From positions 1-40,207 of the forward strand of contig JAVVZC010000001.1 in assembly GCA_036650755.1 (NCBI GenBank): a stretch of 40,207 bases of DNA, in the 5' to 3' direction. Made by a program: the position numbers and the translations under genes. Of this stretch, positions 1-40,207 are shown piece by piece. The stretch comes from Oscillospiraceae bacterium. Lineage in GTDB: Bacteria > Bacillota > Clostridia > Oscillospirales > Oscillospiraceae. Positions within the stretch are counted from its first letter, which is position 1. Each line of letters opens with the position of its first letter. The notes beneath the pieces were generated by a model. It had not been told where the DNA came from. It did no database searches and worked only from the letters and a program-made list of their open reading frames with translations.

Positions 1-2318
1 GCCATCCTTGCGGGGATGTGCCCGCCCAGCATGGTCAAAACGGTGCTGATAACAACCAGCAGCACGGCATGCAGCGGCTGCAGCGTTGCCACATTGCTAA
101 GGTCGGTAAGCCTAAGTAGGAAGCTGTTGATGGGAAGGGTCAGCAGCCAAGCGATGATAACCCCCAAGGTACCCGAGAAAATGCCAAGTATAAAGGTTTC
201 CGCGTCGAAAACCCGGGTGATGTCCTTTTTGCGCGCGCCCAAGGCTTTTAAAATGCCAATCTCCTTGGTGCGCTCCAAAACGCTGGTGTAGGTGATAATG
301 CAAATCATAATGAGGCTGACCACCAGTGAAATACCCGCAAAGGCGATAAGCACAATGGTGATGGCGTCCATAATTCCGCTTGTCATATCCGTCATGGTTT
401 TTGCAAGGTCGGAATAGACCACCAAATCCTCATCCGTGGGAGCGTTTCGGTTGTATTCGTCCAAATAATCGACTATAACATCCTTGCTCTCAAAATTCGT
501 GGGGTAGAGCATCAGCATAGCCGGTGCCACCTCGCCGCCCAAATAGGATATCATTTGCGCCTTTGTGTCCCCGTCCATCGCCTCCATGGACATCACGTTA
601 AGCTGGGAATTGCGCTGTGCCTCGACAATTTCGGAATTGACGCTGCGGTCAACCACCATTCTTGCAAGGGCGTCGCTGTAGATAAAGGAGCAACCCAAAA
701 GCGAAACCTTAACGTCCGGCTTTTGACGGACAACACCGCAGATTTTAAGGGTCAGGGTGTCGTCGGCGTTGTACATCTTTTCAAAATCCGTGCCGGGCAT
801 AAAGTTGCCGTAGTCGGATTTTTGGTAGAAGTCGTCATTGGAAACCAAGGCAATTTCCGTGCCCACAATGTCGGAAAACTTGATGTTGTCGAAGGCGTCG
901 GCTTTGAAGCCCATATCCTTCATGATTTTTTGGTCAACACGGTTTTGAGCGTCCACCAAAAGCACAAGGTCGGTGGGCTCCTTGGGGTAGGCGCCCTCCA
1001 AAAGGCTGTAGTTTTCCTCGATAAAGCCGGGCAGTGAGGTGTCAAGATTTTCCGGGTAGGCGGTCATTCCCGCGGCGCTCATGGCGGTAACGTTTCCCGG
1101 TGTCATGTTGCCCGTCATGCCGGTGGGCATGGAAACGGGGATAACGCCGTCCTCGGTTTTGCGAAGCAAATTCATGCCCACAATGCGGGTCACGCCGATG
1201 CCCTTGCAGGCGGCGGGGTCGATTTTTGAAATGTATTCAAGGTAGTCGTCGGTCAGCTTGTTTTCGTGCATAACCTGAGACTTGGAGGAGTCGAAAAGTA
1301 CAGCGTGGTCAGTGTCGGCAAATTCCTTTACGCCGGTCATCATGGACTTCATTTCCTGCCTTGTTTCGTTCATGGTTTCAACGTCCATCTGCACGGCGTT
1401 TTTGGAAATCATGATGGGAAATTCCGACAATGCGTCGGACTGATATTTGTCAATTTGGGTTTGAAAGCCGGTGGAAAGACTGAGAATAACCGCAATGCCG
1501 ATAATTCCGATGCTGGAGGCAAAGCAGGTTAGGAAGGTGCGGCCAAGCTTTGTGCGCAGGTTGTTGAAGGAAAGCCCCAGCGCCGTGAAAAAGCTCATGC
1601 CGGTTTTGGTGAGCGAAAACTTTTCCGCTTCCTTTTCCGGGGTGTAGGGCGCGCTGTCGGAAATAACGGAGCCGTCGGAAAAGCTGATGATGCGGTCGGC
1701 ATAAAGCTCCGCAAGCTCCGGGTTGTGGGTCACCATGATGACCAGCTTGTCGGCGGCGACCTGACGGATAAGGTCAAGAATTTGGATGCTGGTTTCGGTG
1801 TCCAAAGCGCCGGTTGGCTCATCGCAAAGGAGAATTTCCGGGTCGTTTACAAGCGCTCTCGCGATTGCCACACGCTGCATTTGCCCGCCTGAAAGCTGGT
1901 TCGGCTTTTTGTGAAGATGGTCCTTTAAGCCCACGCGCTCAAGCATTGCAAGGGCTTTTTTGTGCTTTTCTTCCTTTGAAACACCGGAGAGGGTCATGCC
2001 CAGCTCCACGTTTGCAACAACGCTCAGGTGGGTGATAAGGTTGTAGCTTTGGAAAACAAAGCCAATGGAATTGTTGCGGTAGGCGTCCCAATCCCTGTCT
2101 CCGAATTTTTTTGTGGAGCGACCCTTGATGATAAGGTCGCCGCTATCGTAGCGGTCAAGCCCGCCGATAATGTTGAGACAGGTGGTTTTTCCCGAGCCGG
2201 AGGCGCCCAAAATGGCGACGAATTCCTTTTTGCGAAAAGCCAGACTGATGTCCTTTAAAGCTTGGGTTTCAATGTCCCCTACCGTGTAGGTTTTTTTGAT
2301 GTGTGATAGCTCCAGCAT
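1..2318 (-). CDS. MacB-like fused ABC transporter ATP-binding protein / FtsX-family permease; the C-terminus runs off the left window edge
   Basis: Absent from the ORF track because no stop codon lies in the window. My own reverse-strand translation from ATG 2318-2316 stays open to position 1 (about 772 aa): [11 protein letters not shown].... It shows Walker [10 protein letters not shown], signature [15 protein letters not shown] and Walker [16 protein letters not shown] helix, a large extracytoplasmic domain and FtsX-type segments ([22 protein letters not shown]) follow. SD AAAGGA lies upstream. Confidence 0.85.
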
Positions 2319-2477
2319 TTTTTATGTTCCTTTCACCTGACGGCGACAACCGTTTTGGAAACAAATATGATACAAAAATATAATACCGTTAAGGCTAAAC
2401 TTCATGGGAACTAATGTCAAGGCAAAACGTCCAAAGTTAACCAATTGTTCGGTTTGTGTTAACGTTTATTTTACAAA

Positions 2478-2505
2478 TTGCCGCGGCTATCACTAACCGC
2501 GGCAA
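2478..2505 (-). terminator. Putative intrinsic terminator after the TIGR01440-family gene
   Basis: Perfect 9-bp inverted repeat TTGCCGCGG / CCGCGGCAA with a 10-nt loop, directly downstream of the stop at 2517. On the minus strand it is followed by a T/A-rich tract (TTTGTAAAATAAA). Confidence 0.45.
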
Positions 2506-2516
2506 GAATGAAGATT

Positions 2517-3056
2517 TTATTCGTATTGTGCTCTTGAACCGCCGATGAATTTTGGGCGGGTGCGGGCGGCAGTAATGAGGGCTTCGCCGATGTGCTTGGT
2601 TTTTAGGCGCAGGGGTACGGCAACGTCCCGCAGGTGCATTCCGATAAGGGTGCAGCCAATGTCAAGCCCCGCCGCGGCACGGACGTGCTCCACCAAAACC
2701 GGGTCGGAAAAGGCGGCGTAGGCGGCAGTTGCGAAGGAACCGCCCGCCTTTGGCTTTGGGACGGCGGCAACGATTTCAAGACCGAATTTTTCGGCGGCGG
2801 CACGCTCCACCACAAGGGCACGGTTAAGGTGCTCACAGCATTGGGCGGCAAGAAACAGCCCATTGCTGTTAAGCAAAGGCAAAATGCCCTCCAAAACCGC
2901 GGCGGCGGCGTCCGGCGTTGAGCCGTGACCGATGCTCTCCCCCATAATTTCGCTGGAGGAGCAGCCCACAACTATAATTTCGCCACGGCTGGGCACGGCA
3001 ACAGATAAAAGCTCCGACATTGCGTCCCAAGCGGCGCTTTTGATTTCATCATACAT
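2517..3056 (-). CDS. TIGR01440 / UPF0340 (YwlG-like) family protein
   Basis: The sequence MYDEIKSAAWDAMSELL...IIVVGCSSSEI.GE.IG...LFLAAQCCEHLNRALVVER is typical of this family. I prefer the ATG at 3056, which follows SD AAGGAAG, over the track's TTG at 3089. Confidence 0.7.
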   Translation of the reverse strand: MYDEIKSAAWDAMSELLSVAVPSRGEIIVVGCSSSEIMGESIGHGSTPDAAAAVLEGILPLLNSNGLFLAAQCCEHLNRALVVERAAAEKFGLEIVAAVPKPKAGGSFATAAYAAFSDPVLVEHVRAAAGLDIGCTLIGMHLRDVAVPLRLKTKHIGEALITAARTRPKFIGGSRAQYE

Positions 3057-3129
3057 AGCTCTAACTTCCTTGTCTGTAAATATTCGCAAAAAACTTTGTG
3101 TCGAATTATTCTAACACGGGTTTTGAGGT

Positions 3130-3158
3130 TTGACAACCTTATTAAATCATAGTATTAT
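3130..3158 (+). promoter_or_regulatory. Putative sigma-A type promoter for the DUF3048 lipoprotein gene
   Basis: -35 TTGACA (3130-3135), 17-nt spacer, -10 TATTAT (3153-3158). Confidence 0.45.
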
Positions 3159-3225
3159 AACCAGTGCCCGGACTGAATTTGACATTTTACGATAAAAACC
3201 TATTTCAAGCACCATGGAGGTCAAA

Positions 3226-4293
3226 ATGAAAAAAATCATACCAATTATTCTAGCGGCTGTCATGCTTATGCTCACAGCCTGCGGCAACAACACTCTGCCA
3301 CCACCCGATGGTTCGCCTGTGCCGCCCGATGTAAAGGTTACCCCCTCGCCCACTCCCACCCCAGAGCCCATCCGTAATCCCCTGTCCGGTGAAATAACGG
3401 ACAAGGACATCAGCAGTCAGCGTCCCTATGCGGTTATGATAAATAACATCAGCGTCGCCCAACCCCTTTGCGGTATCTCCGGTGCGGACATTCTTTACGA
3501 GGTTCTTGCCGAAGGCGAAATTACCAGAATGATGCCCATTTTCACAGATATCAGCAAGGCGGGCGCTGCAATAGGCAGCATGCGTTCCTCCCGCCCCTAC
3601 TATATTGAGCTTGCTCAAAGCTACGACGCAATCTATGTCCACGCCGGCGGCAGCGATCAAGCCTATGCCGACATTGCCTCCAAGGGCATCAACAACATCG
3701 ACGGCGTTCGCGGCAACAGCGCCGCCGCCGCGGCGTTTTACCGTGACAAAACCCGTCAAAAATACGGCACGGAGCACAGCCTTTTCACCTCTCCCGAGCG
3801 GGTGCTTGAAGCCACAGACAAGCTTGCCTATCCCAAGGAGCACAGCTCCGGCTCCTTCAACTATGGCTTAAGCTTTGTTGAAGCCCCCGACATGAGCGCA
3901 GGCACCGCCGCCGCAACAGTCAATGTCAGCTTTGGCGGACTTAAAAACACCGACTTCACCTACCACAGTGATACGGGAATGTACACAGGCTTCCAGCACA
4001 AGTCCGACCTTATTGACGGCAACACCGGCAAGGCGGTTGAATTCAAAAACCTGCTGGTGCTCTACGCGGAAACCAAAATACTGGACGATTACGGTCGCAG
4101 AGGCGTTAACCTTAACGGCAGCGGCACGGGTCACTTCATCTGCAACGGAAAAACCGTCCCCATCACATGGAGCCATTCCGGCACCGGCGCCGCCTTCAGC
4201 TATTCCCTCTCAAACGGTCAGCCCCTTGAGCTCTCCGTGGGCAAAAGCTACATCGCTGTAGTTCCCACAGAAAGCGTTATCACAATTCAATAA
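3226..4293 (+). CDS. DUF3048 domain-containing lipoprotein (YerB-like)
   Basis: Lipoprotein signal MKKIIPIILAAVMLMLTAC with lipobox LTAC, then a Pro/Thr-rich linker. The core RPYAVMINNISVAQPLCGISGADILYEVLAEGEITRMM is DUF3048-like. GGAGG lies 7 nt before the ATG at 3226, so the track's start at 3214 is probably too early. Confidence 0.75.
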   Translation: MKKIIPIILAAVMLMLTACGNNTLPPPDGSPVPPDVKVTPSPTPTPEPIRNPLSGEITDKDISSQRPYAVMINNISVAQPLCGISGADILYEVLAEGEITRMMPIFTDISKAGAAIGSMRSSRPYYIELAQSYDAIYVHAGGSDQAYADIASKGINNIDGVRGNSAAAAAFYRDKTRQKYGTEHSLFTSPERVLEATDKLAYPKEHSSGSFNYGLSFVEAPDMSAGTAAATVNVSFGGLKNTDFTYHSDTGMYTGFQHKSDLIDGNTGKAVEFKNLLVLYAETKILDDYGRRGVNLNGSGTGHFICNGKTVPITWSHSGTGAAFSYSLSNGQPLELSVGKSYIAVVPTESVITIQ

Positions 4294-4299
4294 ACAACA

Positions 4300-4338
4300 A
4301 GCTCCCCCGTGCAATTCCTGCACGGGGGAGCTTTTTTA
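4300..4338 (+). terminator. Intrinsic terminator of the DUF3048 gene
   Basis: 14-bp stem AGCTCCCCCGTGCA / TGCACGGGGGAGCT, 5-nt loop, then a T6 run. Confidence 0.75.
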
Positions 4339-4363
4339 TCGTCAAAGCCCTTGGGCTAAGTTT

Positions 4364-4398
4364 CAAAAAAGAGCGAGGACAAATGCGTCCTCGCTCTT
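4364..4398 (-). terminator. Intrinsic terminator of the cmk-plsC-ispH/rpsA operon
   Basis: 11-bp stem AGAGCGAGGAC / GTCCTCGCTCT. The A-run at 4365-4369 gives a U-tract on the minus strand, just downstream of the stop at 4420. Confidence 0.7.
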
Positions 4399-4419
4399 TT
4401 GGGTGTTATGTTGGAAGAA

Positions 4420-6540
4420 TTAGTCGGCTACGTCGTGCTCGGGGGCAACGCCCTGAGCTTCGCCGGTGGAGGAGACTTCATAGACAAGAGCGTCGCCTTC
4501 GGAGGCAGGAGCGGCGTGGGGGGCTTCGTTATGCTCCTCGCTGCTGTGCTCAGGCTCGGTGAGGGCACGGATGCTGAGGGAGATTTTTTGTTTGTCGTTG
4601 TCGATGGCGGTGATTTTGACCGTTACGACGTCATCAACAGAGAGAACTTCCTCGGGCTTGCCAACACGGTGAGTTGAAATTTGGGAGATATGGATAAGAC
4701 CGTCAACTCCGGGCATGACCTCGGCAAAGGCGCCGAAGGGCATGAGCTTGACAATTTTGACGTCAACAATGTCGTTAACCTTGTAGGCAGCGGTGAATTT
4801 TGTCCAAGGGTTGCCGTTGGGGTCTTTGTAGCCAAGGGAGATTTTGCGGTTTTCTTTGTCGAAGTTGATAACATAGACTTCGACCTTGTCGCCCACGGTG
4901 AGAACGTCGCCGGGCTGCTTAACGCGGCTCCAGCTCAGCTCGGAGACATGGATCATGCCGTCGATGCCGCCAATGTCGACAAATGCGCCGTAGCCGGTGA
5001 GGGACTTTACGGTGCCGTTGTAGTGCTTGCCGATTTCGATGTCGGACCAGATTTTATCGGAACGCTCACGACGCTCGTCCTTTTGGACGGCGCGGATGCT
5101 GCCGACAACGCGGCGGCGAGCGCGGTTGACTTCGGTAATCTTGAGGCGAACCTTTTGCTTGAGAAGCTCGCTCATGTCGGCTTCCTTGCCAAGACCGGAC
5201 TGGGAAGCGGGAACAAAGACACGGATGCCCTTAACGGAAACAACAACGCCGCCCTTATTGTCCTCTGTGACGATGCCGTCCATGATGGTGCCGTCCTCGA
5301 CAGCAGCTTCAACAACGCTCCAGTTTTTGACAGCGTCAAGACGCTTTTTGGAGAGCATTACGGTGCCCTCAACGTCGTTCACGCGAACAACGCAGGCTTC
5401 GATGGAGTCACCGACCTTGATAAGGTCGTTTATGGAGACGTCGGTGTCGTCGGTGTATTCGGATACGGGAATGTATCCTGAATGCTTTGTGCCCAAATCA
5501 AGGCTGATTTCTGTGGGAGTAATTGCAGCTACAATACCGGTTACCGTATCTCCGTTATATATAGTTTTGATAGATTCCTCCAGCATCTGGTCAAAGGTCA
5601 TTTCCACTTCCGGAGCCACCTCTGCAGCGGGTGCTGCGGGTGTTTCTTCCTTTGTTACCGAGTCAACTGTGGTTTCTTCAATTTTCATGTCATCAGTCAT
5701 CTTGTGTTTTACCTCCTTAATAATCCACGCAGGCGTTGAAGCGCCGGCGGTTATGCCAATAGTTGAAGCCGTTTCAAGAGCCGCCGTGTCCAGCTCCTCC
5801 GCCGAGGAAATGAACTGAACCGTAGCGCAGTGCCGGGAGCAAAGCTCCGCCAGATGAACGCTGTTTGCGCTGTGACGCGCACCGATAACGACCATTGCAC
5901 TGCATACCTTTGAGAGGGCAACAGCATCAGCTTGCCTCGTGGATGTAGCGCAACATATTGTATCAAACACTTCGCAGTTTGTACACTCTTTTTTGATAAT
6001 ATTTTTAGTTTGTTTAAGAATTTCTTGCGTTTGGGTGGTTTGGAACACCAGACTTAGTGCTTTGTGACGGTTATTGGGGTCGTTTTCCAGCCAAGCCTGA
6101 AATTTTTCGGTCTTGTCAAAAACAAAGGCTTCGTCGCAGCGGTCACGAATTGCAACAACCTCGGGGTGATTTTCCGTGCCGATTATAATTGGAGTGCGCC
6201 CCGCCTCCGCCGCCTTGGAAACGATTTCGTGAATTTTTCGAACCTTGGGGCAGGTGGCGTCAACGATGGTGATATTTTTTTCCCGCAGCTTGTCATATTC
6301 GCTTTGGACAACGCCGTGGGAGCGAATAACAGCGCAGGAATTCGGCGGGATTTCATCAGCGCATTGGGCAACGGCAAGCCCACGGCTTTGCAGCTCCCGA
6401 ACCACAAAATCGTTGTGGATAAGTTCGCCCAAGCTATAGCAGGGGCTTTGGGAGCTTTGGAGGGTGTCCTCCGCCAGCTTCACGGAGCGGCTGACGCCAA
6501 AGCAAAAGCCGGCGCTTTCGGCAACAATCAGCTTTTTCAA
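4420..6540 (-). CDS. ispH: Bifunctional 4-hydroxy-3-methylbut-2-enyl diphosphate reductase (IspH/LytB) fused to ribosomal protein S1 (four S1 repeats)
   Basis: The N-terminal part (about 285 aa) is IspH-like: AGFCFGV, ATCPKV, and a third-Cys region [11 protein letters not shown]. Repeated S1 OB-fold modules follow ([19 protein letters not shown]). The start is TTG at 6540-6538, overlapping the plsC stop as TTGA. Confidence 0.9.
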
Positions 6541-7115
6541 TTTGTTGGCTCCAAGGAATAGATTTTTTCCATAAGCTCAACCGAGGCGGGGGCGAAGTTT
6601 TTGTCGTGGGGCGGGTCGATTATGTAGGGCTTCCCGATTATGAGTTTTGAGAAACGGAACATTTTTTTGACCGTGGTGATGTAGACCGGGAGCACCGGTG
6701 CCTTCATCTTTGAGGCAATGCGGACAGCGCCCTCTTTTCCCGCGTTCACATTGACCTCCGTCACACGGGAGCCTTCGGGGAAAATCATGATTTTGTCATT
6801 GTTTTTAAGGTGCTTCATGGCGATGCGGATGGCGGTTATGTCGGTTTCCTCACGGGAAACGGGAAAAACGCCCGCCGCGTTGAAAACGTGCTTAAGGAAG
6901 AAATTGTTGAAAAATTCCGACTTTGCCATGAAATAGATGTGGCGCTTTATTCCAAAGGCAATCGCCGCGAAGCAGGGGTCAAGCAGCCCCGAGTGATTAG
7001 CGCAAATCACGCAGGCATCCTCGGGAATGTTCTCTCTCCCGCTGACGCGGAAGGGGTAAAAAAGGCAGATAAAGGGTGCGGCGAGAATGTAAAATAGCCT
7101 ATACCAAAAATTCAT
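6537..7115 (-). CDS. plsC: 1-acyl-sn-glycerol-3-phosphate acyltransferase
   Basis: HxxxxD acyltransferase motif NHSGLLD and the FPEGSR block. The start overlaps the cmk stop. Confidence 0.85.
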   Translation of the reverse strand: MNFWYRLFYILAAPFICLFYPFRVSGRENIPEDACVICANHSGLLDPCFAAIAFGIKRHIYFMAKSEFFNNFFLKHVFNAAGVFPVSREETDITAIRIAMKHLKNNDKIMIFPEGSRVTEVNVNAGKEGAVRIASKMKAPVLPVYITTVKKMFRFSKLIIGKPYIIDPPHDKNFAPASVELMEKIYSLEPTN

Positions 7116-7792
7116 TTTGACATCTTCTCCTTGATAAGGTGGCAGATATATTCAAAGCTTTCCGTAAGGGTGTTGCCGGTGGTGTCGATTATAACGGCGT
7201 CCTCAGCGGCGCGAAGGGGCGCGCTTTTGCGGTTGCTGTCGTTTGTGTCACGGTATTCGATGTCCCGCAGAACGTCTGCAAGGGTGGTTTTTACGCCACG
7301 CTCCAAAAGCTCCGCATAGCGGCGCTTGGCACGCTCCTCGGGATTGGCGGTGAGGAAAATTTTAAGGTCGGCGTCGGGCAAAACAACGGTGCCGATGTCA
7401 CGACCGTCCATGATTACGTTGCTGGTTTTTGCAAGGGAGCGCTGCATTCCCAAAAGATAGGCGCGCACATCCGGCATTGCGGAAACGTCGGAGGCAAAAA
7501 CAGAAATTTCCGGCAGACGTATTTCCCGGGAAACATCCTGCTTGTCGAGATACATTTGCTGCAAGCCCCGGTCGTCGTGACCCAAGGAGATTTGAAGCTT
7601 TGGCAAAATCCCGGAAACGCCCGGGGCGTCCTTGGAGTCAAGCCCGGCTTTTTGAGCCGCCAGTGCGACTGTTCGGTAAATTGCACCGGTGTCAACGTAG
7701 ATGAAGCCCAGATTTTCGGCGCAAAGCTTTGCAATTGTGCTTTTTCCGGCGCCTGAGGGGCCGTCAATTGCAACGGAGTAAAATTTGTTCAT
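7112..7792 (-). CDS. cmk: Cytidylate kinase
   Basis: P-loop AIDGPSGAGKSTIAK, followed by YVDTGAIYR and DGRDIGTVV motifs typical of Cmk. Confidence 0.9.
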   Translation of the reverse strand: MNKFYSVAIDGPSGAGKSTIAKLCAENLGFIYVDTGAIYRTVALAAQKAGLDSKDAPGVSGILPKLQISLGHDDRGLQQMYLDKQDVSREIRLPEISVFASDVSAMPDVRAYLLGMQRSLAKTSNVIMDGRDIGTVVLPDADLKIFLTANPEERAKRRYAELLERGVKTTLADVLRDIEYRDTNDSNRKSAPLRAAEDAVIIDTTGNTLTESFEYICHLIKEKMSK

Positions 7793-7819
7793 AAGCAGTA
7801 ATCCTCTCAGCGAAAAAAG

Positions 7820-9061
7820 TCAGTCGGCGCAAACAGAATTTGCCGCCGTGAAAGCGGTTGACCAAGCAATTTGCAGATTAAAGCCGCCGGTGTAGGCGTC
7901 CAGATCCATGATTTCGCCTGCAAAATATAAGCCCTTTACCAGCTTTGAAGCCATTGTTTTGGGGTCGATTTCTTTAAGGTTTACGCCCCCGGAGGTGATG
8001 ATGGCTTCGGAAATGGGGCGGGTTCCCGTGATGCTGACGGGGAAGTTTTTGAAAAGGGAAACAAGGCGAAGCCGCTGTTCCTTGGTGATGGAGTTGACCT
8101 TTGTGTCCTCGGGAATGCCGGAAAGCTTGATAAGGACAGCAATCATGGAGTGCCCCGCAAGGTCAACCAAAGCGTTTTTGAATTCCTTGTTTGCGAATTT
8201 TTCGAAGTCCCGCAAAATTCGGGCGTCCAGCTTTTTTTCGTCCAAGCCGGGCTTAAGGTCGATGGAAAGCCGATATTTGTGCTTTGTGAAGTCCCGCATG
8301 TGGGCGCTGGCGGAGAGCACCAGCGGTCCCGAAACGCCGAAGTGGGTGAAAAGCATCTCCCCCAGCTCGTCGTAAATAAGCTTGTTTTTTTCGTCAAAAA
8401 CCCGAAGGGTGACGTTGCGGAGGGAAAAGCCCTGCATTTCCTCGCAATAGCTGTCGTCGGAAACAAGGGGCACAAGGGATGCCCTTGGTGGAACAAGGCT
8501 GTGACCCAAGCTTTCGGCAAGCACATAGCCGTCGCCTGTGGAGCCGGTGCCGGGATAGCTGACGCCGCCGGTGCAAAGGATAACGCCTCGGCAGGAGATT
8601 TGCGCGTTGGGGGTGACAACGCCTGTTATGGCGCCGTCGGTAGCTTCGATTGCGATTGCCCGCTCCTGAATGTGGCGAACGCCGTTGCGCCTGCCAAAGC
8701 TCTCAAGAGCGTTTGCAACGTCGTGGGCGCTGTCGCTGATTGGGAACACCCGATTGCCCCGCTCGGTCTTTAGGGGGACGCCAAGGCGCTCAAAAAGCTC
8801 CATGGTGGAGGCTGTGTTAAGGCGGCTGATTGCGCTGTAAAGAAAACGGGGGTTCCCCGGGATGTTTTCAAGAAGCTCCTTATCGCCGCAGGAGTTTGTG
8901 AGGTTGCAGCGACCCTTGCCTGTTATGCGAAGCTTTTTTCCCAAAAGCTTGTTTGGGTCGATTAGCAGGGTTTTCAGTCCCCGCTCCCCCGCCAAAGCGG
9001 AGGCAAGAAGCCCGGCGGCTCCCCCGCCGATGACGACTAAGTCAGTTTTCAGAGTGTTCAT
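7820..9061 (-). CDS. NAD(P)/FAD-dependent oxidoreductase, HI0933 / BaiN-like flavoprotein family
   Basis: Rossmann motif DLVVIGGGAAGLLAS. The C-terminal GGVNLKEIDPKTM.SK...GLYFAGE..D.DA.TGGFNLQ.AW is typical of TIGR00275. I place the start at ATG 9061 (MNTLKTD) rather than the track's 9136. Confidence 0.8.
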   Translation of the reverse strand: MNTLKTDLVVIGGGAAGLLASALAGERGLKTLLIDPNKLLGKKLRITGKGRCNLTNSCGDKELLENIPGNPRFLYSAISRLNTASTMELFERLGVPLKTERGNRVFPISDSAHDVANALESFGRRNGVRHIQERAIAIEATDGAITGVVTPNAQISCRGVILCTGGVSYPGTGSTGDGYVLAESLGHSLVPPRASLVPLVSDDSYCEEMQGFSLRNVTLRVFDEKNKLIYDELGEMLFTHFGVSGPLVLSASAHMRDFTKHKYRLSIDLKPGLDEKKLDARILRDFEKFANKEFKNALVDLAGHSMIAVLIKLSGIPEDTKVNSITKEQRLRLVSLFKNFPVSITGTRPISEAIITSGGVNLKEIDPKTMASKLVKGLYFAGEIMDLDAYTGGFNLQIAWSTAFTAANSVCAD

Positions 9062-9908
9062 AGACCTCGTTTTCCTGCCACACGGTTTCAAGACGCTTGA
9101 AGGTGTCCGAGAGAGCTTCCTTGGAGCGCAGCCCAATGGATACGATGAGTGCGTTAATGAGGCTCAGCGGCGCAACCAGCGAGTCGAGAAACGAAACCAT
9201 GTCGCTCCTTGCAAATAATGTGATGTCGGAGATTTCAACCAGAGGGGAGGTTTCGCCGTCCGTCAGGCTGATTGTGAGAGCACCGGAGTTTTTTGCGAAG
9301 CGCATTGCCTTTACGGTGCGGGTGGAATAGCGGGGATAGCTCATTGCCACAAAAACATCGCCCTTGTGGATGCGCAAAATTTGTTCATAGACCTCACTGA
9401 CAGCGGTGTCCTGCAAAAGATGGACGTTGTCCCGCAGAAGGTTAAGGTAGTAGCCCATAAGGTTTGCAAGCGCTGCCGAGGAGCGCATTCCGACTATGTA
9501 GACGTGCTCCGCGTTGAGGATGGCGTCCACAGCGGCGTCAAAGCTGCCACGGTCGATTTCCTCAATGGTTTTTTGGAGCTTTTCCATGTCGGCGGTAAGG
9601 ACAGCCTTAAGGACGTTTGCGTCGTCGATAAATTCCTTTGCCACCTCGATGCGCTGAACGGAGGTCAAGCGGTTGCGGATCATTTCCTGCAAAGCCTTGC
9701 GCATTCCGGGATAGCCGTCATAGCCCAGCTCCGCCGCGAAGCGGACAACGGTGGATTCGCTGACGCCCACAGTGACGCCAAGCTTTCCCGCCGTCATGAA
9801 GGCTGCCTTGTCGTAGTTTTCTAAAATATATTTTGCAATTAAGCGCTGACCCTTTGAAAAGTGGAAGTTGTCGTTTGAAATAACGGCAAGAACATCTTTA
9901 TCCAACAT
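9042..9908 (-). CDS. MurR/RpiR family transcriptional regulator (HTH plus SIS domain)
   Basis: N-terminal RpiR-type HTH (FSKGQRLIAKYILENYDKAAFMTAGKLGVTVGVSESTVVRFA) and a C-terminal SIS domain (VYIVGMRSSAALA). It overlaps the next gene by 20 nt. Confidence 0.85.
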   Translation of the reverse strand: MLDKDVLAVISNDNFHFSKGQRLIAKYILENYDKAAFMTAGKLGVTVGVSESTVVRFAAELGYDGYPGMRKALQEMIRNRLTSVQRIEVAKEFIDDANVLKAVLTADMEKLQKTIEEIDRGSFDAAVDAILNAEHVYIVGMRSSAALANLMGYYLNLLRDNVHLLQDTAVSEVYEQILRIHKGDVFVAMSYPRYSTRTVKAMRFAKNSGALTISLTDGETSPLVEISDITLFARSDMVSFLDSLVAPLSLINALIVSIGLRSKEALSDTFKRLETVWQENEVYEHSEN

Positions 9909-10048
9909 TACACATCCTCTTGATGACCTCTTTGTGTTTGATGCTTGTCATCTCACTATATAATAATACAAATTGCAAGTTGATTGCAAGCATTTTGTCA
10001 ATTTTGTATGAAAAGTCGTGGTTTTAGACAGAAATCGACGGGTTTTAT

Positions 10049-10771
10049 TTAGTCTGCTACCTGCTTTTGCAAGTTTTCTATCTCACGTGGTTCCAAAAAT
10101 CGCCATTTGCCAAGGGGGAGAGTGCCAAGCGCCAGCCCGCCCTCGGAGCAGCGCTTAAGGCGCAAAACCCGAAGCCCCGCAATTTCGCACATCTTGCGGA
10201 TTTGCCTGTTGCGCCCCTCGGAGATGGTAATTTCAATCAGTGCGCCATCGTGGGTGCCGTCCTCATTGAGAAGCTTCACTCTTGCGGGATTGATTGCAGA
10301 GCCGTCAATTTCAAGGGGCAGCGCCAAGGTTACCAGCGCTTTGTCGATGTTTTCGCCCCGAACTCGGGCACGATAGGTTTTTTTGACCTGATGGGAGGGG
10401 TGCATCAGCCGAAAGGCAAGGTCGCCGTCGTCGGTCATGATAAGCAGTCCCTCGGAGTCGATGTCAAGTCTGCCCACAGGGTAAACCCGAACGCCCACAT
10501 CCGCCGTCAGCTCCGCAACGGTGCGGCGACCCTTTTCGTCGCTCATGGTGGTAACGAAGCCTCGGGGCTTGTTCAGCATTATGTAAGTCCTCTGCCCGGA
10601 TTTGGGGAGAGGTTTGTCGTCAATTGTGATGATGTCCGTTTCCTCGGCGCTTGCGCCGATTGGGGCAATTTCGCCGTTTAGCTTGACCCTGCCGCCCTCG
10701 ATAAGGGTTTCCGCGGCACGTCGGGAGCAAAAGCCCGAGGAAGCAATGATTTTTTGCAGTCTCTGTTTCAT
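10049..10771 (-). CDS. rluB: Pseudouridine synthase, RsuA/RluB family
   Basis: S4 domain RLQKIIASSGFCSRRAAETLIEGGRVKLNG and a catalytic block VYPVGRLDIDSEGLLIMTDDG. I place the start at MKQRLQK (10771). The upstream in-frame ATG at 10843 would overlap dacB by 50 nt. Confidence 0.8.
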   Translation of the reverse strand: MKQRLQKIIASSGFCSRRAAETLIEGGRVKLNGEIAPIGASAEETDIITIDDKPLPKSGQRTYIMLNKPRGFVTTMSDEKGRRTVAELTADVGVRVYPVGRLDIDSEGLLIMTDDGDLAFRLMHPSHQVKKTYRARVRGENIDKALVTLALPLEIDGSAINPARVKLLNEDGTHDGALIEITISEGRNRQIRKMCEIAGLRVLRLKRCSEGGLALGTLPLGKWRFLEPREIENLQKQVAD

Positions 10772-10793
10772 AATAGTTGTAATCCATCCTTCC

Positions 10794-11951
10794 TCAAATT
10801 GCGCCGGGTCTGCCCTTAAAAACGAATTCGTATTTGTTGGCAAGATACCAAGCCCTGCGAAATCTTCCCCAGGGGCTCAGCTTAACGCCCTCCGCAAGGG
10901 GAGCGTCCTCGGTGTAGACCAGCAGATATTCGCCGATTATTTCGCCCTCCGCCCGAAGACGTAAAAGCCCCGCCCTCTCCCCTGCTTTTACACCCGCATA
11001 GACGAATTCGGGAAGCTCAATTTCTAAATCAAGCTTGCAGTTTTTTGGGAGCAGCATTCGGGTGTTGCCCCGGCAGGCAACGCCCACCGAGTTTTTTTCG
11101 CCGGAAATGAGGGGAACTTCGCAGAACCGCCCCTCCGGGATTGCGGGCTTGTATTGATATTCGCCAAAGCCCCAGTCGTAGAGTGCCTTGTGGTCCTCCC
11201 AGTCGTTGGGGTCGGAAATTGTAACGCAAATCAGGCGAAGCCCGTTTCGCTCCGCGCAGGAGACAAGAATTCTGCCCGCGGCAATGGTGTAGCCGGTTTT
11301 TACGCCGATTGCGCCCTCGTAGTTCCAGAGCAGCTTGTTGTGGTTCATGTAGCTTTGTTCGCCCACGGTGTAGGTTTTTGTGGCGACGATTTTTGCAAAG
11401 GTTTCATTTTTCATGGCGGCGCAGGTTAAGATTGCCATATCCGCCGCTGTGGAATAATGCCCGTCGGCATCCAAGCCGTGGGGGTTTTTGAAGCAGGAAT
11501 TGAGCATTCCCAGCGCCGCCGCCTTTTCGTTCATCAGGGCGGCAAATTCGGGAATTCCGCCGCCGCAGTGGGTGGCAAGCGCCTCCGCCGCGTCGTTTCC
11601 CGAGGCAAGGAGCAAGCCGTAAAGCAGGTCACGAACGGTGTAGCTGCCCCCGGGCTTCAGATACATGGAGGAGCCGATAACGGCGGCGTGCGCGGGCAAA
11701 ACCTCAACAGGCGCGTCAAGCTCGCAGTTTTCTATGACCACCAGCGCCGTCATGATTTTTGTGGTGCTGGCAATCAGCATTCTTTCGGAGGCGTTTTTTT
11801 CATAGAGCAACTGACCTGTTTCGGCGTGAACCAAAATTGCGGCTCCCGCGCTGTTTTCGGGCGCGGCAAAAGCAAAGCCCGTCAGCAGGGGAATAATAAG
11901 GAGGCAAAAAAGAGCCGCCCCCCACAAAAACTTTTTAATAATAAGCACCAC
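10794..11951 (-). CDS. dacB: D-alanyl-D-alanine carboxypeptidase (serine-type, PBP5/DacB-like)
   Basis: Signal/TM segment, SxxK (ASTTKIMT), SxN (LASGND) and KTG (VKTGYT) motifs. The GTG start at 11951 is uncertain by a few codons. Confidence 0.85.
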   Translation of the reverse strand: MVLIIKKFLWGAALFCLLIIPLLTGFAFAAPENSAGAAILVHAETGQLLYEKNASERMLIASTTKIMTALVVIENCELDAPVEVLPAHAAVIGSSMYLKPGGSYTVRDLLYGLLLASGNDAAEALATHCGGGIPEFAALMNEKAAALGMLNSCFKNPHGLDADGHYSTAADMAILTCAAMKNETFAKIVATKTYTVGEQSYMNHNKLLWNYEGAIGVKTGYTIAAGRILVSCAERNGLRLICVTISDPNDWEDHKALYDWGFGEYQYKPAIPEGRFCEVPLISGEKNSVGVACRGNTRMLLPKNCKLDLEIELPEFVYAGVKAGERAGLLRLRAEGEIIGEYLLVYTEDAPLAEGVKLSPWGRFRRAWYLANKYEFVFKGRPGAI

Positions 11952-12033
11952 CCTCGGTTAATTTGGGCAGTGCTTATTATTGACTGCAAAGGAAAGAAAT
12001 ATTCAGTTAAAGAGCCAAAGCAAAGGCAGAAAA

Positions 12034-12411
12034 CTAGTCTGCGTTGTGCTTGTGGTCTTTGATTAGCTGTTCGATTTTATCAACAAAGTCGGGGATAAGC
12101 TCCACAAGTCTGTCAAGGGTTGAGGTTGGAGGAACGCCGATATTCAGCATTTTTACGTTGCCCTCGCAGACAACAAGGAAGCCCACGGGTTCGATTTTTA
12201 CGCCCGCGCCGTTGCCGCCGCCGAAGCCGCCGTTTTTGTAGGGGATGTCCGAACCGCCGCCGCCAAAGCCAAAGGAGACTTTGGAAATTGGGATAAGGGT
12301 GGTGCCGTCGGGGGTGGTGATGGGAGCGCCCACAATGGTGTTTACGTCCACCATTTCTTTAATTTTGCTGAGGGTTATTTCGGTCAATTCGCCGATAGGA
12401 TGCTTTTCCAT
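12034..12411 (-). CDS. ytfJ: Sporulation protein YtfJ (GerW family)
   Basis: 125 aa with ...PISKVSFGFGGGGSD....GGFGGGNGAGVKIEPVGFLVV, which is characteristic of the family. Its ATG shares one base with the upstream stop (TAATG). Confidence 0.85.
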   Translation of the reverse strand: MEKHPIGELTEITLSKIKEMVDVNTIVGAPITTPDGTTLIPISKVSFGFGGGGSDIPYKNGGFGGGNGAGVKIEPVGFLVVCEGNVKMLNIGVPPTSTLDRLVELIPDFVDKIEQLIKDHKHNAD

Positions 12412-13064
12412 TATTTTTGTTCCTTTCTTTCTCCGTTTTCTGTTTTTTGCTCATTTTTCTTATCCGACTTGATTTGCTTTTTCTCTTTGATTTTCATTTT
12501 TAAGAATTCGATACCGAAGGCAATGCCAATATAAAGAAGCTCCCAAATTTGGATGGTCGCGGTGAGCCAAAAGTCAAATTTTGGTTTTTCCTCCGTGAAG
12601 CTCACTTCAACTCCGTAGTCCCGCTGGCGAATGTTGAACGCCTCCTCGAACAGGGGGGAAATTGAGCCCATAACCGCGGCGGCATAGCCGTAACCCAGCG
12701 CGGTTTTGAAGGGGTCATCGGAGGCATAGGTGAAGTGAAGGCGGACATAGTTGATGGTAAGGTGCCTGCGGAAGCGGGAAAGCGCACGAAGTCCCATTTT
12801 CAGTATGCCCAAGAGTTGCTTATAATCGGGTGGATTTTTTGCTTTCTTTTGCTTTTCCTTCTTGCTCTGTTCTTTTTTTGGCTTTTTGGATTTTTTCGGC
12901 TTGGCTTTCTTTTTCTTTCGGGGGAAAACACGGAAATCAAGCCCGGCGATGCGCAGGGAAAGGTCGGGCTTTGTCCCCGCGATGCCGCCGTCGATGCCAA
13001 GGGGAATTAGCAAAATAACGATGAGAACAGCAAGGATTATAAAAAGCGCCAGCAAGGGCGTCAC
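12411..13064 (-). CDS. DUF2953 domain protein (YtfI-like sporulation membrane protein) with a Lys-rich linker
   Basis: N-terminal TM helix MTPLLALFIILAVLIVILLIPLGIDG, then a K-rich stretch (PRKKKKAKPKKSKKPKKEQSKKEKQKKAK). It sits in the conserved position immediately upstream of ytfJ. GTG start with SD AAGGAG. Confidence 0.6.
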   Translation of the reverse strand: MTPLLALFIILAVLIVILLIPLGIDGGIAGTKPDLSLRIAGLDFRVFPRKKKKAKPKKSKKPKKEQSKKEKQKKAKNPPDYKQLLGILKMGLRALSRFRRHLTINYVRLHFTYASDDPFKTALGYGYAAAVMGSISPLFEEAFNIRQRDYGVEVSFTEEKPKFDFWLTATIQIWELLYIGIAFGIEFLKMKIKEKKQIKSDKKNEQKTENGERKEQK

Positions 13065-13098
13065 TCCCTCTCCTTAAGCTAAGGGCAGATTTTGGGCT

Positions 13099-13695
13099 TT
13101 AGTCGTCGATTTTGAGCTGTTCGTTGTCCGGGGACTTAAGGGCGTCAATAACGGCATTCAGGCGGGAGATGCCCTCATCGGTGCTCATGTCGGGAAGCTT
13201 TGGAAGCTCTGCAATGTTAGTTATGCCCAATGTTCGCAAAAATAGCTCCGTAGTTTTGTAAATTGAGGGTCTGCCGGGAACCTCAAGCCGCCCACAGCTT
13301 TCGATTAGCCCCCGTTCCTGCAAAACTCCCATGGTGTAGGAGCTGTCAACTCCGCGCACCTGCTCCACATATGCTCTTGTGACAGGCTGAAAATATGCGC
13401 AGATTGCCAAGACCTCAAGTGAGGATTGGCTAAGCTTTGGAGGGCGGCGCCTTTCCAAGGCTTGGGTGATGGGCTGGGCAAATTCCGCAGCGGAGCAAAG
13501 CTGAAGGGCGTCGTTAACGCGCACAAGTCGAATTCCCCGCCGACGAAAGGCGTAGTCGTCGGAAAGCTGCTTTGCGCAAGCTAAAACGAGTTCTGTGTCA
13601 AGCCCCAGCACAAGGGCGATGCGCTCCGCCGGGACAGGCTCCCCCGCCGCGAAAAGGATTGCTTCGATTGCGGCTTCAAGCTCTTGATTTTCCAT
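13099..13695 (-). CDS. scpB: SMC-Scp complex subunit ScpB
   Basis: LEAAIEAILFAAGEPV..., tandem winged-helix layout, and a position directly after scpA. Confidence 0.9.
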   Translation of the reverse strand: MENQELEAAIEAILFAAGEPVPAERIALVLGLDTELVLACAKQLSDDYAFRRRGIRLVRVNDALQLCSAAEFAQPITQALERRRPPKLSQSSLEVLAICAYFQPVTRAYVEQVRGVDSSYTMGVLQERGLIESCGRLEVPGRPSIYKTTELFLRTLGITNIAELPKLPDMSTDEGISRLNAVIDALKSPDNEQLKIDD

Positions 13696-13710
13696 AATTA
13701 TAATATCATC

Positions 13711-14499
13711 CTATTCGGCGATTTCCATTGAAGCTGTGTCGGGAATGGCGCTGCCAAGAGAAACAAAAAGCTCACCCTCAAGGCTTTGGATTTCGATGCT
13801 GCCACAGCTGCAAAGCTCCAGCACGGAGATGAAGGTTGCAATAATTTCGGAGCGGCTGGCGCTCATTTGGTAAAGCTCCTTCAGGGATTTTTTTGTGTCG
13901 CCTTGAAGGAGAGTTAAAAGCTGTTCGCTTTTTTCCTTGACGCCGTAGATGATGCGTCCGGGGACGGCAACGCCAACTCTTTCGGGTGAAAAGCTGTTTG
14001 AGCCACGGGAAAAAACCTCCGCCAAGGCGATGAGAAGCTCCGCCGGTTGGTGGGAAAAGCGATAGCTTTTGTCGCCGATTTGAGCAAGGGGCTCCGCCGG
14101 CTTTGAAAACATGAGAAGTCCCTGCTCCGCCGCGCGGGCAAGCTCCGGCGTTATCGCCTTGATGCTCATGTAGGCGTCGTGGCATTGAAGCTGCTCCAAG
14201 GACATGCGCAGCTCGTCAAGCTCGGAAACCTCCTCCTCGCCCACCAGCAGGGTGCGGGTTTTGATGTAGACAAGGTGGGAAGCCATTTGGACAAATTCGC
14301 TGGCAAGGTCCAAATCCATCTCCTGCATTTTTGAGATGTAGGCAAGGTATTGCTCCAAAATGACGGAGATTTGCAAATCCCGAATTTCTATTTTGTTTTT
14401 TTGGAGGAGCATGAGGATAAGGCTGAGGGGACCCGAAAAGTCCTGTAGCTCATCCCGTGATTTTACAATGCCCTCCAGGAAAAAGGTTGGATTATCCAT
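13711..14499 (-). CDS. scpA: Segregation and condensation protein A
   Basis: ScpA-like F.GPL.LIL.LLQKNKIEIRDLQIS.I..QYL. I prefer the ATG at 14499, preceded by GGAGGG, over the track's GTG at 14517. Confidence 0.9.
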   Translation of the reverse strand: MDNPTFFLEGIVKSRDELQDFSGPLSLILMLLQKNKIEIRDLQISVILEQYLAYISKMQEMDLDLASEFVQMASHLVYIKTRTLLVGEEEVSELDELRMSLEQLQCHDAYMSIKAITPELARAAEQGLLMFSKPAEPLAQIGDKSYRFSHQPAELLIALAEVFSRGSNSFSPERVGVAVPGRIIYGVKEKSEQLLTLLQGDTKKSLKELYQMSASRSEIIATFISVLELCSCGSIEIQSLEGELFVSLGSAIPDTASMEIAE

Positions 14500-14553
14500 T
14501 CGCCCTCCACACGGCACAATAGGGCTGCATTATGTATTTCGTCGTGAAGCAAC

Positions 14554-15177
14554 TTATACGCTAAGGGAAAAAGAAAACTCGGCAATTTTGAAAAGTACAT
14601 TGAAAAGTCCGCCTGTAACAGTGCTTAAAACGGGGGTCAGCACGCCGCTTACCATGACAACAAGCATAATAATCATGCCGTAGCGCTCATAGCGCATCAG
14701 CTTCCAGTAGTTTTGCTCGGACAGAAGTGAGAACAAAACCTTGGAGCCGTCCAAGGGCGGAATGGGGATAATGTTGAAAACAGCGAGAGCACAGCTAAGG
14801 TAGGCTGTGCGGCTGATCATTTGCAAAACCACGTCTCCAAAGGAGCCGGCTTTTAGTAGGGGGACATAGAGAAAGCCGTAGATAAGCAGCACAAAGGCGG
14901 CAAGAATGACGTTTGAAACAGGGCCGGCAAGAGCTGTGATTGCCATGTCCCTTTTGGGGTTTTTGAAGTTGTTCATGTTGACGGGCACAGGCTTTGCCCA
15001 GCCGAATTTGAAAACCACCATCATGAGAAGCCCCATGATGTCGATGTGCTTGATGGGGTTAAGGGTCAGCCTTCCCGCGTTTTTCGCGGTGTTGTCACCC
15101 AGCTTGTAGGCGACAGCGCCGTGGCAAAGCTCGTGGAAGGTTATGCAAAGCAGAGCGGGAATGACCGAAATGAGCAT
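14554..15177 (-). CDS. Site-2 protease family (peptidase M50) membrane metalloprotease
   Basis: HExxH motif FHELCHG, multiple TM helices and a downstream NxxPxxPLDG motif (NIIPIPPLDG). The first ATG has no SD. See the finding on a possible upstream ATA start at 15231. Confidence 0.8.
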   Translation of the reverse strand: MLISVIPALLCITFHELCHGAVAYKLGDNTAKNAGRLTLNPIKHIDIMGLLMMVVFKFGWAKPVPVNMNNFKNPKRDMAITALAGPVSNVILAAFVLLIYGFLYVPLLKAGSFGDVVLQMISRTAYLSCALAVFNIIPIPPLDGSKVLFSLLSEQNYWKLMRYERYGMIIMLVVMVSGVLTPVLSTVTGGLFNVLFKIAEFSFSLSV

Positions 15178-15287
15178 GTCGGTGAGGACAGACCAGTCAA
15201 GCCCCTGCCAAAAGTTTTGAAGTGTGTTTATGGGAGCACCTCCGAATTAACGCTGTTGCGGTTTTTTAAAGAAACAAATACGCTTGT

Positions 15288-15296
15288 ATTATATCA
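15288..15296 (-). promoter_or_regulatory. Putative extended -10 promoter (TGATATAAT) for the S2P-scpAB-ytfIJ-dacB-rluB gene string
   Basis: On the minus strand TGATATAAT lies about 50 nt upstream of the GGAGG preceding the S2P gene, just after the engB terminator. Confidence 0.4.
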
Positions 15297-15307
15297 AAAG
15301 TGAAAGC

Positions 15308-15374
15308 AAAAAACAAGAGCGGGACAAGCACAAGGTTTTCGTGCGAAATGCGCCGAAAGCTGTGCCTGCCCCGC
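15308..15374 (-). terminator. Putative intrinsic terminator after engB (long composite hairpin)
   Basis: On the minus strand GCGGGGCAGGCAC pairs with GTGCTTGTCCCGC (13 bp including G-U pairs). Inner helices (TTTCG/CGAAA, GCG/CGC) sit in the loop. TCTTGTTTTTTGC follows. Confidence 0.45.
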
Positions 15375-15380
15375 AAATTA

Positions 15381-15962
15381 TTAGATTGCTTTCATAATTT
15401 CCGACATAAGCTCCTTTGTGCCTGTCCCCTTTTCGGCGGAAAAAACGATGATGGGAACATCCTCGGTAAATTCAAGGGTTTCACGGATTATTGCCACATT
15501 GGGCGCAATTTCCGAAGGCTTTAGCTTGTCGGCTTTGTTTGCAACGACCACCAGAGGGCACTGGGTTTCTTTAAACCAATTTGCCATGATAACGTCGTCG
15601 GCTGTGGGCTTGTGGCGGCTGTCAACAATCATGATGCCAAGGGTAATAAGCCCCTCGGTGGCAAAAAACTGCTCCATAAGCCTGCCCCAGCGTTCTTTTT
15701 CGGTTTTTGCGACCTTGGCATAGCCGTAGCCGGGCAGGTCAACAAAATATGCGACGCGGTCGATTAGGAAATAGTTGACGTGGACGGTTTTTCCCGGGTT
15801 TGAACCCACCCTCGCAATGTTTTTGCGGTTGAGCAGGCGATTGATGACCGAGGACTTGCCAACGTTGGACTTGCCCGAAAAAACGATTGTGGGCAGCCCG
15901 TCGGTGATAAAATCCTTCACCCCGGCGGCGGACTTGATAAATTCCGTGTTGTTTATGTTCAT
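15381..15962 (-). CDS. engB: Ribosome biogenesis GTP-binding protein YsxC/EngB
   Basis: G1 GKSNVGKSS, G3 DLPGYG and G4 NKADK. Conserved position after lon. Confidence 0.9.
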   Translation of the reverse strand: MNINNTEFIKSAAGVKDFITDGLPTIVFSGKSNVGKSSVINRLLNRKNIARVGSNPGKTVHVNYFLIDRVAYFVDLPGYGYAKVAKTEKERWGRLMEQFFATEGLITLGIMIVDSRHKPTADDVIMANWFKETQCPLVVVANKADKLKPSEIAPNVAIIRETLEFTEDVPIIVFSAEKGTGTKELMSEIMKAI

Positions 15963-15969
15963 AATACAC

Positions 15970-18405
15970 CTATTGCCTTAAATTTGAGGAACAAATCGGC
16001 GATTTTGAGTCAATTACGGGAACCATGACTTCACCCGCCCCGACTTTGCTTTCGGAAAAGCCGATTTTGCGGTTGAGAGCGATGTCCAAAACCTTGTCAA
16101 CGTGGTCGGTGACGACGAAATTAAGAGCGGCACGAACCCGCTGGTCAATTTCCTCCAAGTCCTTTTCGTTGTCGGCGGGGATGATAACTGTTGTAACGCC
16201 GGCGCGGAGAGCCGCCATGGTTTTTTCACGAAGCCCGCCGATGGGCATAACCCGACCGCGGAGTGAAATTTCACCTGTCATTGCGATGTCGCGGCGCACG
16301 GGAGCGCCCGTAAGCGCGGAAATTACGGCGATGCAGATGGTGATGCCCGCCGAGGGTCCGTCCTTGGGGATTGCGCCCTCGGGGAAATGGATGTGGATGT
16401 CCTTGGTTTTGTAAAAGTCCTTGTCGATGGAAAGCTTTTCGGCACGGCTGCGGATGTAGGTGACTGCCGCCTTTGCGGATTCCTTCATCACGTCGCCCAG
16501 ATTGCCGGTTAATTCCAGCTTTCCCGTGCCGTCCATCACGCTGACCTCAACGTCCAAAACGGCGCCGCCCACGCTGGTCCAAGCAAGACCACGCACAAGA
16601 CCGACTTCGTCCGCCGGGCGGAGGGTGTCGGGCTTATATTTTGGGGGACCCATAAGTTCTTCAAGCTTGCCCGCGGTGAGACGGAGGGCTTTGCAGTCGC
16701 CGTCCGCGATTTTTCTCGCGGTTTTGCGGCAGGCGGCGGCAAGCTCACGCTCCAAAATGCGGACGCCGGACTCCCTTGTGTAAAGGGAGATAAGCTCACG
16801 GATGGCGTCGTCGCTCATTTTGAGCTGAGCGGCGGAGAGCCCGTGCTTTTTGCGTTGCTTGGGAAGCAGGTGGTCTTTTGCGATGGAGAGCTTTTCCTCG
16901 TCGGTGTAGCTTGAAAGCTCAATGACCTCCATTCGGTCAAGCAGTGCTCGGGGAATGGTGTCCGTGGTGTTGGCGGTGGTGATGAAAAACGCGTCGGAAA
17001 GGTCAAAGGGAAGCTCAATGTAGTGGTCACGGAAGGCGTGATTTTGCTCCGAGTCCAAGGCTTCCAAAAGCGCGGCAGAGGGGTCGCCCCGATAGTCGCT
17101 GCCCAGCTTGTCAATTTCGTCCAAAAGCAGCAGCGGGTTCCGACTTTTTGCCTGAATAACCCCGGCGATAATGCGCCCGGGCATAGCGCCCACATAGGTT
17201 TTGCGGTGACCGCGAATTTCCGCCTCGTCGTGAACGCCGCCAAGAGAAATCATTGCAAGCTTGCGGTTTGTGGCTCTTGCAATGCTTTTTGCTATGCTGG
17301 TTTTGCCGGTGCCGGGAGGCCCCACAAGGCAGAGCACGGTGCCCCGAAGCTTTGGTGCAAGCTGCTTCACGGCAAGATATTCGATGATGCGGTCCTTCAC
17401 CTTTTCAAGACCGAAATGGTCGTCGTCAAGGATTTTTCGGGCACGCTTAATGTCGATTATTTCATTTGTTGTTGTGTTCCAAGGAAGCTCCAAACAGGTG
17501 TCCAGATAGTTGCGGATAAGGGCGCTTTCGGCGGAGCCGGGCTGCTGCTTTGAAAGGCGGGAAACCTCTTTTATGAGTTTTTCCGTCAGCTCGTCCGAGA
17601 GCTTAAGCTCCAAAATTTGCTTTTGGTAGTCGTCCAATTCCTCGTCAAAATCGTCAAAATCCCCAAGCTCGGCTTGGATAACCTTCATCTGCTCCCGCAG
17701 GAAAAAGTCCTTTTGGGATTTTGTCATCAGGGTTTGGGTCTGCTCCTGAAGCTCCTGCTCGATGGAAAGCACGGAAATTTCACGGGTCAGAAAGCGATTT
17801 AGCAGTGCGATGCGGTTAAGAGGACGGGCTTCTTCCAGTAAGAGCTGCTTTTTTTCCGGGTTGAGGTAGATGTTTTGGGCGATGTAGTCGGAAAGATAGG
17901 CAGGGTCTGTGATGGACGCCACCTTTGCAAGCATTTCGGGAGGGAGCGCGCCCAAAAGGTGGGCGTAATCGTCGAAAAGGTCAACGCATTGGCGAACAAT
18001 CGCCTCCGCCTTGGGGGAGTTGGATTTTGCCTCGGTGGCTTCAATAATCTCAACCTCGGCAAAGTTGAAGGCGTCGCCATAATCGAAGCGGACAATTTTT
18101 GCCCGCTGAATGCCCTCAACCAAAATGCGGACGGCTTCCGTCCCCGGGATGCGCAAAAGCTGCTTCACACGGCAAATTGTGCCGACCTTGTAGAGGTCGT
18201 CTGCCTTGGGCAGCTCCACGGAAAGGTCATGCTGGGAGACCATAAAAATCAGCCTGTTGGCTTCCAAAGCGGCGTCCAGCGCGGCAACGGACATGGGGCG
18301 GATAACGTCAAAATTTATGAGCATTCCCGGAAAAACGGACAGACCGCGCATAGGCAGCAGCGGATAGCCCTTGGAAAGCAGATTTTCGTCTGTATTATTC
18401 ATCAA
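15970..18405 (-). CDS. lon: ATP-dependent endopeptidase La (Lon protease)
   Basis: 811 aa with an N-terminal LON substrate domain, Walker A GPPGTGKTS, and a proteolytic Ser context PKDGPSAGI. AGGAGG SD. Confidence 0.95.
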   Translation of the reverse strand: MMNNTDENLLSKGYPLLPMRGLSVFPGMLINFDVIRPMSVAALDAALEANRLIFMVSQHDLSVELPKADDLYKVGTICRVKQLLRIPGTEAVRILVEGIQRAKIVRFDYGDAFNFAEVEIIEATEAKSNSPKAEAIVRQCVDLFDDYAHLLGALPPEMLAKVASITDPAYLSDYIAQNIYLNPEKKQLLLEEARPLNRIALLNRFLTREISVLSIEQELQEQTQTLMTKSQKDFFLREQMKVIQAELGDFDDFDEELDDYQKQILELKLSDELTEKLIKEVSRLSKQQPGSAESALIRNYLDTCLELPWNTTTNEIIDIKRARKILDDDHFGLEKVKDRIIEYLAVKQLAPKLRGTVLCLVGPPGTGKTSIAKSIARATNRKLAMISLGGVHDEAEIRGHRKTYVGAMPGRIIAGVIQAKSRNPLLLLDEIDKLGSDYRGDPSAALLEALDSEQNHAFRDHYIELPFDLSDAFFITTANTTDTIPRALLDRMEVIELSSYTDEEKLSIAKDHLLPKQRKKHGLSAAQLKMSDDAIRELISLYTRESGVRILERELAAACRKTARKIADGDCKALRLTAGKLEELMGPPKYKPDTLRPADEVGLVRGLAWTSVGGAVLDVEVSVMDGTGKLELTGNLGDVMKESAKAAVTYIRSRAEKLSIDKDFYKTKDIHIHFPEGAIPKDGPSAGITICIAVISALTGAPVRRDIAMTGEISLRGRVMPIGGLREKTMAALRAGVTTVIIPADNEKDLEEIDQRVRAALNFVVTDHVDKVLDIALNRKIGFSESKVGAGEVMVPVIDSKSPICSSNLRQ

Positions 18406-18453
18406 ATTTTCCTCCTTTCGGGGGGTGTGATAGTTTCCTATTTAATACGCTGA

Positions 18454-18486
18454 GAGCCGCACTATTTTGTGCGGCTCCGTTTTTTT
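18454..18486 (+). terminator. Canonical intrinsic-terminator hairpin oriented on the plus strand, between the minus-strand clpX and lon genes
   Basis: Perfect 9-bp stem GAGCCGCAC / GTGCGGCTC with a 6-nt loop. On the plus strand CG plus T7 follows. On the minus strand the hairpin is preceded by A7 and followed by a non-U-rich sequence. Confidence 0.5.
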
Positions 18487-18503
18487 AATAAGCGCCGACA
18501 AAG

Positions 18504-19787
18504 CTATGCGTTAAGCGCATTTTCGTCGCGTACTACAAGGGGCGGAGTTCCGTTTGCAACGCAATCCGCTGTAATTGTAACTTTTTTGATTGTGGGGTCG
18601 GAGGGCACCTCAAACATTATGTCGGTCATAAGGTTTTCCATAACGCTGCGCAGACCTCTGGCGCCGATTTTCATGTTGATTGCCTTGTCGGCGATGGCGG
18701 CAAGTGCGTCCTCGTCGAAGTTAAGCTCAACATTATCGTAGCCAAGCAGTGCCTTATATTGGCGGGTAAGCGCGTTTTTAGGCTCCTGCAAAATGCGGAT
18801 AAGGTCCTCACGGCTAAGTGAATTGAGGGGCGCGATAACAGGCAAACGACCGATAAGCTCGGGGATAATTCCAAACTTAAGGAGGTCGTGGGACTGAATT
18901 TCCTGCATAATTGCGCCGGAATCGGCGTCACGGTTGCTCTTGATGTCGCCGCCGAAGCCAATGCTTTTGCGGTTCAGGCGGTTTTCGATGATTTTTTCGA
19001 TGCCGTCGAAGGCGCCGCCGCAGATAAAGAGGATGTTTGTGGTGTCAACCTTGACAAATTCCTGATGGGGGTGCTTTCTGCCGCCTTGGGGCGGAACATT
19101 GGCGACCGTGCCCTCAAGAATTTTTAGGAGAGCCTGCTGAACGCCCTCGCCCGAAACGTCACGGGTGATGGAGGTGTTTTCGCTTTTGCGGGAAATTTTG
19201 TCCATCTCGTCGATGTAGATGATGCCGTGCTCCGCTTTTTCAACGTCAAAATCCGCTGCCTGAAGCAGGCGAAGCAGAATGTTTTCCACATCCTCGCCCA
19301 CGTAGCCCGCCTCGGTAAGGGTGGTTGCGTCGGCAATTGCGAAGGGAACATCAAGCACCTTTGCCATGGTTTGAGCGAAAAGGGTTTTTCCGCTGCCCGT
19401 GGGTCCGATGAGCAAAATGTTGCTTTTTTGGAGTTCGACCTCGTTGTTGTTGCCGTAAAGCACACGCTTGTAGTGGTTGTAAACAGCGACGGAGAGGGTG
19501 GTTTTTGCTTTTGTTTGACCGATGACATAATCGTCCAAAACACCGCGGATATCCGCGGGGCGGGGAAGATTGTCACGATTTAGTCCATAGCTTGCGCCGA
19601 TGTCGTTGCCGGAAGCTGGGTCGCCTTCGTCACCGGGCTTATATTTTTCGTCAACTATGCTCATGCACAGGCGAACACACTCATCACAAATGTATGAGCC
19701 GTTGCCCATAATCATGCGCCCGACGACAGATTGCGGTTTCCCGCAGAAGCTGCAGTGAATGTCTTTGCTGTCATCAAAAAATGCCAT
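18504..19787 (-). CDS. clpX: ATP-dependent Clp protease ATP-binding subunit ClpX
   Basis: Zn-binding CSFCGK...CDEC and Walker [10 protein letters not shown] place the start at ATG 19787 (MAFFDD), preceded by GAGGA; the track's start at 19799 is probably 4 codons early. Confidence 0.95.
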
Positions 19788-19826
19788 ATTCATCCTCATT
19801 CATTAGGCGAGGAAAAAAGCCGGAAA

Positions 19827-20411
19827 TTACTGACGCTTATAGATAACCTTATCGATAAGACCATATTCCATAGCTTCCTCGGCACTCATAAAATTGTCGC
19901 GCTCGCAATCGGCAGCGATGGTTTCAACAGGCTTGCCGGTGTTTTCAGCCAGCATTTTGTTGAGCTTTTCCTTCATTTTAAGAATGCGCTTTGCCTGAAT
20001 TTCGATATCGGTAGCTTGCCCTTGGCTTCCGCCGGAGGGCTGGTGAATCATGATTTCGGAGTTGGGGAGCGCCAAGCGCTTGCCCTTTGCTCCGCTGGAG
20101 AGCAGAAAAGCTCCCATGGATGCCGCCATGCCGATGCAGATTGTGGAAACGTCAGCCTTGATATATTGCATAGTATCATAGATTGCCATTCCTGCCGTAA
20201 TGCTGCCGCCGGGGCTGTTGATGTAGAACTGAATGTCCTTGTCGGGATCCTGAGCTTCAAGGAAAAGAAGCTGGGCAACAATCAGACTTGCAGTAGTATC
20301 ATTGACTTCCTCGGACAGCATAACAATACGATCGTTAAGAAGCCGGGAAAAAATATCATACGAGCGCTCTCCGCGAGAGGTCTGCTCAACTACATATGGA
20401 ACTAAACTCAT
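19827..20411 (-). CDS. clpP: ATP-dependent Clp protease proteolytic subunit ClpP
   Basis: [13 protein letters not shown]..., active-site Ser context [11 protein letters not shown], and His context IMIHQP. Confidence 0.95.
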
Positions 20412-20521
20412 AAAAATTCTCCTTTAATCGTAAAGATTTTGTATCCTGGTAAACATATCCATATCCAAGGTTTATTATTCTGTGTATAGGATTGCTTGCT
20501 GGGTTAAATATTGATAAGACC

Positions 20522-21838
20522 CTATGCCTCGGTCTTGTCTGCTGTTTCGTCCTTTGCAACAGGGGCTGTGGGGACGGCGGTTTCCAAAAGGAGATCGGCG
20601 GCCTTTTTCATCTTCATGTCGTGCTCGATGGAGTCCTGAGGCACGGCTTTTTTGATGTCCTCGACGGTCATGCCGTAGCTCTCGGCAATGCCCTTACAGG
20701 CTTCGTCGATTTCTTCAGCGGTGACTTCGATTTTTTCGGCTTCCACAACTGCTGCAAGCATAAGGTCGGTTTGAACCTGCTTAAGAGCTTGGGGACGGAG
20801 CATGCTTTGGAAGGTGCTGGGGTCCATGCCCATCATGCGGATATATTCCTCAAGCTGCATTCCCTGACCCATAAGGTTGCGGCGATAGTCGTTGATCATC
20901 ATTTCAAGACGGTCATCAACCATTGTTTCGGGAATTTCGCAGGTCATGTTGGCGATTGCCGCCTCGGTGACGTTGAAGGAGAATTCTTCTTCAACATTTT
21001 GGGTGCGCTTTTTGAGAAGCTCCTCGTTGATGGCGACTTTGTAGTCGGCAAGGGTGTCGAACTCGGAAACGTCCTTTGCAAACTCGTCGTCAAGCTCGGG
21101 AAGAATATTTTCGGAAACCTCGTGAACAGTGACCTTGAATACAACGGCTTTGCCGGCAAGGTCTGCATGGTAGGTTTCGGGGAAGGTGATGTTGATTTCT
21201 TTTTCGTCGCCAACGTTCATGCCAACGACCTGCTCCTCAAAGCCGGGAACAAAGGTGTTGGAGCCAAGCTCAAGCTCTTGACCCTCTGCCTTGCCGCCGT
21301 TGAAGCGCTCGCCGTCCATGTAGCCATCGTAGTCGATGAGAACGATGTCGCCGTTTTGTGCAGCACGCTCAACAATGGTCTTGCGGCCATTGCGTTTGCG
21401 CATATCGTCAAGGTAAGCGACGACTGTTTCGTCGGTGATGTTGATTTCTTCCTTGGCAACTTCAAGGTTTTTGTATTGACCAAGTGTGACCTCGGGATAG
21501 AGGGCGGCTTCGATGGTCAAGGTGAGAATTTTTTCGTCGTTAATGTCAACATTTGCGACGCTGGGGCGACCAACGGTGTTCAGCTTTTCGGTTTCGATAG
21601 CGAACTCGTAAGCCTTGGGAGCAATGTCCTCAATGGCGTCGTCGTAAAAAACGTTTTCGCCGTACATACCTTCGATGACCATTCTGGGAGCCTTGCCCTT
21701 GCGGAAGCCGGGCACTGCTATGCTCTTTCTGTTTTTAAGGAATGCGCCGTTAACTGCCTCGGCGAACTCATCCTTGCTGATCTCGATTGTAAGCGAGAGA
21801 CCATTATTTTCTTTCTTTTCAACGTTTTTGACGATCAT
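20522..21838 (-). CDS. tig: Trigger factor
   Basis: Ribosome-binding signature GFRKGKAP, a central FKBP-type PPIase domain and a C-terminal helical arm. AGGAGG SD. Confidence 0.95.
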   Translation of the reverse strand: MIVKNVEKKENNGLSLTIEISKDEFAEAVNGAFLKNRKSIAVPGFRKGKAPRMVIEGMYGENVFYDDAIEDIAPKAYEFAIETEKLNTVGRPSVANVDINDEKILTLTIEAALYPEVTLGQYKNLEVAKEEINITDETVVAYLDDMRKRNGRKTIVERAAQNGDIVLIDYDGYMDGERFNGGKAEGQELELGSNTFVPGFEEQVVGMNVGDEKEINITFPETYHADLAGKAVVFKVTVHEVSENILPELDDEFAKDVSEFDTLADYKVAINEELLKKRTQNVEEEFSFNVTEAAIANMTCEIPETMVDDRLEMMINDYRRNLMGQGMQLEEYIRMMGMDPSTFQSMLRPQALKQVQTDLMLAAVVEAEKIEVTAEEIDEACKGIAESYGMTVEDIKKAVPQDSIEHDMKMKKAADLLLETAVPTAPVAKDETADKTEA

Positions 21839-21906
21839 GGGGTTTTCCTCCTACTATTTCCATCGGAAGTCGATTCTATCCGACGATATCAAATTACATA
21901 AGCTGT

Positions 21907-21935
21907 ATTGTAACAGATGTGACTATCAAATGCAA
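21907..21935 (-). promoter_or_regulatory. Putative promoter of tig
   Basis: Minus strand -35 TTGCAT (21935-21930), 17-nt spacer, -10 TACAAT (21912-21907). Confidence 0.45.
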
Positions 21936-21956
21936 ATACTTTTTATGAACAATGTA

Positions 21957-22649
21957 CTAATCTAAAATTCTTTGTGGGACAAAGTTAACATAGTCCGCGG
22001 AAACCAGTTTGTGCAGGCAGCCTCTGTATTCGCCCTCAAAGGCGTTGCGGAGACTTTTTCCGTGGATATGCCCCGCGCAGCAAAGTGAAACCTCATAGCT
22101 TTTGAGCAGATTTAAAATTTCCTCGCACTCATAGCTGCCGAACTTTGGGGGGTAGTGGAGAAAGACAAGCTTTTGCTTCTCCCCTGCCGCTTTCAGTGAG
22201 GCTTCAAGGCGCATAAGCTCTCGGTTCATGATTTTTTTGTCGTGGCTTGTGCCGGACTCCTCCTCGTAAAACCAACCTCGGGTGCCGCAGATTGCGTGGT
22301 TTTCGCCGTAGGGAAAGCAGTTGTTGTTTAGGATTTCGATGGAGGCTATGCCCTGCTCCTGAAAAAAAGCATTCATTTTTGAGGCTGTTTCCCACCAATA
22401 ATCGTGGTTGCCCTTGAGGATGATTTTCTTACCCGGAAGCTGTTCAACGAACAAAAAATCCTCCAAGGCTTCGGCAAAGTTCATGCCCCAGCTCAGGTCG
22501 CCGCACAAAACCGTTGTGTCCTCGGGCTTAAGGGCGCTGAAAGCGGATTTTAGTTTTTCCTCGTGGTTTTCCCAAGCGGTGCCGAAAATATTCATGGGCT
22601 TGTTCGTTGTGAAGGAAAGATGCAAATCCCCGATAGCGTACAGAGCCAT
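21957..22649 (-). CDS. Metallophosphoesterase family protein
   Basis: MALYAIGDLHLS, GDLSW, GNHDYWW and GHIHG motifs of calcineurin-like phosphoesterases. I place the start at ATG 22649, after GGGAGTG, rather than the track's 22706. Confidence 0.8.
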   Translation of the reverse strand: MALYAIGDLHLSFTTNKPMNIFGTAWENHEEKLKSAFSALKPEDTTVLCGDLSWGMNFAEALEDFLFVEQLPGKKIILKGNHDYWWETASKMNAFFQEQGIASIEILNNNCFPYGENHAICGTRGWFYEEESGTSHDKKIMNRELMRLEASLKAAGEKQKLVFLHYPPKFGSYECEEILNLLKSYEVSLCCAGHIHGKSLRNAFEGEYRGCLHKLVSADYVNFVPQRILD

Positions 22650-22738
22650 AATTTCTTCACTCCCGAATAAAATATTCCTCTCTGCCGATACTAAGAGCAC
22701 CGGCACTGACCGGAATTCGGCATTTGGAGGATTTTATA

Positions 22739-22912
22739 ATGAATAACAATCAAGAAAAATGTATCAGCTGCGTTAATTGCAGTGTCACAGGCTGCACCTA
22801 TCACACGGGCAGCAATTGCTGCAGCGCCGCCCATATCAGCGTTTCGGGCAACACCTCCGCCAATGGTGAAACCCGCTGCCAAACCTTTACGCCCAAGGGC
22901 GGCTGCTGCTAG
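22739..22912 (+). CDS. DUF1540 domain-containing small Cys-rich protein
   Basis: 57 aa with 10 Cys: MNNNQEKCISCVNCSVTGCTYH...NCCSAAHISVSG....ETRCQTF. This is the typical DUF1540 pattern C.V..C.Y.....C.A..I.V......T.C.TF. GGAGGA lies 7 nt before the ATG at 22739; the track's TTG at 22724 is unlikely. Confidence 0.7.
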   Translation: MNNNQEKCISCVNCSVTGCTYHTGSNCCSAAHISVSGNTSANGETRCQTFTPKGGCC

Positions 22913-22938
22913 AAAAAGCGGGGGGAAACTCCCCCGCT
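22913..22938 (-). terminator. Intrinsic terminator of thrC; the hairpin overlaps the thrC stop codon
   Basis: 8-bp stem AGCGGGGG / CCCCCGCT with a 6-nt loop. The A5 run at 22913-22917 gives U5 on the minus strand. Confidence 0.6.
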
Positions 22939-24418
22939 ACATAGTTTGGAGAAATTTTAGAACCGCTTTGTCCATATTTTCCTTTGCAACGCAGTCCGAA
23001 AAGCGTTTTTCACGACTGTCAAGTCCGCTCAGGGGTCGGGGCGCCAAAACGCCGGTAAGCGCTGTCAGGCTTTCGATAAGCTTGCCGCCGGACTTCTTTT
23101 CGCCCTTGCCCAATGCCTCCAAAACGCTGTCCGCGAACTTGAAGGGGCTGGCGGTGGAAACCACCACGGTGGGGAATTTCGGGTCGTTTTTGCGCAGCTT
23201 TTCCAAAACGCCGAAGGCGACGGCGGTGTGGGTGTCCATAAGGTAGTCACTGTTGGAAAACTCACGGTTAATTGCCAGCATCGCTTCATCATCGGCACAG
23301 AAACCGCAGTCAAAGTCACGCTGAAGCTCCGCCAAAACCCCGGCACCCACGTTGTAGCTCCCCTTGATTTTCAGTAGCTCCATCCAATTTTTAACCTGCT
23401 TGTCGTCGGAGAGCAGGAAAAGCAAGCGCTCTAAATTGGAGGAAACCAAAATGTCCATAGAGGGAGAAATGGTGCTGAAAAACTGACGGTTGCGGTCGTA
23501 AAAACCGGTTTTGATAAAGTCGGTCAGCACATTGTTGCTGTTTGAGGCGCAGATGAGCTTGCGAACAGGAAGCCCCATTTTCTTTGCGTAGTAGCCCGCC
23601 AAAATATCGCCGAAATTGCCCGTGGGGACGCAAAAGTCGATTTCGTCACCCATTTTGATTTTTCCCGAATTGACATAGTCGCAATAGGCGGAAAAATAAT
23701 AGACGATTTGCGGCAAAAGTCTGCCCCAGTTGATGGAGTTTGCGGAGGACAAAAACACACCGTTTTCGTTCAGCTTTTCGCTGAAGTCACGGTCGCTGAA
23801 AATCCTTTTAACGCCGTTTTGTGCGTCGTCAAAGTTGCCCTCAACACTGCAAACATAGACGTTGTCGCCCTCTTGGGTGGTCATTTGCAGTTTTTGGACG
23901 TCGGAAACCCCGTCCCGAGGGTAAAAAACCGCGATGGAGGTGCCGGGGACGTTTGCAAAGCCTGCAAGCGCCGCCTTGCCCGTGTCGCCGGAGGTGGCGA
24001 CAAGGATGCAGACCTTTCGGTTTTCGTTCAGCTTTTTCAGAGAGGACACCAGCAAAAGGGGAAGCATTTGCAGTGCCATGTCTTTAAAAGCGCAGGTGGG
24101 GCCGTGCCAAAGCTCCAGCATTCCCGTGGCGTCGTCAAGGAAACGCAGCGGCGCAATTTCGGGGCAGTCAAAGTTTTCGGCATATGCGGAATTGACGAAG
24201 CCCCGAAGCTCGGCTTCCGAAAATTCGTCAAGGAACTTACTCATTATAATTACGGCGCGCTCACGGTAGTTTGCCTTGCAAAGCTCCTTAAGCTCACTTG
24301 CCGAAACGCTTGGGATGGACTCGGGCAGGAAAAGACCGCCGTCGTCGGCAAGCCCCTTTGCGATGGCTTCTGCCGCTGTAACGCTTTTGTTTTTGTCTCT
24401 TGTACTGATGTATTTCAT
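22937..24418 (-). CDS. thrC: Threonine synthase
   Basis: MKYISTRD..., PLP-lysine context HGPTCAFKDMALQ, and about 493 aa, typical of the long ThrC class. I place the start at ATG 24418, after GAGGAG; the track's start at 24442 is probably too early. Confidence 0.9.
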   Translation of the reverse strand: MKYISTRDKNKSVTAAEAIAKGLADDGGLFLPESIPSVSASELKELCKANYRERAVIIMSKFLDEFSEAELRGFVNSAYAENFDCPEIAPLRFLDDATGMLELWHGPTCAFKDMALQMLPLLLVSSLKKLNENRKVCILVATSGDTGKAALAGFANVPGTSIAVFYPRDGVSDVQKLQMTTQEGDNVYVCSVEGNFDDAQNGVKRIFSDRDFSEKLNENGVFLSSANSINWGRLLPQIVYYFSAYCDYVNSGKIKMGDEIDFCVPTGNFGDILAGYYAKKMGLPVRKLICASNSNNVLTDFIKTGFYDRNRQFFSTISPSMDILVSSNLERLLFLLSDDKQVKNWMELLKIKGSYNVGAGVLAELQRDFDCGFCADDEAMLAINREFSNSDYLMDTHTAVAFGVLEKLRKNDPKFPTVVVSTASPFKFADSVLEALGKGEKKSGGKLIESLTALTGVLAPRPLSGLDSREKRFSDCVAKENMDKAVLKFLQTM

Positions 24419-24428
24419 TTGCTTCTCC

Positions 24429-24791
24429 TCACTGAAACGCATTTTCTATGTGGTTGATTTTGAGAGTTTTTGAGGAAACTCCCTCCGGCGCGTAGATTTC
24501 GATAACGTCAAAGCGGGGCTGAAGCGCCGTTTCGTTTTGGGACAGCCACATTGACGCGGTTTTGATGATTTTTTCCTGCTTGCTTCGGGTTACAAATTCC
24601 ATTGCTTGGGCAAAGCCCGCGGATTTTCGCAGCTTTACCTCCACAAAAACGATGTATTTTTTGTTTGCGGCAATGATGTCAATTTCGCCCATGCGGCAGT
24701 AGTAGTTAAGCCCGATGATTTTGTAGTGCTTTTTTTTAAGGTAATTTGCCGCCGCTTCCTCGCCCCAGCGACCGGTCAGCTTTTTGTCCAT
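24429..24791 (-). CDS. yraN: YraN family protein (UPF0102, endonuclease-like fold)
   Basis: [19 protein letters not shown]....GEIDIIA......VFVEVK.R pattern. Conserved position after rnhB. Confidence 0.85.
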
Positions 24792-25396
24792 TGCTTATCC
24801 TCCGACAGGAATTTTTTCAAAAAGGAGGGGCGGTGGATTTCGGAAACGCCAAATTCACGCAGGGCGGCGTAATGGGCGGCGGTGCCGTAGCCCTTGTGTT
24901 TAGCAAAACCGTATTGGGGATATTTTTTGTCAAGCTCCGTCATAAGTCGGTCACGGCTCACCTTTGCCAAAATGGAGGCGGCGGCAATGCTTGCGCATTT
25001 TCCGTCCCCGCCCACGATGGTGCGGCTTTCGCATTTGATGCCCTTGTTTCTGTCCCCGTCGATAAGCGCCAGCGCGGGCGCGGGGGAAAGGCAAGAAATT
25101 GCCCTGTTCATGGCAAGATAGGTGGCGCCCAAAATGTTCAGCTCCTCGATTTCTTCCACGGAGGCAAAAGCGATGCCAAAGGAAACAGCCTCCGCCCTGA
25201 TGATATCAAAAAGCGCCTCACGCCGCTTGGCGCTCAGCTTTTTTGAGTCGTTAAGCCCCGGTATTTCAAGCCCCGGGGGCAAAATGACGGCGGCGGCGCA
25301 GACGGGGCCCGCAAGGGGACCTCTCCCCGCCTCGTCAACTCCGCAGATGGGCGAAACGCCGCTGTTAAGGATTTCGGTTTCAATCTCCCAAAGCAT
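24776..25396 (-). CDS. rnhB: Ribonuclease HII
   Basis: [14 protein letters not shown] and DSKKLS motifs. The real start is ATG 25396 (MLWEIE), preceded by GGGAGAAA. The track's 332-aa ORF is an out-of-frame read-in over ylqF. Confidence 0.9.
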
Positions 25397-26273
25397 TATT
25401 TGTTTCTCCCGCCATTTGGGGCTTTTCAAGAGAAATGCGCCCCAGACGTCCGTCACGAAATTCGTCCAAAAGCACAACGGACATGCGTTCAAGGTCGTAT
25501 TCACCCTTTGAAACAAGGAAGCCGCGGCGCTTTGCCGCCTCCTCCAAAAGCTCAAAGCCGCTGGCTTCGGGCTCGGGCTTAAACTTGTAGCGCTGCTCCA
25601 AATTTTGGGGGTAAAGCTCTCGAAGCCGCAGCATAAGGTTTGAGCAAAGGACTTCCCTGTCCATGATTTCGTCCCGAATTGCGCCGGTGAAGGCAAGGTT
25701 CTCCCCCACCTCCTGACTGTCAAAGCGGGGCCAAAGTATGCCCGGTGTGTCCAAAAGCTCCAAGCCCGCGTCAATGTTTATCCACTGCTTGCCCCGGGTA
25801 ACGCCCGGCTTGTCGGCAGCTTTTGCCGCCTTGCGCTTTGCCACCTTGTTTATAAAGGTGGATTTGCCAACGTTTGGAATTCCCAAAACCATGGCGCGAA
25901 GGGGGCGGGTTGCCTGTCCCTTTGCGGTGTAGCTTTCAATTTTTTCTTTGAGCAGTGAACGAACCGCCCCGGAAAACCCGGAGACGCCCTTACCGCTTTT
26001 GCAGTCGGTTTCCAAAACCTCCAGCCCTTGGGCTTTGTAGAAGCTGCGCCATTGGGCGGTGATTGCGGGGTCGGCTTGGTCAACACGGTTTAGGATGACA
26101 AGGCGGGGCTTTGTGCCCGCAAGGCGCTCGATATCGGGGTTGCGGCTGGAAAATGGAATGCGGGCGTCGATGATTTCGCAGACCGCGTCCACCATTTTCA
26201 TGTTTTCCTCAATCATGCGCTGTGCCTTGGTCATGTGACCGGGGAACCATTGGATGTTCATTTTTTCTGCCAT
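25380..26273 (-). CDS. rbgA: Ribosome biogenesis GTPase YlqF/RbgA (circularly permuted GTPase)
   Basis: WFPGHM, then G4-like NRVD ahead of G1 GIPNVGKST and G3 DTPG. Confidence 0.9.
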
Positions 26274-26303
26274 AGAACCCTCCTTAGGGACGCTGTAAAT
26301 TTT

Positions 26304-26969
26304 TTAATCCACAAGTCCGAAGCTGCCAATCGGCAAAATTCTCAGAAGCACCTTGCCCATAATGTAGCGCTCATCAACACAGCCGATTGTCGCCTCACGG
26401 CTGTCGGTTGAGCGGTTGCGGTTGTCGCCCATAACGAAAACGTTGTTCTCGGGGACGGTTATTTTTCCTTCAAAGTCAAGGGGTGTCAGCGTGGGCTCCG
26501 CTGTGTATGGCTCCTCCAAGGGCAGGTCGTTTACATAGACGACGCCCGTTTCGAAGTCGATATCCACGGTTTGTCCCTCTGTGGCGATGACCCGCTTGAT
26601 GATGGGCTCCTCCTGAAATTTGAGCTTGCGCAGGACAACAACGTCCCCCTGCTTTGGCTCATAGAACAGCTTGGAGATGATAACGCTGTCCCCATCGTGA
26701 AAGGTCGGAACCATGGACGAACCGATGATACCCACAATTCTCACCAAAAACGCGAAAACCAAAACGCAGAAAAGCAAAGCCGAAACGATGCACTGCATCC
26801 AATCGTAGACCTCACTGCCTGTTTTTTTGATTTTTCCCGAGGAGGGTCCGCCCTCCGCTGTGACCGGCACACGTTCTTCAGCCAGTTCCTCCGCCGCAAA
26901 GCGCTCGTAGTCGAAGCTTTCCACGGGGCTGTTTTCACTTGCTTGTTTTTTGTTGCTGAGATTATCCAT
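26304..26969 (-). CDS. lepB: Signal peptidase I
   Basis: TM anchor, catalytic Ser box GSSMVPT, Lys box KRVIATEG and GDNRNRSTDSR. Confidence 0.9.
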   Translation of the reverse strand: MDNLSNKKQASENSPVESFDYERFAAEELAEERVPVTAEGGPSSGKIKKTGSEVYDWMQCIVSALLFCVLVFAFLVRIVGIIGSSMVPTFHDGDSVIISKLFYEPKQGDVVVLRKLKFQEEPIIKRVIATEGQTVDIDFETGVVYVNDLPLEEPYTAEPTLTPLDFEGKITVPENNVFVMGDNRNRSTDSREATIGCVDERYIMGKVLLRILPIGSFGLVD

Positions 26970-27013
26970 ATAAAAGGTGCCTCCCTTTTAGCAGTTGTAA
27001 CTGTCAAATATAC

Positions 27014-27043
27014 ATTATACTCGAAGTGCCTATGATTAAGCAA
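27014..27043 (-). promoter_or_regulatory. Putative internal promoter upstream of lepB
   Basis: Minus strand -35 TTGCTT (27043-27038), 18-nt spacer, -10 TATAAT (27019-27014). Confidence 0.4.
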
Positions 27044-27111
27044 GGCAAAATTATTAACTTTGCTTTTGGAGGCAAAATATTAGCCTCCGAGGCGAAAAGC
27101 GCCCAAAACGC

Positions 27112-27139
27112 AAAAAAAGAGGCATAAGCCTCTTTTTTT
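27112..27139 (-). terminator. Intrinsic (bidirectional-looking) terminator after rplS
   Basis: Stem AGAGGC / GCCTCT with loop ATAA, flanked by A7 and T7 runs, 8 nt downstream of the rplS stop. Confidence 0.7.
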
Positions 27140-27146
27140 GATGAAG

Positions 27147-27488
27147 TTAAACGCGCTCTTTAACCTTAGCCTTCTTACCGACTCTGTCGCGGAGGTAGTA
27201 AAGCTTTGCTCTGCGAACCTTTCCTTTACGGATAATCTCAACTGAGACTATCGACGGGGAATGAACGGGGAAAACCTTTTCACATCCGACGTTGTTGGAA
27301 ATGCGGCGAACCGTGATGGTTTCGCTAATTCCGCCATGCTTTCTTGCGATGATGGTGCCGTCAAATGCCTGATTTCTCTCGCGTGCGCCTTCTTTGATGC
27401 GGACGGTGACACGGACGGTATCGCCGACGTTCATTTCGGGCAGCTCGGACTTCATGTATTGCTGATTGAGAGTTTGAACTAAATCCAT
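27147..27488 (-). CDS. rplS: 50S ribosomal protein L19
   Basis: 113 aa with ...FDGTIIARKHGGISETITVRRISNNVGCEKVFPVHSP.I..VEIIRKGKVRRAKLYYLR. GGGAGGA SD. Confidence 0.95.
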   Translation of the reverse strand: MDLVQTLNQQYMKSELPEMNVGDTVRVTVRIKEGARERNQAFDGTIIARKHGGISETITVRRISNNVGCEKVFPVHSPSIVSVEIIRKGKVRRAKLYYLRDRVGKKAKVKERV

Positions 27489-27631
27489 TTTTTGTATCCT
27501 CCCTTCGTTGTAAACGTTCGTGCGCGGTAAAGTTCCGCCAGAGGACCGTTCCTTATGGATGCAAAGCGGAGAACAAAATAATGCTCCCGCATAGACTTGA
27601 ACATTTTAACATAAGAGCAGTGGCTTTGCAA
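27489..27631 (-). promoter_or_regulatory. rplS promoter plus a structured 5' leader of about 110 nt (candidate L19 ribosomal-protein leader)
   Basis: Minus strand -35 TTGCAA (27631-27626), 17-nt spacer, -10 TAAAAT (27608-27603). The leader contains hairpin GCGG(G)AG...CTCCGC and a GGCGG...CCGC helix before the SD GGGAGGA. The assignment to the L19-leader family rests on position only. Confidence 0.35.
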
Positions 27632-27672
27632 GGAAATTATTGCAAAAAGCCGAAGTTTTTTGTGGAGGACGC

Positions 27673-28518
27673 CTAGTAGGCAACAATGATGCCGCCCGCG
27701 TTGGCATAGGTGGTGCTGATGCCGCCTGCGGTAAGGATGAAGCAATCTCTGAAATTGACCTGCTTCATGATAAGGTCACGGGCAAGTCTTGCTCTGTCCG
27801 GGCACTGGCAGTGGGTGATGAAAAGGGATCTTGCGCTGAAATTAAGACCCTTGCACTTTTCGCCGATAAGGTCAGCCATTTTTGTGATGGCACGGTCGAT
27901 TGAAAGCGCCTTGCCACGAACGCAGATGTTTCCGGTTTCGTCGCCGCCCATGACAAGCTTAAGCTTGAGAGCGCTGGTGAGGATGGATTGAAGGTGGTTC
28001 AGTCTGCCGTTTTTGCGGAAAACATCAAGGTTTTCCAAGACAAAAGAGGTGCTCATGTTGTTCACAAAGGCAAGAGTTTGCTTGACGACCTCGTCAAAGG
28101 GAGTGCCGGCGCTTGCAAGCTCATAGATTTTGTGGCAGACGGCGATTTCGCCGGAGGCGGCGCTGCGGGAGCTGAAAACAAAAACGTTCTTTTCGGGGTG
28201 AGCCTCCTTGAACATGCTTGCTGCCACAACGGCGCTGTTGTAGGTGCCGCTAAGCTTGTCGGAAAGGGTGACGACATAGATGTCATCCGCGCCGCAGTTG
28301 TAGGCTTCCTCAAAGCTTCCCGGTGAGGGGCAAGCGGTTTTGGGGGCGTTGCGGGACGCAGCCATTTTGCTGATAAGCATGCTGCTGCGAAGGTTTTTGT
28401 CGTCAACGAAGGTTTCGTTGTCAAGGTCTATGGTTAATGGAACGCGATTGAGCCAGCTGTAATCTTCCCCAAGATAGGGGTAATCACAGCAGCTGTCGCC
28501 TATGATTTGAAAATTCAA
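27673..28518 (-). CDS. DegV family (fatty-acid-binding) protein
   Basis: FQIIGDSCCDYP (DegV DS.CD.P motif) and length of about 280 aa. TTG start at 28518 with GAGGT upstream. Confidence 0.85.
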   Translation of the reverse strand: MNFQIIGDSCCDYPYLGEDYSWLNRVPLTIDLDNETFVDDKNLRSSMLISKMAASRNAPKTACPSPGSFEEAYNCGADDIYVVTLSDKLSGTYNSAVVAASMFKEAHPEKNVFVFSSRSAASGEIAVCHKIYELASAGTPFDEVVKQTLAFVNNMSTSFVLENLDVFRKNGRLNHLQSILTSALKLKLVMGGDETGNICVRGKALSIDRAITKMADLIGEKCKGLNFSARSLFITHCQCPDRARLARDLIMKQVNFRDCFILTAGGISTTYANAGGIIVAY

Positions 28519-28596
28519 AGTATTTACCTCATATTTTTGTAGTCGGTTGACGATACGTATAATGACCTAGTGTAATTTTAACTATTACATTGCACC

Positions 28597-28625
28597 ATTA
28601 TACCCCCGGGGTGCCGCAATGTCAA
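28597..28625 (-). promoter_or_regulatory. Consensus sigma-A promoter of the degV-like gene
   Basis: Minus strand -35 TTGACA (28625-28620), exactly 17 nt of spacer, -10 TATAAT (28602-28597). Confidence 0.55.
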
Positions 28626-28676
28626 TTTTAATTGCCCGCTCATATTTTGTGAGGAAATTCGCGGTTTAAACATTGT

Positions 28677-29279
28677 TTATCCCTTTGCCAGCTTTACGAT
28701 AACGTCAACGCAATTTTCGATGCCCAGCTTGCCGCTGTCCATGCAAAGGTCGTAGTTTGTGCTCATGCCCCAAGTTCTGCCTGTGTAGTTTTTGTAGTAG
28801 ACGATGCGTTTTTTGTCTTTTTCCTCAAGACGGCGCTCCGGCTCCGCGTCCCGCTCACCGTAAAGCTCCACGATGCGGTTTGCCTTAAATTTTTTGTCAG
28901 CGTGGATAAACACATGGAGGGCGTTTGGTTCGTCCTTAAGGATGTAGTCGGAGCAGCGCCCAACAATAACACAGGGGCCCTCCCCTGCCAGTTTTTTGAT
29001 AAGGTTGTGCTGGATGATAAAGAGCTTGTCGGAAATTCCCGGCGCGCCGTCATAGCCGCCGCTGCCGCTTCGGGCAAGATTAAACAAAAAGCTGCTGGTG
29101 GAGGTTGCGTCCTCGCCACGGGTTTCCACAAACTCCTTGGAATAGCCGCTTTCCTCCGCAATGCGTTCAACCAGTGCCTTGTCGTAATAGGCGTAGCCCA
29201 AGCGCTCGGCAAGCTGCTTTGCGATTGTGCGGCCTCCGCTGCCGAATTCACGGCTGATTGTGATGACTGTTTTGTTCAT
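28677..29279 (-). CDS. Cytidylate kinase-like family protein (AAA/P-loop, function unknown)
   Basis: MNKTVITISREFGSGGRTIAKQLAERLGYAYYDK, typical of the Cytidylate_kin2 family. GGGAGGA SD. Confidence 0.75.
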   Translation of the reverse strand: MNKTVITISREFGSGGRTIAKQLAERLGYAYYDKALVERIAEESGYSKEFVETRGEDATSTSSFLFNLARSGSGGYDGAPGISDKLFIIQHNLIKKLAGEGPCVIVGRCSDYILKDEPNALHVFIHADKKFKANRIVELYGERDAEPERRLEEKDKKRIVYYKNYTGRTWGMSTNYDLCMDSGKLGIENCVDVIVKLAKG

Positions 29280-29368
29280 TTTCAGTTCCTCCCATTATTT
29301 GTTTAGGATGATTAACGGAAATTGAAGAAGCTTTAAATTCTATTGATAATACGGCTTTTGCCGCGAAT

Positions 29369-30760
29369 TTACTCAATTTCTGGAAGTGGAAGCTCGTCAC
29401 GGAGCTTTCGGTTGACCCCCCTGTATATGGAAATCGCAAAGGGAATTGCAACCACAAAGGCAAGCAGGTCCGCAACAGCCTGCGCCGACGCAAGCCCATA
29501 AATTCCAAGGAATATGGGAAGGATAAACACAACGGGCAGGAAGCAAATTCCCTGACGGGTGCTGCCCAAAATTATGGCGCCCACCGGTTTTCCAAGTGCC
29601 GCGTAGAGCATGTTGACGATTATGACCCAAGCGTTCAAGGGCATTATGACGCATTGGGTGATAAGGCAAAATTGCCCGATTTTGACCATTTCCATGTCCC
29701 CCTCGGTGAACAGCAAAATAAGCTGCTTTGAGAAAACCGCCATCAGCAGGCTGACAACCGTAACGGAGATTACGGCAACAAGGGAGGAAAATCGGAAGGA
29801 CTCCTTAACTCTGTCGTAACGGGTGGCGCCAAAGTTGTACCCCGCAACCGGCTGGAAGCCTTGGGCAAAGCCCAAAATTGCAAAGGTTGGCACCATCATT
29901 ATACGCGTGACGACGGAAATTCCTGCAAGGGCGGAGTCGGAATAGCGCCCCGCAAAGTTGTTGATGATGATAAAGGAAACAACGCTGAGCCCTGTGCGGA
30001 GCAGTGAGGGCATGCCCATTAGGGTGGTTTCCCGAACTATATCACGGCTAAAGCTGATGCGCTTGATGGAAAGCCGCAAAACGCTGTGCTTGCGGATGTA
30101 GGGGAAAATCAGGATGCAGAAGCTGATGAATTTTGAGATGGCTGTGGCAAGAGCCGCGCCGCCGACGCCCATGTCGAAGGTGAAGATGAAAAGCGGGTCG
30201 AGGGCGATGTTTAGAATGCCGCCAAGCCCCATGCCGACCATTGAGTAGACAGGGCTTCCCTCGGAACGCAGGCATTGGTTAAGAACAAAGCTGGATGCCA
30301 TAAAGGGAGCGGCGATAAGGATGTAGTTTGCGTAATCAACCGCATATTTGGCGGAGGAATTGGTGGCGCCCAAGAGACGAACCATTTTTTCCGTGAACAT
30401 AAGTCCCGGAACCATGACGAGAATTCCAAGGAAAAACGCTGTGAAGAACGCCGCGGAGAGAGTGGCGGAAGCCTTGTCGTTTTGCTTTGCGCCCATTAGC
30501 CTAGAGATGTAGCTGTTGGAGCCAACGGCAAGAAAGGAGCCTGCCATCATGATGGTTTGGTCGATGGACATGTTGACGCCAACGGCGGCAGTCGCCGAGG
30601 TGCCGAGAAAGTGGACGAAATAGGAGTCCGCCATGCTGTAGACCGAGGTTATGAGCATTGCGATTACGGTGGGAATTGCCATTTTTGGGATAAGCCTTGA
30701 AATTGGGGTGTCAAGCATCATACTGCGACGGTCGTCAAGGCGATTTGCTTTGTTGGACAT
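29369..30760 (-). CDS. MATE family efflux transporter
   Basis: 463 aa, about 12 TM helices, with an N-terminal ...PISRLIPKMAIPTVIAMLITSVYSMADSYFV typical of MATE. GGAGGAA SD. Confidence 0.9.
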   Translation of the reverse strand: MSNKANRLDDRRSMMLDTPISRLIPKMAIPTVIAMLITSVYSMADSYFVHFLGTSATAAVGVNMSIDQTIMMAGSFLAVGSNSYISRLMGAKQNDKASATLSAAFFTAFFLGILVMVPGLMFTEKMVRLLGATNSSAKYAVDYANYILIAAPFMASSFVLNQCLRSEGSPVYSMVGMGLGGILNIALDPLFIFTFDMGVGGAALATAISKFISFCILIFPYIRKHSVLRLSIKRISFSRDIVRETTLMGMPSLLRTGLSVVSFIIINNFAGRYSDSALAGISVVTRIMMVPTFAILGFAQGFQPVAGYNFGATRYDRVKESFRFSSLVAVISVTVVSLLMAVFSKQLILLFTEGDMEMVKIGQFCLITQCVIMPLNAWVIIVNMLYAALGKPVGAIILGSTRQGICFLPVVFILPIFLGIYGLASAQAVADLLAFVVAIPFAISIYRGVNRKLRDELPLPEIE

Positions 30761-30839
30761 TCATTTTCCTCCAGAAAGTCCCCGGGGACTTTGCGCTGTG
30801 GGAGCGCGAGCTTTCGCACCCATGGGGTGCGATTTGAAA

Positions 30840-31778
30840 TCAGAAAAGCCTTTCCGCAACGGCAGACCAGAGCGGGATTGTCGCCGCCGAAGCCAGCACC
30901 GAAAGCATTACACTGCCGGAGCTTTCAAGCTGTGCCTCGGGTCTGGGGTCGTATTGGATGGTGAAGGCGGAGAGCAGTGCCGCAACGGGAAGTGCCGAAA
31001 ACATGACCACAACCTTTGCGACAAGGGGGTCAAGGGGAAGAAAATAGAGAATTCCCACGGTCAGTGCCGGCATGATAAGGTTTCGAAGAATTGGCATTCG
31101 AAGATATTTGAGCTTTAGGAGGGAGCGCATATTGTTTTTGCCAAGGGAAATTCCGCAGACAATCATGCCCAAGGGTGAGCTGATTGAGCCCACAGTTTCA
31201 ATGGCGTTGTCGATAAAGCTTGGAAATCTAAGCCCTGTGACGTAGAGGAAAAGCCCGATAAAAACCGCGATAACGGGAGGTGAAAACCAGCCTGCAAGGG
31301 TTTGAAGCGGTGTTTTCTTTTCACGAACCATTCCGTGGGGGGAAAGCAGGGGCTTTGCGCCGCTGTAATAGACCATGCGGATGGGCACCAAAAAAACCAC
31401 GAAATAGAGCACGCCCAGCTGACCGTAAAGCGCCTCCACAACAGGAATTCCAACAAAGGAGAAGTTTGTGAACATTGCGCCGAAGCGAAGAATTCGCCCG
31501 GAGTAGCCGCCGCCGCAAAGCTTGAAGCAAAGCTGACCAACGGCAAAGGAAACAGCCAAAATCAGGAGGCTGAGGGCAAGGAGAATAAGGCAATTGATAA
31601 GCTGGTCCTTTGAAAAGGGAGCATTGAATGAATTGATTATGAGACAGGGCAGCGCCAAATTGATGATGAAGGAGGTGAGGGATTTGTCGAAGTCCTCCCC
31701 CACCATTCCACTGCGCCAAACGATAATGCCAAGGATAATTAAAAGAATAAGCTGGAGCGCCAGGTTAAATGCCAACAT
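30840..31778 (-). CDS. AEC (auxin efflux carrier) family transporter
   Basis: 312 aa polytopic membrane protein. The MLAFNLALQLILLIILGIIVWRSGMV... and C-terminal repeats resemble the PF03547 family. Confidence 0.8.
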   Translation of the reverse strand: MLAFNLALQLILLIILGIIVWRSGMVGEDFDKSLTSFIINLALPCLIINSFNAPFSKDQLINCLILLALSLLILAVSFAVGQLCFKLCGGGYSGRILRFGAMFTNFSFVGIPVVEALYGQLGVLYFVVFLVPIRMVYYSGAKPLLSPHGMVREKKTPLQTLAGWFSPPVIAVFIGLFLYVTGLRFPSFIDNAIETVGSISSPLGMIVCGISLGKNNMRSLLKLKYLRMPILRNLIMPALTVGILYFLPLDPLVAKVVVMFSALPVAALLSAFTIQYDPRPEAQLESSGSVMLSVLASAATIPLWSAVAERLF

Positions 31779-31805
31779 TGTGTGTCCTTCTTTATGTGCT
31801 TTGCT

Positions 31806-32483
31806 TTAGTTGGAGCGAGGTATGTATGGGATTATTTTGCCCGCAAAGCCCGCCATATTCATGGTTTGGAGATAAACTCTGCCGGGGCCGCGAAGCACGG
31901 ACAGGAAAAGCCCTTCGCCGCCGAACAAAATGTTTTTGAAGCCCTTGACGGTTTCAACGGAATATTCAACGCCGCTGTCAAAGGCGGCAAGGTTTCCGGT
32001 GTCAACCTTAATGGTTTCGCCGGGGGCAAGGTCTTTTATGACGATGGAGCCGTCCATTTCGAGAAAGCAAATTCCATTTCCCTCAAGGTGCTGCATGATG
32101 AAGCCCTCGCCGCCGAAAAAGCCGGTTTTTGCTTTTTGGACAGAGGCGGAGAGCTTGACGCCACGGGTGGCGCAAAGGAAGGCGTCTTTTTGGCAGGTGT
32201 AGCTTTTTGAGCCGTTAAGCTCCAAGGCGACGATGCTGCCCGGCATGGTGGACGCAAGCGTGATTTGCGCGCCCGGACGCTGGGCTGTGTAGGTTGCCAT
32301 GAAAAGAGACTCACCGGTGAAGGCACGGCCGATTGCTTTTCCCAGTCCGCCCTTCATGTTGGTTTCCATGGTGATGCCGTCGGTCATCCAAGTCATGCCG
32401 CCGGACTGGGTGAAGATGCTTTCACCCGACTGAAAGGTCAGGGTGACAGCCGGCATGTTTGCGCCAAAAATCTCGTATTCCAT
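31806..32483 (-). CDS. TIGR00266 / AIM24 (DUF124) family protein
   Basis: MEYEI.G...P.V.L.L..GE.I..E.G.M.WM......ME.......G.......GESLF...Y pattern. I place the start at ATG 32483, after GGGAG; the track's start at 32522 is too early. Confidence 0.8.
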   Translation of the reverse strand: MEYEIFGANMPAVTLTFQSGESIFTQSGGMTWMTDGITMETNMKGGLGKAIGRAFTGESLFMATYTAQRPGAQITLASTMPGSIVALELNGSKSYTCQKDAFLCATRGVKLSASVQKAKTGFFGGEGFIMQHLEGNGICFLEMDGSIVIKDLAPGETIKVDTGNLAAFDSGVEYSVETVKGFKNILFGGEGLFLSVLRGPGRVYLQTMNMAGFAGKIIPYIPRSN

Positions 32484-32743
32484 AATAATCTCCCTGTATT
32501 TCGCATGCCACGGACTCGGCAACGATTTCTTATCCTTATAATAGCAAATTTTTCCCTCCCTGTCATTCCCCTATTTACACTTTTATACATATTGAACTAA
32601 TATTCTGTGATAAATCTCCAAATTACGACAGCTTGACGGAGACAAGGCACGGAAAAAAGTTTTCAAAAAGTGACGTACTTGACATAGGCTTGAAAAATGT
32701 AGTAAACTCCCCCATAACGAACACATGAAACGAGGGGCAAAAA

Positions 32744-34132
32744 ATGTCCGATAATGTAAGCAAAAAAGACGACGCTCTTGGCACAGCGCCCATAGGAAAG
32801 CTGATTTTCAGCCTTGCCGTCCCGGCAGTGGTGGCTCAGGTTGTAAACGTGCTATACAACATTGTTGACCGCATGTATATCGGTCACATGGATGTGGTGG
32901 GCGGCGACGCTCTCACAGGGCTTGGGGTATGCTTCCCAATTCTTACCCTCATTGCGGCGTTCAGCGCCCTTATCGGCATGGGCGGAGCGCCCTTGGCTGC
33001 AATCCAAATGGGTCGAAAAAACCACGACGGTGCCGAAAAGCTTTTGGGAAACAGCGTTACGGCGCTTTTCATCTTTTCCATTCTGCTGACCATCGGTTTT
33101 CAGATTTATAAGGAGCCCATCCTCTACGCCTTCGGCGCCAGCGACGAAACAATTGTCTACGCCACCCAATACCTTCAAATCTACCTTTGGGGCACGGTTT
33201 TTGTCCAGATGGCATTGGGGCTGAACATGTACATCTCCTGTCAGGGCAAGGCAAAAATCGCCATGCTGTCCACCCTTATCGGCGCTGTTACAAACATTGT
33301 CCTTGACCCGATTTTAATTTTCGGCTTCAAAATGGGCGTTCAGGGCGCAGCCCTCGCAACGATTATTTCCCAAGCTCTCAGTGCCGCTTGGGTACTGTAT
33401 TTCCTGCTCTCCAAAAAAACCGACCTTAAAATCCGTCCGAAATACTTGAAGCCCGACTTCAAAATCCTTGGCAAAATCATGGCGCTGGGCGTTTCTCCCT
33501 TCATAATGCAGGCAACGGAAAGCCTTGTTTTCATAACCTTCAACTCCGGGCTTCAACGCTACGGCGGCGACCTTTACGTGGGCGCAATGACAATCCTGTC
33601 AAGCGTTATGCAGCTTTTGATTGTCCCCGTCACGGGGCTGACTCAGGGTGCCCAGCCCATAATCAGCTACAACTACGGCGCGAACAATCCCGAAAGAGTG
33701 AAAAAAGCCTTCAAAATCATTCTGCTGATTTCAGTTTCCGTCTCCTGTATCGGCTGTCTTTTGGCAGTATTCACTCCCCAAATCTTTGCGGTGCTGTTCA
33801 CAAAGGATGAGGCGCTGATTGCGCTGGCGTCAAAGGTTTTGCCGATTTACATGGGTGGAATTTGGCTGTTCGGCGTTCAAATGGCGTGTCAGGCAAGCTT
33901 CATCGGAATGGGCAAGGCAAAGGTTTCCCTTTTCCTCGCACTGGAAAGAAAGGTGCTGCTCCTCATTCCTCTGGCACTGATTTTCCCCCACTTTTGGGGT
34001 GCCATCGGCATCTTCGTCGCGGAGCCAATCGCCGACATACTTGCAGCTCTTACAACAGGCTTCCTGTTCCTTCGCCAATACAGACGCTTGGACTCCGAAA
34101 TGGCGCTGAGCGCCAGTCACCCGGACATTTAA
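32744..34132 (+). CDS. MATE family efflux transporter (second copy, divergent orientation)
   Basis: 462 aa, 12 predicted TM helices, with PIGKLIFSLAVPAVVAQVVNVLYNIVDRMYIGH, typical of MATE. Confidence 0.9.
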   Translation: MSDNVSKKDDALGTAPIGKLIFSLAVPAVVAQVVNVLYNIVDRMYIGHMDVVGGDALTGLGVCFPILTLIAAFSALIGMGGAPLAAIQMGRKNHDGAEKLLGNSVTALFIFSILLTIGFQIYKEPILYAFGASDETIVYATQYLQIYLWGTVFVQMALGLNMYISCQGKAKIAMLSTLIGAVTNIVLDPILIFGFKMGVQGAALATIISQALSAAWVLYFLLSKKTDLKIRPKYLKPDFKILGKIMALGVSPFIMQATESLVFITFNSGLQRYGGDLYVGAMTILSSVMQLLIVPVTGLTQGAQPIISYNYGANNPERVKKAFKIILLISVSVSCIGCLLAVFTPQIFAVLFTKDEALIALASKVLPIYMGGIWLFGVQMACQASFIGMGKAKVSLFLALERKVLLLIPLALIFPHFWGAIGIFVAEPIADILAALTTGFLFLRQYRRLDSEMALSASHPDI

Positions 34133-34161
34133 GCGCTCCCCCACCACCGGCGGCAATAAAG

Positions 34162-34179
34162 CGAAATATTCGGTTTTTT
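34162..34179 (+). terminator. Weak candidate terminator after the second MATE gene
   Basis: Short hairpin CGAA-ATA-TTCG followed by G plus T6. The stem is only 4 bp and AT-rich. Confidence 0.25.
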
Positions 34180-34235
34180 ACCCTGATTGTTTTCGGGGCT
34201 GTCCCCAATGACGCCTAAAGCCGAAAAATTTTTGC

Positions 34236-34264
34236 TTGACATATCCACCTCCAAGGCTTATCAT
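34236..34264 (+). promoter_or_regulatory. Near-consensus sigma-A promoter driving the T-box leader
   Basis: -35 TTGACA (34236-34241), 17-nt spacer, -10 TATCAT (34259-34264). Confidence 0.55.
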
Positions 34265-34270
34265 AGCAAT

Positions 34271-34575
34271 AATTTCATAAAGAACAGCGATGACAAGGAA
34301 GAAGTAACCGTTTCCGAACCAAACAGAAAGCAGCCGGCAGATGAGAGGCGCATGGGAACCCTTCGGTGAATACATCCTTCAGCTTCACACCAAACGGCTT
34401 TTCACCTAGTAGGCTGTGACGACTAACACACGTTAAAGTGTCGGGTCTTTGCCCCCGGTGTCTTTTTGCCGCCCGGGATGAGATTTTAAGGTCAGTTGTG
34501 TGAGCAGCCGGCGAACCAAGGTGGTACCGCGAATTATTTTCGCCCTTCGGATTTTTTTCCGAAGGGCGTTTTTTA
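34271..34575 (+). promoter_or_regulatory. T-box leader (tRNA-sensing transcription-attenuation riboswitch); the specifier most likely reads UAC (Tyr)
   Basis: Stem I base with GA/K-turn motif AGCGATGA (34286-34293). The Specifier Loop has 7-nt AGAAGTA (34300-34306) opposite 7-nt GAA-TAC-A (34368-34374), flanked by helices AAGGA/TCCTT and ACCG/CGGT. Other elements: AG-bulge-like AGAAAG (34325-34330), Stem II TCACA...TGTGA, F-box-like ACGTTAAA (34430-34437), and T-box sequence AACCAAGGTGGTACCGCG (34514-34531). A terminator then precedes the SD and ATG. Confidence 0.85.
34541..34574 (+). terminator. T-box attenuator (intrinsic terminator)
   Basis: Perfect 10-bp stem CGCCCTTCGG / CCGAAGGGCG with an 8-nt loop, then T6. 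It lies 25 nt before the ligase start codon. Confidence 0.85.
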
Positions 34576-34598
34576 TTACAATTTTAGGAGGACTTATC

Positions 34599-36245
34599 AT
34601 GCCAATCACAGAGCTTTTAGAGAACAATGCCAAGAATTTTCCCGACGAAACCGCCCTTGTTGAAATCAACCCCGAACACGAGAAAACTCCCCTTGAAACC
34701 TCGTGGAAGGAATTTAATCTTGTTGAATCAAACTACCGTGAGGACACCTATCGCCGCGAAATTACTTGGCAGGACTTTGACTGCCGCGCCAATCGCTTTG
34801 CCCATTTGCTTTTGGCAAACGGCGTGAAAAAGGGCGACAAGGTTGGCATTTTGCTGATGAACTGCCTTGAATGGCTGCCCATTTACTTCGGCGTTTTAAA
34901 GGCGGGCGCTCTTGCCGTGCCGCTTAACTACCGCTACACCGCGGACGAAATCAAATACTGCCTTGACCTTGCCGACTGCTCCCTTCTCATCTTCGGCAAC
35001 GAATTTACCGAGCGGGTGGGCGCAATTCGAAACGACGTTCCAAAGCTTCACAAGCTGTTTTACGTGGGCGGACGCTGCCCCGATTGGGCGGAGAGCTATT
35101 TTCAACTCATCTCCTACTGCTCCAGCCGCAAGCCCAATGTGGAGCTTTCCGAGGAGGATTTTGCCGCCATCTATTTTTCCTCCGGCACCACAGGCTTTCC
35201 CAAGGCAATTTTGCACAAGCACCAAAGCCTTAGCCATTCCGCAATCACGGAGCAAAAACACCACGGTCAGGAGCGGGGCGATTGCTTTTTGTGTATGCCT
35301 CCCCTCTACCACACCGGCGCAAAAATGCACTGGTTCGGCAGTCTGCTCTCCGCCAGCCGCGCAATTTTGCTTCGGGGCATCAGCCCCAACTGGATTTTAA
35401 AAACAGCCGCCGAGGAGCACGCCAGCAATGTTTGGCTTCTGGTGCCTTGGGCTCAGGACATTTTGGACGCCCTTGATAGGGGCGATATCAAGCTTTCGGA
35501 CTACGACCTTTCCGCATGGCGGCTCATGCACATCGGCGCTCAGCCTGTGCCAAAAAGCCTTATAAACCGCTGGAAAGCCTATTTTCCAAACCACCAATAC
35601 GACACCAACTACGGGCTTTCCGAGTCCATCGGACCCGGCTGTGTGCATTTGGGCGTTGAAAACACCTCAAAGGTGGGCGCAATCGGCAAGGCGGGCTTTG
35701 GCTGGGAAACAAAGGTTGTGGACAGCGAAAAAAACACCGTATCCCAAGGCGCCGTGGGCGAGCTTGCTGTGCGGGGTCCCGGCGTTATGAGCTGCTACTA
35801 CAAAAATGAGGAAGCCACAAAAGAAAGCCTGTCCGAGGACGGCTGGCTTTGGACAGGCGACATGGCGCGGGTGGATGAGGACGGCTTTATTTGGCTGGTT
35901 GACCGCAAAAAGGACGTTATAATCACCGGCGGCGAGAACCTTTACCCTGTGCAAATTGAGGATTTCCTCCGTCAAAACGACAAAATCAAGGACGTTGCCG
36001 TTATCGGCAGACCCCACGAGCGCCTTGGCGAAATTGCAACAGCCATAGTTGAGCTAAAGCCGGGTGTCCAAGCCGACGCCGAGGAGATAAACGAATTTTG
36101 CAAGGCTCTCCCCCGCTATAAGCGCCCACGGGAAATAATCTTCGACACAGTTCCAAGAAACCCAACAGGCAAAATTGAAAAGCCGCTGCTGCGCAAAAAA
36201 TACGGCAGTGTGGACATTGTTTCCATGCAAACCGGCGAGGAATAA
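34599..36245 (+). CDS. AMP-dependent synthetase/ligase (class I adenylate-forming acyl- or aryl-CoA ligase), substrate unknown
   Basis: AMP-binding motif IYFSSGTTGFPKAILHKH, then YGLSES, TGDMARVDEDGFIWLVDRKKDVIITGGENLYP and a C-terminal PRNPTGKIEK. I place the start at ATG 34599, after AGGAGG. The track's GTG at 34500 lies inside the T-box leader. Confidence 0.85.
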   Translation: MPITELLENNAKNFPDETALVEINPEHEKTPLETSWKEFNLVESNYREDTYRREITWQDFDCRANRFAHLLLANGVKKGDKVGILLMNCLEWLPIYFGVLKAGALAVPLNYRYTADEIKYCLDLADCSLLIFGNEFTERVGAIRNDVPKLHKLFYVGGRCPDWAESYFQLISYCSSRKPNVELSEEDFAAIYFSSGTTGFPKAILHKHQSLSHSAITEQKHHGQERGDCFLCMPPLYHTGAKMHWFGSLLSASRAILLRGISPNWILKTAAEEHASNVWLLVPWAQDILDALDRGDIKLSDYDLSAWRLMHIGAQPVPKSLINRWKAYFPNHQYDTNYGLSESIGPGCVHLGVENTSKVGAIGKAGFGWETKVVDSEKNTVSQGAVGELAVRGPGVMSCYYKNEEATKESLSEDGWLWTGDMARVDEDGFIWLVDRKKDVIITGGENLYPVQIEDFLRQNDKIKDVAVIGRPHERLGEIATAIVELKPGVQADAEEINEFCKALPRYKRPREIIFDTVPRNPTGKIEKPLLRKKYGSVDIVSMQTGEE

Positions 36246-36276
36246 GCCATTTTTCCTCCCATTTAAAACATAAAAC

Positions 36277-36320
36277 AAAGAAGCCGGGGAGAAAATTTTT
36301 CTCCCCGGCTTCTTTGTTTT
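36277..36320. terminator. Bidirectional intrinsic terminator shared by the convergent ligase gene and the aro-paaK-ACT operon
   Basis: 15-bp perfect stem AAAGAAGCCGGGGAG / CTCCCCGGCTTCTTT. It is flanked by GTTTT(T) on the plus strand and by GTTTTATGTTTT on the minus strand. It abuts the ACT gene stop codon. Confidence 0.8.
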
Positions 36321-36748
36321 TAGTATTTTACGTCGTCCGCCGTAAGGAGCTTGAAGCCTCGGCTTGTAAGGCTTTCAATCGCTTTTGGCTGGTCGTCGCA
36401 TTTTAGGATGACGGTTGCTTCGCCGCCGATGGGGGTAACAAAGCCGTAGCTGTATTCCACCATGATGTTGTCGGCGGTCAGCGCTGTGAGCGCGTTGTGA
36501 AGGCTGCCCGGCGCGTCGTCCACGGAAAGAGCCACAACGTCGGTTTCGATAACGGTCATGCCCCTGTCCCGAAGTGCCGCAAGGGCGTCCTTTCGCTTGT
36601 CAACGATAAGGCGGACAACGCCAAAATCGGTGGTGTCGGCAATTGACAGCGCCCTGATGTTGATGCCCGCCTCCAGCAGAACACCTGTGATGTCATTGAT
36701 TGCCCCGCGGCGGTTTTCAGCGAAAACCGAGATTTGTTTTAACAGCAT
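36320..36748 (-). CDS. ACT domain-containing protein (small ligand-binding regulatory protein)
   Basis: 142 aa with two ACT-like halves: ISVFAENRRGAINDITGVLLEAGINIRALSIADT and ALSVDDAPGSLHNALTALTADNIMVEYSY. It is translationally coupled 11 nt after paaK, with a GGAGGGG SD. Confidence 0.8.
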   Translation of the reverse strand: MLLKQISVFAENRRGAINDITGVLLEAGINIRALSIADTTDFGVVRLIVDKRKDALAALRDRGMTVIETDVVALSVDDAPGSLHNALTALTADNIMVEYSYGFVTPIGGEATVILKCDDQPKAIESLTSRGFKLLTADDVKY

Positions 36749-36759
36749 AATACCCCTCC

Positions 36760-38073
36760 TTAAAATTTTACCTCACTGCGTTTATCTATAATTCTCTTTG
36801 CCTTGCCCTCAAAGCGCTCAATGCTTTTCGGTTCCACAAGGCGAACCTTTGCGGCGATGCCCAAAACGGAATGAATTTCCTCGGTGACTTTTTTTGTGAT
36901 GGCTTCCAGCTTTCGAACTTCGTCGGTGAACATTTCCTCCGTCAGCTCAACCAAAACTGTAAGCTTGTCAAGGTTTCCTTCCCGCTCAACGATAAGCTGG
37001 AAGAAGGGGGCGATGCCCTCCACGTTCATGAGCACGGATTCGATTTGTGAGGGGAAAACATTGACGCCGCGGATGATGAGCATGTCGTCCGTCCGTCCCG
37101 CGGGCTTCATCATGCGAACCGTGGTTCTGCCGCAGTCGCAGTCGCCCACAAGCCGCATTCCCACGTCGTGGGTGCGATAGCGGACAAGGGGCAGTGCTTC
37201 CTTTGTGAAGCAGGTGAAAACGATTTCACCCTCGGTGCCGTCGGGAACGGGCTGTTCGGTTTCCGGGTCGATGATTTCAAGGAAGAAGTGATCCTCGTTC
37301 ACATGAAGCCCGTTGTGGCATTCGCATTCAAAGGCGACGCCCGGTCCGATAACCTCGGAAAGCCCGTAGATGTCAAAGGCTTCAATGTTCAGGCGGCGTT
37401 CGATTTCCCGACGCATGTTGTCAGTCCAAGGCTCCGCGCCGAAAAATCCGGCTCTCAGGCTTAAGCTGTCGATGGGAAGATTGTTTGCCTCCATAAATTC
37501 CGCGATGGTCAGGGCGTAGGAGGGCGTTGCAAGGATGAAGTTGGGTTTAAAGTCCTGCAAAATTGTGACCTGACGGCGGGTGTTGCCCGTGGAGGCGGGA
37601 ATTGTGGCGCAGCCCAAGGTTTCGGAGCCAAGCCCGCCGCCCATGCCGCCTGTGAAAAGCCCATAGCCGTAGCTGATGTGCCCGATGTCGGATTTTGTAA
37701 TGCCCCCCGCGCCCAAAGTGCGCGCCATAACTTCACCCCAAAGCGCCATGTCGTTTCGGGTGTAGCCCACAACGGTTTGCTTGCCTGTGGTGCCCGAGGA
37801 GGCGTGCAGCCGAACAACCTCGTCCATGGGCACGGCGAAAAGTCCAAAGGGATAATTGTCTCTCAAATCCTGCTTGTAGGTGAAGGGTAATTTTGTAATA
37901 TCGTCAATGGAGCGGATGTCATCGGGGCTGACGCCCGCTTCGTCAAATCTTTTTCGGTAGAGTGGGACGTTTTCGTACACACGGTGAACCATTGCCACAA
38001 GTCTTTCGCTTTGCAGCTCCCGCATTTGCTCTCGGGGCATGGTTTCAGCCTCGACATTTTTGATGTGATACAT
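36760..38073 (-). CDS. paaK: Phenylacetate-CoA ligase family protein (PaaK-like)
   Basis: 437 aa. The N-terminal MPREQMRELQSERLVAMVHRVYENVPLYRKRFDEAGV, KLPFTYKQDLRDNYPFGLFAV and adenylation motif HASSGTTGKQTVV are characteristic of the PaaK family. Confidence 0.85.
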   Translation of the reverse strand: MYHIKNVEAETMPREQMRELQSERLVAMVHRVYENVPLYRKRFDEAGVSPDDIRSIDDITKLPFTYKQDLRDNYPFGLFAVPMDEVVRLHASSGTTGKQTVVGYTRNDMALWGEVMARTLGAGGITKSDIGHISYGYGLFTGGMGGGLGSETLGCATIPASTGNTRRQVTILQDFKPNFILATPSYALTIAEFMEANNLPIDSLSLRAGFFGAEPWTDNMRREIERRLNIEAFDIYGLSEVIGPGVAFECECHNGLHVNEDHFFLEIIDPETEQPVPDGTEGEIVFTCFTKEALPLVRYRTHDVGMRLVGDCDCGRTTVRMMKPAGRTDDMLIIRGVNVFPSQIESVLMNVEGIAPFFQLIVEREGNLDKLTVLVELTEEMFTDEVRKLEAITKKVTEEIHSVLGIAAKVRLVEPKSIERFEGKAKRIIDKRSEVKF

Positions 38074-38101
38074 TTGCTAATTCCTTCTTCTGTGAGTTTT
38101 T

Positions 38102-38548
38102 TTATTTTTCGGATACAGCCGGCTCCTTGTCGGTGAGTATGTGAAGTGCTTCGATGTAGCCCTCAAAGCCACGCCCGCAAATGGATTTGAGACAGGCACG
38201 CCTAGTGATGGAAACGTGGCGGAATTCCTCGCGAATTCCCGGGTTTGAAAGATGAACCTCGATGGTGGGCAGGTCAACAGCCTTCAGCGCGTCCAAAATT
38301 GCAATGCTGGAATGGGCATAGGCGGCGGGGTTGATGATAATTCCGTCAATCCGCCCCAAAGCGCTCTGAATTGCGTCCACCAAATCGCCCTCGTGGTTGC
38401 TCTGATAAAATTCCACCTCCACGTCAAGCTTTTCGGCTTCATTTTTTATGTGTGACAGCAGGTCAGCATAGCTGCGGTTTCCATAGATTTTTGGTTCGCG
38501 AATTCCCAAAAGGTTGATGTTTGGACCGTTAATTACCAATATTTTCAT
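38102..38548 (-). CDS. aroQ: Type II 3-dehydroquinate dehydratase
   Basis: MKILVINGPNINLLGIREPKIYG..., QSNHEGDLVD, INPAAYAHSSIAILDA and IEVHLSN motifs. The real start is ATG 38548, after GGAGGA. The track's 212-aa ORF is an artefactual N-terminal extension. Confidence 0.9.
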   Translation of the reverse strand: MKILVINGPNINLLGIREPKIYGNRSYADLLSHIKNEAEKLDVEVEFYQSNHEGDLVDAIQSALGRIDGIIINPAAYAHSSIAILDALKAVDLPTIEVHLSNPGIREEFRHVSITRRACLKSICGRGFEGYIEALHILTDKEPAVSEK

Positions 38549-40040
38549 AGTAGTCCTCCAAAATAAGCTTTGCGGTTTCGGGGATTGTGCCGTTGTTTCC
38601 GATTGCCACATCGGCAAAATCCAAATACATGGGCACACGCTCTCTGCGCATTTGGAACAGGGCGTCAAAGTCCTTGGAGAGTGGTCTGCCCTCCAAAGCC
38701 AGCTTTTCCATGGGTCGGAGCAGGCAGTATATGCGCCCATTTTGACGCAGTGGGCAGTAGTTTTGCATTGACTTCACAACTCCGCCGCCTGTTGCGATGA
38801 CACAGCCGGTTTGTGCGCCCGCTAAGATGGTTTCCTGCTTTTCAAGCTGACGAAAGCCCTCCTCGCCCAGCTCGGCAAAAAGCTGTGCAACGGGTTTTCC
38901 CGCTGTTTTTTCGATTTCATCGTCAATGTCGATAAATCGGCGGTCGGTCACATTTGCAATTTCCTTGCCGATGGTGGTTTTTCCGCTGCCCGGCATTCCA
39001 ACGATTATGATATTTCCGCATTGGGCACGGAGCTTTGGCAGAATTTTCAGCGCCTCGCCCTCGGCGATGTTCACGTCCAAAAAAAGGCGGGCGGCGATAA
39101 GTGCCTGATAAACCAGCATGGGCAGTCCGTCGGTGGCGGGAATTCCCCGTGCCTCGGCGTCCATAATAAGCATTGTGCGGCGAGGGTTGTAAACCATGTC
39201 AAAAACACCCTCGCAGCATGTAAATCGTTCAAGGGACATGATGGTTTCAAGGTTCCCCGGGAACATGCCCACAGGCGTTGCGTTGATTATTATTTGAGAA
39301 TTGGCGTAGGCGTCCAAATTTCCGTAATTCACTTTCCCTGTTCGGGAAACAACGGTAACGGAGGCGGCACCCATTCTTTTTGAAGCCGCAACAGCCGCAA
39401 GAGACGCTCCGCCGCTTCCGAAAACAAGCACCCGCTTGTCCGTAAAATCAAGCTTTGCCAGCTTTGCCGCGAAAATAAAGCCACCCAAATCCGTGTTGTA
39501 GGCGCAAAGTCTGCCATCGGAGCGGCGTACAAGAGTGTTGGCGCAGCCGGTTTCCCGAACCTCATAGCTCAATTCGTCGCAAAGGGGCACCACATCCCGC
39601 TTGAAGGGCATGGTGACATTCAAGCCGCTAAAACCTACATCCCCAAGAATGTCCTTGAGCCGATCCCCGGTGGTTTCGATTAGCTTATAGTTTCTTATAC
39701 CCAGCATTTCGTAAATTTGGGGGGAAAAGCTGTGAGCCAAATGCTCGCCCAAAAGCCCGAATTTTGGGGGATTTTCCGACAAAGGCGTCAGCGTGCCCTG
39801 ATACTCTCGGGAAAGACTGAGCATTTCTTCAAAAAGTCGGCAGGAATAGCTCGCCATATCGGCGCTTTTTTCGCTGACGCGGGATAAAATATTTGCCTCC
39901 CGTGCCGGGTCCAAAATATTTTTTCCGCAGGCGGCTTTTTGCATAAAAATCTGAGCGCAAAGCTCCATTCTGCAAAGAAAAAGCTCCAATATTTGGGTGT
40001 CAATATCGTCAATCATGTTTCTTGCTTCATCTATATTCAC
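38529..40040 (-). CDS. aroE: Trifunctional fusion: chorismate mutase (AroQ-class CM_2), shikimate dehydrogenase (AroE) and shikimate kinase (AroK)
   Basis: Residues 1-80 look CM-like: R.MID.ID..IL.L...R......QK......ILDPAREANIL. Residues about 93-340 look AroE-like: HSFSPQIY, NVTMPFKRDV, NTDLGGF, VFGSGGAS. Residues about 341-503 look AroK-like: IIIVGMPGSGKTTIGKEIA, DIDDEIE, IATGGG. Confidence 0.85.
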   Translation of the reverse strand: MNIDEARNMIDDIDTQILELFLCRMELCAQIFMQKAACGKNILDPAREANILSRVSEKSADMASYSCRLFEEMLSLSREYQGTLTPLSENPPKFGLLGEHLAHSFSPQIYEMLGIRNYKLIETTGDRLKDILGDVGFSGLNVTMPFKRDVVPLCDELSYEVRETGCANTLVRRSDGRLCAYNTDLGGFIFAAKLAKLDFTDKRVLVFGSGGASLAAVAASKRMGAASVTVVSRTGKVNYGNLDAYANSQIIINATPVGMFPGNLETIMSLERFTCCEGVFDMVYNPRRTMLIMDAEARGIPATDGLPMLVYQALIAARLFLDVNIAEGEALKILPKLRAQCGNIIIVGMPGSGKTTIGKEIANVTDRRFIDIDDEIEKTAGKPVAQLFAELGEEGFRQLEKQETILAGAQTGCVIATGGGVVKSMQNYCPLRQNGRIYCLLRPMEKLALEGRPLSKDFDALFQMRRERVPMYLDFADVAIGNNGTIPETAKLILEDYYENIGN

Positions 40041-40042
40041 AG

Positions 40043-40207
40043 CTAAAACTCCCTTTCGGAAAACTCTGTAGTCCCGCCAAGAGACGAAAAATCGTCAAAG
40101 AAACGGGGATAGGATTTTTTTATGGCTTCCGCGCCCAAGATTTGAACGGGTTTTTCGCAAATTAGGGCGGCGATTGCGGCGCACATTGCAATTCGGTGGT
40201 CGTGGGC
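40043..40207 (-). CDS. aroA: 3-phosphoshikimate 1-carboxyvinyltransferase (EPSP synthase), C-terminal 54 codons only; the N-terminus is off the right edge
   Basis: Not in the ORF track because it is edge-truncated. My own translation is [60 protein letters not shown]...KSYP.FF.D...LG is the conserved AroA C-terminus. The stop at 40045-40043 lies 2 nt before the next ATG. Confidence 0.8.

Follow-up and report, generated by a model that had tools for sequence, protein, structure and literature searches.

The leader of Bacillus subtilis tyrS, the prototype of the T-box family RF00230, resembles in its architecture, its logic and its Tyr UAC specifier the leader described here, which lies in a stretch of 40,207 nucleotides of Oscillospiraceae DNA (the window). 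The tyrS-type T-box controls an aminoacyl-tRNA synthetase, whereas the T-box in the window controls an acid-CoA ligase and those of related gut and rumen bacteria an array of transporter, ligase and indolepyruvate:ferredoxin oxidoreductase (IOR) genes. The leader family of the window also carries, unlike the RF00230 prototype, an extra hairpin between Stem IIA/B and Stem III. Tyr T-boxes of the Bacillus cereus group are found before the tyrosine biosynthesis operon, a phenylalanine-4-hydroxylase gene and an NhaC-type transporter gene (PMC2494555). These T-boxes also govern tyrosine supply, through biosynthesis, conversion from phenylalanine and uptake; however, their targets include neither an acyl-CoA ligase nor a 2-oxoacid:ferredoxin oxidoreductase, and the route starts from chorismate or phenylalanine and not from a fermentation acid.

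The second relevant system is the IOR pathway. According to work cited in PMC4162585, aryl acids feed an IOR-dependent second pathway to the aromatic amino acids in Methanococcus maripaludis. In Bacteroides, the AMP-forming ligases associated with IOR are arylacetate-CoA ligases, and IOR is proposed to be biosynthetic there (PMC13285125), and rumen cultures form phenylalanine from phenylacetate (PMC7356843). The chemistry proposed for M. maripaludis and Bacteroides is the one considered here, in which an AMP-forming ligase converts an aryl acetate to an arylacetyl-CoA, IOR turns this into an arylpyruvate, and the aromatic amino acid follows. The orthologous operons we examined carry iorAB, paaK and ACT genes. 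The Bacteroides ligase is PaaK-type, whereas ours is a FadD/4CL-type class I enzyme of ~548 aa; the window keeps the ligase apart from IOR, and riboswitch control is undescribed for the M. maripaludis and Bacteroides systems. The preliminary description of this DNA had suggested that a T-box-regulated acyl-CoA ligase was as yet uncharacterised. This agrees with the surveys PMC2494555 and PMC7778990, neither of which contains one, and with our literature searches for a T-box combined with an acyl-CoA ligase or IOR, which returned none (Vitreschak et al. 2008, which might list one, lay outside their coverage).

The T-box leader and its specifier

Judged from its sequence, the region 34236-34598 is near certain to be a tRNA-Tyr-specific transcriptional T-box attenuator of class I. 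Its features, in window coordinates, are as follows.

34236-34264, + strand: sigma-70-type promoter TTGACA-17-TATCAT, 11 of 12 consensus positions matched
34287-34383, + strand: Stem I by Rfam alignment, helices 1-5 all covarying
34287-34293, + strand: K-turn GCGATGA, part of Stem I
34300-34306, + strand: Specifier Loop, 5' side, AGAAGUA (7 nt)
34325-34329, + strand: AG bulge AGAAA in Stem I
34336-34346, + strand: distal loop of Stem I
34368-34374, + strand: Specifier Loop, 3' side, GAA-UAC-A (7 nt)
34371-34373, + strand: specifier codon UAC (Tyr), aligned to the RF00230 specifier position
34374, + strand: conserved purine A after the specifier UAC
34386-34418, + strand: Stem II (helix 6), compensatory change in 4 of 6 pairs
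34419-34441, + strand: Stem IIA and IIB pseudoknot; IIB (helix 8) 100% paired with 4 of 4 pairs covarying, IIA conserved
34431-34435, + strand: F-box CGUUA, within the Stem IIA/IIB segment
34442-34489, + strand: lineage-specific extra hairpin, inserted relative to RF00230 in the stretch that links Stem IIA/B to Stem III
34492-34511, + strand: Stem III (helix 9), compensatory change in 7 of 7 pairs
34514-34531, + strand: T-box sequence AACCAAGGTGGTACCGCG
34514-34547, + strand: T-box sequence plus antiterminator by Rfam alignment, helices 10 and 11
34518-34547, + strand: antiterminator helices A1 (AAGG/CCUU) and A2 (GCGA/UCGC), arranged AAGG-UGGUACC-GCGA...UCGC-CCUU
34522-34528, + strand: 7-nt antiterminator bulge UGGUACC, with UGGU at 34522-34525
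34541-34574, + strand: intrinsic terminator with an 11-bp stem, a 6-nt loop and U6 (hairpin 34541-34568, then T6)
34586-34591, + strand: ribosome-binding site AGGAGG, read from the sequence, 7 nt before the ATG
34599-34601, + strand: ATG of the ligase, from the translation

The promoter, K-turn, Specifier Loop, AG bulge, Stem II, F-box and T-box sequence all lie where the preliminary description had placed them. The terminator and its T6 were likewise present, with a stem of 11 pairs and not the 10 reported earlier, and the AGGAGG and ATG were recovered with the start codon now pinned down, so that the coding sequence spans 34599-36245. The extra hairpin is an addition to the earlier list of elements. 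It measures ~45-50 nt, varies in length among related leaders and has a base helix conserved across the leader family (91.7% paired, 5/5 pairs covarying); by our reading, the register of the window hairpin is off by one column relative to the family alignment. A TTGACA/TATAAT-like pair occupies the equivalent position in most of the 24 aligned leaders, and GGUGGUACC is invariant among them.

The preliminary description had proposed a complete Tyr (UAC) T-box before the ligase, and this was borne out by a full-length RF00230 alignment, by sister leaders scoring above threshold and by covariation in every helix. In a local E-value scan, the window leader matched positions 1-219 of RF00230, the full length of the model, at 77.1 bits (E 4.8e-17), a match far beyond chance that sets UAC at the specifier position. 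The score falls short of the gathering score of 93 bits, and a default Rfam scan of the whole window at the gathering threshold gave no match. We attribute the shortfall to the ~50-nt insertion, which is itself a conserved helix; 11 of 13 sister leaders tested reached 106-133 bits, above the gathering score. Since the window leader is missed at the Rfam default threshold, such elements are likely under-annotated.

Orthologous ligases had 25 homologous leaders upstream of them, and 24 leaders made up the covariation alignment. Of its cells, 87.9% were paired, whereas slid controls gave 36-47% (about 40%); compensatory changes were seen in 36 of 46 pairs, and none of 500 shuffles reached the observed values. 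The terminator was 86.5% paired across the family, with 7/11 pairs covarying. The window holds a K-turn/GA Stem I, Stem II, the IIA/B pseudoknot, Stem III and an antiterminator/terminator overlap, in which the 5' arm of the terminator and the 3' side of the antiterminator have the stretch 34541-34547 in common. The terminator folds at -22.3 kcal/mol (z = -5.9), compared with about -6.7 kcal/mol for the weak antiterminator by itself; the default state is therefore predicted to be OFF. Folded by itself, Stem I (34287-34384) reproduces the canonical helices and the 7-nt/7-nt Specifier Loop at minimum energy. The minimum free energy of the whole leader is unexceptional (z = -1.09) and its fold is non-canonical, which we did not weigh against a T-box because it is expected for a tRNA-dependent switch.

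We considered whether the leader could be a decayed or chance T-box look-alike, with the ligase expressed constitutively or from another promoter. Such a reading could draw on the Rfam score below threshold, the whole-leader z value and a second terminator-like hairpin within the insertion (34438-34461), but the functional elements are all intact within a match to the full model, a single insertion accounts for the low score, compensatory covariation is family-wide, and a strong promoter stands directly upstream with the terminator between it and the gene. We regard a look-alike as extremely improbable.

The specifier UAC was invariant in all 26 leaders, window included (24/24 in the covariation alignment, plus L081 and L083), while the helices flanking it covary. 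In L012 and L061 the base after UAC is C and not a purine, and L040 has an extra U before UAC, making its loop one base longer with UAC kept. The assignment follows a positional rule and not an experiment, and together with the departures in these three leaders this leaves some room for a misread specifier, with an overlapping triplet of GAAUACA (AUA for Ile, ACA for Thr or AAU for Asn) sensing another tRNA. Against such a misreading, UAC occupies the specifier position in the Rfam structural alignment, with A next to it and the closing helix after that; GAA represents the conserved S-turn element; the longer loop of L040 still keeps UAC; and the aromatic gene context suits Tyr but not Ile, Thr or Asn. 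Also weighing against it, bacterial tRNA-Tyr has A73 as its discriminator, with which UGGU would pair. A misread specifier is therefore, in our estimation, very unlikely. A search for a tRNA-Tyr gene, for a check of anticodon and discriminator, found none in the window or in 52 loci.

The ligase and its gene neighborhoods

The gene downstream of the leader and its nearest ligase-type neighbor are the following.

34599-36245, + strand: class I adenylate-forming (ANL) acid-CoA ligase, 548 aa, PF00501 and PF13193
36760-38073, - strand: PaaK-like protein gene, 581 bits against the TIGR02155 cutoff of 646, a separate neighbor of the ligase

The ligase scores 242 bits for PF00501 and 47.5 bits for PF13193, and its translation contains the ANL core motifs SSGTTGFPK, YGLSE, TGD and PTGK. 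It is not PaaK-type (TIGR02155), being 548 aa with PF13193 and not ~430 aa with PF14535 (AMP-binding_C_2). The best NCBIfam match was the generic PRK06187 (long-chain-fatty-acid-CoA ligase; 396 bits, cutoff 476), and all 25 NCBIfam equivalog families listed scored under their cutoffs. A PDB search gave fatty-acyl (FadD5/FadD13), feruloyl, malonyl and 4-coumarate ligases as the closest solved relatives, matching over nearly the full length at E 1e-73 to 1e-47. FadD5 and FadD13 of Mycobacterium tuberculosis, feruloyl-CoA synthetase and the 4-coumarate-CoA ligases belong to the same ANL fold family and share the core motifs; the genomic context of the window ligase, with aromatic amino-acid genes, IOR and the T-box, is unlike that of fatty-acid or phenylpropanoid catabolic clusters. 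The ligase lies outside any characterised subfamily, and an arylacetate substrate is therefore not readable from the sequence alone. At least 591 species-level genomes encode relatives, typically under generic or fatty-acid-CoA-ligase names. The ligases of PMC13285125 were considered as members of the ligase family and rejected, given that those linked there to the cluster 2 and 3 oxidoreductases are described as ADP-forming (PF13607) and that the PA-CoA ligase named there is paaK.

Among 80 orthologous loci, iorA and iorB directly follow the ligase in 31, often with paaK and an ACT-domain gene. An SSF (sodium:solute symporter) gene adjoins the ligase in 32/80, and 14/80 have paaK linked to it, whether or not an ACT gene is also there. 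The IOR subunits were above their cutoffs (IorA, 728 bits versus 651 for TIGR03336; IorB, 292 versus 230), the gaps between ligase and iorA are 4-30 nt, and the ligase orthologues with iorA-iorB directly downstream, found in many genomes, are 65-70% identical to the window ligase. A Tyr T-box lies upstream of the ligase gene arrays on the same strand in 23 loci; it precedes SSF-ligase in 10 loci, usually with gaps of <50 nt, and iorAB follows in 10 T-box loci. These co-oriented arrays are probably transcribed as single units. In the window, the ligase converges on an ACT-paaK-aroQ-(CM/AroE/AroK) operon. Neither an IOR nor an SSF gene was found within the 40-kb window, and the gene for the partner enzyme must therefore lie in another part of the genome. 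Many of these operons already contain a PaaK-type ligase, and a second ligase is thus explained only by an assumed division of substrates. In some operons an Amidohydro_2 gene sits between SSF and the ligase; this family includes hydroxyaromatic (de)carboxylases.

The T-box is present in 23 of the 80 orthologous loci, and in the 57 that lack it neither a hidden T-box (family-specific nhmmer profile) nor another riboswitch (Rfam scan) was detected. Close relatives keep the T-box-ligase module in a different genomic context, and the mean column identity of the aligned leaders is 54%. The persistence of this pairing across diverged leaders and varied contexts indicates selection. We asked whether the gene could encode an ordinary fatty-acid or other acyl-CoA ligase, to which leader shuffling had attached a Tyr T-box as a general starvation signal or as noise. 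The top NCBIfam and PDB matches, to long- and medium-chain fatty-acyl-CoA ligases, and the 57 orthologues without a T-box would fit such an enzyme; however, the NCBIfam matches are all below family cutoffs, the T-box stays with the ligase at this level of leader divergence and in different contexts, and the linkage to iorAB, paaK and ACT, together with the shikimate-pathway genes of the window, is specific to aromatic amino acids. Surveyed T-box specifiers, moreover, matched the function of the downstream gene wherever this was verified (PMC2494555). An ordinary acyl-CoA ligase is accordingly an unlikely explanation.

A proposed tyrosine-salvage switch

We propose, from the Tyr T-box and from linkage to iorAB, SSF and paaK, that the ligase is a 4-hydroxyphenylacetate-CoA ligase. 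4-Hydroxyphenylacetate is an abundant fermentation product of the gut and rumen and the precursor of p-cresol. Transcription would start a few bases past the -10 box, and by default the 11-bp terminator would form and halt RNA polymerase 25 nt short of the start codon of the ligase. Under tyrosine shortage, uncharged tRNA-Tyr would dock on Stem I, with its anticodon GUA pairing with UAC at 34371-34373 and its elbow stacking on the distal platform of Stem I, and its free 3' NCCA end would pair with UGGU (34522-34525) in the antiterminator bulge. The otherwise weak antiterminator would thereby be stabilised and allow read-through into the ligase gene. The AMP-forming ligase would then convert imported 4-hydroxyphenylacetate to 4-hydroxyphenylacetyl-CoA, which IOR would reductively carboxylate to 4-hydroxyphenylpyruvate, and transamination would yield tyrosine. 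The leader would depend on tRNA-Tyr in vivo, and IOR presumably runs in the carboxylating direction. We think it fairly probable that the Tyr T-box antiterminates a 4-hydroxyphenylacetate-CoA ligase and that IOR makes 4-hydroxyphenylpyruvate, the tyrosine precursor. The preliminary description had put forward aryl-acid activation followed by reductive carboxylation; synteny (iorAB, paaK, ACT, SSF and the T-box) favors this route, with the substrate standing as a proposal.

The same T-box could instead serve a broad arylacetate ligase (phenylacetate, indoleacetate and 4-hydroxyphenylacetate) or a ligase for another 4-hydroxyphenyl acid (3-(4-hydroxyphenyl)propionate, 4-coumarate, 4-hydroxyphenyllactate or 4-hydroxybenzoate) with another path to tyrosine, and we hold these versions, taken together, to be possible, if doubtful. 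Feruloyl-CoA synthetase and 4-coumarate-CoA ligases are among the closest solved relatives, the intervening Amidohydro_2 gene could hint at a different aromatic substrate, and known IOR-associated ligases take PA, HPA and IA alike (PMC13285125). The strict Tyr specifier in all 26 leaders argues, on the other side, for a tyrosine-specific benefit, and the co-encoded PaaK would already cover phenylacetate. The tight ligase-iorA junction suggests that the CoA ester is the substrate of IOR and therefore an arylacetyl-CoA. We also know of no pathway by which anaerobes would turn coumarate or hydroxybenzoate into tyrosine, which counts against another acid.

The loci together may form a regulon for tyrosine salvage, not recognised before, in Oscillospiraceae, Acutalibacteraceae and Ruminococcus-type Clostridia, comprising an SSF importer, a dedicated FadD-type 4-hydroxyphenylacetate-CoA ligase and IOR acting reductively, with PaaK and ACT; we give this wider proposal an even chance. 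Few features of a sequence declare the amino acid that a downstream gene serves, and the T-box specifier is one of them. In this case it assigns tyrosine to a large ligase family that is unannotated, and links tyrosine to IOR operons for which the physiological direction in gut bacteria is under debate. If our proposal is true, these are candidate genes for the decades-old observation that rumen and gut anaerobes reductively carboxylate aryl acids to aromatic amino acids, and 4-hydroxyphenylacetate released by tyrosine fermenters would be recycled to tyrosine by these Clostridia, a form of cross-feeding. The T-box regulon would then extend past synthetases, classical biosynthesis and transporters, and would include the first pathway of acyl-CoA ligase and 2-oxoacid:ferredoxin oxidoreductase under riboswitch control.

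At one further locus, L080, a Leu-specifier T-box precedes another AMP-ligase, a hint that T-boxes may quite generally control the salvage of fermentation acids into amino acids.

Elements of the window leader

The leader that precedes the ligase gene in the window belongs to the T-box class. The preliminary description had called a T-box ahead of an acyl-CoA ligase, and all the elements that it listed were found within 34236-34601; the start codon had to be moved, with translation of the 548-aa product placing the ATG at 34599, not 34600. The main features are as follows (A2 is our alignment of 24 T-box leaders, including that of the window).

34236-34264: promoter TTGACA-17-TATCAT, 11 of 12 positions matching (consensus scan)
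34281-34550: match to Rfam model RF00230 (T-box), model positions 1-219
34371-34373: specifier codon UAC (Rfam alignment)
34442-34489: extra hairpin of the linker that joins Stem IIA/B to Stem III (A2 columns 199-245; about 20-70 nt in this T-box subfamily)
34541-34568: intrinsic terminator, 11-bp stem and 6-nt loop, then T6 (consensus scan)

Scanning the whole window with Rfam at default settings gave no match. The match to RF00230 in a local Rfam scan was full length and significant (77.1 bits, E = 4.8e-17), though below the gathering score of 93, given that about 50 nt lying 3' of the F-box form an insertion relative to the model; the canonical elements otherwise align well. Every structural feature of T-boxes that we tested was present, this bit-score threshold being the sole exception. 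In the Rfam alignment, the 3' strand of the Specifier Loop is GAA-UAC-A, with the conserved purine and then a closing helix (AGGA/UCCU) coming after the codon. Folded by itself, Stem I (34287-34384) has a minimum-energy structure with the same 7/7 Specifier Loop. The predicted folding energy is -22.3 kcal/mol (z = -5.9) for the terminator and only about -6.7 kcal/mol for the antiterminator alone; in this folding model, the combination of a weak antiterminator with a strong terminator is the usual default-OFF design, in which tRNA would be needed for antiterminator stability.

Conservation of the leader and its tyrosine specifier

Orthologues were sought with the window ligase, whose family has many members among Oscillospiraceae-type Clostridia. 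When one genome was scanned for each species, at least 591 encoding loci emerged, of which the best 80 (L001-L080) were fetched. Among these 80, the T-box core GGTGGTACC[AG]CG lies immediately 5' of the ligase in 13 loci and 1.6-2.5 kb 5' on the same strand in 10 further loci. The leader is also present ahead of two closer relatives of the ligase (loci L081 and L083, 81-82% identical), which sit in another chromosomal context. Searching the loci by nhmmer with a profile from the family leaders yielded no additional copies and matched just two unrelated T-boxes. Scores of 106-133 bits place 11 of 13 sister leaders above the Rfam gathering threshold, which makes the window leader a divergent member of a genuine T-box family. 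The remaining 57 of the 80 ligase or SSF-ligase-iorAB loci (SSF, sodium:solute symporter; iorAB, indolepyruvate:ferredoxin oxidoreductase [IOR]) carry neither this T-box nor any other Rfam-detectable leader. They are L005, L013, L014, L023, L052, L062, and about 50 others, including Ruminococcus albus KH2T6 (L047) and R. flavefaciens MAGs.

The canonical helices were mapped onto the columns of A2, in which mean column identity is 54%. Standard pairs fill 87.9% of cells, compared with 36-47% when the partners are slid by 1-3 columns, and compensatory double changes occur at 36 of 46 pairs, values attained in 0 of 500 shuffles. The IIB pseudoknot is 100% paired with covariation at 4/4 pairs, and in the aligned leaders the terminator is 86.5% paired (7/11 pairs covarying). 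The insertion forms a conserved hairpin of its own, with a base helix that is 91.7% paired and covaries at 5/5 pairs. It is long in the subclade of the window, where it holds a terminator-like hairpin with CTTTTTG inside (34438-34461, consensus scan), and it accounts for the leaders of the window and L001 falling below the Rfam threshold. With that score and this covariation set side by side, it is exceedingly improbable that the leader is a non-functional relic.

The tyrosine assignment made from the window alone held across the family. The UAC codon is unchanged in 24/24 leaders of A2, where the helices flanking the loop covary, and GAAUACA occurs likewise in L081 and L083. Variation is found near the codon: GAA is altered in L003 and L019, a C follows the codon in L012 and L061, and L040 has a single additional U 5' of UAC. 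The antiterminator bulge is UGGU in all leaders; UGGU would pair with an A73 discriminator, and bacterial tRNA-Tyr has A73. A search of the window and of 52 loci detected no tRNA-Tyr gene. We consider a misread specifier very unlikely in light of the constant codon, and we hold the identification of a tyrosine T-box, taken by itself, with high confidence. The RNA mechanism is almost certainly the standard one. Uncharged tRNA-Tyr would dock on Stem I through anticodon-specifier pairing, and its free 3' end would pair with UGGU, letting the antiterminator form and RNA polymerase continue past the terminator.

Ligase, gene neighbourhood, and a proposed route to tyrosine

The window ligase contains PF00501 and PF13193, and the core motifs of the class I adenylate-forming superfamily are legible in its translation. 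It reaches none of the NCBIfam equivalog cutoffs (top match PRK06187, 396 bits; cutoff, 476), and its nearest solved relatives are FadD5, FadD13, and the feruloyl-CoA, malonyl-CoA, and 4-coumarate-CoA ligases. Homology therefore names no substrate, and we infer what the substrate is, which way IOR runs, and how the work is shared with PaaK (phenylacetate-CoA ligase type).

In the window, the ligase is the sole gene behind its own T-box and converges on a minus-strand operon.

36320-36748 (-): ACT-pair protein
36760-38073 (-): PaaK-like phenylacetate-CoA ligase
38102-38740 (-): type II dehydroquinase
38529-40040 (-): chorismate mutase/shikimate dehydrogenase/shikimate kinase triple fusion

The dehydroquinase reading frame overlaps that of the fusion, so its true start is probably internal. 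These surroundings are an aromatic amino-acid neighbourhood, and the apparent cotranscription of PaaK and ACT with the shikimate genes suggests that de novo synthesis of aromatic amino acids is coupled to their salvage from aryl acids. The 40-kb window contains no gene for IOR or SSF, and the remaining genes are housekeeping. One of them, unrelated to the T-box finding, is a 706-aa reading frame (4420-6540, -) joining an IspH (LytB) domain to four S1 RNA-binding domains, a known clostridial-type arrangement.

Among the best 80 of the at least 591 loci, the SSF gene adjoins the ligase in 32 (tblastn), iorAB comes after the ligase or ligase-SSF in 31, and a PaaK-type ligase follows in 14, with or without the ACT-pair protein. 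Where the T-box is 1.6-2.5 kb upstream, the gene between encodes an SSF of about 510 aa (PF00474), usually <50 nt from the ligase. Only a few bases separate ligase and iorA, and both IOR subunits exceed their cutoffs (IorA, 728 bits versus 651 for TIGR03336; IorB, 292 versus 230). The 23 T-box loci include SSF in 15, iorAB in 10, and paaK in 6, and the fullest array, e.g., L034, reads T-box(Tyr)-SSF-(amidohydrolase)-ligase-iorA-iorB-paaK-ACT. The Amidohydro_2 gene (PF04909) between SSF and ligase (L034:4184-4999, +) recurs in the T-box arrays of L049, L071, and L042; reversible (de)carboxylases of hydroxyaromatic acids are among the members of this family. L081 and L083, in the subclade closest to the window, have LysR-type regulators 5' of the ligase and a convergent class IV aminotransferase gene (PF01063) just 3' of it (L081:11711-12778, -; L083:12562-13629, -), which could supply the last step from arylpyruvate to amino acid. 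Seven loci (L027, L032, L033, L050, L060, L069, and L077) encode ligases 66-67% identical to that of the window in a Clostridia-like context; their MAG labels (Victivallaceae, Lentisphaeria, Thermoguttaceae, planctomycete, Smithella, or Chloroflexota) probably reflect binning contamination rather than true distribution.

Given that the T-box signals a shortage of charged tRNA-Tyr and that AMP-forming ligases push the formation of CoA esters, the most parsimonious function we can infer is the 4-hydroxyphenylacetate-to-tyrosine route put forward in the preliminary description. The ligase would activate 4-hydroxyphenylacetate to its CoA ester, IOR would reductively carboxylate the ester to 4-hydroxyphenylpyruvate, and transamination would give tyrosine. 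Precedents exist for such chemistry. In M. maripaludis, aryl acids enter a second, IOR-dependent route to the aromatic amino acids, according to work cited in a passage of PMC4162585; AMP-forming ligases linked to IOR in Bacteroides were shown to be arylacetate-CoA ligases, and a biosynthetic role was suggested for that IOR (PMC13285125). Phenylacetate is converted to Phe in rumen cultures (PMC7356843). A broader range of aromatic acids, or a different one, is a possible substrate, at perhaps one chance in four. It is improbable that the enzyme is an unrelated acyl-CoA ligase that came under the T-box incidentally, considering how iorAB and paaK recur beside its orthologues. On balance, we favor the complete reading, in which a tyrosine T-box, a 4-hydroxyphenylacetate ligase, and IOR together make tyrosine, as somewhat probable.

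Known tyrosine T-box targets and a second T-box

In one survey (PMC2494555), the known targets of tyrosine T-boxes comprise tyrS, an NhaC-type transporter, phenylalanine hydroxylase, and tyrosine biosynthesis; unlike the window family, the targets in that survey include no CoA ligase and no oxidoreductase, and the TBDB paper mentions neither (PMC7778990). In the full-text literature searched, we found no description of a T-box tied to an acyl-CoA ligase or IOR, with a prior listing by Vitreschak et al. 2008 being possible. These sources agree with the earlier statement that no characterized T-box-regulated acyl-CoA ligase is known. What is new here is the type of regulon, the T-box class itself being already known. 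Its main value is as a functional pointer for a large uncharacterized ligase family and, in addition, as a pointer to the direction of the IOR pathway in gut and rumen Clostridia.

A second T-box, with a CUC (Leu) specifier, was found at L080:815-1072 (+), above the RF00230 gathering score at 95.7 bits; the orthologue of the window ligase in L080 is without a T-box. The gene 3' of the Leu T-box (L080:1111-3657, +) fuses AP_endonuc_2, a xylose-isomerase-like TIM barrel, to a different AMP-binding ligase, and its reading frame has one in-frame stop (2971-2973). This arrangement hints that acid-CoA ligases under T-box control may form a wider class not limited to tyrosine, with the L080 enzyme possibly serving a route from isovalerate to Leu.
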